Below are positions 1-64,000 of a stretch of 64,000 bases of DNA, in pieces. The stretch comes from Candidatus Thorarchaeota archaeon. GTDB taxonomy: Archaea > Asgardarchaeota > Thorarchaeia > Thorarchaeales > Thorarchaeaceae. A model generated the notes under the pieces. The model searched no databases. It was not told the origin of the DNA and was given only the letters and a program-made list of their open reading frames with translations. Every line of letters begins with the position of its first letter. Within the stretch, counting starts at the first letter, position 1. The position numbers were made by a program, and so were the translations under genes. The DNA is taken from contig CP070761.1 in the NCBI GenBank assembly GCA_020348985.1, positions 1,317,647 through 1,381,646 on the forward strand, given 5' to 3'.

Positions 1-487
1 AAGTGGCCAAGGTTCAGTCGACCGAGGCTCTAGCAAATGCATACCTGTACAAAAGAAGGTAGTAACGGAGGTGCATAAAACTGGCAATTGCAAAGAACAA
101 GAAGATAAAGCGACGCAATGCCAACCGTAGAGAAATCTCTACGAGGGCCATTGCTGACGCTTATTTCCGAAATTGATCATAGGTAGATCAGGATGGCTAA
201 CATAGGCACAATGATTTCAGAGAACCTTGCCAATCAAAGGAGCCCTGAGCAAGGCAAGAATCATCAAGTTTTCTTCGACAAGTGTGCTCGTGTTGGCGAC
301 AATATGAGCACACCCTTCTGACATCTACACAGAGCTTGTTTTCGTCAAGGTGTCAACCTTGATTCTCATTCTTGTCTTCGTAACGCCTGGTGCTAGAGGG
401 GTCAACAACAGTTGACTTAATTCTGCTTGGGAGAGAAAAAGCATACGAGATTTGCTGGAAGACTTTTCCAAAGGCATAGAACCTAAC

Positions 488-628
488 TTCATTCTGTAGT
501 TCATCTCGGGCCTATTCTTGGGAAGAACTGTAAGGACGAATATCTGGATCAGTGCTCCGAAGTGATTGGCAACAGGCATCCTCACACCCACTGTCTTGAT
601 TGCAATCTCATACCTCATGGGCTACTAG
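488..628 (+). pseudogene. Decayed fragment of a membrane protein, resembling the C-terminus of VIT1/CCC1-family transporters
   Basis: Frame reads FIL*FISGLFLGRTVRTNIWISAPK*LATGILTPTVLIAISYLMGY*, with in-frame stops at 497 and 563. It resembles the terminal two helices of VIT1/CCC1 proteins. No intact ORF in 1-1000. Confidence 0.3.
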
Positions 629-1059
629 AGTGAGAGAAAATGAAACTGGGACATCCAAGTACATGATTAGAACTGCTGCCTAGTTTAGCCACCTTCACAT
701 TGACCAGAGTTATTATGATTAACATACCCGGATTCAAATCACTAATGGAATATACAAAATATCAAACGAATAATGAAAAACCTTAAGTTGCGCTTGAGCA
801 GCGCACTTCAGAGTCAAGGGCAGAGATGAAGACAAAGCCCAAATCTGGACCAAGAGGCCAAAGAATCACTGAAGACATTTACGTCTTACTCAACAGTTCT
901 TTCCGATAGCTGTGTTCTTTACATCAAACATTAACAGCGGAGGAATTTCATGAATCCAAGGTACAATAATGCTGATTGTTTCTTAAGCCGCGATTCATGA
1001 GAAGGCCTGATTGCTTGTCCAGTCTCGTGAATTCATAGTTTCCGAGAGGCAGATTACAC

Positions 1060-2862
1060 ATGTTGGAGAAAGAAGTGAGAAACCAAAGAATAAGATTGTA
1101 CACGCTAGCAGCGTTGGTCGGAGTAATATCTGGTGTGACAGCCATTGCTTTCAGAGGACTCATTTTGGTTGTGAGCCTAGTTTTCGTATCTCTGCCTGTG
1201 TATCTTGGATCCTGGGGGTGGCTTATCGCGCCAGCTATTGGTGGACTTCTAGTGTCAATAATTGTGAAACGATTCGCACACGAGGCAAAGGGACATGGGG
1301 TTCCCGAACTCATCGATGCCTATGCACTTCGTGGAGGAATGATACGGGCCAGGGTTCCTCTTTTGAAGAGTCTAGCCTCAGCCATCTGCATAGGATCTGG
1401 TGGATCCTGTGGACGGGAGGGGCCCATAGCACAGATTGGTGGTGGTGCGGGCTCTGCTCTAGCCAGTTTCCTTGGACTTAATCGCAGGATGACAAAGACA
1501 CTTCTTGTATGCGGAACAGCGTCAGGGATTGCAGCAACCTTCAACGCCCCACTAGGAGGAGCCCTCTTTGGGATTGAAATTGTGGCTGGAGGAATCGCAG
1601 GGTTCCCTATAGTTCCTATAATCTTGTCCTCCGTGATCGCAACTGCACTGGCCGATGCCGTTCTTGGTACACAGCCATCATTTCAGGCGCCTTTGTTCTA
1701 TCTTGACAATTACATGGAGCTGGCATTCTATTTGACATTGGGCCTGATTCTTGGGATAATGAGTGTTCTTTGGTCACGGGGTTTCTACCAAATAGAAGAT
1801 ATATTGGAGAGAATGAAGGGCTCGAAACATGCGCTCACTGCTTTTGGTGGACTTCTGGTTGGCGCATTGGCACTGTTGGCTCTCAACATTGAGGCCGCAT
1901 TCGGATACACAGGGGTCATGAAACCAGGAGAACCATACTTCCCAGCTATCATGGGGGTAGGGTATGCCTTTGTGGATGCCACTTTGCTTGGACTGGTCGG
2001 AGTCAGTGTTCTTGTTATGTTTGGTCTACTGAAGTTCTTTGCCACATCAATCACTCTAGGCTCTGGAGGGTCTGGAGGCGTCTTCGCGCCGACACTCTTC
2101 ATAGGTGCGGCATTTGGAGGAGCGTTTGGTCTTGTCATAAACATTGCATTCCCAGAAATCGTTTCTCAGCCAATGGCTTATGCCTTGGTGGGTATGGCAG
2201 CTCTGTTTGCAGGTTCGGGCAGGGCTCCAATAACATGCATCGTGATGCTCATGGAAATGACAAACGACTACTCACTGATACTTCCACTCATGGCTGCAGT
2301 CTCTATGTCGTATCTTGTTTCTTCTTCAATTGAGGTTGAGAGTATCTACACTTTGAAACTGGCTCGTAGAGGCATCGACATCAAACGAAGTCAATACGTG
2401 GGGGCTTTGAGGGAAGTGAAGGCATCTCAAGTGATGACTGCTAGCCCCACAATTCTGAAACCTGACATGACAGTTCCGCAAGTTCTGAGAATAGTGGATG
2501 ATACCCATCATACCAAGTTTCCTGTAGTAGATTCTGACAACAAGATAGTTGGCACATTGATCACAGAGAACTTATTCGGTGGGCCTGAGGGAGGCTGCCC
2601 GGAGTGTCTAGTGCGGGACTTGATGAACGTAGAGGTTCTGATAGTCAGTTCTGAAGCTACAATGGACAGCGTTCTACACGGGATGCTAGAACGAGACGAA
2701 GGGCATGCTGTTGTGGTCGATCCTTTGAAACCAGAGAGGATGATAGGTTTTCTGACGAAGGCCGATGTTCTCAGTGCCTATGAGCTAGCCATTCTAAGGC
2801 TGAGGGAGGACGGAGAAGATGTTCATGAGATTGATCCACTGGACATGATTGCTTTCAGATAG
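1060..2862 (+). CDS. CLC chloride channel/transporter with C-terminal CBS pair
   Basis: CLC motifs GHGVPE, GREGP, FNAPLGG, GSGGVFAP and SIY; tandem CBS domains. Confidence 0.95.
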   Translation: MLEKEVRNQRIRLYTLAALVGVISGVTAIAFRGLILVVSLVFVSLPVYLGSWGWLIAPAIGGLLVSIIVKRFAHEAKGHGVPELIDAYALRGGMIRARVPLLKSLASAICIGSGGSCGREGPIAQIGGGAGSALASFLGLNRRMTKTLLVCGTASGIAATFNAPLGGALFGIEIVAGGIAGFPIVPIILSSVIATALADAVLGTQPSFQAPLFYLDNYMELAFYLTLGLILGIMSVLWSRGFYQIEDILERMKGSKHALTAFGGLLVGALALLALNIEAAFGYTGVMKPGEPYFPAIMGVGYAFVDATLLGLVGVSVLVMFGLLKFFATSITLGSGGSGGVFAPTLFIGAAFGGAFGLVINIAFPEIVSQPMAYALVGMAALFAGSGRAPITCIVMLMEMTNDYSLILPLMAAVSMSYLVSSSIEVESIYTLKLARRGIDIKRSQYVGALREVKASQVMTASPTILKPDMTVPQVLRIVDDTHHTKFPVVDSDNKIVGTLITENLFGGPEGGCPECLVRDLMNVEVLIVSSEATMDSVLHGMLERDEGHAVVVDPLKPERMIGFLTKADVLSAYELAILRLREDGEDVHEIDPLDMIAFR

Positions 2863-2980
2863 ATCTCCTGACGAAGACTAGGAAAGTGGGTTCTGGTGGG
2901 AGTCTGAATGATTACTGGTGTTGCATCTGCATCCATGACCAGATTCAATAGCGTATCCGAGTTAACCATAGTGAACCAGA

Positions 2981-3214
2981 TTGCAGGTATTGGCATATGT
3001 ACACACTGACAAAAAGGATTCTAGATGGAAACCCCGGAACTACAATCATGTAAAGGGACTGATTTCCAGCTATTTGGTCAATGTCGATTCTTCAGAGAGG
3101 ACCGGAGAGGTGTTTTTCTTCGATACGAGAGAGAACCTCGATGCCTTCAAAAACTCCAAACTGGGGAAGAGCATTGGAAAAGCTTTGGAGCTTGTTCAGC
3201 TCGAATTCGAGTGA
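2981..3214 (+). CDS. Small YdhR-like / dimeric alpha-beta barrel protein, possibly N-terminally eroded
   Basis: KGLISSYLV...GEVFFFDTRENLDAF resembles the YdhR/ABM pattern; TTG start uncertain. Confidence 0.4.
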   Translation: MQVLAYVHTDKKDSRWKPRNYNHVKGLISSYLVNVDSSERTGEVFFFDTRENLDAFKNSKLGKSIGKALELVQLEFE

Positions 3215-3280
3215 TTGGTATTTTTGCGAAACTGAGAACCCACTATGGGCTAGTTACTACGGATGGAAGTTTTAGTCTGT

Positions 3281-3754
3281 CTACACTCTTTCAAGCTCAG
3301 CCAGTGCAGACTTGAGATCTTCTTCGTCAAGCTCATCCTTGGTTGGCGCAGTTGGTTCTACTGCTAGGAATTTGTTGAGCTCATCAGCTAGCTGCACGCC
3401 CTGCTTCTTCATGACAAGTCGGATGAGACCGATGTTTACCTCAGGACCGGAAACGACACAGAGGACTCCCTTTCCACAGGCTGATGCGAAGATCTTACCT
3501 TCCGAAAACTCTGATGTGACAATCTCAAGTTCACCGATCTGAAGGTTCTTCCCCTGCTCTTCACTCGCACAGAAGACCGCGCTTGCGATTGCACCTATGG
3601 AATCCACGTCCACGGGGTAGTATGAGAGCTTGCTCACGTTGGCAATTGTAAGTCCGGTTTTGTCAACCAGTATGACCTTTGAGATTCCCTTGTCTTGACG
3701 GATTATCTCTGTTAGGATTCTGTCGAAAGCTTTTGGATCGCTCATTGATTCCAC
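3281..3754 (-). CDS. Roadblock/LC7 domain protein with acidic C-terminal tail
   Basis: VILVDKTGLTIA...IGAIASAVF...VNIGLIRL pattern; GAGGTGG RBS-like motif upstream. Confidence 0.9.
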   Translation of the reverse strand: MESMSDPKAFDRILTEIIRQDKGISKVILVDKTGLTIANVSKLSYYPVDVDSIGAIASAVFCASEEQGKNLQIGELEIVTSEFSEGKIFASACGKGVLCVVSGPEVNIGLIRLVMKKQGVQLADELNKFLAVEPTAPTKDELDEEDLKSALAELERV

Positions 3755-3755
3755 C

Positions 3756-4049
3756 TCATTTCTTGAGGACCACCAGTATTAGTCCTTCACCTGGTTCAGG
3801 TGCGATGTTAATCTCGCCCTTTTCAGTGTCGAGAGTAAGGAACGAGAGCTTGCCCTCGTCTAGTTCGTCGACAGCATCAAGGGCTTTGCCTACAAGCGAC
3901 GTTATGATTGCAGCGACGTTCTCGGTTGTATCTGGGTCCAAGTCACTGCTCAGAGGTAGTCCTTCCATGGTAGTGACAACCACGCCACGGACGCCCTCCT
4001 GGGATTTTAGCTGTGCAATGACTGTATCAAGTTTCTCTTGACTTATCAA
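3756..4049 (-). CDS. Roadblock/LC7 domain protein
   Basis: GVRGVVVTTMEGLPLSS...VAAIITSLV; probable TTG start at 4049; abuts the next Roadblock gene. Confidence 0.88.
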   Translation of the reverse strand: MISQEKLDTVIAQLKSQEGVRGVVVTTMEGLPLSSDLDPDTTENVAAIITSLVGKALDAVDELDEGKLSFLTLDTEKGEINIAPEPGEGLILVVLKK

Positions 4050-4148
4050 TATCTGGAAGCCCCACTGCATCAATTGTGCATTTCGTAGTCTGTACCCCAA
4101 TCTTGGGTATTTCAGACTTGTGGTTACGTGTACCGTCTTGAGTGCGTG

Positions 4149-4188
4149 TTTTGCGCAAAATGATATAACCTTGTATTACTTTGCGCAC
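4149..4188. promoter_or_regulatory. Candidate operator upstream of the Roadblock pair
   Basis: Perfect 12-bp palindrome TTTTGCGCAAAA (4149-4160), with TTTGCGCA repeated about 30 bp away. Confidence 0.35.
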
Positions 4189-4199
4189 TACTTCCGAAA

Positions 4200-4234
4200 T
4201 AAAAAGATGTGACGAGGCTTGCTGTCCTCGTCAC
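4200..4234 (-). terminator. Hairpin plus T-tract terminator of the Sec23/24-like gene
   Basis: 9-bp perfect stem GTGACGAGG/CCTCGTCAC (4209-4234) followed on the minus strand by ATCTTTTT. Confidence 0.65.
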
Positions 4235-4242
4235 CTAAACCT

Positions 4243-5814
4243 CTAATCCTCCTCCTCTTCGAAGAGTTCCTTGGAAGCTTTTCTCATTTGTTTGAGCTGA
4301 GCAGTAGACATCTGATCTGCCATTGCTGAAGGTGCACCCGCTGACGCAGCCATCTCCATCTCTTCGAGCCGCTCCATACTCTCCTCTTCTGAGGCAAGAA
4401 CTTCGTCAGCCCTGTCAAGAGATTTTGCTACTGGCTTAGGAGCGCCTTTTGCTGTCTTCTTGAGCGCAGCTCTAAAACTAGAGATTCGTTCCTTGCCCTT
4501 CTTTGTGTCACCACGAAGCGATTCTTCACCCGCCTTTTGAGCGACAAATGTGGCGCCAACGGTTGGGTCAAGTGTTTCTACAATCTCTTCTTCCTTCTTC
4601 GCCACCTTGAGCTTCTTTGTCACCGCTCTGACTCGTCGAGCTCCTTCTGCATCTGTGTACTCGACTTGAACTTGGATGGGAACTTCAGGGGTTTCAATCT
4701 TGCCGTCTGGCTCGACCTCGAAGTAGAGTTCGTGGTCTTCACCAACTACGCCAATCCTTCCTTCGGCCTTCTCTTTGAGCTCCTCAACAACCGCTCTTGA
4801 TACACCAGATGCATCCTTGACTTTCATTCCAGGCGGGGTGACCAATCGGACCTCCACATCACGTCCAAGCAGACTTGCACCAGCCAGCTCTGACAGACTT
4901 CTATCAAGCTCGTTGGGCTGGACATAGTACATCTGCCCACCGGTTGCCTCTGGCAATAGACCTAGAGTCCTTAGCTCCATGCCTGACCCAGAAGCGATTC
5001 CAACGACATCAAGCGAAGTACCAATCTTGCGGTACATGCCACCCATCTTCTCGTAGTATTCATTGGCGGGCGTCACCTGATATCCTTCAAGAGCTCCGAT
5101 TCCTTCATTGGCAAGACCGTCGGTGAGTAATACAACTCTGTCTACATTTCTGTGCTTGGCAACCACATAGCCCATGGCTACTGCCGGTCCAAGTGCAGTT
5201 CCACCTTGATCTCGAAGTGCCTGAACGTGCTTCTTCAGCTTTGCAGCGTTGGGTCCAACGTTGACCATCTTTACTCTGTCCAAGAGCTTCTTGGTGGCAT
5301 CCAAGATTTGGTCCAGACTCGGATAGGTCTCGCGAGGAAGCTCGAATCCCTCTCCTGTTTCCATGTTCCGTGCGACTACTCCGCTTTCAAACTCGATAAG
5401 TCCGAATAGCGTATCAGGCGAATTCGCAGCCAGACTATCGATTGATGTGCTGAGGCTTCTCTTGACGGCCGCCAGATTGGCTCCTGCCATCGAGCCAGAA
5501 ACATCAATTAGAGCAAGAAATGCTCTTCCTGCCGCAGATTCTATACCCGTAGTCTCATCTATGGTCTCAGGTGGGGGAGTGATTTCAAAATCGGCCTCGT
5601 CTCCAGCCACAACAACCTCACCTTCGATTACATTGAGGGTGCCACAGAAAGTGCAATTGAAATGCTTGCCGACTTTGGGGTCTTCCTTTATCTCTTCTAC
5701 ACTGAGGAGAAAGCCATTGCATTTGTGGCATGCTATAGGCTTGCCCACAATCTTTGTCGTTTCGCGCGCAAGATCTCCAAATTCAACACGCACGACATAT
5801 GGTATATCGCTCAT
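4243..5814 (-). CDS. Sec23/Sec24-like zinc finger + vWA (trunk) + beta-sandwich protein
   Basis: PIACHKC...FNCTFCGTLN matches the Sec23/24 Zn finger. vWA has an intact MIDAS (DVSGS, GGTALG, LTDG), followed by a beta-rich domain and a helical C-terminus. ATG 5814 is preferred, but the ORF is open to 5889. Confidence 0.85.
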   Translation of the reverse strand: MSDIPYVVRVEFGDLARETTKIVGKPIACHKCNGFLLSVEEIKEDPKVGKHFNCTFCGTLNVIEGEVVVAGDEADFEITPPPETIDETTGIESAAGRAFLALIDVSGSMAGANLAAVKRSLSTSIDSLAANSPDTLFGLIEFESGVVARNMETGEGFELPRETYPSLDQILDATKKLLDRVKMVNVGPNAAKLKKHVQALRDQGGTALGPAVAMGYVVAKHRNVDRVVLLTDGLANEGIGALEGYQVTPANEYYEKMGGMYRKIGTSLDVVGIASGSGMELRTLGLLPEATGGQMYYVQPNELDRSLSELAGASLLGRDVEVRLVTPPGMKVKDASGVSRAVVEELKEKAEGRIGVVGEDHELYFEVEPDGKIETPEVPIQVQVEYTDAEGARRVRAVTKKLKVAKKEEEIVETLDPTVGATFVAQKAGEESLRGDTKKGKERISSFRAALKKTAKGAPKPVAKSLDRADEVLASEEESMERLEEMEMAASAGAPSAMADQMSTAQLKQMRKASKELFEEEED

Positions 5815-6062
5815 GACTCGTTTCGACTCTGGAAACGCATCAGAGCTGGTTCTCAGCATTTGGATCAATCCTCGAGTTGTGAGCGACACTCAACTACAAG
5901 AGCTTTCCGTGTCTCAGCCTCCTTCTCCGGATTCGCCACAGTCTTTGCACAAGCGGGGTCATCATCCCGCAATCCAGATTCATCACTGAAACTAGAGAGG
6001 TCACCATGCATGCCAAAGGAGCAGGGACTCCAATGGAGTGATTCATCTCTAAGTAGTGGATT
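5815..6062 (-). ncRNA. Candidate structured leader or ncRNA upstream of the Sec23/24-like gene
   Basis: Several stems found by eye: TCTGGATT/AATCCGGA enclosing GCGGG-ATGATGAC-CCCGC; AGTTG/CAACT with TGAG/CTCA; CTCTG/CAGAG competing with CGTTTC/GAAACG. RTGATGA and CTGA motifs are present. Confidence 0.35.
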
Positions 6063-6186
6063 GGAATTGGTACTTCCGTGCATACTATATTGGTATTGGG
6101 AGAAAGGATGACTGGGCGGCTGATTGGAATCTCGTTGCGGAATTGTGTTCTTTACAAATCACAATTGTGGGTGTGGGGTACACATC

Positions 6187-6549
6187 TTAAGGCCACAGCC
6201 ATACAGTGTCGAAGAAGGTCACGTTCCGGAGGTAGCTCTCTGAAGTCACCGTTCCTCTCACCACAACAATAGAATACAACCATGAAAATGTCAATCTCTC
6301 ATCAGAGAACATTAGACTGCCTGTTCCATCTGACAAGGTGGCAATGTAAGTACCACCCATCTGCTCCTGAAGGACTTGAGTAATGTTTCCTTTGACTGTG
6401 ACAGCAGTACCAATTGCAATAGTTCCATCGTTGATGTCGGAGATACTGGTTAGCTGGCCGATGCCATCATGCCACGCGACTACTGCTGCCGCCGAAACAA
6501 TTGAGACTAGCGAAAGAAGTGATACTACAAGTAGAATCCGTCTCCTCAA
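6187..6549 (-). CDS. Exported or membrane-anchored OB-fold-like protein
   Basis: Basic then hydrophobic N-terminus, followed by VTVKGNI...LSDGTGSL...VVVRGTV, typical of an OB fold. Confidence 0.65.
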   Translation of the reverse strand: MRRRILLVVSLLSLVSIVSAAAVVAWHDGIGQLTSISDINDGTIAIGTAVTVKGNITQVLQEQMGGTYIATLSDGTGSLMFSDERLTFSWLYSIVVVRGTVTSESYLRNVTFFDTVWLWP

Positions 6550-6847
6550 GCCAATCCTCCTCTGAACAACAATGCTCCTTGATTGTGTTAAGGTTTGTGA
6601 CAGTATAGGTTCTGTACTCGTAAACTGGTTGTTCAGAGCTTCTGTTCAGTTGAACTCTATGTCACAACATAGGCAATAATGACCTCTCCAGAAGGTATAC
6701 GGCCTCCTCGCCATTTGCGGTTTTAAGTAAATCGCATTCGGAGCGGTTCATCTAATCAAAAAGAATAAACCGATTGTCACAACGCGTAAGATTTAAACTG
6801 GAGAGCAGTCTGAGCAACTAAGAGAGCCTGTAAGGAGAGTTGTTGGA

Positions 6848-7216
6848 ATGGTTGACAAGGCCAAGATTGAGAGTATTGTTGCAGATACGATGGCAGCAAA
6901 TGCTGACATTGAAGGGGTTGTTGTCTGTGATTCAAAGGCCAAGGTGATCTTTGGGCACACTGTGATGGCAGGTGTTAAGCACTCAGAAGTTGCGGATTTG
7001 GCAGTCAAGATTGCCACCAACTCCTCTGGGCTAGCTGGAAAGCTTGACAAGGGTGGACTTAACGAGGTCAGCATCGCTTCAGAGAAAGGCTTCATAATTG
7101 TACTCGGCGATGTGAAGATGGTTCTTGCAGGCATAGCAGGGGAGGGCGCTAGAGAATCTCTAGGGCTACTGAGAATGGCCCTCAGGCGTGCCCTCAGAGC
7201 GATGGTCGCTGACTAG
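6848..7216 (+). CDS. Roadblock/LC7 domain protein
   Basis: DIEGVVVCDSKAKVI...LGLLRMAL pattern, 122 aa; AGGAG upstream. Confidence 0.8.
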   Translation: MVDKAKIESIVADTMAANADIEGVVVCDSKAKVIFGHTVMAGVKHSEVADLAVKIATNSSGLAGKLDKGGLNEVSIASEKGFIIVLGDVKMVLAGIAGEGARESLGLLRMALRRALRAMVAD

Positions 7217-7417
7217 AATCAAAGCGCGCTGTTAGGGGTATCTTTTTCTGTGCATATAGTGTAGACCGCGCAACCGTGAGATGTATATCCAGATATACTG
7301 GCAGTATTACGGGTGTGTTACCAACCGCTAAGATGGGATATATTCCCTTGATAATCGGGGTAGACACGCCAAAAGGCATGCGAAAACGACACTCATAACA
7401 CCGGAAGGGAACGGATC

Positions 7418-10400
7418 TTGGTCTTCATTGACAAGCTTGTTTGCAAAGGCTTCAAGTCATTTGGCCGAGAGACCGTTACTATAAGATTGAACCCCGGTTT
7501 CACTTGCATTGTTGGCCCGAATGGTTCCGGAAAATCAAACGTTGTCGATGCAGTGTTGTTCGTCCTAGGCCAGTTAAGCGCCAAAACACTTCGAGCAAAC
7601 GTGTTCTCTGATCTCTTGTACTCTCCGCCGAAGCCTGATATGCCCCCAAGGGCCAAAGCCGCCTCTGTGGAGCTTCATTTCAACAACACCGATAGAAAGC
7701 TCCAGATAGAAGCAGACAAGGTCGTAATTGAAAGGGAGCTGGACGAATCAGGAAAGTCTGTTTGTAGGATAAACGGCAAGACAGTCACAAGAACCCAAGT
7801 CTTGGAGGTTCTTGGCAGCATCGGCGTCGATCCTAATGGGTACAATCTCGTGCTTCAGGGAGAGATAGCACAGATTGTCAAGGTAAGCCCAAATGACAGA
7901 AGGAAGCTCATCGAAGAAATCGCAGGGATATCTGCATATGATGAGCAAAAGGAGCGCGCCATGAAGAAACTTGCAGAGAGCGAGGCCAATCTTGGCAAAG
8001 TAGACATGCAGCTTCAGGAACGACGACGACAACTTGAGAGGCTAGAGCTCGAGAGAACCGATGCGCTACGCTACAATAGCATTCAAGACCAAATCAGGCA
8101 AATCAAGATTGACAATACTGCATGGAATCTAATCAAACAGAAACGACGAATAGAGGCAATCGATCATACTCTTCAACAGCGTGCCGTTGAGGCAGAGAAT
8201 CTGCAAAATCAGACCAAAGAGATCGAGAAGGGGATACTAGAAAGCGAGGCAGAGATAGAGGACATTGACGCTGAAGTCGATAGAATTGCCGGTGCAGATG
8301 CAAAGCTTGTTTCTGAGCAATACGGTCTAGTATCAGCTGCTCAGGACCATGCCGCCGCTGACCTCGATCGTGCAAAGAGTGAGTTCGATAGAACTTGGCA
8401 AGAACGTGAGAGCCTTGAGGGAGAGCTAAGGTCCGTAAAGGATGAGATAGAGCAATCAGAACAACAGATAGAGGAACAGGAAAAGAAGCTCTCTAGATTG
8501 GATGTTGAGATTGAGGAGACCTCTAAGGAGGTTGCTAGATTGGAGTCCAGACTGGAGAATGAACAGTCTTCGCTTCTCGAAGCAACTCACAGACTTCAGG
8601 ACCTCAACAAACAGATGGCTGCTTTGGATGAAGGAGTGTCAGAGGTACGGTCAGCCCTCAAGTCCGACAGGCGCGAACTTGGCCTTGTATACGAAGAACT
8701 CCAAGATACTGAGGAAGGATTGAGAAAGACGTTAGCCGAGCTTGAGGAGCTAGATGATATCTATCCTGCCAAGAGGACCAAGCTCGAGGAGGCAGAGGAA
8801 ACAGAGAAAGCTAAGCGCGCCGAGCTATATGACATTGAGGAGCGTCTAAAGACTGTTGATGCAGAAGTAAGAGAATCATCAAAAGTAGTTGGCTCGGCAC
8901 GGGATGAGCTCATTAGATTGGAGGCCCGGAAAGAGGCACTCCGGGAAGCCGAGGAGGCATTTCTGAAGAGGAGACGGGCCATTGCGAAAGTGCTGGAATT
9001 GAGGGATTCTGGAACAGTTGCAGGCATTTTGGGCACTGTAGCAGAACTTGGTACGATAAACCCGGATTATGCAGTGGCTTTAGAAGTTGCGGCCGGAAAC
9101 AGGCTTTCTCACATTGTTGTGGAAGATGAACACGTAGCAACTGAATGTGTAAACACTCTCAAGCGAGAACGGGTCGGTCGATCTTCTTTCATTCCTCTGA
9201 GTAAGATAAAGACACGCGCTCCCGGAAAGCCAGTCAAGGAAGAGGGTGTTGTCGGCTACGCACTGGACCTTGTGAGTTTCGATTCCAAAGTGCGGCCTGC
9301 TTTCGAGTTTGTATTCACAGACACTGTTGTGACTGAAGACTTTGAATCCGCAAAGCGGCTTGGGTTTAAAGGCAGAAGAGCAGTTTCGCTTGATGGAGAT
9401 CTTGTCGAAAGATCCGGATTAATCACCGGGGGACATTATCAGAGAGTAGCTACAGGGTTGTCGTTGCAGGAAGAGGATAGAAGTCCTGATGTAGCAGAGC
9501 GATTGGGCGGACTTGAGGAGATACTGGAATCTCTCAAGACTCAACAAGAAGACCTTAGAAAGCAGAAATCGGTTCTTGATCGCGAGCTTCAGGACCTTTC
9601 GAAGAAGAACTACAGAGACAGAATGGACCTCGAGAGGATTGAGGAGAGCCTTGAAGAAAAGAAAACCAGGGTCGTCACCCTGGAAGAGAAGCTTGAAAGT
9701 TCGAAAGCGTTGACGAAAGCACTTGAACAGCAAATATCGGAACTCCAGGAACGTGATACGGAATTAACGGCTCATCGAGAGGACGTACGCTCCAGACGAG
9801 ACGGCGTCAATGAAACTCTTGTCAAGTCTGATGTAGCGAACATCACTCAAGAGGGCAAAGATCTGAAGGAAATCCTTGAACACTATAAGCGTGAGAGAGA
9901 GACTCTTCTCGGTGAGATTACTGGATTGAGAGTTGGCTTGGATGAACGACTGAGACCCCGCATGGACGACTTGGATGGTCGGCTCAAGAAATTCAACGAT
10001 TTGCTGCCGACATTGGAGAAAGATGTCAAAGATCTCGAAGGCAGGCTAGCGGAGAAACAGAAACAGTTCGAGGATTTGAAACTCGAAAGGGAACGGATTG
10101 ACGGAGCAGTCAAAGACAAACGTGTCTACCAGTTGGAATTGAAGGAGAAACTCCGGAATCTAAGACTCGAACTCGAGGAGACAAGAGAAAATCAGACCAA
10201 CAATGAGAAGGCTGTCTATAGGCTCACAAGCGAGAGAGGGCGATTGGAGACAGACTCCGTAGCATTGTTTGCTGAACTGGATTCATTCTGTGAGGCGCAG
10301 GAAGAAGTCAGCAAGAGAGAGCAAAAGGAGGAGCCTACTCGTAGAGAAATTGACAACATGGATGAGAAGATTCTCGAGCTACAAAGAGAGCTTGAAGCGA

Positions 10401-11008
10401 TGGGACTTGTCAACCTGAAATCAATTGCTGATTACGAAATAGAGCGTGAGAAGTACGACGAAATAGTGGACAAGAAGAGGCGATTAGAAGACGAACACAA
10501 GGAGATTCTTGCATTCATGGAAGAAATTGAGGCTGAGAAAACGCGTAAGTTCCTGCAAGTATACAACGACATTGCAGACAACTTCTCGTCTGTCTTTGCG
10601 AAGCTATCCCCCGGAGGTGAAGCCAGCCTTATGCTTGAGAATCCGGAACATCCTTTGATGGGAGGCATAACGGTGCGGTCAAAGCCTCGCGGCAAGGATC
10701 TGGTCACGCTGGATGCAATGAGCGGCGGCGAGAAAACACTGACCGGCCTCGCACTGATCTTTGCTATCCAATTATACAGTCCGGCCAGCTTCTACGTATT
10801 CGATGAGATTGACGCCGCGCTAGATGATGTCAATGCCCACAACGTAGCTCTGTTGATCTCTGAAATGGCGAAATCGTCACAATTCGTAGTTGTGTCTTTG
10901 AGAGATACAACAGTTAGAAAGGCAGACTTGCTGATTGGCGTATCTAACCAAGATGGAATTTCAAGAATCGTTTCCGTGGACCTAGAGGAGGTGGGAGCTA
11001 CCGCATGA
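7418..11008 (+). CDS. smc: Chromosome segregation protein SMC
   Basis: GFKSF, Walker A GPNGSGKSN, VLQG Q-loop, long coiled coils, hinge (SGLITGG), MSGGE signature, DEIDAALD. Confidence 0.98.
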   Translation: MVFIDKLVCKGFKSFGRETVTIRLNPGFTCIVGPNGSGKSNVVDAVLFVLGQLSAKTLRANVFSDLLYSPPKPDMPPRAKAASVELHFNNTDRKLQIEADKVVIERELDESGKSVCRINGKTVTRTQVLEVLGSIGVDPNGYNLVLQGEIAQIVKVSPNDRRKLIEEIAGISAYDEQKERAMKKLAESEANLGKVDMQLQERRRQLERLELERTDALRYNSIQDQIRQIKIDNTAWNLIKQKRRIEAIDHTLQQRAVEAENLQNQTKEIEKGILESEAEIEDIDAEVDRIAGADAKLVSEQYGLVSAAQDHAAADLDRAKSEFDRTWQERESLEGELRSVKDEIEQSEQQIEEQEKKLSRLDVEIEETSKEVARLESRLENEQSSLLEATHRLQDLNKQMAALDEGVSEVRSALKSDRRELGLVYEELQDTEEGLRKTLAELEELDDIYPAKRTKLEEAEETEKAKRAELYDIEERLKTVDAEVRESSKVVGSARDELIRLEARKEALREAEEAFLKRRRAIAKVLELRDSGTVAGILGTVAELGTINPDYAVALEVAAGNRLSHIVVEDEHVATECVNTLKRERVGRSSFIPLSKIKTRAPGKPVKEEGVVGYALDLVSFDSKVRPAFEFVFTDTVVTEDFESAKRLGFKGRRAVSLDGDLVERSGLITGGHYQRVATGLSLQEEDRSPDVAERLGGLEEILESLKTQQEDLRKQKSVLDRELQDLSKKNYRDRMDLERIEESLEEKKTRVVTLEEKLESSKALTKALEQQISELQERDTELTAHREDVRSRRDGVNETLVKSDVANITQEGKDLKEILEHYKRERETLLGEITGLRVGLDERLRPRMDDLDGRLKKFNDLLPTLEKDVKDLEGRLAEKQKQFEDLKLERERIDGAVKDKRVYQLELKEKLRNLRLELEETRENQTNNEKAVYRLTSERGRLETDSVALFAELDSFCEAQEEVSKREQKEEPTRREIDNMDEKILELQRELEAMGLVNLKSIADYEIEREKYDEIVDKKRRLEDEHKEILAFMEEIEAEKTRKFLQVYNDIADNFSSVFAKLSPGGEASLMLENPEHPLMGGITVRSKPRGKDLVTLDAMSGGEKTLTGLALIFAIQLYSPASFYVFDEIDAALDDVNAHNVALLISEMAKSSQFVVVSLRDTTVRKADLLIGVSNQDGISRIVSVDLEEVGATA

Positions 11009-11721
11009 GTGATGAAGAAGGCTCGCCTTTCTGGGCAGGACCTCCATATATTCTCCTGACTGATGTTCTTCAACTTGACAAGGTGAAACCATGGAATGTC
11101 GATGTTGGGAAGCTTGTCGCAGGCTTCCTTCGTGAAATGAGACGGCTGGGAGACATTGATTTCAGAATATCGGGAAATGCACTCTATTCCGCCTCAGTGA
11201 TTTTCATGAAAAAGACAAGGGAACTTGTCGAGCTGGGTCTATTACCCCCTGAGGAAGATGATGAGGACGAGGAACTAGAGATTCCTCTGATTAGGCCTCC
11301 CTTTAGAGTCACGAATCAACGCGTAACGCTTCAAGAACTACTAATCGCAATGGACAGAGTGTTGAGCAAGGGTGTAAGAAGACGTTCACCACCCACGAAA
11401 AGGAGACTAAGAGGTAGAGCGGACCCGTTGGCCTTCAAGATGGATTCTGCGAGAGCCAACGTTGAGGAGAATATTGCTCAGGTATACGGAGACCTTTGTG
11501 AGATAATGGAGATTGATGAAGTTGTCAAGTTTGTAGATATTCTTGTGAATAACAGCAGGATTGAGATTGTTAGAGTGCTCTTTGCACTCCTTCATCTTTT
11601 CGCACGCTCCTACATCGATATATGGATGGATGAGAGTGAGGAGATCTGGGTACAGCTTCTAAGCCCTCCACCGGAAGAAGATTCTGAAGAAGTCATAGAG
11701 CAGCAGGTCAGCCAGAGGTGA
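11005..11721 (+). CDS. scpA: Kleisin ScpA
   Basis: KPWNVDV and DFRISGNALYSAS N-terminal kleisin motifs, C-terminal FALLHL winged helix; overlaps the smc stop codon. Confidence 0.92.
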   Translation: MSDEEGSPFWAGPPYILLTDVLQLDKVKPWNVDVGKLVAGFLREMRRLGDIDFRISGNALYSASVIFMKKTRELVELGLLPPEEDDEDEELEIPLIRPPFRVTNQRVTLQELLIAMDRVLSKGVRRRSPPTKRRLRGRADPLAFKMDSARANVEENIAQVYGDLCEIMEIDEVVKFVDILVNNSRIEIVRVLFALLHLFARSYIDIWMDESEEIWVQLLSPPPEEDSEEVIEQQVSQR

Positions 11722-12281
11722 TTCCTGTGGAAGAAGACTTGGTCACTTTGGAGGCGGCATTATATGTCTCAGGTAGGCCCCTAACGATTGAGGAGCTAGC
11801 CGCGCTAATCGGAAAAGGGCAGTCTTCGACCAAGAAAATGCTTGAGGAGCTTGGTTTTGAGTATCGGAAGCGTGGCGGAGCACTCGAGGTGGTCGAGCTG
11901 CCGAGAGAAAGATATGTACTGCAACTTGTCCCGGAACTCACACCTCGTGTGAGCCGACTAATCCCCGGAGGTCTTCTGTCCTTTGCAACCCTTCAAACAT
12001 TGGTATACGTTGCCTTGAAACAGCCGATTCTCCAATCAGATGTAGTGGCCCAGCGAGGAACACATTGCTACGACCACATAAAGGAGCTAATGGAGAAGAA
12101 GTTCGTAGTAGCGACACCAGAAGGAAGGAGCAAGCTTCTTAGAACAACTCCACTCTTCGCAGATTACTTTGGACTCGACCCTGATATGGTTAAGATGAAG
12201 GCTCAGCTCAAGTTCAAGATGCGAAGAATGGTTGAAGATCAACAGATGACTGAAGAGCCTTCAAGTCCTGATATGCTCTAG
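11718..12281 (+). CDS. scpB: SMC-Scp complex subunit ScpB (KITE)
   Basis: LEAALYVSGRPL, QPI...RG, TTPLFADYFGL; coupled to scpA. Confidence 0.95.
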   Translation: MIPVEEDLVTLEAALYVSGRPLTIEELAALIGKGQSSTKKMLEELGFEYRKRGGALEVVELPRERYVLQLVPELTPRVSRLIPGGLLSFATLQTLVYVALKQPILQSDVVAQRGTHCYDHIKELMEKKFVVATPEGRSKLLRTTPLFADYFGLDPDMVKMKAQLKFKMRRMVEDQQMTEEPSSPDML

Positions 12282-13291
12282 CAGACTCTTGGAATCGGCT
12301 CCCCGTAGGGCACCTGGATTATCTTTCGTCCACCCACTGCAGTCTTCATCACAACTCGTGTCTTACCCTCTCGGAGTTTCCCAATGACTTTCGCATCCCT
12401 GGTTTGTGGGGCTCTTCCGAGAGCAGCAAGGATACCCTTGGTTGAGGATGGATCAACAGCCATCAAAGCAGTACCCTCACAGCTCATATGAAGTGGATTC
12501 AAACCGAGGATTTCGCATAGTGAATTCACAGCTTTACGTACTGGAATGAGATTCTCGTCTATCTCCATTTCGAGTCCTGACTTTGAGGCGATCTCGTTCA
12601 GTGCGACAGCAGTTCCACCACGAGTAGGATCCTTCATTGCATGGACGCCACCAACATCAAGACACTCCTTGATTGGACTCCATAGAGGGGCAACGTCACT
12701 AACAAGGTCTGTCTTGAACTTCAGACCCTCCCGATGGGCGAGAAGCGCTGTGCCGTGGTCTCCTATTGGACCAGTTATGATCACATCGTCCCCTGCTTTG
12801 GCACCGCCATCTGTGATGGGTTCATCGAGATAACAGATGCCGATACCAGTTGTGGACATTATGAGCCCATCGAGTGTGCCCTTTGGCATGACTTTCGTAT
12901 CACCCGCGATCATTGCCACTCCCAAAGGCTCTATGATTTCATTGAGAGACGTCAGAACTTTCTTCAGTTCCGCTATCTCAAATCCCTCTTCAACTATCAC
13001 TGTGTTTGTCATAGCAAGTGGTTTTGCGCCCATTACAGCAAGATCATTGATTGTTCCGCAGGCTGCGAGAGTTCCAAGATCACCACCTGGGAAGAATACG
13101 GGATGTATTGTGTGCGCATCTGTGCATACTAGCAAATCTATGTCTTCAGTCTGGATAGTGGCGCCATCGTCCATCTCTTCGAGACCTATGGTACCAATCT
13201 TCTTTCGACCAAATGAGGGGATTATGACTCCCTCAAGCAGACGCTGCATTACTCTTCCACCAGCACCATGTGCCGATTCAATCTGGGTCAT
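12278..13291 (-). CDS. hypE: Hydrogenase maturation protein HypE
   Basis: AHGAGG, GDTKV, DPTRGG and C-terminal PRVC; ATG at 13291. Confidence 0.97.
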   Translation of the reverse strand: MTQIESAHGAGGRVMQRLLEGVIIPSFGRKKIGTIGLEEMDDGATIQTEDIDLLVCTDAHTIHPVFFPGGDLGTLAACGTINDLAVMGAKPLAMTNTVIVEEGFEIAELKKVLTSLNEIIEPLGVAMIAGDTKVMPKGTLDGLIMSTTGIGICYLDEPITDGGAKAGDDVIITGPIGDHGTALLAHREGLKFKTDLVSDVAPLWSPIKECLDVGGVHAMKDPTRGGTAVALNEIASKSGLEMEIDENLIPVRKAVNSLCEILGLNPLHMSCEGTALMAVDPSSTKGILAALGRAPQTRDAKVIGKLREGKTRVVMKTAVGGRKIIQVPYGEPIPRVC

Positions 13292-13442
13292 TGAGATTCC
13301 TCCGACAACCTGAGAGCAGGACAATCATCTATCTTTATGAACGAGGCGGTGACCAATAGTCCAATGCTGCCGGTAGCCACGAAGCAACATTTAAAACAAC
13401 ACTTCGGAGTGCGTCAGTGACCCTTACTAGAGGTAGTCAGAA

Positions 13443-13820
13443 ATGGGCGTATGGCATCGACGTTCTGGACGAATATCCACAGGAGCTAGACGGAAGCGTT
13501 TCATGAGCAAGAGAAAGCATGAGATGGGCAGAACTCCGACAGAGACCCTGATGGGAGAACCTAAGCGTAGAATAATCGATAGTAGGGGAATAAGGAAGAA
13601 AACGCCCGCATTGGCCTTGATACAGGTCAACGTTACGGATCCGAAGAAGAACGAAACCGTCAGGGCAGAGCTCGAGGATGTTGAAGAAAACTCTGCGAAC
13701 ATGGACTACCAGCGCCGAAAGGTCATTACAAGAGGAACAATAATCAGGACCTCAAAGGGCAGAGCTCGAGTCACAAGCAGACCAGGTCAAGATGGTATTC
13801 TGAACGCCGTTTTAATTTGA
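13443..13820 (+). CDS. rps8e: 30S ribosomal protein S8e
   Basis: RKHEMGR, RRKVITRGTII, SRPGQDG. Confidence 0.98.
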   Translation: MGVWHRRSGRISTGARRKRFMSKRKHEMGRTPTETLMGEPKRRIIDSRGIRKKTPALALIQVNVTDPKKNETVRAELEDVEENSANMDYQRRKVITRGTIIRTSKGRARVTSRPGQDGILNAVLI

Positions 13821-14207
13821 TTGTCCGGGAGCAATCTCGACCTCAATGTTGGTTATTACAAAATCCTTGCCGCCAGTTATGTCGGTGGCACTGCTTCCAC
13901 ATTCAGAGCATTTCATCGGAGAGAACATAGCAATCTGTGGAGCTATTTCTGTATCCACCTTCGTCTCACCCTCATGTCCACACTTTTGACATTTAACTCT
14001 CCCCTGAACTGTGGTTATGTTCAGACTTGCCCCCTCCATAATTGTGTCTCTGCTAGCAATCTCAAAGTTGAATTCAAGCTGTTCTGGTACAAGGAAAGTG
14101 AACTCGCCAACCTCAACATTGACCGCTGTGATTCTCTTCACTCTATGGCCTTTGGCCCCCTCAAGGGCTGCTTCGACGATTGAACAAGCGGCTGAGAACT
14201 CGTGCAT
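13812..14207 (-). CDS. hypA: Hydrogenase nickel metallochaperone HypA
   Basis: MHE N-terminus, two CxxC motifs, GGKDFVITNIEVE. Confidence 0.96.
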   Translation of the reverse strand: MHEFSAACSIVEAALEGAKGHRVKRITAVNVEVGEFTFLVPEQLEFNFEIASRDTIMEGASLNITTVQGRVKCQKCGHEGETKVDTEIAPQIAMFSPMKCSECGSSATDITGGKDFVITNIEVEIAPGQSN

Positions 14208-14342
14208 GAGACACCGTCCTATGCGGCCAACAATAGCCGCTGTTAAGTTGTTTTTGTTCTGTCCGCCTTCTTTAAGACCACTTATTAGAAAGAGTTGGGT
14301 CTGGCACTGTGGCCAACCACAGGGATTCCGGGAGGTAGCGTA

Positions 14343-14972
14343 GTGTCAAAGTCTTCGAAGAGAAGTGGAAAGAAAACAGTGAGCAAGGCAGCGAAAGCTT
14401 CTTCGAAGAAACCTAAGAAAACATCAGCGATGACCACCAAGAAGGCAGACACCAAGGCCAAGGAACCAGCAAAGAAGCCAAGCAAACCGAAGAAAGCAAC
14501 TCCCAAGAAGCCCAAGAAGAAGAAGGTCGCTAAGAAGAGTACACAAATGAAGGTGGCGAAGAAGAAAACCCCTCCGAAGAAAAAGGCGGCCAAGAAAGAG
14601 GTAAGCGAAATTGATGACTTGTTGGTTGAGCTGCAGAGTGATGATGAGCAGGTCGTATTAGGAGCGGTAGATAGACTCGGAGAAGTTGATGATCCCAATG
14701 CAACAGGCCACCTGATAGCCTGTCTGAGGGACACAAGACATATTGTTAGACTCTATGCAGCAGTTCAGCTCGGTGAACGACAAGACCAGAAAGCTGTGGA
14801 TTCGTTGATTGAGGCTCTAGGTGACAGCTCACTTTTCGTGAGACAGACAGTTGCAGGGGCATTGGAGAACATCGGTAGTAAGAAAGCTCTCAAGGCTATC
14901 GAAAAAGCTGAGAGTGAGGGACTCTTGCTTGACGAACTTCCAGAAGGGATTCGACTGCGTCAGCGCCCTTGA
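14343..14972 (+). CDS. Lys/Ala/Pro-rich (histone H1 tail-like) N-terminus fused to HEAT (PBS-lyase type) repeats
   Basis: About 85-aa tract at roughly 40% Lys, then three LxD...VR..AA..LG repeats; GTG start after GGAGG. Confidence 0.85.
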   Translation: MSKSSKRSGKKTVSKAAKASSKKPKKTSAMTTKKADTKAKEPAKKPSKPKKATPKKPKKKKVAKKSTQMKVAKKKTPPKKKAAKKEVSEIDDLLVELQSDDEQVVLGAVDRLGEVDDPNATGHLIACLRDTRHIVRLYAAVQLGERQDQKAVDSLIEALGDSSLFVRQTVAGALENIGSKKALKAIEKAESEGLLLDELPEGIRLRQRP

Positions 14973-15048
14973 GAGCTGTATGTGCAACAACTGCTTATAT
15001 TGCAGGCTGCGTTCAGCAAACTACCAATCGCTGGAGACTGGACATAGT

Positions 15049-15579
15049 ATGGGCGATGAAATCGGAGAGGTCGAAGCCGCCATTAAGGATCTTGACTTGG
15101 ATTACATGCGTGGATTGGTTTCTGAGGATGAGTATCAGCTGAGAATGGCTCAGCTTAGATCGAAGCTTGAAGCGGTTGGTGGCAAAGTCGAGGTTTTGTC
15201 CTCAGTGGCGGATTCGTCGAGCACAGCGGGTGGGGAGACCATCGCTGGACAGCCTTCCAAGGCCGCAATGACTGACCCAGTCACAGCCGTCAAGAACGTG
15301 ATTCACGCCTTTCGGAGAATTCCGATTGAAAGAATCTCCCAAGAGTCTGGAGTCAATGCGCCGTATGTAGCGAAAATTCTTAGTGATCTATTGGATGGTC
15401 GCGAACTCTCTGGTCATGTTGATCATGACGCCGGGGATTTCATCCTTGGAACTGGCACGGGTCCAGCACCAAAGTCGATTTCGGCCTGTCCATACTGCAA
15501 AAATGAACAGAAACGCGTTGCAGTCAGAGGTGAGACTGTTACATGCGGCGTGTGCAAGGAATCGTTTATTGTCACCTAA
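15049..15579 (+). CDS. SHOCT-like + PCI/winged-helix-like + zinc-ribbon protein
   Basis: GLVSEDEYQ (SHOCT-like); FRRIPIERIS...ILSDLLDGRELSGHVD (PCI C-terminal winged-helix pattern); CPYC/CGVC. Confidence 0.7.
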   Translation: MGDEIGEVEAAIKDLDLDYMRGLVSEDEYQLRMAQLRSKLEAVGGKVEVLSSVADSSSTAGGETIAGQPSKAAMTDPVTAVKNVIHAFRRIPIERISQESGVNAPYVAKILSDLLDGRELSGHVDHDAGDFILGTGTGPAPKSISACPYCKNEQKRVAVRGETVTCGVCKESFIVT

Positions 15580-15653
15580 TACAGACCGATTATCAAGAGA
15601 TATATCGAAGTGAGCTACCTTTTGGTGCCAAGATAGGCATGGTGGTTCTTTAG

Positions 15654-16913
15654 GTGGACCTTCTCAAGGCATGTCTCAATCATGATGGGGCCGCAGCTTC
15701 GGAAACAGTTGCAGAAATGGTAGCCAATGCTCAGCCATCGGCAACATGGGCGGTCTTGATGCATGCGGCTGCTTGGAATGAACAACGCGAGTTTGATACT
15801 CCACATTCCACAATTCTCACGTTCTCCATACATCGAATGATTGAGGACTTAGGTCAAAATGCAAGAATCCTGAATGGTGAAACTGGATCAGGACTGAATG
15901 CACTGCCAAGGAAATTCAGGGAATCACTTCAGTCAACTCTAATCGAACGTTTGGCATACCATTTGGCCGACGTGGATCACTGGGTAACAGAAGCAGGTCC
16001 CAGATATGACATTGATATTCCAATGGACTCTCTGGACAATGCACTTGGACGGTACACTGGCGCTATAAGAGAACGGAGACAGATTCGAGCTGCAGAATCG
16101 GCGCTCAGGCTCGCTTCGAGGGAGAATCCGATCAGACTTCTGCGCTCGACGGCATCCATGGCAGCAGAAGAGCCGGACAAACTCGGTCATGCCTTCATAA
16201 TGCCTCTTTCTCTGCTCTTGGAACTTCCTCAGTCTCGGTTTACTCGTCCTATTCAGGCATCCATATGGCATCTTACGGAGTACCTGGTGAGGAAGATTCC
16301 TCGCAAACGAGAGAAAGAATTCGTCGTAGATGAGAGAATGGACCAGATGGCTGAACCAACAGACCTTTCGGCACACAAAGTCCATTTCATGAACTCAATA
16401 GTGCAGTATGGCATCCTAGGTCACAATGGGATATTCGCTCACAGGATTGCAGAAGCAGCGGAACAGGGAATCGTGAATAGCAGCACAGTTGAGTGGCTGC
16501 TGAGCATGCTGAAACGCAATATAGGTGAAAAGAGAAGTCAGAAGCAATTGGATGCAAGGAAACTCTCAGTGAGCGAGAACGGAACTGATTGGAAAGAGAT
16601 ACCGAGCAGAATCGATTTGCCACATTCTGATGACGTCCGGGAATGGCTTGATGTTTCGGAGTATTGGGGTGCAATGATGAACCTGGAGTCGAATGTCTTT
16701 GAGCAATTGGTCCCTAGCATTGATGAATCAGAGTGGCCTGTGATCCGTGCAGCCCAGTACGCAATGGCGTCTATTAACGGCGAGCCAAGAGCCTCTCATG
16801 TTATGCTTTTCACCCATGCTGCGTGGTCGTTGGCAGACAAGGGACTGGTGCCACAATCACTTGCTGCATTGCAGGTCCACAGAATGCTTAGACAGTATCT
16901 CGAGAGGCGATGA
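15654..16913 (+). CDS. Hypothetical all-helical protein with repeated His motifs
   Basis: 419-aa ORF; four spaced motifs PHSTI, GHAFI, GHNGI, SHVML. Confidence 0.75.
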   Translation: MDLLKACLNHDGAAASETVAEMVANAQPSATWAVLMHAAAWNEQREFDTPHSTILTFSIHRMIEDLGQNARILNGETGSGLNALPRKFRESLQSTLIERLAYHLADVDHWVTEAGPRYDIDIPMDSLDNALGRYTGAIRERRQIRAAESALRLASRENPIRLLRSTASMAAEEPDKLGHAFIMPLSLLLELPQSRFTRPIQASIWHLTEYLVRKIPRKREKEFVVDERMDQMAEPTDLSAHKVHFMNSIVQYGILGHNGIFAHRIAEAAEQGIVNSSTVEWLLSMLKRNIGEKRSQKQLDARKLSVSENGTDWKEIPSRIDLPHSDDVREWLDVSEYWGAMMNLESNVFEQLVPSIDESEWPVIRAAQYAMASINGEPRASHVMLFTHAAWSLADKGLVPQSLAALQVHRMLRQYLERR

Positions 16914-16914
16914 C

Positions 16915-17460
16915 TTACTCGAACTTCTCGTACCTCAGCACGTTTTCATCCTGTGAAATGAATCGGAATAAGCCAGATGCAGCCACAGTATTCTTGCAGT
17001 CTTCAGGTGAAACATGGTCTATAAGGAAGACAAGCTTTCCGGAAGGCTTCAGGACCCTGTGCATCTCTGCGATCAACTCCTCCTTGTCTGGCACCCATGT
17101 ATAGACATCGATAAGAAGAGTGAAATCAAGATGCTCGTTTGGTAGGCCAGTCTCTAAACCAGATAGAATGGTCTCTACGTTCGTAATTCCAGTTTTCTTC
17201 GTTCTTTTACGAACTCGTTCAAGGGCCAAAGGATGGATATCCAAAGCATAGACAGTCCCGCCTTCGCCCACAAGCTCGGCCACCGGCATTGTGTAGCTTC
17301 CTATTCCACATCCGTAGTCCAAGACTCTGTGTCCTTCTTTGATTCCAAGATTCTTAGCAAACTCCTGAGGCTTCCTGAAACGTTCACGAGCTCGCAGGTA
17401 CAGTGCCATTATTCTGTAGCTTGTGTTTGACATTGTTCGTTGCTCTGTGTGTGTGGTCAT
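16915..17460 (-). CDS. Class I SAM-dependent methyltransferase
   Basis: VLDYGCGIG, VYALDI, RVLKPSG. Confidence 0.93.
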   Translation of the reverse strand: MTTHTEQRTMSNTSYRIMALYLRARERFRKPQEFAKNLGIKEGHRVLDYGCGIGSYTMPVAELVGEGGTVYALDIHPLALERVRKRTKKTGITNVETILSGLETGLPNEHLDFTLLIDVYTWVPDKEELIAEMHRVLKPSGKLVFLIDHVSPEDCKNTVAASGLFRFISQDENVLRYEKFE

Positions 17461-17474
17461 GATCTAGTCACCTA

Positions 17475-17542
17475 TACTTCAGAATGTAAAGTATTTAAAC
17501 TTCCAAGAGTGAAGCAATGAAGGAACTTCAGTCAAGTGAAGT
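17475..17542. promoter_or_regulatory. Three imperfect palindromic operators around a TATA box; likely HxlR-family binding sites
   Basis: ACTTC-N7/8-(G/A)AAG(T/C) at 17476, 17499 and 17525, with TATTTAAA at 17492 between the divergent genes. Confidence 0.6.
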
Positions 17543-17557
17543 AATGGGTGACAGCTC

Positions 17558-17947
17558 TTGGCTCAATCAAATCAACAGGAAGAATTCGACGTTCGCTATT
17601 GCAGACATGATCAGACAATCCTTTGCGATGACAGATGCTTCTACCGCAGGATACTGGCAGTTATTGGTAAGAAGTATACTCTGAACATACTCCGGATTCT
17701 GGTCCGAGTCGAATCGGCCAGGTTCAGTACACTCGCCAAGGGAGTTGGTGGCAGTCCCAAGACTCTTACAGATCGGCTCAACGAGTTGGTAGACCTTGGT
17801 ATTCTGAATAGAGAGGCCTATGCAGAGATTCCCCCGAGGGTTGAGTATTCCCTGAATGATATGGGAAGAGACCTTGCACCCGTTCTAGATGCCATCAGAG
17901 ATTGGACGTTGAAATGGTGGTCTCACCATATGCCCCCACAAGGATAG
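17558..17947 (+). CDS. HxlR-family winged-helix transcriptional regulator
   Basis: IGKKY, SPKTLTDRL, PPRVEYSL; Cys-rich N-terminus. Confidence 0.93.
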   Translation: MAQSNQQEEFDVRYCRHDQTILCDDRCFYRRILAVIGKKYTLNILRILVRVESARFSTLAKGVGGSPKTLTDRLNELVDLGILNREAYAEIPPRVEYSLNDMGRDLAPVLDAIRDWTLKWWSHHMPPQG

Positions 17948-17973
17948 GTAGTACTGAAGCTGAGATGCAGATA

Positions 17974-19533
17974 CTACTTGTCACCCTTTCTATAGGACTC
18001 GGCCAACAGGTCAGGTATGTATCGCGTTTCTATTTCTGACCCTTCCAGGATGTCACTAATCTGGATAGTACAGAATGGACATTCAGTAGTAATCATAGAG
18101 GCGCCAGTTGCCTCGATGTACTCTCTCTTGGTAGTTGCTATCTTCTGAGAAAGTTCACGCTTCCCGGCGCGAACTCCACCTCCAGCACCACAACAACGAT
18201 TCCTGTATGGATCCTCAATATACTCTACACCAGGAATCATCTTCAGAAGCTCTACAGGTTGGTCAACAACGCCCTGACCTCTACCAAGATGGCATGGTTC
18301 ATGGTAGGTGATTTTGAGCTTTATCTCACCTTTTGGCAGAACCAGGTTCTCCTTGCCTATGACATCAAGCATGTATTCTGCTAGGTCATGCACCTTGAAC
18401 TTGGGCGGCTCTCCACGCTTTTCAGTAATGACTGGACGGTGATCCTCGCGAAGTGTCTTTCCACAGCCAGCACATGCTACGACCACAGTATCGAAACCAT
18501 GTTTATCCATAGCATTCTCGAATATCTCGGTAACTCTTTCGACTGCAGCATGAGCCGTGTGCAAATCACCTGTTCTGAAAGCAGGACTAGCACAACACCA
18601 TTGCTCCTTTGGTACTATAACATCGACGCCATTGCGGTTCAAAACCTCGATGAGCGCCTTCCCAGTGTTCTGCATTCTGTAGTCAATCAAACACCCGGTG
18701 AAGAAGCCAACTCGTCCACGGGAATTCTCGACCGTGAATTCCTCGGTCTCTAATGCCTTCAGCAGTGGTGCGTCCTTCTCAGGAACTGCTCTCCCGGTGG
18801 CATTTATCTGGTCGATAAAGCCTTGTTGCCCCTCGGCCAATGGATAGCCAGCCTCAACAGCCTTCGCACGTAGAAGCTCAACTGCCAGTGCTGGGACATC
18901 GATTTTCTTCGGGCAGATGTCAGTGCACATCTTACACGTCGTACAGCTGTAGACCGATTCGTCTATTGCCATCCCTACACGGTCTTCGACGTCTCTCGGG
19001 TCGAGTTCCAGACGGGCAATCTGTCTGATAATCATTGGTCCAGGATACTCCCAGGTTTCATGGACAATCGGGCAGTTGGACAGACACGCGGCACATTCAA
19101 TGCACTTGCGAATCTCACGAACCTTCTCTATTTCCTCAGCATGAATGATTTCGGGTCTCTCAGGCTTCTTGTCACGCGCAACATAGGGCCGGATTCGTCG
19201 AATCCGATACTCGGTCTGAGCCATATCGACCACAAGGTCTTTGATAATTGGCATCTTATCCAATGGTTCTAGAACTAGTGACTCCTCTGGATCTACCTTG
19301 GTTCGGCAGGCTATTCTTGCGGTTCCGTTCACCTTCACTGCACAAGACCCGCATTGACCACCTCGGCACTCCCATCGGAAAGCAAGACTGGAATCAAACT
19401 TGTCTTGAACATAGAGTAAGGCGTCTAATACTGTCATTCCTACTTCGTATTCAACTTCAAAGTCTTGGAGGTATGGAGCATCGTCGTTGTCAGGGTTGTA
19501 TCGCTGCACACTTGTTTTGATTGTCTCAGCCAT
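17974..19533 (-). CDS. tfrB: Thiol:fumarate reductase subunit B (SdhB-like Fe-S domain + two CCG domains)
   Basis: CRGGQCGSC [2Fe-2S]; two CxxCxxCxxxCP motifs; WCCAS, YHEPCHL and CCGAGGG CCG motifs. Confidence 0.9.
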   Translation of the reverse strand: MAETIKTSVQRYNPDNDDAPYLQDFEVEYEVGMTVLDALLYVQDKFDSSLAFRWECRGGQCGSCAVKVNGTARIACRTKVDPEESLVLEPLDKMPIIKDLVVDMAQTEYRIRRIRPYVARDKKPERPEIIHAEEIEKVREIRKCIECAACLSNCPIVHETWEYPGPMIIRQIARLELDPRDVEDRVGMAIDESVYSCTTCKMCTDICPKKIDVPALAVELLRAKAVEAGYPLAEGQQGFIDQINATGRAVPEKDAPLLKALETEEFTVENSRGRVGFFTGCLIDYRMQNTGKALIEVLNRNGVDVIVPKEQWCCASPAFRTGDLHTAHAAVERVTEIFENAMDKHGFDTVVVACAGCGKTLREDHRPVITEKRGEPPKFKVHDLAEYMLDVIGKENLVLPKGEIKLKITYHEPCHLGRGQGVVDQPVELLKMIPGVEYIEDPYRNRCCGAGGGVRAGKRELSQKIATTKREYIEATGASMITTECPFCTIQISDILEGSEIETRYIPDLLAESYRKGDK

Positions 19534-19545
19534 CTTCTTGCCTCC

Positions 19546-21249
19546 TCATGGCGGGGTAATCTTTGTAATGATGAGCTCCTGTTTCGTCAATTCCATGTCC
19601 CCATTCGCTCCTTTGCGAACCACGATGTTATAGTAGCCGTCATCTTCCGGGTCTGCATCCACTCTATAGTGTGCGCCTCTGCTCCCCTTTCTGATTAGAG
19701 CAGCCTCAGCTACCATTCGAGCTGTAGTGACCATGTGACCGAATTCAATTGCCTGATGCCAGCCAGGGTTGAATCGCTTCTCAGCAACGTCTACCTTGAT
19801 CTTAGGGACTACTTCATTCTCGATACGTCTGAGTTCCTTGACAGCAAAGGCCATCTCTTCTTCCTTACGGAATATCTGCACTTTAGTCCACATTAGATCG
19901 GTGAGCTCCTTTCTGGCGTCTGCTGGTGAGATTCCTTTCTCACGCTTCAACATAGCTTCTAGTTTCAGGAATTCTTTCATTGCTTTTTCTTTTGGCAGTC
20001 CAGTCATTTCATGCTCCTTGGCAAATTTCGCTGCACTCTCTCCAGACAATGCGCCAAATACCTGAGTATCTGCCAACGCGTTCCCACCCAGCCTATTGCC
20101 GCCATGAACACCGCCTGTGCACTCACCCGCCGCGAAGAGGCCAGGTATGTTTGTTCCGGCTTCCTCGTCTATCTTGATACCACCCATAAAATGGTGACAG
20201 GTCGGGGATACTTGCATTGGTTCATCACGAATGTCAACGCCTGCATCTTCGAATTGCTCAATCATGCTCTCTAGTCGAAACTCGATTATTGATCTGGGCA
20301 GGTGAGAGATGCTGAGGTAGACTCCGCCATCTGGCGATCCACGGCCCTCACGGACTTCGGTCATTATGGAACGTGCAACTTGGTCACGACCAGCCAGCTC
20401 CATGACTCCCGGATAGTATCTGTGCATGAAGCGTTCGCCCTCGCTGTTGAGAAGTATTCCGCCCTCGCCTCTGACAGCCTCTGTTACTAGTCTGCCGCGT
20501 GCGGATTCCGGTTTCACCATTCCTGTGGGATGGAATTGAACCATTTCCATGTCAATGAGGTCACAACCAGCCTCGTAGGCCATCGCATATCCATCACCGA
20601 CGTCAAGCTGCGCATTGCTTGTAACCGTGTAGACACGGCCTGCACCACCAGTGGCCATTACAACCGCCTTGGCCCGGAAGATCATGTAGTCGCCGTACTT
20701 CAGATCGATTGCTGTCACACCTGCAATCCTACCATCATGAAGCAGAAGCTTGGTGGCAAATATCTCATCGTAGACTCTAACTGCGCTCTTTCTGACGGCC
20801 TCTACGAGAGTAACCATGATTTCGGATCCTGTTCTATCAGAAGCATAGGCAGTTCTGCGCCAGCTTTGCTTTCCGAAAGGCCTCTGTGCAATCTTGCCTT
20901 CAGGCGTCCGATCAAATACTGCGCCCATCTCTTCAAGATCGAAGACTCTTTCCGAAGCATCTCGGACGAGTATTTCCGCAAGTGCCTGATCATTGAGATA
21001 GTTTCCGCCTACTATCGTGTCCTTGAAATGAGTTTCCGGATTGTCGTCCGGATCGACATTTCCAAGTGATACGTTGTATCCCCCTTCGGCCATGGCCGTG
21101 TGCGCCTTGCCCAGAAGTTCCTTACTTAGCATGATTACATCGAGATTGTATTTTGTGGCTTCGATTGCTGCTCTACAACCAGCACCGCCGGCACCTACGA
21201 CCAATACATCACACAGGATAGTTCGGTATGGGAGTTCCTCCAAGTGCAA
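19546..21249 (-). CDS. tfrA: Thiol:fumarate reductase flavoprotein subunit A
   Basis: GAGGAG, AHTAMAEGG, QFHPT, HHFMGG, HGGNRLGGN; adjacent to tfrB, no membrane-anchor genes. Confidence 0.92.
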   Translation of the reverse strand: MHLEELPYRTILCDVLVVGAGGAGCRAAIEATKYNLDVIMLSKELLGKAHTAMAEGGYNVSLGNVDPDDNPETHFKDTIVGGNYLNDQALAEILVRDASERVFDLEEMGAVFDRTPEGKIAQRPFGKQSWRRTAYASDRTGSEIMVTLVEAVRKSAVRVYDEIFATKLLLHDGRIAGVTAIDLKYGDYMIFRAKAVVMATGGAGRVYTVTSNAQLDVGDGYAMAYEAGCDLIDMEMVQFHPTGMVKPESARGRLVTEAVRGEGGILLNSEGERFMHRYYPGVMELAGRDQVARSIMTEVREGRGSPDGGVYLSISHLPRSIIEFRLESMIEQFEDAGVDIRDEPMQVSPTCHHFMGGIKIDEEAGTNIPGLFAAGECTGGVHGGNRLGGNALADTQVFGALSGESAAKFAKEHEMTGLPKEKAMKEFLKLEAMLKREKGISPADARKELTDLMWTKVQIFRKEEEMAFAVKELRRIENEVVPKIKVDVAEKRFNPGWHQAIEFGHMVTTARMVAEAALIRKGSRGAHYRVDADPEDDGYYNIVVRKGANGDMELTKQELIITKITPP

Positions 21250-21485
21250 TCCTCCGGGGAGATTTCATTCCTCTGATGTTCGGGTCGGGCTTAGTGTGCC
21301 ATATTATACTTACTGTTCGAGGTCAGCGATTTTAGCACAAGATGTAGACTTTGAGAAACTAGTGAGAACGAAGTATCGAAGCAGGAAACATGTTTGGCGC
21401 CATTCTGAAGTGCTGAAATCTACCTCAACCGATGAACTAATAGCGCCAGTTATGGCTATTCTACAAAATAAGCTGGGGGTTGAAG

Positions 21486-21587
21486 ATGGAGTTAGAAAAC
21501 ACCCTGCTTGTGCTGGCAATCGTAGTGCTGGTGCTCATGATCGCCTATGGAGTAACTATACCGTTTTTGCATACTCTTGGAGGGTAG
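21486..21587 (+). CDS. Small single-pass membrane peptide (33 aa), below the ORF-track cutoff
   Basis: MELENTLLVLAIVVLVLMIAYGVTIPFLHTLGG*, preceded by G-rich GGGGGTTGA; lies in an otherwise empty 400-bp gap. Confidence 0.55.
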   Translation: MELENTLLVLAIVVLVLMIAYGVTIPFLHTLGG

Positions 21588-21653
21588 GCGAGCAAGGCAG
21601 TAAATACACTGAAGCAGGGCAGCTGAGTGGGTCTACAGTCAGCATTCTATTTC

Positions 21654-22262
21654 CTACTCTTTGATGCCAATTATCGAATAGACCTCTGCTTTCCGGGAGG
21701 CTACTTTCTCATCCATTTCATCATGAAGACTGCTGCCATGGCTATCCATTGTGACAAGAAGTGGACCGAATTTCTCAGCGGTAATTACCCAGAGTGCTTC
21801 AGGCATTCCCAAATCTTGCCATTCATAGGCGCGCACCTCTTTCAGTCCCTTCGCTGCGAGAGCTCCACACCCTCCGGTGAAACTGCAGTAGACGGCACCC
21901 ACTTGCTTCAATGCATCAAGCGTCTTTTCAGCCATTCCACCTTTGCCGATGATGATTCTTGCCTTGTATTTTCGTAGGAACTCGTCCTCGAAGAGCTCCA
22001 TCCTTATGCTTGTAGTTGGTCCCGCAGACACTATCTTCCATTTGCCATCTTTCTGCCAAGCGACAGGGCCAACATGATACACGACACTGCCTTCAAAGTC
22101 TACAGGAGGTTTTTCCCCTTTCTCAAACATCTCTAGTGCTCGCTGGTGTGCCTCGTCTCGTGCAGTATACACATGTTCTCCCGACACATACACCACATCA
22201 CCGACTTTCAGCTTGCGAGCATCTTCCTCCGAGATTGGCGTTGTAAAGTGGTACTCCGTCAT
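21654..22262 (-). CDS. Fe-S (class I) fumarate hydratase, beta subunit
   Basis: TARDEAH, GPTTSIRM, IGKGGM, DLGMPEA. Confidence 0.93.
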   Translation of the reverse strand: MTEYHFTTPISEEDARKLKVGDVVYVSGEHVYTARDEAHQRALEMFEKGEKPPVDFEGSVVYHVGPVAWQKDGKWKIVSAGPTTSIRMELFEDEFLRKYKARIIIGKGGMAEKTLDALKQVGAVYCSFTGGCGALAAKGLKEVRAYEWQDLGMPEALWVITAEKFGPLLVTMDSHGSSLHDEMDEKVASRKAEVYSIIGIKE

Positions 22263-22263
22263 T

Positions 22264-23151
22264 CTATGCCACCTCCGATGGATGAGTAACATAAGTTACA
22301 TCCAGGTTGCTTGAAATCACAGCTGTGCTCCTTCTCGCAGCCCAGCACTGCACAGCCACTCCAACAGGAAGACTTGCTGGATGTCGCATCGCATAGTCAA
22401 CTTTCACTCCAAGAACTGTCGTCTTCCCGCCAAGACCCATGGGACCAATGCCTGTAGCATTGATAGCCTTCATTAATTCCTCCTCAATCTGAGCAACTTC
22501 AGGTTCAGGATGTCGATCTTCAAGCGGCCGAAGAAGCTGTTGCTTGGCGATCTTTATCGCAATGTCTATGCCGCCGCCAATTCCAACACCAATTATGTTT
22601 GGAGAACAGGCCTTTCCCATATAGCTCATAGCATTGTCGACAACGAGTTTCTTGACCCCCGTGAGGCCGACACCGGGTTTGAGCATACCAACGATACTAA
22701 CATTCTCACTGCCGCCGCCCTTCGGAAAGACAGTAATCTCAAGAGAATCACCAGGCACAACTTCCCAGTTGATCCAGGGTATGAATCGGCCTGTGTTATC
22801 ACCTGAGTTGCCACCAACGATAGGATTGACAGCATTTGGTCTGAGCGGAGTCTGTTCAGTGGCCTTTCGTGTGGCTTTCAAGAGCGCGTCTCTAATCTCT
22901 CCAAGAAACGGGAATCTTTCACCAACTTTCGTGTAGAATGATATGATGCCTGTGTCTTGACACATGGGAATTCCAGTTGACGCAATCTCGATATTTGTAA
23001 GAATAGCCTCCATCTGAGTCTTTGCGGTGCTTTCAGTTTCTCGATCGTAGGCTTTCTTGATTGCATCTTCGACGTCTTTCGGGAGTTTCGCTGTTGATTC
23101 TTTCAGAAGACGATATGCTGTGTCGTGAATTACTTGACTTGGATCCTTCAT
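22264..23151 (-). CDS. Fe-S (class I) fumarate hydratase, alpha subunit
   Basis: PMCQDTG, KGGGSEN, GIGPMGLGG, HPASLPV..QCWAAR. Confidence 0.93.
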   Translation of the reverse strand: MKDPSQVIHDTAYRLLKESTAKLPKDVEDAIKKAYDRETESTAKTQMEAILTNIEIASTGIPMCQDTGIISFYTKVGERFPFLGEIRDALLKATRKATEQTPLRPNAVNPIVGGNSGDNTGRFIPWINWEVVPGDSLEITVFPKGGGSENVSIVGMLKPGVGLTGVKKLVVDNAMSYMGKACSPNIIGVGIGGGIDIAIKIAKQQLLRPLEDRHPEPEVAQIEEELMKAINATGIGPMGLGGKTTVLGVKVDYAMRHPASLPVGVAVQCWAARRSTAVISSNLDVTYVTHPSEVA

Positions 23152-23308
23152 GATTGAGCTGCATCCTGTGATTTGGTGATTAATGGAAGGAGCAATCTGC
23201 TCTTTTCGGGCTGGCTGCGCAGACCTCCTCTTAATCTGTCTTCCTATGCTTCAGGTCAATCTGGAGCACTATGTAGGACAGCAGCCTAAATACCCAAGCT
23301 CATATTAA

Positions 23309-23827
23309 TTGCTGAAGTCAGAGGAGAGGCTCTTGCGGCTATTCGATTCGCTAACGTTGTCGGTCATATCATTCTCAGTAGGCATCATACTCCTGCTCAT
23401 CTACAGTTTGTACGATGTGCGAAACCGGTCAGTTCCAAACATGGTTTCATACGTTGGAATTGTGCTTGTCATGGGACTGGTGTTAGTTGACGGCCAGCTT
23501 CTTTCGGAAATCGAACTTCATGTGACCGCCATACTGTTTTCACTAGTGCTTTCGTACGTCTTGTATAGAATGGGAGCCGTAGGTGGAGCTGATGTGAAAG
23601 CCCTGGTTGCTCTGGCAATAGTGAGTCCTGGAGCCGCCTTCGTAGTCTGGGAAAACCCGTTTCTTGAAGCAGTAATCAACATGGGAATAGTCACAGGTTT
23701 GATGTTGCTATTTGGGTTTCTCTACTGGAGATTGGCAATAGATTCTGACAACTGGAATACGAAGCCCCCTCTAATTCCATTCCTTCTGTTATCCTTCATA
23801 ATCATCCAGTGCATCTTTCTTGTATGA
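23309..23827 (+). CDS. A24-family prepilin/prearchaellin peptidase
   Basis: YDVRNRSVPN and GGADVK catalytic Asp motifs, PLIPF, multiple TM helices. Confidence 0.88.
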   Translation: MLKSEERLLRLFDSLTLSVISFSVGIILLLIYSLYDVRNRSVPNMVSYVGIVLVMGLVLVDGQLLSEIELHVTAILFSLVLSYVLYRMGAVGGADVKALVALAIVSPGAAFVVWENPFLEAVINMGIVTGLMLLFGFLYWRLAIDSDNWNTKPPLIPFLLLSFIIIQCIFLV

Positions 23828-23832
23828 GTTGC

Positions 23833-24180
23833 TCAAGAAAGGGTCCCAAGAATGGATTCTGGAAGAGTGAAGGCGAATATCAATGTCCAGAGAAGGACCC
23901 ATAGTAGCAGGTAAGAAGGTAAAGAGTTTGTAATCAGTTTCTGCTGTCCACCCATGACCTCTGGATCAACCTCTAAGAGATAGACGATGACAAAGAGTGA
24001 AAGAATGTAGAGTAGCACACCAAACATTAGTCCTCGAAGTCCAGAAAAGACAGGACCTGCCAAGCCACAGACAACCGCAGAGATTATTGCGAAAGTGATC
24101 TTGACATAATAGGTCTGGTCTTTGGGTTCGTTTGCCCACCTACCGTAGAGCCGCTGGAAGATGTTCTGAAGTGACTCCAT
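23833..24180 (-). CDS. EMC6/Rab5ip-like three-TM membrane protein
   Basis: YYVK...ISAVVCGL...GLRGLMF...SYLLLWVLLWTL matches the EMC6 pattern. Confidence 0.7.
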   Translation of the reverse strand: MESLQNIFQRLYGRWANEPKDQTYYVKITFAIISAVVCGLAGPVFSGLRGLMFGVLLYILSLFVIVYLLEVDPEVMGGQQKLITNSLPSYLLLWVLLWTLIFAFTLPESILGTLS

Positions 24181-24255
24181 TCTCTATCACCAAGTGGCTT
24201 GGACCCTCGTCAATCGACCATGTTAAAAAGTCCTCGGTCTGATGGGAAGAACAGC

Positions 24256-26271
24256 ATGAAGGAAACAATGAGCAACATCGACATCCGGATGATTCTTCCG
24301 GAGCTCAAGTTGGCTACTGAAGGGGCTTTCATCAAGAATGTCTATCAGTATGGAGACGTCTTTGTACTGAAGCTCTACCAGCCTGCTGGAGGTACATCCC
24401 AATTACTCATCCAGCCAGGCCGCCGTATCCATCTGACTGAGTTTCGTCGTGCTGCTCCTAGAATCCCACCAAAGTTCTGTACAGTCCTGCGCAAGTACCT
24501 TCGCGACAGGCGCATCGTTTCAGTTGAACAGCATGATTTGGATCGGATACTAGTTATCGAAGTGGGGGGAGAGGAGAGTTCGTACAAGCTTGTAGCAGAA
24601 CTTTTTGGCAACGGGAATCTACTCCTTCTAGACCCTGAAGATTCTATCTTCATTGCCATGAAGTACAGGAAGATGAGAGACCGTGACGTTGTTCCGAAGG
24701 CAACGTATCTCTTTCCGCCTCCAAGAGGCGAGGATATCTTCGGACGCCCAGAGGGCTCAGTTGAGGCGATTCTGTCGGATTCAAACGCCAATGTGGTCAG
24801 GACTCTTGCCAGTCGGCTCAATCTTGATTCGCTCAGTTGTGAGGAAATATGTGCGTTGTCCGGCGTGGAGCCTACTATGAAGGTAACAGAGATAGAGGAT
24901 CAAACTCGAAGAGACCTTGAGATGGGTCTGGATCTATTCATTGAAAAACTACGAACGGGTGTCAATGCGCCGTTGGTTGTTCTAGAGGATGCAGAAGAGG
25001 ACGAAGAAGAGAGAACTCAGATTGCATTCTTACCGTTTCAATTTGAAGTCTATAGCGGCAACGACTCTGATATCTTTGAGACATTCAGCCAGGCAATTGA
25101 CGATTTCTTCGGAGTGTCAGTGGCTGAGGAAGAGGATGAGAAACTGGATGCAGTGACTAAAGAGACACAAAGGCTTCAACGAATTGTCGATAAACAACAA
25201 GAGAGCATATCACGACTTGAGGAGAAGACTGAGAAACTGAAGACTGAAGGTGAACTGATCTATGTTCATTTTCAGATCGTTCAGGACGTACTAGATACGA
25301 TTCGTGATGCTAGAGCACGGGGTTTGCCTTGGACTAGGATTCTCGAGACCGTGGAAGATGGAAAAGAGAAAGGCAATCAAACCGCACTTCTAATCCAGAG
25401 AATAGTCCCGTCGCAGGGTCAGGTAATCGTAAGACTTGGGGATATGGATGTAAACCTAGATATCAGGCTCAGTGCACAAGACAACGCCTCGTTGGCCTAT
25501 GAGAACTCAAAGAAAGCGAAACGCAAGGCAGAAGGAGCGCGAAAGCAAATAGAGAAGACTCGAATCAAGCTTCAAAGCATTGTCATCGATGAAGTGGAAA
25601 CAGATGATGAGCGTAGACCCATGAAGATTAGAAAGAGGCGATGGTATGAGAAGTTTCGATGGTTCATTTCATCCGAAGGCCTCCTTGTCTTGGGTGGCCG
25701 AGATGCTAAAAGTAACGAGAGGCTAGCAAAACGACACCTTGGCGCCAATGATGTGTTCTTACATGCATCGCTTCATGGAGCACCGTACGTAGTTGTTAAG
25801 GTTCAGGACAATCCGCCGAGCAATCAAACCCTCGAAGAGGCTGCACAGTTTGCAGTCACATTCTCTCGGGCTTGGCAGGATGGTGTATCCAGTGGAGACG
25901 CATATTGGGTTACGCCAGAGCAGGTGAGCTTCACTCCACCGACAGGTGAGTTCCTCCCAGCAGGCTCTGTTATGATCTATGGGACAAAGAACTACATACG
26001 GCGTGTCCCGATTGAAGTCTCAGTGGGACTGATAATAGACGAGGGCAACGCGATTCCGATGTCAGGCCCGCCCTCTGCGGTCTCAGCACAGACTGAGTTT
26101 CACGTGGGTATCAGGCCTGGGGACACAAAGAAGGGACAATTGGTTAAGGAGATCGTTAGCCACTTCCGAAGACTAGTACCAGATGATGCAAGGCATCTCA
26201 TTGCCGAAATCCCTCAAGAGGATTTTATGAGAGTACTTCCTTCAGGCGGCGGTAAGCTGATAAATCCCTAG
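24256..26271 (+). CDS. rqcH: Ribosome quality control protein RqcH/NEMF
   Basis: MSNIDI, LRKYL, DRI, ELFGNGN, WYEKFRWF, GGRDA (NFACT-N and NFACT-R domains). Confidence 0.95.
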   Translation: MKETMSNIDIRMILPELKLATEGAFIKNVYQYGDVFVLKLYQPAGGTSQLLIQPGRRIHLTEFRRAAPRIPPKFCTVLRKYLRDRRIVSVEQHDLDRILVIEVGGEESSYKLVAELFGNGNLLLLDPEDSIFIAMKYRKMRDRDVVPKATYLFPPPRGEDIFGRPEGSVEAILSDSNANVVRTLASRLNLDSLSCEEICALSGVEPTMKVTEIEDQTRRDLEMGLDLFIEKLRTGVNAPLVVLEDAEEDEEERTQIAFLPFQFEVYSGNDSDIFETFSQAIDDFFGVSVAEEEDEKLDAVTKETQRLQRIVDKQQESISRLEEKTEKLKTEGELIYVHFQIVQDVLDTIRDARARGLPWTRILETVEDGKEKGNQTALLIQRIVPSQGQVIVRLGDMDVNLDIRLSAQDNASLAYENSKKAKRKAEGARKQIEKTRIKLQSIVIDEVETDDERRPMKIRKRRWYEKFRWFISSEGLLVLGGRDAKSNERLAKRHLGANDVFLHASLHGAPYVVVKVQDNPPSNQTLEEAAQFAVTFSRAWQDGVSSGDAYWVTPEQVSFTPPTGEFLPAGSVMIYGTKNYIRRVPIEVSVGLIIDEGNAIPMSGPPSAVSAQTEFHVGIRPGDTKKGQLVKEIVSHFRRLVPDDARHLIAEIPQEDFMRVLPSGGGKLINP

Positions 26272-26423
26272 CCCGTTCGTCAGCTTCAAGTGACACGACT
26301 TAACGGAGCCCTATCCAATACTAACGAGACTCGACAAGTTTAAAACAAAGGTCAAGACGGGGGAGCCGACAGAACCACTTGAACAAGTGTTTCTGACTGA
26401 TTTCGTAGGGCTTGTGGTTGAAT

Positions 26424-26990
26424 ATGGCTGAAAACTCTCATTCAATGATTGTGAAGGACATTATGACCGTAAATGTAGTCACTATGCCGCCTGATGCCAC
26501 CGTGCTTGAAGTCGCTCAGGCAATGACTGAGATGGATATTGGCTCGATCGTTATTGTTGAGAGTCAGAAACCGATTGGGATTATTACGGAATCAGACATA
26601 GTCCGTAGAGTCACAGCGGAGCGAAAAGATGCAAGTCTGACAAGTGCCAAGGAGATAATGAGCACTCCACTTGTCCATGTAACTCCCAATACAGCTCTTA
26701 CGGAAGCAATGCGAGTTATGGCGCGAAGTGGTATAAGAAGAGTTGCCGTTCTGAAGAAGGACTCTCTGGCAGGGATTATCACATCAAGGGATCTCCTTCA
26801 ATGGTCTCCTGAACTCATAGACATTCTTGTGGAGTCCCTTCGGCTGAAAGATAGTGAGAATGCCGCACAAGGAGAGGAGCTGGAAGACGAGCTGTCTGAG
26901 CTTGGTGGAGTATGTGACAGCTGTGGAGAGTACTCTACGGAACTTGAACTCGAAGACGGCAGGTATTTGTGTGAGGCCTGCCGGGAATAG
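26424..26990 (+). CDS. CBS-pair protein with C-terminal zinc ribbon
   Basis: Two CBS domains, then CDSC...CEAC. Confidence 0.92.
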   Translation: MAENSHSMIVKDIMTVNVVTMPPDATVLEVAQAMTEMDIGSIVIVESQKPIGIITESDIVRRVTAERKDASLTSAKEIMSTPLVHVTPNTALTEAMRVMARSGIRRVAVLKKDSLAGIITSRDLLQWSPELIDILVESLRLKDSENAAQGEELEDELSELGGVCDSCGEYSTELELEDGRYLCEACRE

Positions 26991-27052
26991 CCGGTAGGGA
27001 ATCTTTCATTATTGGGTTGTGACTAGTAGTAATCAGTCATGGAGGAATATCA

Positions 27053-27868
27053 TTGAAAGTGAGTGCAATAATGGTAGAACCGGTTACCATCGACAAAGAC
27101 CAGAGGTTATCAAATGCCCTGGATATTCTTGACAAGAAGAAAGTCGACCGGCTGATTGTTACTAGAAATGGTAAGGTGCAGGGAATCATTACCTATGCTG
27201 ACATAGCAGACAGGCTAGGTGTGAGCAAAGTTGTAGCGGTTTCAATTAAGAGATTGCATGTTTCGAGTGCAATGACTGACACTGTGATCACTGTCTCAGC
27301 TGATGATGTTGTTGTTGATGTTGCTAAACTCATGATTGAGCGTGGAATGAGTGGTTGTCCAGTTGTTGATGAGGAGGGCAAGCTGATTGGGGTGATCACA
27401 AAGAGAGAAACCACGGAGCTTGTCAAGAAATTTGATAATGTCAAGGTCGAGGATTTGATGACGTCAGCTGACATCTTGCAGGTTAACCCTGTTGAACGCC
27501 TGGTCAAGGCCAGAATGGAGATGCTCACTGCGGGATATTCAGGATTGCCGGTCACCGATGCTGGACGGGTACTTGGCTTGCTGACTGAGAAGATGGTAGC
27601 GGAAGCCATGGCACGGTTCAGCGAAGAAGTCCCAGACAAATATAGAGCCAGCCAAGTACGACAGATTCGCGTCGTTGATGCGATGATGAGGGGACCTCCG
27701 CTGGCGTCTCCAGATATGTCTCTTTCAGAGGCAGCCACGCTGATGCTTGACGCCAACTTGAACACAATCCCGGTAGTAGGTTCCGGGAACAAACTAATGG
27801 GAATGATCAGCGCGACGGACTTTACTCGTTTCGTTGCAAACAGATTCAAACTGACAGAGGAAGAGTGA
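27053..27868 (+). CDS. Four-CBS-domain protein
   Basis: Four CBS repeats (GIIT..D, PVVD, LPV, IPVV); GGAGG RBS before TTG. Confidence 0.92.
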   Translation: MKVSAIMVEPVTIDKDQRLSNALDILDKKKVDRLIVTRNGKVQGIITYADIADRLGVSKVVAVSIKRLHVSSAMTDTVITVSADDVVVDVAKLMIERGMSGCPVVDEEGKLIGVITKRETTELVKKFDNVKVEDLMTSADILQVNPVERLVKARMEMLTAGYSGLPVTDAGRVLGLLTEKMVAEAMARFSEEVPDKYRASQVRQIRVVDAMMRGPPLASPDMSLSEAATLMLDANLNTIPVVGSGNKLMGMISATDFTRFVANRFKLTEEE

Positions 27869-27910
27869 ATCCGGCATATGGAGCCTCTTCTCTAGAGGGG
27901 CTGAAATCAA

Positions 27911-29221
27911 ATGACAATCGATCTCCTGCTCGCGAACGGATTTGTGATTCTGGAGGGCAGAGAGGTCGTCCGTTCGGTTGGAATTGATGCTGGCAGGATT
28001 GAAGGGATTTACGAGTCGGGAGCCAAACCCAAATCGGCTGAATCGATAGACTGCGCGCAGAAGTACATACTTCCGGGCACAATAGATACACATGTGCATC
28101 TGAGAGACCTGAATCTAGAGTACAAGGAAGATTTCCTAACTGGCACAATGGCTGCAGCAGCTGGTGGCGTGACGACCGTCGTGGATATGCCAAATTCAGA
28201 CCCACCAACTTTGACGAGGTCGACGTTAGACAAGAAGATTAGTGAGGCAGAGGAAAAGCGATACGTAAACATTGGATTCTTCGCCGGAATTCAATGGGGA
28301 AAACAAGGATTCGATGTGAGCTTAAGCCACGATATCTTGGGCGTGAAGGTGTATCCACATTCGCCTCTGAAAGAGGAAGTCTCCTACACGCCGTCCAGAA
28401 TAAGAGAATGCATGAAAATCTCAGTTGAGCACGACCTTCCCATACTTATTCATCCAGATTCATCTGATGCCAAGAAGAAGCCTGCAGATGCCGACGAGTT
28501 CTTTCAGCAGCATAGTTGTGAGAGTGAGGTAGAAAGCCTGAGACGGTTCCTACTGGGACAGAGTGTTGTTGGCGGACGACTACATGTTTGTCATGTGAGC
28601 TGCGCGACGACAGTTCGAACGATTGAAGAAAACAGAGCGGAAATGAGTCTCACTGCAGAAGTGTGCCCCCATCACATGTTCCTATCAAGTGGAGAATTCA
28701 CACACAACGACGGAAGAGCGAAAGCGCTACCCCCATTACGTTCGCCTTATGATGCCTCGATTCTACGAAATGCCTTGAAAATGTGTACCATCGACATTGT
28801 GGTTTCAGATCATGCTCCACACACTGTTGAAGAGAAAAAACTGCCATTCATGGAAGCCCCGTCGGGAATCGCTGGCCTTGAGACAACTGTCCCAATCCTG
28901 TTGACAGAAGTTTTTGAAGGCAGAATGTCGTGGGTCGAATATCTGCGATGTTGCTGCTCTGGACCAGCCCGGGTGTTTGGCATTGCCAACAAGGGTGTGT
29001 TGAGCAAGGGATTCGATGCGGACATTACTGTCGTTAGTCGAGAAGAGTATTCTCTATCTAGCAATTCATTCTTGTCAAAAGCCAAGATGACTCCATTTGA
29101 GGGCAGAAGAGTCCAGGCCAAGCCGGTCCTTACTATCGTTGGAGGAGAAGTCGTCTACGACAATGGAAAAATCGTGATGGCCCGGGGAACAGCGGGTCGA
29201 GTACCTGTGCGAAAGACATAA
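27911..29221 (+). CDS. pyrC: Dihydroorotase (amidohydrolase superfamily)
   Basis: DTHVHLR, DMPN, HVCHVS, EVCPHH, PPLR, SDHAPH. Confidence 0.88.
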   Translation: MTIDLLLANGFVILEGREVVRSVGIDAGRIEGIYESGAKPKSAESIDCAQKYILPGTIDTHVHLRDLNLEYKEDFLTGTMAAAAGGVTTVVDMPNSDPPTLTRSTLDKKISEAEEKRYVNIGFFAGIQWGKQGFDVSLSHDILGVKVYPHSPLKEEVSYTPSRIRECMKISVEHDLPILIHPDSSDAKKKPADADEFFQQHSCESEVESLRRFLLGQSVVGGRLHVCHVSCATTVRTIEENRAEMSLTAEVCPHHMFLSSGEFTHNDGRAKALPPLRSPYDASILRNALKMCTIDIVVSDHAPHTVEEKKLPFMEAPSGIAGLETTVPILLTEVFEGRMSWVEYLRCCCSGPARVFGIANKGVLSKGFDADITVVSREEYSLSSNSFLSKAKMTPFEGRRVQAKPVLTIVGGEVVYDNGKIVMARGTAGRVPVRKT

Positions 29222-29258
29222 CCGCTTACCTTCTGTCTGTTTGTTAGGTTAATACCGC

Positions 29259-29888
29259 TTGTCTCACGAATACTCTGATGAAGAAGGAATCCTCCTGGTA
29301 AAGCTGGCTAGAGACGCTGTGGAGAACTTCGTAAAGACTGGTGTCAAGATAGATGTTCCACAGGATATCTCGATGAAGCTTAAAGAGATGTCAGGAGTAT
29401 TTGTGACACTGAACAGCGTTAACGCAGATGGGGTCTCCCTCAGAGGTTGTATAGGTCGTCCATATCCTAATCAACCACTTGTCGAGGCGACAGTAGATTC
29501 TGCTCTTGATGCTGCAGTTAATGATCCGAGATTTCCTCCCGTTACAGGAAAGGAGCTTGACGCAATCTTGGTTGACCTGAGTGTTCTTACACCTCCAAAG
29601 AAGATTGAATATTCAAATCCTGAAGAGCTCCTGTCTCTCGTTAAGATCGGTCGTGACGGGCTCATTGTCTCAAAAGGAAAAGCAAGGGGGCTCCTACTTC
29701 CTCAGGTACCGGTGGACTGGGGATGGAGTGTACAGGAGTTCTTGGAGCACACATGTAACAAGGCTTGGCTTCCCAAGGATGCTTGGAGAGATCCGGACAC
29801 TGAATTCATGTCTTTCCAGGCCGAAATCTTCGGAGAAGAGAGTCCTGGAGGTAACATAATCAGAAATCCAAAGCATCCAAGGTGCTAG
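29259..29888 (+). CDS. AMMECR1-domain protein
   Basis: GVFVTL, LRGCIG, DPRF, GLLLPQV. Confidence 0.95.
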   Translation: MSHEYSDEEGILLVKLARDAVENFVKTGVKIDVPQDISMKLKEMSGVFVTLNSVNADGVSLRGCIGRPYPNQPLVEATVDSALDAAVNDPRFPPVTGKELDAILVDLSVLTPPKKIEYSNPEELLSLVKIGRDGLIVSKGKARGLLLPQVPVDWGWSVQEFLEHTCNKAWLPKDAWRDPDTEFMSFQAEIFGEESPGGNIIRNPKHPRC

Positions 29889-30763
29889 ATAAGGAGAGAC
29901 TTGTCATGCGCGAACCGCCTCCACACATAATTGAGAGCCTCAAGAGATTTCTGGATGAAGACGTCAGATCGGGAGACCTGACAACCAAAGCCATGGGCGA
30001 GCTTGCAGCGCCTGCTGTAGCAACAATCTTCTCAAGATCCAACACAATACTCGCTGGAATTGAAGAGGTAGTGGCCCTTGCAGAGATTGCGGGAGTAAAG
30101 CATGAGGTTCTTGCATTTGAGGGCAATTGGATTGAACCCGGTACGGCGGTCATGCGACTGAATGGAACTGCAAGATCTCTATTGGCTATTGAGAGAGTCT
30201 GTCTAAACATAATACAGCGTATGAGTGGAATTGCTTCGAAAACATACAATCTGGTACAGATCGCTAAGAAAGTGAATGCTTCAGTGATTGTTGCGGCTAC
30301 TCGAAAGACAACACCTGGTTTCAGGTACTTTGAGAAACGAGCAGTCCAAATCGGCGGCGGCGACCCACATCGATATGCTTTGGATGACATGGTGCTAATC
30401 AAGAACAACCACATAGCACTCGTTGGGACTGTAGGCCAGGCAGTGAGAATGGCTAAGGAGTCTGTTTCGTACACGAAGAAAGTCTCTTGTGAGGTTAGAA
30501 GCCTGGCAGAGGCACTGGAAGCGGTCTCTGCCGGAGCGGATATCATCCTTCTAGACAATCTAGGTCCGAAGGATATCGAAGAAATACATGCTGCACTTGT
30601 TGATAGTGGGACGCGTGACAGAGTACTGCTTGAGGCATCAGGCGGAATCGATGAGCAAACAATCAAAGAATACGCCAGTTCCGGAGTTGATGTCATATCC
30701 TGTGGTGCATTGACACATTCGTACGATTCTTCCAACTTCAACATGAGCATCTCGTTGAGATAG
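29882..30763 (+). CDS. nadC: Quinolinate phosphoribosyltransferase
   Basis: TRKTTPG, HR..L.D..LIK.NH, LLDN, EASGGI. Confidence 0.96.
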   Translation: MLDKERLVMREPPPHIIESLKRFLDEDVRSGDLTTKAMGELAAPAVATIFSRSNTILAGIEEVVALAEIAGVKHEVLAFEGNWIEPGTAVMRLNGTARSLLAIERVCLNIIQRMSGIASKTYNLVQIAKKVNASVIVAATRKTTPGFRYFEKRAVQIGGGDPHRYALDDMVLIKNNHIALVGTVGQAVRMAKESVSYTKKVSCEVRSLAEALEAVSAGADIILLDNLGPKDIEEIHAALVDSGTRDRVLLEASGGIDEQTIKEYASSGVDVISCGALTHSYDSSNFNMSISLR

Positions 30764-30770
30764 TAGAATT

Positions 30771-30797
30771 AATGTTGCCCCGGCCGGGATTGAACCC
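30771..30797 (-). repeat. Degenerate copy of the tRNA-Glu 3' end (att-like)
   Basis: aatgttgccccggccgggatt-gaaccc versus aatggtgccccggccgggattcgaaccc at 32026-32053 (one substitution, one deletion). Confidence 0.9.
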
Positions 30798-30849
30798 TCA
30801 CATACTTAATTCAGGCTCAAATCTAGCAGTGTACAATAGATTCCATGGT

Positions 30850-31923
30850 CTAAATGGTCCAGAATGCCCATTCGTTGTCCACTTTCTCACCCATCAGTTT
30901 CCCCTTGTCGAAACGTCTCTTTACAGTCGTATAGATCATCCTATCTCTATTCCTAGCTCTGGGGTCTGCTTCCTTGAGAGCCGCGATTACTTCAGACATG
31001 GTTCTTCTATTGGGCAACTTGAAGTATCCGATTTTGATGAGGTCATTGATAGCCTTTGCTGGTGACCAAGGGTCTGGTTTCGATGCTATCTCTGAATCAA
31101 GTGACCTTCTTGCCTCTCCAAACTTGAGCTCGAGCTTGTCCACAGGTATGCCAACAATGTCTATCTTGTCAAGGTCGCCAATCCCTAGCCCTTTCTCAAC
31201 AAAAGCTTGTATCACCTGGGCCTTTTGCGGTTTAATACCAGCGAGATGGAGTCCGACGGTCTCTACTGCTACAGCATCTCGTCCAACAAAGAGAATGTCA
31301 GTCTGAGTTCTCGCTCCCTTCCCCTTGAAGAACTTCGAGAAGTAAGTAGCATCCAAAACAGCTAGGTCGACTCCTCCGACAGCCTCATAGAGGGATGTGA
31401 GGAGATTGAAGAATATCTCACTCTTGTGATACTGCACCTTCTTTCTTGTGGGCGGGAGACCAAAGAGGTTCTTGAGGATGCTTCCCCTCTCATAGGTCCT
31501 CATGACATGGGTGTTGACAAAGACATGCGGTTTCAAGACGAGTTTCGCGAGGTCAATGACGACTTCCCGTATTGGATTCGCAACCTCAACTGGGATAGTT
31601 TCCTTTTCGGTGGAGAGATTCACTGGCACAACATTATCTGAGAATAGCGACTCCCAAACCTTTAGTCGGTCAGTACCTGTTCCTTGAGAGTTGTCAGTTT
31701 CAACCAGGTACTTCTTTGGCGCCTGTGAGAATGCTTTGATAATACTACTGACGGTTTCCACGGTAGAATACCATCCGGTCTCAGGGTAGAAAACACCTAC
31801 TTTGATTACGACCTCACGATCTGAAGCATTGATGTCGTCGATTCCGCCTATGAGATCGCAAGCATACTTCACTGCGTCCTGCTTTTCCTTTCTCAGGTCG
31901 ACTGCTGCCACAACTGCATTCAA
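30850..31923 (-). CDS. DUF362-family protein with C-terminal winged-helix-like extension
   Basis: VVIK, LKNLFG, DAVAVE, GLGIGDL DUF362 motifs; last ~65 aa look like helix-turn-helix plus wing. Confidence 0.8.
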   Translation of the reverse strand: MNAVVAAVDLRKEKQDAVKYACDLIGGIDDINASDREVVIKVGVFYPETGWYSTVETVSSIIKAFSQAPKKYLVETDNSQGTGTDRLKVWESLFSDNVVPVNLSTEKETIPVEVANPIREVVIDLAKLVLKPHVFVNTHVMRTYERGSILKNLFGLPPTRKKVQYHKSEIFFNLLTSLYEAVGGVDLAVLDATYFSKFFKGKGARTQTDILFVGRDAVAVETVGLHLAGIKPQKAQVIQAFVEKGLGIGDLDKIDIVGIPVDKLELKFGEARRSLDSEIASKPDPWSPAKAINDLIKIGYFKLPNRRTMSEVIAALKEADPRARNRDRMIYTTVKRRFDKGKLMGEKVDNEWAFWTI

Positions 31924-32027
31924 ACTACAATCTCACCCGATGATACACGCTCTGCCTCTTGCAGATATGTTTTCGACTCAAACATTCCGAGCTACAGGGA
32001 TTATGGTTTCTGCTTAGAGAAAGAGAA

Positions 32028-32105
32028 TGGTGCCCCGGCCGGGATTCGAACCCGGGTCATAGGGTCGAAAACCCTAGATGCTGGGCCGGGCTACACTACC
32101 GGGGC
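32028..32105 (-). tRNA. tRNA-Glu (TTC), CCA encoded
   Basis: GCCCCGG acceptor stem, TAGGG-TTTTCGA-CCCTA anticodon arm, GGTTCGAATCC T-arm; TATA-like element at 32133-32140. Confidence 0.97.
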
Positions 32106-32315
32106 TAGCTTATCGCGAAGCACCTGTTTCTGTTTTTTAAGGTTTGGTAAACGCCTCGGGTCTTGAGAGGTCAAAAAGGCTTACTCCTTGTGTCGTAAGT
32201 GAACTACAAGAAACTCAGCATTCCGCCTTTCTTGTGACAGCTGTAATCACATGTGTAGGAAACCAAACAAGAACTGGTATAACCAAATGATTGGATATAC
32301 ACTGGGGCCATTCCA

Positions 32316-34700
32316 GTGATTGTAGAGAGGAGAATAGGCTGTGCTTTCATCATCATCCTCCTAACAACAGGCTTCTCCTCTCTCATTCTTCCGGGCGAGG
32401 TATTTGGTGGAAACCGGAGTGACATCTCGGTCTCGTCGCCTTTTGAGGCATTGCCGGCCTCGTCTCACATTGACAGCTTGGTGGACCATGATCCGATAGA
32501 AATCAATGGTAATGACGACTTTGTACTTCAAGGCTGGCCAGGCTCGGGGACAAGGGAGAATCCATTTGTCATCAACAACCTTGAGATTGCTTCAGACGAC
32601 GTCAACATCAGAATCACCAACACTACCGATTTCTTTGTGATTCGCAACTGCAATCTTACCTCAATGGGAGATTGGTCGTATGAGGATGCGATTCTGTTCG
32701 AGAACGTCACGAATGGTTCTGTGGAGGACTGCCACATAGGGCTCAGGGGAACTGGCACTAGAATTGTAAGGTCATCAAATTGTACGATCAAGAGGAGCGA
32801 GATCGTAAGCATCGTGATTGGCGTCAAACTGGAGAACTCGGAAAACATCGTTGTTAGGAAGAACACACTCTATCACAACTACGCTGGAATCTACTTGAGT
32901 TCCGTTACCAATTCCATGATCGTCTCGAATACAATCCATGACAATCTAATTGGGGTTATTGTAAGATCGTCAGTATCGTGCCTAATTGACCGGAACACCA
33001 TCTATCGTAACACAGTGGAGGAAAACGTAATTGTGGACGAGCATCCAGGTGGTGTTGACCTTTATGACTCCAACAGTTGTGTGGTTTCTGATAATTCGGT
33101 GTTTGACAATCTTGGCGGAATCTATCTCAATTCTTCCCCTAATTGCACGGTTATCAGCAACCTCATTTACGACAATATCCGAGGTGGACTGACTCTTATC
33201 AGCTCGCCAAATGGCAGGGTAATAGAGAACGTCTTTGATTCAAATGGTGTCTATGTCAGCGGAGAATTGGATAGCTGGCATCACACATTCGTTGGCAACA
33301 CAATCAACCGCAAGATGCTTGGTTATTACCATAATGACTCTGATTTGATTGTTGACGGCAGTACAATTGGCCAAGTGATACTAGCCGAATGCGTCAACGT
33401 GACAGTTGTGAATTGCGACTTTAGCGATACGAATGTCGGCGCGTTTTTCGGGTTCTCATTGAACTGTTCTCTTCGCGACAGTGTCATTGCTGACAGTTCC
33501 GGTTACGGGATCCATGTTGTGAATTCCACGAACTCATCTGTAGAGAATGTCACCTTTCACACCAATCGTCACGGAATTCGAGTGTTCGGATCCAGCAACA
33601 CCAATCTTCACAACAATAGCATCAGCGGCAATAGCTTCTGGAGCGTCAACATACGCTGCTCTCCGTTTAGCACAGTTTCAGCCAATCGTATCCATGACGT
33701 TATGTATGGGATTTGGATGCAGGAGTCGTCGAATTCTACAATTCAAGAGAATACAATCACCAATCTTGTGGATTCTGCCATCCACGTTCATACCTCGAAT
33801 TCTACAAGGGTGAACGACAACACAGTGGAAGATTGCTATGCAGGAATCTGGATGAACTTCTGCAGTGGGTCAATCGTGGAGAATAATCACATTCGAGATG
33901 GCTACGGCAGCGGAATCGTAGTTAAGGGTCTCGAATGTGTTGTGCGACATAACACAGTTCACGGTAAAGAAGAGAGCGGCATCTGGATTGCGAACGTTGA
34001 CGGAGCCGAAGTTCAGAATAACAGTGCTACAGGTAATCGACATGGAATCTACGTTTGGCGTTCAATGAATAGCAGAATTACCAACAATAGCATTCTATTC
34101 AACAAAGAGATTGGAGTCTGGGTGGACTCTGATAGCCGCTACACCCATATCATGTACAACGACGTGGGCTGGAATCTACAGGCAAATGCCCAAGATGATG
34201 GAAGATTCAGTATCTGGGATGACGGAGAAGAACATGGAAATAGATGGGGAGACTACGATGGTCCGGGGCATTACAGGATTTCTGGTGAGTCGGAGAGCGT
34301 CGATAGATTCCCTCTGAAGCTGCACGACCCATACCCTCCCATCATTAACCATCCAAAGGACAAAGAGTATGGTGAAGGAGCTACTGGCCAATTCATCCTT
34401 TGGATGATAAGTGAGGCAGAACCGGGCACGTATCGAATTTTGAGGGATGGGATTGTCATCGAATCAGGTGAATGGATTGAGCTAATGTTCTCATTTCCCA
34501 TCGATGATCTATTGCCTGGAGTCTACAACTTCACCATTGTCGTGACTGATGAAGACGGCAATTCCGCACATGATATCGTCATAGTAAGAGTTCGCCCTTC
34601 AATCCTTACTGCCAGGAGGTCTGTCGTCCTTGTGTGGCTGTCTATTGCGGTGATTTCGATTGTTTCAGTGGTCGTATATAGGAGAAAGAAGAAACCCTAG
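32316..34700 (+). CDS. Secreted right-handed beta-helix (NosD/CASH) surface protein with Ig-like domain and C-terminal TM anchor
   Basis: Signal peptide, GWPGSGT.ENP cap, many N..GI.L..S.N..I..N repeats, GNRWGDY, final TM helix plus RRKKKP. Confidence 0.92.
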   Translation: MIVERRIGCAFIIILLTTGFSSLILPGEVFGGNRSDISVSSPFEALPASSHIDSLVDHDPIEINGNDDFVLQGWPGSGTRENPFVINNLEIASDDVNIRITNTTDFFVIRNCNLTSMGDWSYEDAILFENVTNGSVEDCHIGLRGTGTRIVRSSNCTIKRSEIVSIVIGVKLENSENIVVRKNTLYHNYAGIYLSSVTNSMIVSNTIHDNLIGVIVRSSVSCLIDRNTIYRNTVEENVIVDEHPGGVDLYDSNSCVVSDNSVFDNLGGIYLNSSPNCTVISNLIYDNIRGGLTLISSPNGRVIENVFDSNGVYVSGELDSWHHTFVGNTINRKMLGYYHNDSDLIVDGSTIGQVILAECVNVTVVNCDFSDTNVGAFFGFSLNCSLRDSVIADSSGYGIHVVNSTNSSVENVTFHTNRHGIRVFGSSNTNLHNNSISGNSFWSVNIRCSPFSTVSANRIHDVMYGIWMQESSNSTIQENTITNLVDSAIHVHTSNSTRVNDNTVEDCYAGIWMNFCSGSIVENNHIRDGYGSGIVVKGLECVVRHNTVHGKEESGIWIANVDGAEVQNNSATGNRHGIYVWRSMNSRITNNSILFNKEIGVWVDSDSRYTHIMYNDVGWNLQANAQDDGRFSIWDDGEEHGNRWGDYDGPGHYRISGESESVDRFPLKLHDPYPPIINHPKDKEYGEGATGQFILWMISEAEPGTYRILRDGIVIESGEWIELMFSFPIDDLLPGVYNFTIVVTDEDGNSAHDIVIVRVRPSILTARRSVVLVWLSIAVISIVSVVVYRRKKKP

Positions 34701-34731
34701 ATGCTGGGCCGGGCTACACTACCGGGGCTAG
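34692..34731 (-). repeat. Exact 40-bp duplicate of the tRNA-Glu 5' half plus 3 nt of leader
   Basis: Identical to 32069-32108; identity ends inside the anticodon loop. Confidence 0.97.
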
Positions 34732-34793
34732 TTCGCATCGGACTTCTCTGAGTAGTTGTTAACATTATGTACTTGCCCCTGTGCTGACAGCCA

Positions 34794-35240
34794 TCACTGA
34801 GCTTTGGACTGACCTCCGCTCCTTTCGCAGACCTTCTCGCGGGGGGCTTCTTCTCTAGGTCTGCAGGATGTATTCTTGACTCCCATCATGTCCAACATTC
34901 TTGACTCAACCATGGTCAGTCTCGATGGGACATCAACTTGTTTACGTGACTTCATGATGGCCTGAATTTTCAGCTTGACATCCGACCCGGATTGGCTTGA
35001 AACTGATTGAAGCATAAAGGACCTGAGGTCTGATTCGGAAGGGACTCCTGATATGACTGTGCGACCGGAGACTAGTGTAGGAACAACCAATACATTGTAC
35101 AAACTCGCGAATGTCGGATATTCCTCAACATTCACCTCAAAGACGGAAGCTTCACTTGCGATATTTTCATTCTCGTCTTCTACCATCTTCCTGACAACAT
35201 CGCACCAGGTGCAATGATATGATGTGAATAGCAGAATCAT
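34794..35240 (-). CDS. Thioredoxin-family protein with C-terminal extension
   Basis: FTSYHCTWC active site, VPTL cis-Pro loop. Confidence 0.85.
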   Translation of the reverse strand: MILLFTSYHCTWCDVVRKMVEDENENIASEASVFEVNVEEYPTFASLYNVLVVPTLVSGRTVISGVPSESDLRSFMLQSVSSQSGSDVKLKIQAIMKSRKQVDVPSRLTMVESRMLDMMGVKNTSCRPREEAPREKVCERSGGQSKAQ

Positions 35241-35457
35241 GCATGAATCCCTTCGAGGATATTGGTTTGTCACGATTCAGAGATTTAAGGTCGGATGAGT
35301 CAACTAGTATTGCAAACCAAACGAAGGGTTTCTTTTGTAACTACGAAGGTAGATTGGCGGTGAATGGATGAATGATTACAGTGGCACTGGCTAACTCTGT
35401 TTGTCGTAACCTTAATATCACAACCACCGGCTGGTGTTTGTGGTCTGATAGTTCAGA

Positions 35458-35534
35458 GGGCCCGTAGCTCAGCTTGGTAGAGCAGCAGGCTCATAACCTG
35501 TCGGTCGTGAGTTCAAATCTCGCCGGGCCCACCA
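35458..35534 (+). tRNA. tRNA with CAT anticodon, most likely tRNA-Ile2 (agmatidine type)
   Basis: Cloverleaf with CTCATAA loop and CCA encoded. The GGGCCC acceptor stem is Ile-like rather than initiator (AGCGGG) or elongator Met (GCC...). Confidence 0.9.
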
Positions 35535-35607
35535 CTCTTCAGCAGATTGTCTTCTAGCCAGTCGACTTATACGCAGCTCTAGCATCCCACTCGGTGGAGG
35601 ACCTTGT

Positions 35608-36369
35608 TTGCAGCTCATTCCAGAAGTTGTGATGTGGGGAGCGTTGGCCAGCCTGGCGGCGGGTACTGCAACTGGGATCGGTGCAATACCTGTCCTCTTC
35701 GGTCGTGACTATGGACGGCGTTCCCTTGACCTTATGTTGGGATTCGCTGCCGGTGTGATGCTTGCGGCATCAGCTTTCAGTCTACTTGTGCCAGCGCTAG
35801 AACATGAATTCGGGGGCGTGTGGGTCACCGCATTGGGATTTGGTTTAGGTGGTGTCTTCCTTGTTCTTGCAGACAAGCTCATTCCGCACGATCATTTCAT
35901 GAAAGGTCACGAAGGGCCTTCGTCCGGAATGGAGAGGATATGGCTTCTTGTTCTCGCAATAACCATACATAATTTCCCAGAAGGGTTAGCGGTGGGTGTG
36001 GCGTTTGGGTCTGCAGACGCGGCCACTGGGACGGCTATTGCGATAGCAATAGGAATGCAAAACATACCGGAAGGACTGGCTGTGGCAATGCCTCTTGTAA
36101 GAGAAGGTTGGACTCGTGCAAGGGCTGCAGGTCTGGCGTTGATGACAGGCCTCGTAGAACCAGTAGGAGGGCTGCTTGGGGTTTCAGTCGTTTCAATCTC
36201 AACATTTCTACTGCCGTATGGCCTAGCCTTTGCCGCTGGAGCAATGGTATATGTTGTGAGTTCTGAGATGATCCCTGAGAGCCACTCCGGCGGTTATGAG
36301 AGATTCGCCACTGTTGGGGTAATGATTGGTTTCATCATTATGATGGTCTTGGACAATGTATTCGGATGA
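35608..36369 (+). CDS. ZIP-family (GufA/ZupT) metal transporter
   Basis: GFAAGVML, HNFPEG, QNIPEG, EMIPE. Confidence 0.95.
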   Translation: MQLIPEVVMWGALASLAAGTATGIGAIPVLFGRDYGRRSLDLMLGFAAGVMLAASAFSLLVPALEHEFGGVWVTALGFGLGGVFLVLADKLIPHDHFMKGHEGPSSGMERIWLLVLAITIHNFPEGLAVGVAFGSADAATGTAIAIAIGMQNIPEGLAVAMPLVREGWTRARAAGLALMTGLVEPVGGLLGVSVVSISTFLLPYGLAFAAGAMVYVVSSEMIPESHSGGYERFATVGVMIGFIIMMVLDNVFG

Positions 36370-36432
36370 GAACTGCGCTCGAATATCGATGCTCTTGGAA
36401 GATGGGTTGCATAATCATTTAATATCCCCTAC

Positions 36433-36930
36433 TTGGAAGAGGCGCGAGTAGTGACGATAATGTCTAGACGTATGCACTTCGACCGTCGTGCTCTTGGAGC
36501 AATTGCCATTGTGTTAATAGCTGTGGGTTTCATGTCTTTCACACCAGTGAACATTAGTGGCCAGGCAACACTGTCGCTTTCACTGGACCGCAATGTGGGG
36601 ATGGCTTTGGGGAGTATCATCCAAGGAGTCTTTACATTACGCGGAAGCGGACCGGACACGATTGTCAGTTTGGCTGTGTTCTTCAACGGTGTTGAGGTGC
36701 ATTCGGTTACTGGAAACAGCATTGCTTGGCAATTTGACACTGCAGAATACGCTTCGGGCTCCACCAACATTACATTGGTGGGATGGGACTCGATGAATGA
36801 AACATCCCAGACAACTCTGGAAGTCTATTTTCTCGGCGGAATCATGAGTACCATAATCACTGTGGGGATAGTTGGACTTGTAATTGTACTCATTATAGTA
36901 AGATATCTGCCGAAACTCAGACGAGAATAA
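36433..36930 (+). CDS. Membrane-anchored protein with a single Ig-like domain
   Basis: Signal/TM helix, beta-rich domain (WQFDT...G..NIT..GWD), C-terminal TM helix plus basic tail; start uncertain. Confidence 0.7.
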   Translation: MEEARVVTIMSRRMHFDRRALGAIAIVLIAVGFMSFTPVNISGQATLSLSLDRNVGMALGSIIQGVFTLRGSGPDTIVSLAVFFNGVEVHSVTGNSIAWQFDTAEYASGSTNITLVGWDSMNETSQTTLEVYFLGGIMSTIITVGIVGLVIVLIIVRYLPKLRRE

Positions 36931-37051
36931 GACGCGAAACCAACTTGATAGGATGAACTGATAGGTTCTTCGTGAGTTGGATGCCGTCTAAGATACATTG
37001 GCCTACAGCAATGTTAATATTCCAAACCGAAGGTGAAAGCGCTACGAGCAA

Positions 37052-37156
37052 GCCGCCGTGGCTCAGTAGGTAGAGCGACAGCCTGTTATCGTACGGGCTT
37101 TTGCTTGAACGACAGAGAGTTGTTGGTCGCAGGTTCGAGCCCTGCCGGCGGCGCCA
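37052..37156 (+). tRNA. tRNA-Asn (GTT) with 29-nt intron at 37/38 (37089-37117)
   Basis: GCCGCCG acceptor stem; bulge-helix-bulge formed by the CTGT/ACAG helix with TAT and AGA bulges; CCA encoded. Confidence 0.95.
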
Positions 37157-37201
37157 TCCTTCATTCTATTCAGGACCAAGCTTGCAACTGTTTCCTAGGT
37201 A

Positions 37202-37576
37202 CTAGTCTCCTGTTGGTTTGACGGTACTGCCCTCTACCATCAGTATTGCAGTCCGTTCTGGGGCTCTTGTGCGGTGTTTGATTCCTCTTGGAACCATGAA
37301 TCCCTGTCGGGAATTCAACTCAACAGTTTTGTCTTCTAGGTCAATGAGAAGGGAACCGCTGACCACATAGAAGAATTCATCTTCTCGGTCATGCTTGTGC
37401 CAATGGAAATCTCCTTCTATGACACCGAGTCGGATGACACAATCATTGACATTCGACAGTGGTAGATTCTGCCACTGCTTCTCGCAAGCATCAATTATGC
37501 CAGGAATATCAATGAGTTCCAAAGGGCCGAACTCAACATCTGTACTGATCGAGTATTTAGAATCGTTATCCATCAT
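37202..37576 (-). CDS. Cupin-domain protein
   Basis: WHKH...DEFF and VPRGIKH motifs. Confidence 0.92.
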   Translation of the reverse strand: MMDNDSKYSISTDVEFGPLELIDIPGIIDACEKQWQNLPLSNVNDCVIRLGVIEGDFHWHKHDREDEFFYVVSGSLLIDLEDKTVELNSRQGFMVPRGIKHRTRAPERTAILMVEGSTVKPTGD

Positions 37577-37601
37577 GCTACACCCCAGTTGAAGATTGGG
37601 A

Positions 37602-37871
37602 CTATTCCTCGATTACTCTTCTGGTTATCTTGAAAACGACCTGATGTGTGTAGTCACTACATCCTAGCGTGATACTGTCGTCTTCCATCCAGGAAAACTT
37701 GCCTCCTGACAACATAACTAGAATCCAAGGATACATGACATGAAACGCACTAGGACACATTTTTCCTCGGTCCTCTGGATACTCGTATGCGTCACCGGCT
37801 TTCTGACCCATGGAGCATTTTCCGTTTCCGAGAACGTCAATCACTTCAATCTTCAACTTGTATCGGACCAT
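37602..37871 (-). CDS. TIGR04076-family small Cys protein
   Basis: KC..G.K.GD, MCPSAF, CSD....VVFKI pattern. Confidence 0.8.
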   Translation of the reverse strand: MVRYKLKIEVIDVLGNGKCSMGQKAGDAYEYPEDRGKMCPSAFHVMYPWILVMLSGGKFSWMEDDSITLGCSDYTHQVVFKITRRVIEE

Positions 37872-38019
37872 GACTGCCACATCGACTGTTTTCCTTAATG
37901 CGAAATCCATTAGAAAGGGCTCGACTCACGCAATATGAATATTAATCGCTGCTAGGTCAAATGACTAGCTTAGATGTTCAATGTGTAATACTCAAAAACA
38001 ATAGGTTTGGCGTCAGATT

Positions 38020-38556
38020 ATGCCCTCCAAGAATGACCACGTATCCATGACTGTTTGGTGCCCACTGATCCCACTGGAGGACATTGGCAAGTTGGTCGGC
38101 CACGAAAACGAGCTGTCAAGAATCAACGGAGCCTACGATGATTGGCGAGTCTCAATGAGAAGCAAGCCATTAGTTGGCGTTGATATGGGTGTGCTCCTAG
38201 ACAGAATCAGAATGCTTATGATAAATGTGGGGATTGCAGGCGGTCAAGACCGAATATTGGCTAGTAGGGTACAAAGCATTCTTTCTGATGCGCTAAGGAA
38301 CAATGCCCTAATCTTGATTGAGAGAATGTTTCCCGCATCAGAAGGACTCGATCAATTCAGAGTAGTCTTGAATGATTTCTTCACTAAGTTGAAGTTCACA
38401 CGGGACATCTTCCCTGAAGAAGAGATGGAGAAGGCGGTTTCGAAGAATGTCATGGGAAGTGGCAGTGGTGCTGTGAAGGAATTGCTCTTACAGGGTACCA
38501 AAGTTGTGAAGAACTTGTATATTCGCCTACTGAGTCCCGATCCATGGGGCTGGTAA
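38020..38556 (+). CDS. Hypothetical protein
   Basis: 178-aa ORF filling the gap; no recognised motif. Confidence 0.7.
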   Translation: MPSKNDHVSMTVWCPLIPLEDIGKLVGHENELSRINGAYDDWRVSMRSKPLVGVDMGVLLDRIRMLMINVGIAGGQDRILASRVQSILSDALRNNALILIERMFPASEGLDQFRVVLNDFFTKLKFTRDIFPEEEMEKAVSKNVMGSGSGAVKELLLQGTKVVKNLYIRLLSPDPWGW

Positions 38557-38569
38557 CGAAAGTACAAAC

Positions 38570-39142
38570 TTAGATTCGTGTAATTTTATCGTCTCGTTTC
38601 TGGAATCTAGCTTCTGATTTCTTTACGACATGCCAGTCAGTGTAATGAAGCGTCACTAGAAGCTCGCTGCCCGAAACCTCGAGTTCTATGAAACTGGCAT
38701 CTGTCTTCCCAGCCCAGCCCCCAGTAGCACCTGAAACCGTCCCCGGGTTGAGAAGAAGCTTGTTTCTATGAAGTTCGATTGCAGGCTTGTGTGTATGCCC
38801 GTGAACTGCAATATCAACGCCAGAGTCAGTGAGCATCTCCCAGAGTTGTTTGGCATTGCCGCGAGGTCTGAGTTGGGTTCCATGAAACAGCAAAAACTTG
38901 TATTCCTCAATCTGGACCAACTCATGATGATTGTAGCTAGAACCATAGTCCATGTTGCCAATAACAAAATGTGATTTGGGGAGAGTCGGCATTGCATCTC
39001 TCATAGCCTGCTCCCGCACTAAGTCCCCCGTTACCAGTGCAAGGTCATAATCTGTGCGTTCGATGTGTTCATAGAACTCCTCTGGAATTGAGTCCCTTCT
39101 CGAGGGAATGTGGGCATCTCCAAATACGAGTACTCGTTTCAA
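38570..39142 (-). CDS. Vps29-like / YfcE-family metallophosphoesterase
   Basis: GDAHIP.R, TGD, GNMD, HG.Q..P.G, GHTH, NPG...GA, SFI. Confidence 0.9.
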   Translation of the reverse strand: MKRVLVFGDAHIPSRRDSIPEEFYEHIERTDYDLALVTGDLVREQAMRDAMPTLPKSHFVIGNMDYGSSYNHHELVQIEEYKFLLFHGTQLRPRGNAKQLWEMLTDSGVDIAVHGHTHKPAIELHRNKLLLNPGTVSGATGGWAGKTDASFIELEVSGSELLVTLHYTDWHVVKKSEARFQKRDDKITRI

Positions 39143-39152
39143 TCACGGGCCC

Positions 39153-41402
39153 TCAGGACCTTCCTTTTGAAAGGTTTTGAAGTATTTTGGCGTAGACTTC
39201 TTGTTTCTTCCCTTTTGTAAGCTTTGTAAGCCTCTCGACAATGAGTTCAGGTGTGCTCCTAGCAAGATGTCCAAAACGTGGTGTTCTATCAACAATCAAC
39301 TCAAGCTCTTCGTCGAGTCCACGCGCTTCAATGCCATCAATCCTAACTGAGGCTGAACACACTTCTGCAATCTCTTTTGCAAGGTGGCTGCATAGGACTG
39401 TGGACGTCTGTGGATCGCTCTGTAGAATCTCTATCAGACCAGCAATCACATTGGCTGCACTTCCGGGCTCAGTTATTGCTTCAACCTCGTCAAAGAGTGC
39501 CAGTTTGGACTTGTCCGATACGACTATGTCTGCAAACTGCTTTAGAGTTGTTTCGAAGGCACCTGCACTGACCATGCCACGGCTTTTGTAGAAGAAGTAA
39601 ATCTCCTCGAACACCTTTAGATGGGATTTCCTGGCGGGAACTGGGAAACCAGTCTGAGCCAATGTCACGATTTGAGCAAGAGTCTGAATTGTCGTTGTCT
39701 TCCCGCCACTGTTGGCACCTGACAGAATGGCACAGTTCTCACCTTTCGTGCCTTCAGGAACAAAGGGGGTGGTTCCAATCGCATAGTCAATCGGCTGAAC
39801 TGGCCCGTGCTTTCCCTTTAGCATGCTTTCTGTCAGGAACAGATTGCTGGCCCCCTCTACGCCAACGCCTTCATAGTCCAGCGAGACTTCTGGAGTATGA
39901 AGATCATAGTCAGTAGCAAACAATCCAACAGCAAGGAAAAGATCAAACTCAAGAAGCGTCTGGACGGCTTGGGTGACTGTCTCTTTCAGTTCCTCAAGCT
40001 CTCCGGCATTCTTCTTTATGAGTCGGAACTGTCTGTCAGCGTAGAGTCTCCGCAGTCTATCTTCGAGGTCATTGACTCTTTGAGAAACCATGACGACTGG
40101 CAGGGCAATTTCCTCGCTGATCACACCAACGACCCAATCTGATTCTCGAGCTGAGAGGCCCAGCATCTTGGTCAGCTTGTCCTCTGCCTCTTGTACGGTA
40201 CCAGTGAATGTTTCAATAATCTCAGGCGGGAGCATGTTCCTCATGGCACTTCCGTCAACGCCATCAACATCAGCTGATTGGAGAATGCTGATAATCTGTT
40301 GACCTCCAAGCGTGACTTCACTTTTCACAATTCGGGACTTGATCTCCTCGTTAAGCCAAGCCTCGCTTTCAGCGACTGCGGTCGGAAACGCCTTTACCGC
40401 AGCCCTGAATCTATCTAGTTCGGAGTCCACTCCATCGACAATATCGCCTTCTTCATCGAGACCCCTCAAGATTGCTCCAACCTTGTTAAGAGCATCTGCA
40501 TCAAGTCCACTCACAAATCCTTGAACTGATGGGTTTGAGGGTAGTGTGGACAAAACTTCTACAAGTTCACAGGAAGCTTCAATCACCCGATAATTCCGTG
40601 AGTAGAATACAATGGTTCGCTCAGGAAGAATATCTCCAGGCGACCAATTCTTGCCAAGAATCTCAACATTGTCCAGCATATCTATGGAGTCATCCAGAAC
40701 ACCCAATGGGGATACATACATGACCATGTCATAACCACGGGCATAATCCGCTGCAGATTCGCCTTCTGAAATCAGATAGACAGGGCACCATTTGTCTAGA
40801 CCATCGACAATAATCTTGTCGAAGGTCTTCTCATCATCTGTTATTATGACGCGGCCCGGGATTCGTTTTGCTCGAGTACGTCTGTAGAGTCCTCTCACTT
40901 GAGTGAGTAGTGACCGGAGCTTCTCACGTTGCTCATCACTCAGTCGCCTTGCCATGTCAGCCGCATCGGCAAAATGCTGTTGTCGTTCCAAAATCACGTC
41001 GAGCTTTGACGGAGGAAGAGGAAAGTAGAGCAGGAGTTTATCCCGTCCATAGGTTGTGTTCGCATAGCCTTGAATGATCTCCAGTGTTGACTCGAATATC
41101 TTCCTCACGTCTGTACTTCGGAGAATGGCACTTGAGCTGGCACCAAACTCAACTTCATACGCAGACTTGACAATATTCACTGCCTGCCTTGAACCAATCC
41201 CCGGAACTGCGGCAACAAGATCCACTCTTGAATCGACTATCACTTTGAGCGCGACAGCCTCGCTTCCGAAGTGATCGACAAGGGCCTTTCGTACCTTGTC
41301 GCCTACACCTGGAATATCAGATAGACTCTCTAGATTCAATCTTGCATCCTCATTTTCGACGTAGTCATCTGCCAACACCAATGTCGCCCTTATAGTCTTC
41401 AC
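39153..41402 (-). CDS. Archaeal MutS-family ATPase with N-terminal helix-hairpin-helix
   Basis: IPGVG/VPGIG HhH motifs; SGANSGGKT, AGAFE, DEVE, SHL (MutS domain V); no mismatch-binding domain. Confidence 0.9.
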   Translation of the reverse strand: MKTIRATLVLADDYVENEDARLNLESLSDIPGVGDKVRKALVDHFGSEAVALKVIVDSRVDLVAAVPGIGSRQAVNIVKSAYEVEFGASSSAILRSTDVRKIFESTLEIIQGYANTTYGRDKLLLYFPLPPSKLDVILERQQHFADAADMARRLSDEQREKLRSLLTQVRGLYRRTRAKRIPGRVIITDDEKTFDKIIVDGLDKWCPVYLISEGESAADYARGYDMVMYVSPLGVLDDSIDMLDNVEILGKNWSPGDILPERTIVFYSRNYRVIEASCELVEVLSTLPSNPSVQGFVSGLDADALNKVGAILRGLDEEGDIVDGVDSELDRFRAAVKAFPTAVAESEAWLNEEIKSRIVKSEVTLGGQQIISILQSADVDGVDGSAMRNMLPPEIIETFTGTVQEAEDKLTKMLGLSARESDWVVGVISEEIALPVVMVSQRVNDLEDRLRRLYADRQFRLIKKNAGELEELKETVTQAVQTLLEFDLFLAVGLFATDYDLHTPEVSLDYEGVGVEGASNLFLTESMLKGKHGPVQPIDYAIGTTPFVPEGTKGENCAILSGANSGGKTTTIQTLAQIVTLAQTGFPVPARKSHLKVFEEIYFFYKSRGMVSAGAFETTLKQFADIVVSDKSKLALFDEVEAITEPGSAANVIAGLIEILQSDPQTSTVLCSHLAKEIAEVCSASVRIDGIEARGLDEELELIVDRTPRFGHLARSTPELIVERLTKLTKGKKQEVYAKILQNLSKGRS

Positions 41403-41523
41403 TCTCCGTCAAGTAGACATAGACAGCAGTGGTTCCGTTCTTTATTCCCAGACATCGACATCCCTAGTCAAATGTCATGATCAACAGTACATATTCCCGT
41501 ACAAAACTGAAATCTTCGTTCAA

Positions 41524-42534
41524 TTAGTATCCGAGCTGAAGGTCAACTATGTTCTGAAGTTCATCTCCGCGGCTGAATCTGAGGATATTCTCCACCACGA
41601 ATCTCAGAGCGCCATCTTGAATGTCCTCTGTGAATCCAGCTCGGTGGGGAGAGATAACAACATTGTCCAATTCGTGGAAAGGAAAAGCCTCTGACGGAAA
41701 TTGGCCAGAACCACCCCACTTTGGAGGATAGTCCCACCAAACATCCAACGCCGCGGCCCTGACCGAACCACCTTTCAAGGCCTGATAGAGAGCCTCCTCT
41801 TCAACGATCTTCCCTCTTGAGATGTTGACCAAGATTGACGTTGGTCTCATCCAAGAAATGAATTCCTTGTCGACCAAGCATTGTGACTCTCTAGTCAATG
41901 GCAGTGCAAGAATGACAAAGTCTGCAGTTTCGACAAGAGGTTTGACCGAGTCAATGCTCACTAGCTGATCTGCCAGACTACTATTCAAGGACTTTCCGGA
42001 CCTTGTTGCGGCAGTAATCTTGACTTCAAAGCCCTTCAGTCGTTTGGCTATTTCTGATCCAATGTGTCCAAGCCCTATCATCAGGCACGTCTTTCCTCTT
42101 ATCTCAGTGTTCGGACTTGGACCTCCGAACGCATGAATCCAATCACCCTTTCGAAATTCTCTGTCGCTGATGATTATGTTCTTCGCGGCAGCCAATAGAA
42201 GAGAAATCGCGTATTCGGCCACTTCTGCAGCGTGAACGTGTGAGTTGCAGACTATGATATCACCTCTTTCACGTACTGCATCAAGATCAATTCTATCAAT
42301 TCCTGTCCCCATTGTCTGTATCATCCTGAGATTTGGAGCGTCATGTATGTACTCGACTGGCACTCGCATGGAAACGAGAACGTCTGCGTCGCGCCCCTTT
42401 TCGAGCATGTCGCCTAGATTTCCCCCGGACTGAACAACCTCGAAACTAGGACCAAAGAGTGTGCGCATGACTTCAATCCGTTTGGTGTCTGGATGTGGAA
42501 CTAGAACCTTCACTGCGTTGTTCTCCCTGGCCAC
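41524..42534 (-). CDS. D-2-hydroxyacid dehydrogenase
   Basis: GLGHIG, NISRG, LDVWW, SPH. Confidence 0.93.
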   Translation of the reverse strand: MARENNAVKVLVPHPDTKRIEVMRTLFGPSFEVVQSGGNLGDMLEKGRDADVLVSMRVPVEYIHDAPNLRMIQTMGTGIDRIDLDAVRERGDIIVCNSHVHAAEVAEYAISLLLAAAKNIIISDREFRKGDWIHAFGGPSPNTEIRGKTCLMIGLGHIGSEIAKRLKGFEVKITAATRSGKSLNSSLADQLVSIDSVKPLVETADFVILALPLTRESQCLVDKEFISWMRPTSILVNISRGKIVEEEALYQALKGGSVRAAALDVWWDYPPKWGGSGQFPSEAFPFHELDNVVISPHRAGFTEDIQDGALRFVVENILRFSRGDELQNIVDLQLGY

Positions 42535-42634
42535 CTTCTCAGAACCAAGATTTAAGGAGCTGTCTACAGTTGGCTGCCTTCCAAAGAATATGAAGGAACG
42601 GACCTGAACAAACAGGCCCGCGAACGGTCTGAGT

Positions 42635-44119
42635 CTAGTAGGAGCGAGCTATGTAGACGATTTCCTGGGCGGGCTTTCCACAAACTAGACAGATTCCTTC
42701 CGGTTTGTCTTCGACATCAATGCGTGTACCGCGAATCTCGCCTCGGGTCTTGTCCTTGAGCTCTTCTGCGCAACTAGCTCCATCCATTTCAGTGGTGCAG
42801 AATGGCACTCTCGCAATCTTGCCTTTATTCAGGGCATCGTCGACACCACCTATTGTGTCTGCATCGATTGTTAGACCTTCAAACTTGGCCTCTGCGTTGG
42901 ATCGTAGAGTGCGATCTATCTCATCACCCAGTTCTGAGATTCGTTTGCCAAGTTTGTCGATTTTCACGGTCTCGCGCTCCATAGAGTCTCTTCTAAACAG
43001 AACAGCCTGTTTCGACTTGAGATCTCTGGGCCCGGCCTCCAGTCGAATGGGCACTCCTTTCATTTCCCAGTAGTTGTACTTCCATCCTGGCGTGGCATCA
43101 AAATCATCCAAATGTACTCGGAATCCTTCTGCACGGAGTGTGTCTTCTATCTCCCGGCAGTACTTCATGATCTTATCCTCGTTATCTGTCGTGAAGATAG
43201 GTACGACAACCACTTGGTACGGAGCGATTTTGAAAGGTAATCTGAGACCTTTGTTATCTCCATGCACAGATATCAAAGCGCCATAAATTCGTGAAACTGC
43301 TGGTCCATAGCATGTCTGATAGGCATACTTCTTCTCGTTGTTCTCATCCAGGTATTGTATGTTGAATGCTCTTGCGAAGTTGTCGCCCAAGTCATGCGTG
43401 GATGGTAGCTGAATCACTTTCCCGTCTGGCATCAAAGTGTCAGCGGCAAAAGTGTCCACTCCACCTGGAAACTTATCCCATTGAGTTCGTCGAAATACCA
43501 TTACAGGAATCAGATAGTTGTCTGTAACAACCTCTTTGGTTGTTTCCAAATCCTCCATTACCTGTGCACGGGCGCCATCATGAGTCTTGAATACATTGTG
43601 ACTCTCAATCCAGAGAAACTCCCGTCCTCTTAGGAATGGCCGAGTGCTCTTGACCTCGGAACGGAAAACAGAACATCTCTGATATCTTTTCATGGGTAGA
43701 TCTCGCCAGCTCCGAACCCACAATGAATAGAGTGGGTAGATTGCGGTTTCACTTGTTGGTCTTAGTGCCAGTCTTTCTTCGAGCTTAACACCATCACCGA
43801 TGCTCTCTATCCAAAACACATCAGGAGAAAACCCCTCAACATGTTCCTCTTCCTTTGTCAGATTACTTTCTGGTATCACAGTGGGAAACAACATTGGCAG
43901 ATGCTTTTTGCGCTGCAGCGCATCCTCCAGGATGTCATACATGAGTTCCATGCTCATGACAGACCAAGGCAGAAACGGAGTGAATCCTTTGACACCATAT
44001 CTGATGTCAGCCAATTCTGCAACCTTGACGATCTCTCCAAACCAGTCGGGAAAACTGTCCTCCTTGCTTATGTTGAAAATCACTTGTCGACTATGATTTG
44101 TGTTATCTTCGTTACTCAT
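42635..44119 (-). CDS. proS: Proline--tRNA ligase (archaeal/eukaryotic type)
   Basis: RPTSE, FLRGREFLW.E.H, GVPIRLE.GPRD, C-terminal ARSY. Confidence 0.98.
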   Translation of the reverse strand: MSNEDNTNHSRQVIFNISKEDSFPDWFGEIVKVAELADIRYGVKGFTPFLPWSVMSMELMYDILEDALQRKKHLPMLFPTVIPESNLTKEEEHVEGFSPDVFWIESIGDGVKLEERLALRPTSETAIYPLYSLWVRSWRDLPMKRYQRCSVFRSEVKSTRPFLRGREFLWIESHNVFKTHDGARAQVMEDLETTKEVVTDNYLIPVMVFRRTQWDKFPGGVDTFAADTLMPDGKVIQLPSTHDLGDNFARAFNIQYLDENNEKKYAYQTCYGPAVSRIYGALISVHGDNKGLRLPFKIAPYQVVVVPIFTTDNEDKIMKYCREIEDTLRAEGFRVHLDDFDATPGWKYNYWEMKGVPIRLEAGPRDLKSKQAVLFRRDSMERETVKIDKLGKRISELGDEIDRTLRSNAEAKFEGLTIDADTIGGVDDALNKGKIARVPFCTTEMDGASCAEELKDKTRGEIRGTRIDVEDKPEGICLVCGKPAQEIVYIARSY

Positions 44120-44275
44120 ATTGTCACCTCACTGTGAACGATTAGTGCTATAGAGAATCGGCTAGGACAGAGAATCAGCTTCTTAGATGTTCTTCGGAAC
44201 GCCTTCACCTAGCATCAGTCGTCCACCGTCTTCTAGTCCATCATGGTTGCTATTTAAAGACTGCCTTGAGGTGTA

Positions 44276-44800
44276 CTAGCGTTTGGTCCGGACTTGCCCA
44301 ATTTCACGCATTCTTTCAGGCATCTTGTGTCTCTTCATTAGCTTGACCACGCCGGGTGGCAACAAGGATTCCCAGTCGGAACTCCCGGTACGAATTAGCT
44401 CCCTGATGTGCTTTGCACTTAGCGAATCTCGATCATGTAGTGAAGTCTCTTCGACCTTGACGCCTGCATCTCTGAGAAGCCTTTGTACAAGTGGATTGTG
44501 GGAGTAGGCTTTGTCAAAGTAAGGGACCAATGACTTGAGATGTGCCGCCCATATTGGGTGTATGTTGATATCTGGAACAGGAACGATTTGAATTCTGTCA
44601 AAAGGAAGATCCTCATCAATGAACGCCTGTCGAAGAAGCATAACTCGCTCCCCACCGGTCAGCGGATTATCAGGGGTATGTGAGTATTGGGCGCTGCCGA
44701 CTGCTATGATGAGATTCTCGCCTTTATCTAGTATCTGTCTGATTGTGTGAATATGGCCCCTGTGCACAGGCTGGAACCTACCGATGAAGATGGAGCTCAT
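44276..44800 (-). CDS. nadM: Nicotinamide-nucleotide adenylyltransferase
   Basis: GRFQPVHRGH, GSAQ.SH...NP.T.GER. Confidence 0.95.
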   Translation of the reverse strand: MSSIFIGRFQPVHRGHIHTIRQILDKGENLIIAVGSAQYSHTPDNPLTGGERVMLLRQAFIDEDLPFDRIQIVPVPDINIHPIWAAHLKSLVPYFDKAYSHNPLVQRLLRDAGVKVEETSLHDRDSLSAKHIRELIRTGSSDWESLLPPGVVKLMKRHKMPERMREIGQVRTKR

Positions 44801-44895
44801 CAGAATCATTGTGCAGAGTAGCGGGATGGCAAATAAGCATTGACCAACACTTGTATTCATATCTGGGTAGGGACAGACACTGTTTGGTAGTCACT

Positions 44896-45954
44896 ATGAT
44901 CAAGATTGATGGCTCGCATGGCGAAGGCGGCGGGCAGATTCTCCGAACTTCAGTCGCGCTCTCAGCTCTCACTATGGAGCCTGTTCAGATTCATAACATA
45001 AGAGCTGGTCGGCCAAACCCAGGTCTACGGAACCAACACATTGGTGGGATCAACCTAACAGGTCAGTTGGTAAGTGCCGAGATTGAGGGATTGGAGGTTG
45101 GTAGCAAAGAGGTGACATTCAGACCTCAAGAGCGTCGAGGTGGAATGTTTCGTCATGATGTGGGGACAGCAGGATCAATCTCTCTGGTTCTTCAGGCCGT
45201 TCTGCCAGCCGCAGTCCTCTCACCAGAACCAGTGTCCTTTGTTCTAAGAGGAGGAACTGATGTTGCATGGAGTCCGCCGGTCGATTACATGAGGGAGGTA
45301 TTCATTCCTATCCTGCATAAGATGGGGCCCGAGATTGAGATCCTTCAGAAGAAGAGAGGGCACTATCCGAGAGGTGGAGGGATTGTCGAATGCAGAGTGA
45401 ATCCTGTTGAGGTACTAGCACCGCTGTCTCTTTTTGAGTTTGGGAATCTGAAACAAATTGGAGGTATATCACATTGTGTACGTCTACCTGGACATATTGC
45501 GGAAAGACAGGCCAGCACTGCGGAGAAGATCCTTTCTGAAAGACCCAGGGCAGTGGAAATCAGGAGAGTCTTCTATCCTAGGAACGACGATCCACATCTA
45601 GGACCAGGCAGTGGAATTGTACTCTGGGCTGAATCTGATGAGGGTGCAATTATTGGGTCCGATGCTCTCGGCGAGAGAAGAAAACGCGCTGAAGAAGTAG
45701 GTGCGGAGGCTGCCGGAAAGCTCCTCGAAGAACTGGCAACGGGAAGAGCTCTGGACTCTCATCTTTGTGATATGCTGGTGCCATATCTTGCCGCGGCAAG
45801 AGGTACGAGTATCGTTGGAATGACCAAGATAACCTCGCATCTTGAGACTAACATATGGGCAGCTCATCAGATCCTTGGTGTTGAAGCAACACTAGAAGGA
45901 ACCAGAGGAAATCCTGGGAAGCTAATCGTCAATGGAATGGAAATCTCTCTGTGA
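44896..45954 (+). CDS. rtcA: RNA 3'-terminal phosphate cyclase
   Basis: GEGGGQILR, GGTDV, YPRGGG, H..TN. Confidence 0.96.
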   Translation: MIKIDGSHGEGGGQILRTSVALSALTMEPVQIHNIRAGRPNPGLRNQHIGGINLTGQLVSAEIEGLEVGSKEVTFRPQERRGGMFRHDVGTAGSISLVLQAVLPAAVLSPEPVSFVLRGGTDVAWSPPVDYMREVFIPILHKMGPEIEILQKKRGHYPRGGGIVECRVNPVEVLAPLSLFEFGNLKQIGGISHCVRLPGHIAERQASTAEKILSERPRAVEIRRVFYPRNDDPHLGPGSGIVLWAESDEGAIIGSDALGERRKRAEEVGAEAAGKLLEELATGRALDSHLCDMLVPYLAAARGTSIVGMTKITSHLETNIWAAHQILGVEATLEGTRGNPGKLIVNGMEISL

Positions 45955-46998
45955 AATCTCTGATAGGAACTCCTTAACAGATTCTTCCATTGATGTAAGA
46001 TCGACTGCCTCTATGGCTTGCTCCATGATCTCATGAACACCTACGCCCTCAATTGCAACCATCTCGTGAGCTTCAGGCATTCTCTTCTTTGCTTCCTCAA
46101 GCTGCTCTGGGGGAGTGATGTCGACCTTATTGAAAACAACAAGAATGGGGTTGAGTACGAACATGCGCCTGACTTCATTGTATAGGTTGATCTGTTCGTC
46201 TAGTGTCCACCCACATGCCTCTGATGGGTCAATCATGAATATGATCACGTGGGCCAAGTACTTGAGCGCCGCTATAGCCTCTCTTTCGATTTCGTTGCGC
46301 TTCGACATCGGACGATCTAGAATTCCCGGTGTATCGACAATTTGGACACGATTGTCTTCCACAGTCAAGTGACCAACAATGACACTCTTAGTTGTGAAGG
46401 GATAGTAGGCAATCTCTGGCTCTGCCGTGGAAACTGCCTTTACGAGAGTAGACTTACCGACATTTGGAAAACCCGCGCAGACAATGGTTGGCGAGTTCGG
46501 TACTATTCCCGGGAGTTTCGCCATCGTCTTCTTTGCCTCAATGATGAAATCAATGTTGTTAGCAGTCGCTCGCAGTATAGAGGATATTCTGCCTTTTGCA
46601 GCTCGACGAGTTCGTTTCATCTGATGGAAATCTTCGGCAAGTCTTAGGGCTTCAAGGTGCTTATTGGTGATATCATCTATGGGAGGAATGGAATTGTGTA
46701 CTGCACCCAGAGCCTGTTTGAGTTTGTCTGTTCCGATAAGAATCTCAGTCAATTCAAGGTAGAAAGGATGTAGGCGGTCTAGAGAAGGGAATCCCTCAAC
46801 TATCCCTTTAAGCTTGGTTTTCACATTCTTCGTGAATTCCTGAAGTCTCGTTATCTCTCTAATTCGACTACGTTCCAAGCGCTTCAATCTTAGAGAACTC
46901 TTCATGCTTATTCTGACAGACTTGTTATGCGCGAACTCGATAATCTCTTCTGCAGTCATCATTGTGGGAATGTTGCTGAAGGGATTGAGTCGTCGCAA
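45922..46998 (-). CDS. NOG1-family GTPase
   Basis: HPFY, GFPNVGKS, YPFTT, DTPGILDRP, NKVD. Confidence 0.95.
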   Translation of the reverse strand: MRRLNPFSNIPTMMTAEEIIEFAHNKSVRISMKSSLRLKRLERSRIREITRLQEFTKNVKTKLKGIVEGFPSLDRLHPFYLELTEILIGTDKLKQALGAVHNSIPPIDDITNKHLEALRLAEDFHQMKRTRRAAKGRISSILRATANNIDFIIEAKKTMAKLPGIVPNSPTIVCAGFPNVGKSTLVKAVSTAEPEIAYYPFTTKSVIVGHLTVEDNRVQIVDTPGILDRPMSKRNEIEREAIAALKYLAHVIIFMIDPSEACGWTLDEQINLYNEVRRMFVLNPILVVFNKVDITPPEQLEEAKKRMPEAHEMVAIEGVGVHEIMEQAIEAVDLTSMEESVKEFLSEISQRDFHSIDD

Positions 46999-47111
46999 AT
47001 CTGCACCATCCTTTTTTGTTGTATCTCTTAGTCTTTGAACCCTTCAAAAACGTTTTAAAAAGAGCGGAGCTGTCACAATCTGAGTTCAGCGAGCCCAGAG
47101 AGGTTCTTCTT

Positions 47112-47702
47112 ATGTCACTTCCAACAGGCGCAACAGTTGTAGGTATAAAGTGCAGTGATGGTGCCGTAGTAGCTACTGATTCAATGATTAGCTGGGGCAC
47201 GACAGTCTTGAGTGAGAAAGGTATCAAAGCATTCAAGCTGACGGATACAATCGTCTTGGCTTCAGCAGGATTGACTTCTGACTATCAGATGCTCGTGAAC
47301 AGGCTCAAGGCGCAGATCAAGCTATACGAGCTTAACCAAAAGAAGGAGATCTCTGTGAAGTCGCTCTCAAAGATTATTGCAAACACTCTCTATGCGAGAC
47401 GGATGGCTCCTCTGTACGTGCAGACAGTTGTAGTAGGAATTGATGAAGACGGCCCTGCCTTGTTTACACTTGACATGGGTGGTTCACTAATTCCGGATAC
47501 CTTTACTGCGGCAGGCAGTGGAATTAGGACTGCTTATGGTGTTCTTGAGCATGAATATTCACCCGAGATTACCGTGAAGGAAGCCGAAGAGACTGCGATC
47601 AGGGCTGTCAAGGCCGGCATTGCCAGGGATATTCAGTCAGGTGGACCAATTCGTGTCATGTCAGTAACAAAGGATGGCGTGACAGAAAGAGAAGCTAACT
47701 AG
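47112..47702 (+). CDS. psmB: Proteasome beta subunit, probably non-catalytic (Thr1 position is Ala)
   Basis: TGATVVGI, GSG, RD..SG proteasome-beta motifs. Confidence 0.93.
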   Translation: MSLPTGATVVGIKCSDGAVVATDSMISWGTTVLSEKGIKAFKLTDTIVLASAGLTSDYQMLVNRLKAQIKLYELNQKKEISVKSLSKIIANTLYARRMAPLYVQTVVVGIDEDGPALFTLDMGGSLIPDTFTAAGSGIRTAYGVLEHEYSPEITVKEAEETAIRAVKAGIARDIQSGGPIRVMSVTKDGVTEREAN

Positions 47703-48970
47703 TGCGTGTGCAATGCTTGAGCCTCACTTCTCTAGTTTTCAGAGCACATCCCACATCCAGATATAGCGTGGCGGCACTACTTGGTGCGATACAATCTGAT
47801 TCCCGACTCTCTGAATTGATTTTGAAAGCCCCACTACGAAACTTCGAGAGTGTAGTCAGGAATCATTTCAAAGCCGGAAGAACTGCTGCTGCCTTCTCCG
47901 TCATGAGTACTCATCAGGCCAGAGTCCAAGAGGAAGTCCGCAGACTTAGAGAAATCTGCGGAGAAGATTTGATACTGATTGCAGGAGGTCCACACGCAAG
48001 CGCGAGACCGAAGGATCTCTTGGATTGCGGATTCGATTACGTCATCATAGGAGAGGGTGAGCAATCTCTCAACGATCTTCTGGTTAAGTTGATGAATGAT
48101 GCAGATCCGGAGAGAGTTCAGGGTGTTGTGTCGAAGAGGACCACGGAGTATCCGCTCCCTCGTTCTCTTCCAAGAATATTACTAGATGACTACCCGCCAT
48201 TCGCCCTAGACATGAATGTAGTGGGACCTGTCGAAGTCACGAGAGGCTGTCCTTATGCATGCAAGTTTTGCAGCACACCCTTTTTGACCGGTGGCCGTGT
48301 CAGACATAGGTCAACGAAGACAGTAGTGCATTGGCTGAAGAGGGCTGTCGAAGAGAGAGGATTCATGAGAACCTGGTTCTTGTCACCAAATGCTCTATGC
48401 TACGGCGGGAAGGGGCGCACCCTAGAGGTAGAGAAACTTGAGGGTCTACTATCTGCATCGACTGCAATAGAGGGGCTTGAAGAGGTCTTCTTTGGCTCGT
48501 TCCCCTCGGAGGTGCGTCCGGACTTTGTTACCAAGACAGTACTTGAGATGATTAGACAGTATGTAGCAAACGATAGCCTACAGATTGGTATGCAAGCCGG
48601 AAGTGATCACGTTCTCGAGTTGTCCAATAGAGGTCATTCTGTTGAGGAGGGGATGAATGCAGTTCGTCTTGCTCTTGATAGCGGTTTCATTCCCCATGTT
48701 GATATGATATTTGGGCTCCCAGGAGAACGAGACTCAGATCTTAGGGCAAGCCTAGATCTCTGCCATTCCTTGGATGAAATGGGTGCTAGTGTGCATGGAC
48801 ACGTGTTCATGCCCCTGCCGGGAAGTGCCTTCGAGAACATGCCTGCAGGGGTCTTGAACCAAGAAACTCGAAAGGAGTTGGGAGAGATGTCGAGAAGAGG
48901 GGTCTTGACTGGGTCTTGGTCCAATCAGGAGAAGCTTGCCAGAGATCTCGAGTCCAAGCAGGAGAGATAA
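47702..48970 (+). CDS. B12-binding-domain radical SAM protein (TIGR04013-like)
   Basis: AGGPH, GEGE, RGCPYACKFC, GSFPSEVRP, HVFMPLPG. Confidence 0.9.
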   Translation: MRVQCLSLTSLVFRAHPTSRYSVAALLGAIQSDSRLSELILKAPLRNFESVVRNHFKAGRTAAAFSVMSTHQARVQEEVRRLREICGEDLILIAGGPHASARPKDLLDCGFDYVIIGEGEQSLNDLLVKLMNDADPERVQGVVSKRTTEYPLPRSLPRILLDDYPPFALDMNVVGPVEVTRGCPYACKFCSTPFLTGGRVRHRSTKTVVHWLKRAVEERGFMRTWFLSPNALCYGGKGRTLEVEKLEGLLSASTAIEGLEEVFFGSFPSEVRPDFVTKTVLEMIRQYVANDSLQIGMQAGSDHVLELSNRGHSVEEGMNAVRLALDSGFIPHVDMIFGLPGERDSDLRASLDLCHSLDEMGASVHGHVFMPLPGSAFENMPAGVLNQETRKELGEMSRRGVLTGSWSNQEKLARDLESKQER

Positions 48971-49034
48971 GAAAAAGCCTCACAATGGCAAATCTTGATA
49001 AGAGTGCCTAGAGGCAATCGCCCTGATTGAGAAG

Positions 49035-50000
49035 TTGCCCGAAGACATGCCAGAGACCCTCAGAAGCAAGCTCCTCAGCCAGGGCTATCATTTGCTTGGA
49101 TCAAGGGGCGCTTTCAAGGCATGCCAGTGGCAGAAGAAGAGTCTACTAAATGATGATGTCTGTTACAAACAGCGTTTCTATGGAATTGAGTCCCATCGAT
49201 GTCTGCAGATGACACCTGTGGTTGATAAGTGCAGTCAGAGCTGCGAGTTCTGCTGGCGAGTTACTCCTGCAGACATTGGCTCTGCATGGGATCAGGTAGA
49301 AGTCACCGAGGATGAGGTGCTGGAACCACGGGCACTCATGGATGCCGTGCTGACGGCCAACCTAAGGTCTCTTGGCGGGTATAATCCTCAAGCTGGAGCA
49401 ATTGTGTCAGAAAAGAAGTATAGGGAGGCTAGAGAGCCAAAACATATGGCCATCTCCCTAGCAGGGGAACCGACTCTCTACCCTTTTCTTAGTGAGTTCA
49501 TAGAGGAGGTCCACAGCAGAGGAATGACATCATTTCTTGTCACGAATGGTTTACATCCATCGGTCCTGGGAGAGATAGCATTGCCCACTCAATTGTATGT
49601 GACTTTGGCTGCACCGGACAGGAAGACGCATAGGGAGCTATGTCGGCCAAGTTCTTCAAACGCATGGAGTCAACTCCAACAGACTCAGGAACTCTTAGGG
49701 TCTCTTTCATGTCGACGTGCCAATAGACTCACGATGGTAGAAGGGAAGAATATGTTCAGACCGAGAGCATATGCTGACTTGATTCTTAGTGGAGAACCAG
49801 ACTTCATCGAGGTCAAGGGATACATGTTTTTGGGCTCCTCCAGGGGGCGGCTAAGTCCCCAGAACGCCCCATCTCACCGTGCAATCAGGTCGTTCTCGGA
49901 AAAGCTGGCAGCATTGACAGGATACTATTTGCAGGATGAACAGGCGGAAAGCAGAGTGACGCTGCTGTCACGGAGCAAACAAATTAAGAAGATTCAGTAA
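49035..50000 (+). CDS. taw1: 4-demethylwyosine synthase TYW1/Taw1
   Basis: CYKQRFYGIESHRC, CxxxCxxCWR, AISLAGEP, EVKGYM. Confidence 0.96.
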   Translation: MPEDMPETLRSKLLSQGYHLLGSRGAFKACQWQKKSLLNDDVCYKQRFYGIESHRCLQMTPVVDKCSQSCEFCWRVTPADIGSAWDQVEVTEDEVLEPRALMDAVLTANLRSLGGYNPQAGAIVSEKKYREAREPKHMAISLAGEPTLYPFLSEFIEEVHSRGMTSFLVTNGLHPSVLGEIALPTQLYVTLAAPDRKTHRELCRPSSSNAWSQLQQTQELLGSLSCRRANRLTMVEGKNMFRPRAYADLILSGEPDFIEVKGYMFLGSSRGRLSPQNAPSHRAIRSFSEKLAALTGYYLQDEQAESRVTLLSRSKQIKKIQ

Positions 50001-50020
50001 AGTGGACGAGGGCGAGAGCA

Positions 50021-50650
50021 ATGGGATTATCTGAGATTCTGCAGGAAATTACCAGAGAAATTGAATTGGATGATGAGGTGCGAGAGAAGGTCCTACCTCT
50101 TGCACGAAGTGCAGTACGGCTCTGTGGGGAGTCCATCAAGAAGAGCCACAGAGGACAGTTTGATGAAGCTAGAAGACTGATTCAGGAAGCACAAAACACA
50201 ATCATGGATGCAGAGAAAGAGCTATCAAGAAGCAGATTCCTAAGTCAATCGAGGCCGCTGGACACATCATACCAGGAACTGGCCGAGGCAGCGAATCTGT
50301 TATCCATTCTAGACAATGGTTCATTCACAGAGCCGAGCAAGCATGACATTCCATCACGTCCATATTTGACTGGATTGGCCGACACAATCGGTGAATTGAG
50401 AAGAGCGACGTTGGATTGTCTTCGTAGCGACAATGTGAGGAAAGCAGAGAACCTCCTGAGCACTATGGAAGAGATCTTGGAGGGGCTCGGTGCAATTGAC
50501 TACCCTCATGCATTGGTGCCAGAACTCAGAAGAAAGTGTGACATTGGGAGAGGTGTTGTGGAAAGAACCAGAGGAGATGTGACAACGGCCGTCAGACAAG
50601 AGAAGCTCGTGGGAGAGCTAAGCAAGTTTGAGCGTAAGAAAGAAGACTAG
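50021..50650 (+). CDS. Translin/TRAX-family protein
   Basis: QELAEA, YLTGLAD.IGELRR, LRRKCD. Confidence 0.9.
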   Translation: MGLSEILQEITREIELDDEVREKVLPLARSAVRLCGESIKKSHRGQFDEARRLIQEAQNTIMDAEKELSRSRFLSQSRPLDTSYQELAEAANLLSILDNGSFTEPSKHDIPSRPYLTGLADTIGELRRATLDCLRSDNVRKAENLLSTMEEILEGLGAIDYPHALVPELRRKCDIGRGVVERTRGDVTTAVRQEKLVGELSKFERKKED

Positions 50651-50663
50651 AGGAGCTAGGAGA

Positions 50664-51344
50664 ATGACAACACCCGATATCTGGTTCACATTGTACTCGC
50701 TGGCACGAAAGGGAGCTCTCCACAGAAGTATTACAATAACGACTAGTGAGCTTGGTGGTGTGCTGGGCATCAGTCAACAGACAGCATCCAGACGAATCTC
50801 ATATTGTGTTGATGAGGGCTTCGTTGCAAGAACACATACAGCTGCAGGAATGCTGCTTCAGATAACTGAGAGAGGAAGACGAGAACTCTCCGAAGTTCTT
50901 GGGGAGCTCGAGATTGCATTCGTCCCGCCGGGAGACGAGATTGTGATCAGGGGTAGTGTGACACATGGCCTAGGAGAGGGTGCTTACTACGTTGAGGTCT
51001 ATGCTACAAGATTCAGAGAAGCACTTGGCTTTCTCCCGTTCTCTGGAACGCTGAACGTGATTATCAGAGAAGAGGAGTCAAGGAAAGCAACCACAAGAAT
51101 GCGACAAAGTCCCCCTCTCATCGTACATGGGTTCAGTTATGAAGGACGAACCTTTGGTGACGTGATTTGCTATAGAGTGAAAGTGGACAATGCCGTAGAG
51201 GGGGCAGTCGTAATTGCGCAACGTACGCATCATAGTGAGAATACATTGGAAGTAATTGCACCATATGATCTCCGTGAAAAACTCGGACTTGAAGATGAAG
51301 ACATTGTTGAGCTGACTGTTATCCCATTGCATATGGCTACTTAG
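50664..51344 (+). CDS. ribK: CTP-dependent riboflavin kinase with N-terminal winged helix (RbkR type)
   Basis: SQQTASR HTH; GLGEGAYY, GTLNV, RTHH, EVIAP..LR. Confidence 0.94.
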   Translation: MTTPDIWFTLYSLARKGALHRSITITTSELGGVLGISQQTASRRISYCVDEGFVARTHTAAGMLLQITERGRRELSEVLGELEIAFVPPGDEIVIRGSVTHGLGEGAYYVEVYATRFREALGFLPFSGTLNVIIREEESRKATTRMRQSPPLIVHGFSYEGRTFGDVICYRVKVDNAVEGAVVIAQRTHHSENTLEVIAPYDLREKLGLEDEDIVELTVIPLHMAT

Positions 51345-51345
51345 A

Positions 51346-52023
51346 CTAGTGACCGTACTCGCCTGTTAGTGGCACAAACGCAACACCGCCCCATCGCCTT
51401 GAAGATATCCTTCCATCCTGTTCCTTCTTGACAAGAAGCAGTTCTTGATAGAACCCCCTAGACCCCACTGGAATAAGCATGATGCCGCCTGGTTTGAGCT
51501 GCTCGACTAGTGGTGGAGGGATATCGGGAGCAGCCGCTGCAACTAGGATTCGATCAAAAGGGGCATATTCGGGAAGACCGATCCCGCCATCTCCTTGTAT
51601 CAGCTTGACTATATCGGAGTATCCAGTACGCTCCAGATTTCCTTTAGCAAAGTCGATCAGCGCCTCAACGATTTCGACTGTGTAGACAGTGCCGCTTTCA
51701 GATGGCTCAATTCCCTTCACCAACTCCCCACATAGAGCCGCGTGATATCCTGACCCAGCGCCTACCTCCAACACTTTCATTCCTGGTGCAAGGTCTAGAC
51801 CTTCACACATGATTGCGCACATATGAGGAGCCGAAATCGTTTGGCCGTGTCCTATAGGAAGAGGCGTGTCTCTGTAGGCTTCGTCTACTGCGCTTGGAAG
51901 CACAAATTCCTCCCTTGGAACTACTCTGAAGGCGGCCTCAACTCGACTTGATGTTATGTAGCCTCTGTCCTTGAGGCGCTGAATAAGTCGTTCGCGTTCT
52001 CTGTCGAGTCGACTATCGGTCAT
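51346..52023 (-). CDS. pcm: Protein-L-isoaspartate O-methyltransferase
   Basis: GQTISAPHM, LEVGAGSGY, APFDRI, FVPL. Confidence 0.96.
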   Translation of the reverse strand: MTDSRLDRERERLIQRLKDRGYITSSRVEAAFRVVPREEFVLPSAVDEAYRDTPLPIGHGQTISAPHMCAIMCEGLDLAPGMKVLEVGAGSGYHAALCGELVKGIEPSESGTVYTVEIVEALIDFAKGNLERTGYSDIVKLIQGDGGIGLPEYAPFDRILVAAAAPDIPPPLVEQLKPGGIMLIPVGSRGFYQELLLVKKEQDGRISSRRWGGVAFVPLTGEYGH

Positions 52024-52085
52024 GCCAATCGAGCACCCCAATGAACGCGCATTGATAAAAGGGCTTGTGGCAAGTGAAAGAGTCA

Positions 52086-52511
52086 ATGGAACGCATTGCT
52101 TTCACGGCTCTTGGACACGAAAATATCGTGGGAGAACACGAGACAACTCTAGAGATAACTACTGAGAACAGTCTCACATCAGCAGGCACTTGTATCATTG
52201 GAGTCTGCGCATCATTGAATCTACCATCATTCAATGAACGAATAAAGAAACTTGCAGCTTCTCCTACCACAAATATAACCCTGAGATTGTCGGCTGGTGA
52301 GTACACGGACATAGTCAAAGGATACGGAAGCCCTGGGTTGACTTACTCGAATCCCGTTAGTATGGTGATTAGAAAGAGCACTTACGAGTGTGATCGAACT
52401 TTGATGGTTAGAGCTGATAAATCAGCCTCTGATTTGATGCGACCAATGATCAGATTACTTGTTAGCAGAGATATCGTACTAGATTGCGAGATTGAGTACT
52501 CTAGGAAATGA
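52086..52511 (+). CDS. DUF371-domain protein
   Basis: GHENI...H.TTLEIT, CIIGV, VIRKS, ADK.A.D. Confidence 0.9.
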   Translation: MERIAFTALGHENIVGEHETTLEITTENSLTSAGTCIIGVCASLNLPSFNERIKKLAASPTTNITLRLSAGEYTDIVKGYGSPGLTYSNPVSMVIRKSTYECDRTLMVRADKSASDLMRPMIRLLVSRDIVLDCEIEYSRK

Positions 52512-53562
52512 TGAGATCTGCCACCATTTGGTGCTCATAGGGCGCACTATCCCTGACACGTCGAATCATAGGAATCTGCTCAATCTCCCGCCCTGCTGCT
52601 TTGACTAGCTCAACGGTCTTTTTGCGCAATTGTCCTTCCGGGTCTTCGCCGCCCAGGAAATCATAGTAATGAATGATTCCACCGGGTTTCAATACATGAC
52701 AGGCATCAGCAATGAAGTCTGAGGCTCCTGATGGATGATTCATAATCACTCGATCCATCGCTGCGGGTGATAGTTCTCTTACATACTCATGAGCGTCAGA
52801 TACAACAGGCTCAATAGTTCCAACCAGCGGATTGAGGTCCATACTCTCTTTAAGTAGCTTAATGGCATTGGCATTGATATCAACTGCGACAACATGAGAA
52901 ACTCGCTTCTTAGCAATGTGAAGAGCAAATGGTCCAACACCTGTGAACATGTCAAGAACTGACTCTCGCGATTGAACCTGTTCTGCCACTCTGTTGTGTT
53001 CTTCGAGCAGTCGGGGACTGAAATAGGCAACAGCTAAGTCAACCGCAATTCTCACTCCATATTCAGTATGAATTGTCTTTGTCTTGTTCTCCCCAGCGAG
53101 CACGGCATATTCTCTAGTTCTTGTTAAGCCGGAGATTGCACCCTGCTTAGCAAGCACAGTTGAGAAGTTTCGATGAATTCTCTGAAATGCCAAACCAATC
53201 TCTGTCACGTATACCTCCAGTTCTTCCGGAATCTCAAGCACAGCGATGTCACCTATGAGATCATAGGCTCGGGGTAGTAGTTCAAGCTTCTCAGAGGGCA
53301 TCTTGTCTTTGAGAGCTTCCTCAAGCGTTCTTGGGCCCACCTGAGTGGGTTGAAACTCTCTGAATCCAGCTTTGAACTCGTGCCCGTTGAGTGCCTCATC
53401 AACACTTGGTCTATCAACCTCAGAAAGCAATGGGAAGTATAGGAAGCCTTGCTCCTTTACAATCTTGTAGTCAAGGTCCAGAAGCTTTGAGGCCACGAGA
53501 AGCTGCCTAGTCTCCTCTCCTTGCTCCCTCCGTACCCTAACATACTGTTTCTTGGTTGACAT
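52501..53562 (-). CDS. trm5: tRNA (guanine37-N1)-methyltransferase Trm5 family
   Basis: YDLIGDIA, H.EYG, YFSPRL, DMFTGVGPF, MNHP. Confidence 0.9.
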   Translation of the reverse strand: MSTKKQYVRVRREQGEETRQLLVASKLLDLDYKIVKEQGFLYFPLLSEVDRPSVDEALNGHEFKAGFREFQPTQVGPRTLEEALKDKMPSEKLELLPRAYDLIGDIAVLEIPEELEVYVTEIGLAFQRIHRNFSTVLAKQGAISGLTRTREYAVLAGENKTKTIHTEYGVRIAVDLAVAYFSPRLLEEHNRVAEQVQSRESVLDMFTGVGPFALHIAKKRVSHVVAVDINANAIKLLKESMDLNPLVGTIEPVVSDAHEYVRELSPAAMDRVIMNHPSGASDFIADACHVLKPGGIIHYYDFLGGEDPEGQLRKKTVELVKAAGREIEQIPMIRRVRDSAPYEHQMVADLIIS

Positions 53563-53607
53563 TGAGACTGCTCTAACAGCACTGCCTAAGATAGTTTGGA
53601 TTCCGAG

Positions 53608-54708
53608 TCAAGCGTACTCAGCGACTCTCACAAATTCTTTCCCAGCACCAGCCTTGGTACCTACCATAATCTGGTGGAATGGGTGCACCGGACTTCTGGA
53701 TTCGTCGAGTGCGGGCTCCACTCGTTGAGGAATTCCACATACTTCTAGATGGTCGCCATTTCGAAACAGATCCTTTAGTGCACCATCATAGATCATCAAT
53801 CGGGAAATCTTGACGTTCCCTATCTCTGGAACCGGCTTTGTATCTACTGTAAACAGGGCAGGGGTGAAGGAGCTGTATTCGGATTCCACTACGCTCATCC
53901 TAACACGTATTGGCTCTGAAACAAGTGACTTGTATGACTCCATTCCATGACAAATCGGAACCTCGTCAGGGAATAGGACTGGCATCACCCCTATGTAGAA
54001 ATCATCTATGCAGAACTCTTTGCGGCGTACGAACATAGAGAGAAGCTCTTCCTCGGATAGCATTGGAGAACGTGTCAGCAATCTCGAGATGGTGCCTTTC
54101 CATTCTTCCGGACGCCTGAATCGAACATTGTTGTTGTCGTCAACGACCTTGTCGTATCCATTCTGGAGAAGACTAGCCATCTCTTTGCCATACACGTTCA
54201 TGTTTATGTCAGACAACGCAGGATTGTGGGCCTTCCATGCTATGCTGCCAGTCACACCGATACGATCAAGTGGTATGTCAAGTGTATCATGTAATGTCTC
54301 GGCTAGCGACTTTGTTCGTTCCTCCAATGTGTCATTTGGACCCTCATTGACAATCTCTTTCAGGCGGAGCTCGGGACTGAAGTACTTGGAGATGCTCTCT
54401 CTTGGAACCTCAAGTAAGCTTGTACCTAGATGAGAATCCTCTACAACGTAGTCAGAATCAATCATCTGCATTCCTTTTGCCGCTGACTCTGCCCCTCCAG
54501 AGAAAACTCGTTCGTAGTTTGACGTTCCTTTAACCCATTTCCCGGAGGAGCTTGGTATATACTTGAGGTAGCTTATCACTCGATTAGAAGGTTGTATGAA
54601 CCCGTGAGCAACGAACACTCTACCTTTTGCATCATGGAACACGTCTTTGTCTCGAAACGTTTGTGGAGGGGGGACAAGAGCTGGTTCTCTCACTGATTCA
54701 ATCCTCAC
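53608..54708 (-). CDS. Predicted nucleotidyltransferase (COG1665-like)
   Basis: YLKY.P, IGVTGS...SDIN...YG. Confidence 0.75.
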   Translation of the reverse strand: MRIESVREPALVPPPQTFRDKDVFHDAKGRVFVAHGFIQPSNRVISYLKYIPSSSGKWVKGTSNYERVFSGGAESAAKGMQMIDSDYVVEDSHLGTSLLEVPRESISKYFSPELRLKEIVNEGPNDTLEERTKSLAETLHDTLDIPLDRIGVTGSIAWKAHNPALSDINMNVYGKEMASLLQNGYDKVVDDNNNVRFRRPEEWKGTISRLLTRSPMLSEEELLSMFVRRKEFCIDDFYIGVMPVLFPDEVPICHGMESYKSLVSEPIRVRMSVVESEYSSFTPALFTVDTKPVPEIGNVKISRLMIYDGALKDLFRNGDHLEVCGIPQRVEPALDESRSPVHPFHQIMVGTKAGAGKEFVRVAEYA

Positions 54709-54774
54709 GAGAGGTCAGGTGAATGCTGTAGACCTCTCTGCCCTCTCAGATATACATACTCATTCGAGATTGTG

Positions 54775-55593
54775 TCATTTTGCTACTACTCGCGTAGCCT
54801 TGACATCTTGACTGCTCAAAAGGGCCTTGAGATTGCCAAATTCCATCATAGAGAGTATTGCGACCTCAAGACCTTCCTGAATCAGGTCAACGGCTAAGGC
54901 GATAGAACGTAGTTTGCCCTTCATTCTTCCACTGGCGTCAGCGGTTCCTGCAGTCCCCATTTGCTCCAGCACCTGTTCAAGCTGATTGAGGTCAACTTCT
55001 TCGATGAGTGATGCGTCTGGATTCAGTTTGGGATCTGCATCATAGATTCCAGATGTGTCAGACGCAAAGAGCATTCGTTTTGCTCCCAGCTCTCTAGCGA
55101 TAATGACTGCAAGCTGATCCCCGCTGCCGACACTCCACCCCATCTCTTTGTCAATCAGGATGTCTCCTCCCAACAGAGGAACCATGCCGATTGATGCGAA
55201 TCTCTTCAGGGGCTCCAGGAAGTAATCAACCATCTTCATCTTCTCAGAGATCACCATTGAAGAGGGATACATCAGACACACTGGAACCTCGGCGTTCTGA
55301 AACTCTTTAACGATGATGTGACGGAGAGTCGCCACATCCTCTTGCGTCTTAGATAGGGGCAGAAGTTGGTCAGGACCCAGGAAGCCTTTGTGGAGCTTGT
55401 GTTTTAGAACTGGCGGATGTCCATAAGAGCCAACACCGTGTAACAGGACTAAGGACTCTATCAGGCCTTCATCGAGACACTCTCTGATTTCTCGGGACAC
55501 CGATTGCAGTACCTTCTCTCTATAGGTGTACGGTTTCGTCTTGTCAGTCAGCAACGAACCGCCAAGCTTTATGATTGTCAGTTCCTGGGTCAC
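54775..55593 (-). CDS. ipk: Isopentenyl phosphate kinase
   Basis: KLGGSLLTDK, HG.GSYGH, SGD, D.SG.M.GK. Confidence 0.9.
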   Translation of the reverse strand: MTQELTIIKLGGSLLTDKTKPYTYREKVLQSVSREIRECLDEGLIESLVLLHGVGSYGHPPVLKHKLHKGFLGPDQLLPLSKTQEDVATLRHIIVKEFQNAEVPVCLMYPSSMVISEKMKMVDYFLEPLKRFASIGMVPLLGGDILIDKEMGWSVGSGDQLAVIIARELGAKRMLFASDTSGIYDADPKLNPDASLIEEVDLNQLEQVLEQMGTAGTADASGRMKGKLRSIALAVDLIQEGLEVAILSMMEFGNLKALLSSQDVKATRVVAK

Positions 55594-55611
55594 CGAGCAA
55601 CACCATGATAG

Positions 55612-56418
55612 CTAGAAGAGGCTGAACATTGGGAATGGCCAGAATAACCCGAGGAAGGGTAGTAGTAGCACCATTATAATGGTAACTATAGTTATAGTCA
55701 GGTTATCAAAGCCCTTAGGTGTTATTGCCTCAATAATCATTGCCACAAGACTCACGACTATGATTGGCAGAATCAAGTCGACAACAGAGAAGGTAGCCAC
55801 CTCGAGTGAGAATAGGAACACTAGGATGAAGCTGAACAAGAATGATCCAATGAACATCCCAATCATACCAGCAAGTGACTTCTCAGCACCACCAATTCCG
55901 AATTTCCTCTCGCCACCATACTTGCGTCCAATCACGTCGGCAAATCCATCTCCACCCGCCAAGCATCCGAAGACAATCAACGCCAACGGAGTTGCATTGG
56001 CCAGATCGCCATCGACGGGAACGTAGAACCATAGGATTCCGATGACCACCATCATGAATGCGTAGTAAAGCGTGCCACCAAGAAGTTCTCGGGGATCTCC
56101 GCTTCTTGACATCGAACGTACAAAGTCCTCATTCTCGGTCTTTCCAGTCCCAATCATGACAAACTGCAGGACGAATATGAGCGGGACTATAATGGCCAGC
56201 CAGCGGCTGAATATACTACCGGAGAAGAGCATCCACGTGACTACCCATACTGGGGCTGCAAATGTGTGAATGACTTTCCGTGTTACTACAGTTGAGAGCT
56301 TACCACTCTTCTCAATTGCTGCATTGATCTGTACGAGCATCAGTATCAAGACAAACGAGATCACAAATGCTACAATGTCCCAGACCAATTCCCAGCCTGG
56401 TAAAGGATTGAAAACCAA
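55612..56418 (-). CDS. Membrane CTP-dependent phytol/polyprenol kinase family protein
   Basis: RKVIH, SMSRSGDPRELL.G.LYY, GDGFAD..GR, KS.AG, DNL. Confidence 0.88.
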   Translation of the reverse strand: MVFNPLPGWELVWDIVAFVISFVLILMLVQINAAIEKSGKLSTVVTRKVIHTFAAPVWVVTWMLFSGSIFSRWLAIIVPLIFVLQFVMIGTGKTENEDFVRSMSRSGDPRELLGGTLYYAFMMVVIGILWFYVPVDGDLANATPLALIVFGCLAGGDGFADVIGRKYGGERKFGIGGAEKSLAGMIGMFIGSFLFSFILVFLFSLEVATFSVVDLILPIIVVSLVAMIIEAITPKGFDNLTITIVTIIMVLLLPFLGLFWPFPMFSLF

Positions 56419-56588
56419 GATTCTCTTCCTCCCTTTTGAACACGATAGAATTTAGATAGCGTAAGAAGGGCGAGATAAAAGTCTGATTGAAATGTGAATT
56501 CGTCAACTAACAAGGAGGAGTGTCATAGCTCTTTGTTGATTGGAGGAAGAAAGGGAGTCTGAGAGCCGGGTAGACTCTCACTTGCTCA

Positions 56589-56608
56589 CTTGGAACACGT
56601 GTTCCAAG
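56589..56608. promoter_or_regulatory. Perfect 20-bp palindrome
   Basis: CTTGGAACACGTGTTCCAAG in a divergent intergenic region. Confidence 0.5.
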
Positions 56609-56706
56609 GATTGGTTGCTTGCCAGTGTTGCGTTCATCGAAGCCACTAAATCAGTAAGAAAGCGAAATCCCGTCGTATATTCCGTGTGAAAACGGGAGGT
56701 AAAGAA

Positions 56707-57567
56707 ATGAATTTTGTGAGGACAGGTGAGCTCAGGCCGAATGCTCTTGAAGTCCCAATTGAGATAAGCCCTCTAGAAGAGATTGACAGATTGACACTCA
56801 AGCGTCTGAATCACCTTCTAGGGTTCATCAAAGAGAGGAAACCGGAGATTCTGCGTGAGTTCGTCGAGGAATTGACTGGAGAGCTCCTGAATCAAGCAAA
56901 GGAGGACTATGCCATCAGAGATGTGCTTGATCTAGATGATGTTCTATCCGGGCTCCCCCTTCTGCAGGAACACGTTGACTTGACCGTGGCTCTACTCAAT
57001 TACTGCTTCGATGTGCTCCAATTGCCCCAAGGAACAGAGTGGCTGGGTAAGAAGGTCAGTGTTTCCACACGAGCCGATTTGAGATCCTTTCTACTCCCTA
57101 GATACAACAATCTCATGGCTTTGGTCGACATTGTTGGTAGAGAGGATGCGATTGCGTTCTACAAGCGGTTCTTCACACAGTATCTCGCAGACACAAGAGA
57201 TCCAGATAGAAAGATATACGATAGTTTAGAGGACCTGTATGAGGAGAGATCTAGAGAGACCGAGGAACCATCGGCATGGGTAGTAGTCCGTGGAATGCTT
57301 TCGGATGGTAAGTACGCTTTTCGGAACGACAACTGCCTTTGGGTCGACGCTCTAGAGGACATAGAAGACTCCGAGCTGAAGTATTACATTTGCTGCTATG
57401 GTGATTATGAAGGAGCGAAAGCGCACAATGAGAGCATAGTGATGACGATGGAACATACCATTGCAGAGGGCAACCCCTATTGCTCTCGAGTTCTTCATGA
57501 CACTCGTGTTGATTGGAATCTAAGGCATCCTCCAAAGGAGTTTTGGGATAAAATGGGGAAGACTTAG
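56707..57567 (+). CDS. L-2-amino-thiazoline-4-carboxylic acid hydrolase-like protein
   Basis: C-terminal NCLW...ICCYGD...TIAEG.PYC pattern; GGAGG RBS. Confidence 0.75.
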   Translation: MNFVRTGELRPNALEVPIEISPLEEIDRLTLKRLNHLLGFIKERKPEILREFVEELTGELLNQAKEDYAIRDVLDLDDVLSGLPLLQEHVDLTVALLNYCFDVLQLPQGTEWLGKKVSVSTRADLRSFLLPRYNNLMALVDIVGREDAIAFYKRFFTQYLADTRDPDRKIYDSLEDLYEERSRETEEPSAWVVVRGMLSDGKYAFRNDNCLWVDALEDIEDSELKYYICCYGDYEGAKAHNESIVMTMEHTIAEGNPYCSRVLHDTRVDWNLRHPPKEFWDKMGKT

Positions 57568-58614
57568 TCATTCCAATGTCTTCAGATGCCGTTTGAGATC
57601 CGTAGCCGCCCTGTTCAACCACTCATTAGATTGGTCTGCACTGCCAGGATAATGTAGAGCTCCTGCTTGTGCCCAGACCATTTCTTGAGCGTAACGGGCA
57701 GCTATGAAGAGTTCAATATACTCTAGTTGAGACTCCGGAAACGCTTGAATCTCTTCATATCCTTCCAAGAGAGCCTTCTTCATCCTTGGACTTGTGTCTT
57801 TGAAGTCGCTAATGTAGTGAGCAAGAGGAACCGCAATATCGAAAGCCCAGTATCCGTACCCGCTGTCATCGAAGTCAATTGGTCTTGCACGTCCTTTGTG
57901 AAAGAGAACATTAGCGTCCAAGGCTATGTCTGCATGGATCAGTCCATAGACCTTGCGACCCTTCCCAATCTCGTCAATGAGATCCTGAATTCTCTCGATG
58001 ATTCTTACAAAGTCAGGTTGATGTTGCTTCGGAATCGTTTCTCGTACCTTTTGGGCAGGAGGATCGAAGCCAGCACCATCACCATAGAGACCTTCCCAGT
58101 CCCAATGACGGCGCGTGAACCGTCTAGGTGGTTTCCAAGTTTGAGCTTGTTTATGCATTGCTGCCAGGGTTCTACCTATTGCCTTGAAGTGTATGGGCGT
58201 TATGCCCTTGGTGATGTTCCTCCCATTAATCCATCGGAGAAGTGTACAGTTGCGTGGACGTAGGGAGGCGTTTTCTTCCTCTGTTGCTGTAACCCAGTGG
58301 CCGTCTAGATTCCGAATGGGCTGCGGCACCTCGATACCTTCAGAACTAAGTGCAGACAGCCACTCTAGCTCGGAAGTGATGTGTTCGAAACTCATGTAGC
58401 CAGGTTGATGAAGTCTCAGAGTGTATCGCCCTGGTACAAATGGTTCATCCGACTTTAGTGAGGTCGGGATATCAACACGATACAGTCCGTTTCCACTGTA
58501 ATTGATGAATTTGAGCTTTGCATCTTGAAAGCCATATGCATAAAGTGCACTCTTTGCTAACTTCCTTAATCTTCGTAGGAATTGAAGACGTGTTACTTGC
58601 TGATTTGCTGCCAT
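57568..58614 (-). CDS. Aminoglycoside phosphotransferase / type II homoserine kinase family
   Basis: ELEWL, GLIHAD....NV, IDFDD.G. Confidence 0.9.
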   Translation of the reverse strand: MAANQQVTRLQFLRRLRKLAKSALYAYGFQDAKLKFINYSGNGLYRVDIPTSLKSDEPFVPGRYTLRLHQPGYMSFEHITSELEWLSALSSEGIEVPQPIRNLDGHWVTATEEENASLRPRNCTLLRWINGRNITKGITPIHFKAIGRTLAAMHKQAQTWKPPRRFTRRHWDWEGLYGDGAGFDPPAQKVRETIPKQHQPDFVRIIERIQDLIDEIGKGRKVYGLIHADIALDANVLFHKGRARPIDFDDSGYGYWAFDIAVPLAHYISDFKDTSPRMKKALLEGYEEIQAFPESQLEYIELFIAARYAQEMVWAQAGALHYPGSADQSNEWLNRAATDLKRHLKTLE

Positions 58615-58928
58615 GTATGTCACCCTGAGATTGTGGTTTTGGCTACGACCCACTATGCGGGTTGGTCCTGGGAAAACGGAACTTCCTAAAGAAACAGCTC
58701 CAAAACCAAAGATTCACCCACATACAGGATCAGGTTTGCTGTTCTGCAATAGCATTAGAACCTCATCGTTCGTGGGCCTCGAGACGTCAAGTTCGCGATT
58801 GCAATATAACTTGGCTGTTCAACGCCATGAATTTGAAGCTAGGACTTCCTGTGTATCTGGTTGATGACACGTTGCATGGTTCGAAAAAGTAGATTAGTCA
58901 TAGATTGAGAGCCCTTGTGGAATTAAAG

Positions 58929-59852
58929 ATGAAAAACGACGGAAGTCCAAGTCGATTAGTCATCGACACTAATTCTACAGAGGATGACACTAAGGCCGTT
59001 CAGAAGGGATTGGTAGATTACAACAAGACGCATCCGGGCGGCGACCTGGACATTCCCACTCCTGATATTAGTCTAGTCTTGAAAGAAAAAGACAGCACAG
59101 TTGTTGGAGGGGTAATCACAAGCATGTTGACAGGTGTCATGCATCTCGAGGTCCTGTGGGTGGATGACAAACATCGACGGCAAGGTTACGGAAGGGATCT
59201 TGTGCTACGAGCTGAGGAAATCGGAAAAGCAAAGGGCTACAAGACCTCGCAAACGTGGACCTTTTCGTTTCAGGCGCCTGACTTCTACCAGAGCATTGGT
59301 TACGAGGTTTTGGGTGTCTTCGATGGATACGTTGACGGGATTACCGAGTATGTTCTCATGAAGAGACTGAAGAAAGACCACAAGACCAGTAGTGGAGACA
59401 GTAGTGTGCGAGGAAATGCTGGCTCTGATAGACTTGAGATTTTCGAGGATGCAACAGACGAGAGCATGAGAGTCGTTCGCAAGGGTCTTGGAGAATACTT
59501 CAGTGAGCACGTTGGTGAACTGCAGAAACAGAATCCTGAAGTCAAAATCAGGCTGGCCTTGAAGAATGACAAAGGACGGGTCCTTGGTGGCATTGCTGCT
59601 GCGACGGTTCTTGGAACAATGGCGATTGAGCATCTTTGGGTGGATGAGCGATATCGTGGTCAAGGTTACGGGAGAGATCTTCTCTTGGCGGCGGAGAGAA
59701 TAGCAAGGGAGAATGGCTGCATATCCGGGCAGACCTGGGTGTTGTCATTTCAAGCCCACGAGTTCTTTCGAAAACTTGGTTATGAGGAGTTTGGAGTCTC
59801 TGATGGATATCCCAATGGGATAAGAGAGTTCTATTTCATCAAGAAGTTCTAG
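58929..59852 (+). CDS. Tandem GNAT acetyltransferase
   Basis: Two LWVD..R.QGYG..L / SFQA..F...GY domains. Confidence 0.92.
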   Translation: MKNDGSPSRLVIDTNSTEDDTKAVQKGLVDYNKTHPGGDLDIPTPDISLVLKEKDSTVVGGVITSMLTGVMHLEVLWVDDKHRRQGYGRDLVLRAEEIGKAKGYKTSQTWTFSFQAPDFYQSIGYEVLGVFDGYVDGITEYVLMKRLKKDHKTSSGDSSVRGNAGSDRLEIFEDATDESMRVVRKGLGEYFSEHVGELQKQNPEVKIRLALKNDKGRVLGGIAAATVLGTMAIEHLWVDERYRGQGYGRDLLLAAERIARENGCISGQTWVLSFQAHEFFRKLGYEEFGVSDGYPNGIREFYFIKKF

Positions 59853-59976
59853 ATTCGTCACGAATTACTATCCATTGGATGATGGCAGTCCCGGAATAGT
59901 TCATTGTTTGAACTATGATGTAGATTATGTCCAGTAGAGAACTAACATTTACCAAAGGGCAGGAGCGTGTGTCTGC

Positions 59977-60414
59977 GTGGCTACTGAGAAGAATTCCATG
60001 TCAATCCGGCTCAATTCAACAAAAGGCGCAGAAAGCCTTCATTGGTTGGACGAGGGTTTGGATGATGTGTCAGGTGGAAGTGCCCGTAGATTGCGTAGAA
60101 TTCAGTTGCTCACATTACCGTTTGCTCCATTCTTCGTAGCCATATCATTCGCATTGGGATTCGAGTTGGCACTTACGATTGTGATCTTTCTTACTGTGAT
60201 AAGTGTCGAATCCCTTGTCTTCCACCCTCAGGATTTGCATGAATGCGGCCCGAATTTGTGGACAGGAGAATCAGTAGACTGCTCGAGACGGCTCAGCTAT
60301 GCCGAAGAAAAGGGAGTTGAGCAATCCAAAGAAGACGTTCTTGTGACGGTTCCATATCTCTATGTGATACTATCCAGATTCAGACGGAGCGGCATGCGGG
60401 AGTCCAGAACTTGA
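59977..60414 (+). CDS. Hypothetical two-TM membrane protein
   Basis: Hydrophobic hairpin; weak coding evidence. Confidence 0.45.
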   Translation: MATEKNSMSIRLNSTKGAESLHWLDEGLDDVSGGSARRLRRIQLLTLPFAPFFVAISFALGFELALTIVIFLTVISVESLVFHPQDLHECGPNLWTGESVDCSRRLSYAEEKGVEQSKEDVLVTVPYLYVILSRFRRSGMRESRT

Positions 60415-60442
60415 CATGAACGAGATTTGGAATGAATTGAGA

Positions 60443-60464
60443 TTACAGGTCAGATGGGATTCGA
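60443..60464 (-). repeat. Strongly decayed tRNA 3'-end fragment
   Basis: ttacaggtcagatgggattcga, 15/22 identical to the 63053 copy; mismatches are mostly transitions. Confidence 0.5.
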
Positions 60465-60501
60465 TTTCTTCACTTCTGATTGGTATGTGATTGTGTGTCC
60501 C

Positions 60502-60918
60502 CTAAGGAGTACTTTCGAGGCTATCAGGTGAAGGATAAATCTTGCTAACAATTCTCCACTGCTCGTCTACTTTTAGCATATGATAGAAATCAACATACTT
60601 CTCTTTTGTAACGCCTCCATCACCAAACCACAAATCGACTATGACGGAAGCTGCATTGCCTATAATCTTGATTGACCGTATCTCAAACCTACCCCATTCA
60701 TCAACAGGATTCTTGCCCGCCTTGATCATCTCTTCCCGCATTTCTTTCCAATGATCCCTCGCAACCCAGCTAAGTCCACCAGTTCCAACACCAATGCTCA
60801 TTCCATCTTCATAGAATACTTCGCTTATCTTATCATAATCCAGAGTTCGCAGTCCGTCAACGAATATTCTGAGAACCCGCTCAATGTTCTCTTCATCTCT
60901 TGTCATGATGGAAACCAC
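60502..60918 (-). CDS. NTF2-like (lumazine-binding-like) protein
   Basis: I.I.GNAASV...YVD..HMLK....WRIVSK. Confidence 0.85.
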   Translation of the reverse strand: MVSIMTRDEENIERVLRIFVDGLRTLDYDKISEVFYEDGMSIGVGTGGLSWVARDHWKEMREEMIKAGKNPVDEWGRFEIRSIKIIGNAASVIVDLWFGDGGVTKEKYVDFYHMLKVDEQWRIVSKIYPSPDSLESTP

Positions 60919-61115
60919 GTGAGAGTAACGCCTTCTGTGATAAGTTCTCAGTGGTCAGAGCAAGTAAGTCAGTATGATTATGAAGGAATGTAAGGCGGGC
61001 TGGATAGTGGGCTATGTGTGATTAGAGATATGCGACAGCATTCAGGCTTCGTTGCGATTGCTCTATTTGATGATGAGATTTATCTGTGGGAGTTTGATTA
61101 ATCGTTGGACGCTGT

Positions 61116-62099
61116 GTGAGCCAAATGATAAAGACAGAAGTAACAGAGATGCTGGGATGCAAGTATCCGATTATCGCAGGAACCATGGCAAGAATTTCTA
61201 ATCCTGAGTTTATTGCAGTCGCTAGTAATGCTGGCGCCTGTGCCGTACTAGCCAGTGCAAATTACGGATCGCCTGATGAACTACGTGATGCAATCCAAAA
61301 GACACAGTCCCTTACGAATCAGCCATTTGCTGTAAACATCAACCTGTTCCCTGCTTTGATGCCTCAAGACAAGCTAGAAGACTATGTGGATGCTACACTA
61401 GCTGAGGGCGTGAAGATCATTGAAACAAGTGGTCACAAAGCTCCAGAGGATTTGGTTCCCAAATTCAGGGATGGAGGCGCCATATGGATTCACAAATGTG
61501 CAGGAGTAAGATATGCGAAGAAGGGGGCGTCTCTGGGTGCTGACATAGTAACGGTTGTTGGATATGAGAATGGTGGAGCGACCGGGGTTTTAGACATTGG
61601 GACTATGGTTATGACTCCTTCAGTAGTTGATGCCCTTGATATTCCGGTAATTGCTGGAGGCGGAATATCTGATGGTAGAGGCATTGCTGCAGTCTTGGCA
61701 CTAGGTGCAGAAGGTGTGATAATCGGTACAAGACTGATGGCTACAAAAGAGTGTCCCATTCATGACAATCTGAAACAAGCTTTCGTTGAAGCAGCGGAAA
61801 CTGATACATGTCTAGCTCTGCGTTCTATTCAAAATACACACAGAATATGGAACAACAAGGCAGCGCAGCAAGTGCTCGAGTTAGAGGCTCAGGGAGCATC
61901 CCTGTGGACTCTCGTTGACGCTGCCTCTGGAGAAAAAGCAGAAGAAATGTACAGGGAAGGAGATATTGACCTCGGGATTGTAGCTTGTGGTCAAGGTGTA
62001 GGCTTGATTAATGACATTCCATCAGTTAAGGAGCTGCTGGATAGAATGATGGTTGAGGCAGAGGAGGTAATCTCCAAACTAAATATAATAGCCAACTAA
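61116..62099 (+). CDS. Nitronate monooxygenase / FabK-like flavin oxidoreductase
   Basis: YPII, PFAVN, PVIAGGGI.DGRG, GTR, GQGVGLI. Confidence 0.92.
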   Translation: MSQMIKTEVTEMLGCKYPIIAGTMARISNPEFIAVASNAGACAVLASANYGSPDELRDAIQKTQSLTNQPFAVNINLFPALMPQDKLEDYVDATLAEGVKIIETSGHKAPEDLVPKFRDGGAIWIHKCAGVRYAKKGASLGADIVTVVGYENGGATGVLDIGTMVMTPSVVDALDIPVIAGGGISDGRGIAAVLALGAEGVIIGTRLMATKECPIHDNLKQAFVEAAETDTCLALRSIQNTHRIWNNKAAQQVLELEAQGASLWTLVDAASGEKAEEMYREGDIDLGIVACGQGVGLINDIPSVKELLDRMMVEAEEVISKLNIIAN

Positions 62100-62147
62100 T
62101 TTCGTGTTTTCCATCAAGCTCGGATATCGAGAGAGCTAAGAGACAGA

Positions 62148-62173
62148 TGACGGGCCAGGTAGGATTGGGACCT
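62148..62173 (-). repeat. Decayed tRNA 3'-end fragment
   Basis: tgacgggccaggtaggattgggacc, 19/25 identical to the 63053 copy. Confidence 0.7.
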
Positions 62174-62257
62174 ATGAACTACTTTGTGGTTTAGCTTGAC
62201 ATGAAAAGGGATAAGAAGCATGCCAATTAGTCTAAAGCCATAATTGGCGGGCTGAAC

Positions 62258-62980
62258 TTGGACTGGAAGCTGATTGCTCAGAGACTAGCAGCGTTGGTAT
62301 CATCATTCATAGTCTATTTGCCGATAGTTGCAGGAATACTGACACCAATGATTTGGGTACTTGCTGCATGGTACGTTTCTTGGTACGTCTTCCTCTGGAT
62401 ATTCCCTTTCAGTGAGATTTGGGGGGGCTTTTGGTGGCCATTCCAAAGTCCAGTTTTTGGCCTCATGTTGTGGCTCGTAGAGGCCCTAATCCTTGCGATT
62501 GGCCTGATGCTGTTTCTCTTTGCCTTGAAGGAAATAGTCGAAGCAAGACGTCGAGGAATGGGCATTGTTACTTCGGGCTTGTACAAGTACGTACGGCATC
62601 CTCAGCATCTAGGAATCATGTTGATGCTCCTGCCTTTGGCCCTGACCAACGTTTTTCAGCCCGCACAGTGGTGGGGTGGCATAAGACCTGGAGACCTTCT
62701 CTCTTGGTCATTCGTAGCTTTCCTTCTCATCATTATAGCAGATCTTGAAGAGACACGGCTATTAGCTCTCTTTGGTCAGGATTACGAAGACTATGCACAA
62801 AGAACACCATTCATACTGCCGAAAGTTAATCTGTTATCCTTCATTCAGAGTAGTTCTTTATCGAGAGGAAAACCTCTGAGGTATATCTTGGCATTTGTGA
62901 TATTTTGGATCTTGGCTTCTCTAATGCTCTTTGGATTTACTCTCGTTGAGCTTGCATATCCCTTTGGAAGCAATCTATAG
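62258..62980 (+). CDS. Isoprenylcysteine carboxylmethyltransferase (ICMT/PEMT)-family membrane protein
   Basis: TSGLYKYVRHPQ, EE..L...FG..Y..Y...TP. Confidence 0.88.
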   Translation: MDWKLIAQRLAALVSSFIVYLPIVAGILTPMIWVLAAWYVSWYVFLWIFPFSEIWGGFWWPFQSPVFGLMLWLVEALILAIGLMLFLFALKEIVEARRRGMGIVTSGLYKYVRHPQHLGIMLMLLPLALTNVFQPAQWWGGIRPGDLLSWSFVAFLLIIIADLEETRLLALFGQDYEDYAQRTPFILPKVNLLSFIQSSSLSRGKPLRYILAFVIFWILASLMLFGFTLVELAYPFGSNL

Positions 62981-63052
62981 CAGGTCCGTGCTCGGCCAAG
63001 GCTACTCGAGAAGCATGCCTTGGAGAATGCCAAAATCAGAGAACAGGTGTAA

Positions 63053-63077
63053 TGGCGGGCCGGGTGGGATCCGAACC
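63053..63077 (-). repeat. tRNA 3'-end fragment (T-arm, acceptor strand, CCA); Lys- or Arg-like
   Basis: Minus strand reads GGTTCGGATCCCACCCGGCCCGCCA; no anticodon or D arm upstream. Confidence 0.85.
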
Positions 63078-63169
63078 TTCAACGATGATTGCCCTGTTGT
63101 TCTAATGGAATCGTTCAGCTGTCTTATATGGAAACATACCAAGCTGGGCACGGCTGGAGGAGAGATTAG

Positions 63170-64000
63170 ATGAAACATGATGCAGTTCTGGTGTGTGTCT
63201 TGCTGCTTGCAACTGCTTTGAATGGATGGATTGGACCTTTGTCAACACAGCAAGCTAATCCTGAATGTGTGAATCTAAATTCGCAATCCTATGTTGAGCA
63301 TGGGGCAATTCATATCACTTCTGACGCCGACTTTGAAAATCAGGCATGGCCGGGAAATGGAACTGAGGATAATCCGTATCGAATAGAGGGGCTCAACATC
63401 ACAACTGATTCGGTCTGTGTCAACATCACCGGAACGAATGCGTTCTTTGTCATTCAGGATTGTCTATTCGCTTCTAGTTCCAACGCCGACTACTCTGGGG
63501 TCCATCTGACCAATGTCAGTCACGGTACGGTCAAGGAATGCACAATCACAATGCTGGATTCAGGAATTTCCATCATTGACTCTGTGTCGATTGACATAAA
63601 GAGCAACACGATATTCGATGTCCAGAGTGCAATCTCCTCTTGGGGGCTGAATGCGTGCAATATCTCTCTTAATGAGATATACAATTGCACATGGGGTATC
63701 CAATCTTGGTTTGCAAATGACACTCTATTAACACATAACACAGTCTACGACTACAGGCTCTATGGGTTCATGGTGGGCGGACCAGGTTCAGATAACATTG
63801 TTGCATACAATGATATTCATTCCTCAAAAGACCAGTATTCTGAAGCAGCAATTTTGTACGACAGCCCGGCCTGGGTCATTGAGCACAATTCAATTCATGA
63901 TTGTTTCGAGGGGATTGAGATATGGTTCAGTGGATGGATGTCCGGGAAGATGATCATACGAGAGAACAGCTTCCAAATGGTGACAAACACTTTCGATATC
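63170..64000 (+). CDS. Secreted NosD/beta-helix surface protein, truncated by the window end; paralog of 32316-34700
   Basis: ATG 63170 after GGAGG; signal peptide, HGAIHITSDADF..QAWPGNGTEDNPY, then beta-helix repeats. Confidence 0.88.
   Translation, partial: MKHDAVLVCVLLLATALNGWIGPLSTQQANPECVNLNSQSYVEHGAIHITSDADFENQAWPGNGTEDNPYRIEGLNITTDSVCVNITGTNAFFVIQDCLFASSSNADYSGVHLTNVSHGTVKECTITMLDSGISIIDSVSIDIKSNTIFDVQSAISSWGLNACNISLNEIYNCTWGIQSWFANDTLLTHNTVYDYRLYGFMVGGPGSDNIVAYNDIHSSKDQYSEAAILYDSPAWVIEHNSIHDCFEGIEIWFSGWMSGKMIIRENSFQMVTNTFDI

What the first reader, a model, noticed from the sequence alone, without database searches (positions are those of the whole stretch)
56500..64000. Integron-like array: accessory genes separated by progressively decayed tRNA 3'-end fragments
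Seen: successive spacers carry same-orientation copies of one tRNA 3' end. The 63053 copy is nearly intact; 62148 is 19/25 identical to it, 60993 is 11/15 and 60443 is 15/22. Much weaker candidates lie at 59882, 58655 and 56561, the last close to where housekeeping genes stop. Between the clearer copies sits exactly one unrelated gene (NTF2-like, nitronate monooxygenase, ICMT-like, then beta-helix), in mixed orientations, with no integrase or transposase in the window. Known: tyrosine-integrase elements duplicate tRNA 3' ends and can stack in tandem, but usually as multi-kb elements carrying an integrase. Inference: single-gene cassettes were added serially at a minus-strand tRNA (Lys/Arg-like) beyond the right edge, pushing older, more decayed att copies leftward. 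This could be a tRNA-anchored gene-capture system mobilised in trans.
Basis: partly seen in the sequence, partly recalled or inferred. Interest (0 to 1): 0.85.

Follow-up and report, generated by a model that had tools for sequence, protein, structure and literature searches.

The report
Gene cassettes stacked behind tRNA-Lys
The right end of this Thorarchaeota contig is a partly decayed stack of one-gene cassettes separated by copies of the last ~23 bases of the tRNA-Lys(CTT) gene. Sharper stacks of 0 to 10 or more cassettes sit at the same locus in dozens of related genomes, so it behaves like an integron-style gene-collecting site, yet no recombinase gene was found.

Summary
All lie on the minus strand: 63053-63077, 62148-62172, 60443-60467 and a decayed site at about 60993-61029. 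The candidates at 59882, 58655 and 56561 score at background.

The repeat is the 3' end (about position 54-76, including CCA) of tRNA-Lys(CTT). The real contig ends at window base 64000, where a 100-N scaffold gap begins. The tRNA body and its usual neighbour SHMT are not in this assembly.

In other Thorarchaeota MAGs the syntenic locus reads SHMT, tRNA-Lys(CTT), 0 to 8 or more cassettes, then a conserved nitronate monooxygenase (NMO). Cassettes have a median length of 947 bp, 43 of 55 hold one ORF, and they show no terminal inverted repeats or hairpins.

Cassette gains and losses between genomes begin and end at the fragments, and cassette families change position. One fragment carries foreign tRNA-intron sequence, so it is a DNA-level copy.

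Array-rich genomes gave no hit for tyrosine or SSV-type integrase or reverse transcriptase (G062, G056), nor for serine recombinase or Cas1 (also G057, G032).

Best reading: serial att-type insertion at the tRNA 3' end of small integrase-less cassettes, moved in trans by an unidentified enzyme.

This scan has noted similar arrays on other DNA (Saccharibacteria, Hadarchaeota, one relative). My literature searches found no description for Asgard archaea.

The parts
63053..63077 (-). att-like fragment 1: the last 25 nt (T-loop to CCA) of a tRNA-Lys(CTT) gene, with no 5' half upstream.
   Evidence: PWM score 33.3 bits, the top of the genome.
62148..62172 (-). att-like fragment 2, 19/25 identical to fragment 1. 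It lies 49 nt after the NMO stop codon.
   Evidence: Apart from true tRNAs and fragment 1 itself, the only genome-wide match with 6 or fewer mismatches. PWM 25.5 bits. A fragment sits in this position next to NMO in G056, G019, G057, G059, G052 and G038.
60993..61029 (-). Decayed att-like fragment 3. It closes the NMO cassette about 90 nt upstream of the NMO start codon.
   Evidence: PWM 7.1 bits. It aligns with the post-NMO fragments of G062 and G019, and homology between genomes stops right after it.
60443..60467 (-). att-like fragment 4, 29 nt after the stop of the 145-aa ORF. It closes the NTF2-like cassette.
   Evidence: PWM 18.3 bits, rank 23 of 6.28 million positions. In G062 the homologue of the 145-aa ORF follows the post-NMO fragment directly, so the NTF2 gene plus this fragment is an extra unit here.
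63170..64000 (+). Cassette gene 1: a secreted NosD/right-handed beta-helix protein, cut off by the contig end.
   Evidence: Pfam NosD. N gap at 64001. 26% identical to the beta-helix cassette of G057. Beta-helix cassettes recur in related arrays.
62258..62980 (+). Cassette gene 2: an ICMT/ERG4-like membrane methyltransferase lying between fragments 1 and 2.
   Evidence: Pfam. Unrelated genes occupy this slot in other genomes.
61125..62099 (+). Nitronate monooxygenase (NMO), the conserved resident gene of the locus, flanked by fragments 2 and 3.
   Evidence: Pfam NMO. 80-90% aa identity in 50 or more family genomes. It directly follows the tRNA in G075.
60502..60918 (-). Cassette gene: an NTF2-like / putative lumazine-binding protein between fragments 3 and 4.
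   Evidence: Pfam Lumazine_bd_2. Array maps. GC 0.429 against a genome mean of 0.481 +/- 0.018.
59977..60414 (+). 145-aa ORF of unknown family, homologous to the gene that follows the post-NMO fragment in G062.
56686..59852 (.). Distal accessory genes with no supported fragments between them: ATC_hydrolase-like (56686-57567, +), APH-type kinase (57568-58653, -) and a double GNAT (58905-59852, +).
   Evidence: Pfam. The PWM finds no sites here. Homologues of the ATC_hydrolase-like and GNAT genes occur inside arrays of other genomes.
55612..56418 (-). Last gene that is syntenic with same-genus G010. It marks the inner boundary of the variable region.

Best explanation
Window 60400-64000 is the tRNA-distal part of a cassette-accretion island anchored at the tRNA-Lys(CTT) gene of Thorarchaeota.

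Inferred mechanism. Small circular or linear DNA units carry one gene (sometimes two), an AT-rich upstream space that could hold the gene's own promoter (no clear TATA signal was found), and a copy of the tRNA's last ~23 nt. These units recombine with the 3' end of the tRNA gene or with an older copy of that site. Each insertion rebuilds the tRNA and leaves a displaced 3' fragment behind the new cassette. The result is a stack: tRNA, cassette, fragment, cassette, fragment, and so on. Cassettes can also be lost or exchanged by recombination between fragments.

In this genome the stack reads, from the tRNA side: beta-helix gene | fragment 63053 | ICMT-like | fragment 62148 | NMO | fragment ~61000 | NTF2-like | fragment 60443 | 145-aa ORF. 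Older accessory genes follow, with flanking sites decayed beyond recognition.

What is shown:
- the identity and significance of the fragments;
- the anchoring at tRNA-Lys(CTT) in relatives;
- the unit size of the cassettes;
- indels bounded by fragments, and cassettes that change position;
- the DNA-level origin of the fragments.

What is inferred:
- that the events are site-specific recombination;
- that the enzyme acts in trans, encoded by an unbinned mobile element or by an unrecognised host gene.
For: 1. Fragment identity and statistics in this genome.

2. The same architecture appears in many independent MAGs of at least five genera, including published Thorarchaeota SMTZ1-45 and AB_25.
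- G062 has about 11 same-sense fragments in 10.7 kb, G056 has 4, G032 has 8 or more, and G057 has 4 behind a full tRNA.
- Strand control: 81 sense against 6 antisense hits in 290 kb, and 104 against 4 in 80 NMO-anchored loci. There were no hits in the non-Thorarchaeota NMO loci.

3. An empty site exists. In G075 the tRNA-Lys(CTT) gene is followed by the NMO stop after 28 nt. Other genomes hold 1 to 8 or more cassettes in that gap.

4. A precise indel. The single fragment of G056 is a hybrid: its left flank matches one G062 fragment and its right flank matches another. G062 holds two extra units between those two fragments.

5. Homology of the NMO unit among G000, G062 and G019 ends right after the distal fragment.

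6. Cassette families move. Family 4 lies before NMO in G038, G015 and G027 but after it in G059. The ATC_hydrolase family is the first cassette in G057 and the farthest one here.

7. Unit regularity. There are 55 cassettes with a median length of 947 bp. 43 hold one ORF and 85% of the sequence is coding. The stop codon lies a median of about 21 nt after CCA, and about 80 nt lie upstream of the start codon.

8. Fragment G041:10380 includes about 22 nt of a T-loop intron of the type found in the G038 and G019 tRNA genes, not in G041's own gene. Many internal fragments begin 'CAA|AAATCCC', which is an intron 3' end. They are therefore copies of tRNA genes, partly from other lineages.

9. Contigs often break inside the array, as this one does. 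That is what strain-level variability would produce.

10. The four tRNA-proximal genes have lower GC (0.43-0.46) than the genome mean of 0.481 +/- 0.018.
Against: - No recombinase was found. PF00589 is absent from G000, G010, G062 and G056, is present in only 29 of 86 family genomes, and is never on an array contig. SSV-type integrase, serine recombinase, Cas1 and reverse transcriptase are also absent from the array-rich genomes tested.
- No viral contig carries the site, and no circular cassette form was seen.
- The tRNA itself is missing from this assembly.
- The same-genus genomes G010 and G011 have the tRNA in the opposite orientation.
- NMO and some distal genes are conserved residents, so not every interval is a recently mobile cassette.
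- All genomes are MAGs (52-99% complete), so the absence of an enzyme is weak evidence.
Confidence: 0.7

Rival explanations
1. Ordinary island decay. Multi-kb integrase-bearing elements (proviruses, plasmids, tycheposon-like elements) integrated one after another at tRNA-Lys(CTT) and were later whittled down by deletion. What remains is one cargo gene plus a partial tRNA per element, so the single genes were never mobile units.
For: - Serial integration that leaves scattered partial tRNAs is documented for Prochlorococcus islands (10.1101/2020.12.28.424599, read).
- Tyrosine integrases do occur sporadically in the family, in 29 of 86 genomes.
- Other tRNAs of this genome also carry a displaced 3' copy 0.9-1.4 kb downstream.
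Against: - No integrase remnants appear among the roughly 70 cassette ORFs scanned.
- The units are strikingly regular: median 947 bp, 43 of 55 with one ORF, and tight spacing to both flanking sites.
- The same cassette family occurs at different ranks, and indels remove whole units exactly at the sites.
Confidence: 0.15
2. Recombinase-free propagation. After an initial seeding, the direct repeats sustain the system through the host's homologous recombination. Circles pop out between repeats, move between cells, and re-enter by Campbell-type recombination at the 23-nt identity.
For: - No recombinase of any standard class was found in array-rich genomes.
- Perfect 23-nt copies are interspersed with decayed ones in G062, as gene conversion would produce.
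- Fragments carry sequence from outside the tRNA exon, namely intron ends, which a fixed crossover point would not transfer.
Against: - 23 nt is very short for homologous recombination.
- The model does not explain how the first duplications arose.
- It does not explain why about 9 nt after CCA are also weakly conserved.
- It cannot be tested with sequence alone.
Confidence: 0.1
3. The repeats are functional RNA or regulatory elements that happen to resemble the tRNA end, rather than recombination scars. They could be 3'-processing or termination signals, or small RNAs like the E. coli tRNA-linked repeats.
For: - The 3' 19 nt are well conserved even at distal sites.
- A pyrimidine-rich trailer follows CCA.
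Against: - The fragments mark indel boundaries.
- They carry foreign intron ends.
- They show no excess secondary structure: mean z = -0.17 over 67 sites.
- Rfam finds nothing in the region.
- They enclose protein genes in both orientations.
Confidence: 0.03
4. tRNA-primed reverse transcription. The antisense of the fragment, lying in the 3' UTR of most cassette mRNAs, acts as a primer-binding site for tRNA-Lys, and the resulting cDNA is inserted behind the tRNA gene.
For: - The repeat includes CCA.
- It ends near tRNA position 57/58.
- 64% of the ORFs are antisense to the fragment, with the stop codon next to CCA.
Against: - Fragments contain tRNA intron sequence, so they derive from genes and not from mature tRNA.
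- CCA is genomically encoded in the tRNA genes recovered here.
- The cassettes keep upstream non-coding DNA.
- 36% of the ORFs have the other orientation.
- No RT was found in G000, G062, G056 or G038.
Confidence: 0.02

Closest known systems
Integrons, especially sedentary chromosomal integrons and integrase-less attC clusters (CALINs)
   Same: A fixed chromosomal platform, with a stack of mostly single-gene cassettes each closed by a short recombination-type site. Cassette content differs between relatives, and the changes fall at the sites. The cargo is similar too: GNATs, methyltransferases, small enzymes and proteins of unknown function.
   Different: There is no IntI and no attI/Pc. The site is a linear copy of a tRNA 3' end, not a folded imperfect palindrome. 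Cassettes face both ways and probably carry their own promoters. The anchor is a tRNA gene.
tRNA-adjacent genomic islands built by tycheposons in Prochlorococcus (10.1101/2020.12.28.424599)
   Same: Repeated integration at a tRNA pushes older inserts further into the island and leaves partial tRNAs scattered through it. The cargo is adaptive accessory genes.
   Different: Tycheposons are multi-kb elements with tyrosine recombinase and replication modules. Here the units are about 0.5-2 kb, and no integrase or integrase remnant was found in any array or in the array-rich genomes.
CIMEs and other integrase-less att-flanked elements that accrete in tandem at tRNA genes (reviewed in PMC5704250, seen only as a search hit; details from my own knowledge)
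   Same: att-flanked units without an integrase, stacked at a tRNA 3' end and presumed to be moved in trans.
   Different: CIMEs sit next to, or derive from, an integrase-bearing ICE or IME at the same site. No such helper was seen here. The units here are single genes and number up to about ten.
Archaeal tRNA-targeting integrative elements (SSV-type and pNOB8-type integrases; 'gene capture in archaeal chromosomes', She et al. 2001, from my own knowledge; review PMC8371274, listed)
   Same: An archaeal host, a tRNA 3' portion duplicated as the att site, and captured genes left in the chromosome.
   Different: Those elements carry an integrase, either whole or split into int(N) and int(C) halves. 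PF00589 and PF16795 found none in the genomes tested.
Casposons and CRISPR-type repeat duplication (Cas1 integrases)
   Same: Insertion at a tRNA 3' end with duplication of the target, giving a repeat-insert-repeat array.
   Different: The units have no terminal inverted repeats. Cas1 is absent from five genomes. The fragments differ from the resident tRNA in ways that a target-site duplication would not produce.

Membership tests
Integron | An IntI-type tyrosine recombinase gene adjacent to the array, with attI and Pc. | tested here: not met
   No PF00589 hit in G000, G010, G062 or G056. Hits in 29 of 86 family genomes, none on an array contig. The genes flanking the tRNA are SHMT, TrmO, a Kelch-repeat protein and small ORFs.
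Integron | attC sites: imperfect inverted repeats that fold into a hairpin. | tested here: not met
   67 fragments with flanks have a mean MFE z-score of -0.17. The site is the 3' strand of the T-arm and acceptor stem, without its pairing partner.
Integron | Promoterless cassettes, co-oriented and read from Pc. | tested here: not met
   45 ORFs are antisense and 25 sense to the site. About 80 nt of AT-rich DNA lie upstream of the start codons.
Integron-like behaviour (function, not membership) | Whole cassettes are gained, lost or moved, with the changes falling at the sites. | tested here: met
   The G062/G056 hybrid junction, the boundary of the NMO unit, the empty site in G075 and families at different ranks.
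tRNA-targeting integrative element (tyrosine-recombinase MGE, tycheposon-like) | Direct repeat of the tRNA 3' portion flanking the insert, with the tRNA kept intact. | tested here: met
   Full tRNA-Lys(CTT) followed by same-sense 3' copies in G071, G007, G020, G057 and G041.
tRNA-targeting integrative element (tyrosine-recombinase MGE, tycheposon-like) | The element encodes its own integrase. | tested here: not met
   Pfam scans of about 70 cassette ORFs found none.
CIME / integrase-less satellite | A helper element with a cognate integrase that uses the same att site. | tested here: inconclusive
   No helper was found in the arrays, the genomes or viral contigs. However, MAGs usually lack extrachromosomal elements.
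Casposon / transposon | Terminal inverted repeats and a Cas1 or transposase gene. | tested here: not met
   TIR score 7.0 against a control of 7.16. No Cas1.

The most novel reading that the evidence does not exclude
Thorarchaeota maintain a dedicated, integron-analogous gene-capture platform. The 3' end of tRNA-Lys(CTT) serves both as the docking site and as the cassette site, and self-expressed single-gene cassettes circulate between lineages. The enzyme would belong to none of the recognised integrase classes, because no tyrosine, SSV-type or serine recombinase, Cas1 or RT was detected in array-rich genomes. Similar arrays at other tRNAs of this genome suggest that the mechanism is general.
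Probability: 0.3. Interest if true: 0.9.

Novelty: new variant of a known kind. Interest (0 to 1): 0.78.

Why it matters
Asgard archaea have large, flexible genomes, and how they take up genes bears on models of how eukaryotes arose. This locus is a concrete gene-acquisition hotspot, conserved across the family. It has a clean empty-site versus filled-site series and a simple 23-nt signature, and it is present even in long-published Thorarchaeota MAGs. It gives a tractable system in which to look for the recombination machinery. If that machinery is not a known integrase, this would be a new route of gene capture in archaea. The hotspot also explains why assemblies break here, and it offers a marker for strain-level variation.

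Tried and rejected
- **Intact intron-bearing tRNA at 63053.** ARAGORN with introns, Rfam tRNA, and blastn with both halves of relatives' tRNA-Lys found no 5' half anywhere in the assembly. SHMT is absent as well.
- **Reading beyond 64000.** The sequence after the N gap is an unrelated contig. My ORF call across the gap was discarded.
- **Rfam scan of 54-64 kb.** Only chance-level hits.
- **NMO identity as evidence of transfer.** NMO is 80-90% identical across genera, against 42-56% for a housekeeping neighbour. I rejected this as evidence of recent transfer because NMO is 76-79% identical even in other Asgard classes, so it is simply slow-evolving.
- **attP on viruses.** Two scans returned only unrelated phage tRNA genes.
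- **Extending the contig.** An exact 41-mer from the contig end found nothing in metagenome contigs. The exact-protein look-up for NMO was not on record.
- **Recombinase among large or recurrent cassette ORFs.** They are beta-helix, PD40 propeller, methyltransferase, acyltransferase, peptidase and SMC-like proteins, plus one TnpB-like protein.
- **Terminal inverted repeats and hairpins.** None.
- **Promoter motif scan.** Inconclusive.
- **T-loop introns as protection against insertion.** No association was apparent among the few loci inspected by eye, and no test was run. Arrays occur behind tRNA genes with zero, two or three introns.

Full report
**1. What is in the window**

The region 56.5-64 kb holds a run of unrelated accessory genes:
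- ATC_hydrolase-like, 56686-57567 (+)
- APH-type kinase, 57568-58653 (-)
- double GNAT, 58905-59852 (+)
- 145-aa ORF, 59977-60414 (+)
- NTF2/lumazine-binding-like, 60502-60918 (-)
- nitronate monooxygenase (NMO), 61125-62099 (+)
- ICMT/ERG4-like membrane protein, 62258-62980 (+)
- NosD/beta-helix protein from 63170 (+)

The window is G000:C1:1317647-1381646. G000 is a scaffold of contigs joined by 131 runs of 100 N, and one run starts at window base 64001. The true contig therefore ends at 64000, inside the beta-helix gene. Sequence 'beyond the edge' belongs to another contig.

**2. The fragments**

Read on the minus strand, 63053-63077 is GGTTCGGATCCCACCCGGCCCGCCA. This is a T-loop, T-stem 3' arm, acceptor 3' strand, discriminator G and CCA. 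No matching 5' half lies upstream.

Relatives of the same order carry full tRNA-Lys(CTT) genes ending in this 25-mer with two mismatches. The assembly has 35 tRNAs but no tRNA-Lys(CTT). Neither half of relatives' tRNA-Lys(CTT) can be found elsewhere in it.

A scan allowing up to 6 mismatches over the whole genome found only real tRNAs, the site itself and 62148-62172.

I built a weight matrix from 36 fragments of other genomes and scored all 6.28 million positions of G000:

| Site | Score | Rank or expectation |
|---|---|---|
| 63053 | 33.3 bits | first in the genome |
| 62148 | 25.5 bits | eighth |
| 60443 | 18.3 bits | 23rd; every higher hit is a tRNA or a tRNA-like fragment |
| ~61005-61027 | 7.1 bits | 0.1 expected per 7.6 kb |
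| 59882, 58655, 56561 | background | not supported |

The best plus-strand score in the region is -2 bits. The ~61000 site is accepted because it aligns with the fragments that follow NMO in G062 and G019, and sequence homology stops immediately after it.

**3. The same thing, much clearer, in relatives**

The relatives are named Candidatus Thorarchaeota MAGs, including SMTZ1-45 and AB_25. Arrays of same-sense tRNA-Lys(CTT) 3' fragments occur in at least five genera:
- G062 contig C82: about 11 fragments in 10.7 kb
- G056: 4
- G032: 8 or more
- G057: a full tRNA plus 4 fragments
- G020, G007, G071 and G041: a full tRNA plus 1-3 fragments

In 290 kb of such loci, oriented by tRNA sense, 81 matrix hits of 12 bits or more lie on the sense strand and 6 on the other. 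In 80 loci anchored on NMO the count is 104 against 4. There are no hits in the loci from other Asgard classes or from bacteria.

The locus is syntenic across the family. It runs SHMT (divergent), a small ORF, tRNA-Lys(CTT), cassettes, NMO (antisense), further variable genes, and then the housekeeping block that also lies in this window at 53.6-56.4 kb.

G075 shows the empty state, with the NMO stop 28 nt after CCA.

**4. Cassette anatomy**

I defined 55 intervals between consecutive fragments.
- Length: median 947 bp, range 320-3053 bp.
- 43 contain one ORF, and 85% of the sequence is coding.
- 45 ORFs are antisense and 25 sense to the fragment.
- In antisense single-gene units the stop codon lies a median of about 21 nt after CCA, and the start codon lies about 80 nt before the next fragment.

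The cargo is GNAT acetyltransferases, methyltransferases, ATC_hydrolase-like proteins, beta-helix and beta-propeller surface proteins, kinases, small membrane proteins and unknowns.

The conserved site runs from tRNA position 54-57 to CCA, plus about 9 weakly conserved pyrimidine-rich bases. There are no terminal inverted repeats and no excess folding.

**5. Evidence that units are gained, lost and moved at the sites**

- G056 has a single fragment whose left flank matches the left flank of G062 fragment 7193 and whose right flank matches the right flank of a decayed G062 fragment at about 8213. G062 holds two extra units between those two.
- The NMO unit is shared by G000, G062, G056 and G019 with different neighbours. 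It ends at its distal fragment.
- In G062 the homologue of the 145-aa ORF follows the post-NMO fragment directly. In G000 the NTF2-like gene plus fragment 60443 lies in between.
- The slot next to NMO on the tRNA side holds unrelated genes in different genomes, or nothing.
- Family 4 lies before NMO in three genomes and after it in G059. The ATC_hydrolase family is the tRNA-proximal cassette in G057 and the most distal gene here.

**6. DNA-level origin**

tRNA-Lys(CTT) genes of the family carry zero to three introns of about 30 nt. One of them can sit in the T-loop, at 53/54 or 56/57, which is where the fragments begin.

Fragment G041:10380 retains about 22 nt of a T-loop intron of the G038/G019 type, whereas G041's own gene has a different intron. 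Many internal fragments start with the intron end 'CAA'.

In G007 the fragments have the T-stem and acceptor of a G057-type tRNA, not those of the resident gene.

The fragments are therefore copies of tRNA genes, some from other lineages. This argues against priming by mature tRNA and against simple target-site duplication.

**7. The missing enzyme**

- PF00589: absent from G000, G010 (98% complete), G062 and G056. Present in only 29 of 86 family genomes, and never on an array contig.
- SSV-type integrase, serine recombinase and Cas1: absent from the five genomes tested for each.
- Reverse transcriptase: only in G010.
- No viral contig carries the site.

These are MAGs, so an enzyme on an unbinned plasmid or virus remains the simplest answer. 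Propagation by homologous recombination alone, or an unrecognised enzyme, remain open.

**8. Orientation caveat**

In G038, G019, G057 and others the tRNA points toward NMO.

In same-genus G010 and G011, and in G052, G074 and G009, the tRNA is inverted relative to the arrangement seen in the other genera. G011 and G052 keep fragments in the standard sense; G010 has none. This suggests inversions between oppositely oriented sites. The strand of the tRNA in G000 cannot be settled.

**9. Comparison and verdict**

The array behaves like an integron but fails every defining feature of one. It resembles tRNA islands built by serial integration (tycheposons) and integrase-less CIME stacks, but its units are single genes and no helper is visible.

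My literature searches found no description of this in Asgard archaea.

Earlier notes of this scan report similar tRNA-Lys cassette stacks in Saccharibacteria, a Hadarchaeota genome and a relative of this genome. The phenomenon may therefore be broader than this family.

The instance in this window is real but eroded. Its value lies in pointing to the family-wide system.

Noticed in passing
G000:C1:493099-497637 (outside the window): A second stack in this genome. Four minus-strand tRNA-3'-end-like fragments (PWM 19-26 bits, one only 7.9; GGTCCACCA / GGCCCACCA types) are separated by single plus-strand ORFs of 426, 441 and 475 aa.
   Followed up: partly
G000:C1:1795292-1796257 and 248999-250511 (outside the window): Two more tRNAs carry a displaced copy of their 3' end downstream. 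One has a 41-nt repeat 890 bp away with a single 234-aa ORF in between. The other is tRNA-His, with a 33-nt repeat 1.4 kb away.
   Followed up: partly
L025 15002-15150 (G010), L030 ~9560-9756 (G038), L031 ~7340-7527 (G041), L054 (G075): tRNA-Lys(CTT) genes of this family carry 0-3 introns of about 28-30 nt. One can lie in the T-loop (53/54 or 56/57), exactly at the 5' edge of the att-like fragment. ARAGORN misses most of these genes.
   Followed up: partly
L025 (G010), L036 (G011), L059 (G052), L058 (G074), L057 (G009): The tRNA-Lys(CTT) gene is inverted relative to NMO, and relative to the fragments where these are present. This is as expected from recombination between oppositely oriented sites.
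   Followed up: partly
whole genomes G000, G010, G062, G056: There is no PF00589 tyrosine recombinase at all, so not even a Xer-type enzyme. This includes a MAG that is 98% complete.
   Followed up: partly
window 37052-37156 (+): An intron-containing tRNA-Arg(ACG) is found only when introns are allowed and is missed by the default scan.
   Followed up: no
window 64000 / scaffold gap: Contigs of many MAGs stop within 0-3 kb of NMO on the array side, as this one does. The array appears to be a systematic assembly breakpoint.
   Followed up: partly
all fragments, 3' end: The last 10 bases, TGGCCCGCCA, form a 4+4 dyad (TGGC-NN-GCCA). This could be a protein-binding or crossover core.
   Followed up: no
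L066 3712-5787 (-): A 691-aa TnpB/Cas12f-like ORF lies immediately beside a tRNA-Lys-type site in a metagenome contig that also carries NMO and a reverse-oriented fragment.
   Followed up: no
L076 5305-7771: In one metagenome contig a tRNA-Val(GAC) with an intron is followed, after two ORFs (acyltransferase and an unknown), by an exact Lys-type 23-nt fragment. The same site may be used behind other tRNAs with similar 3' ends.
   Followed up: no
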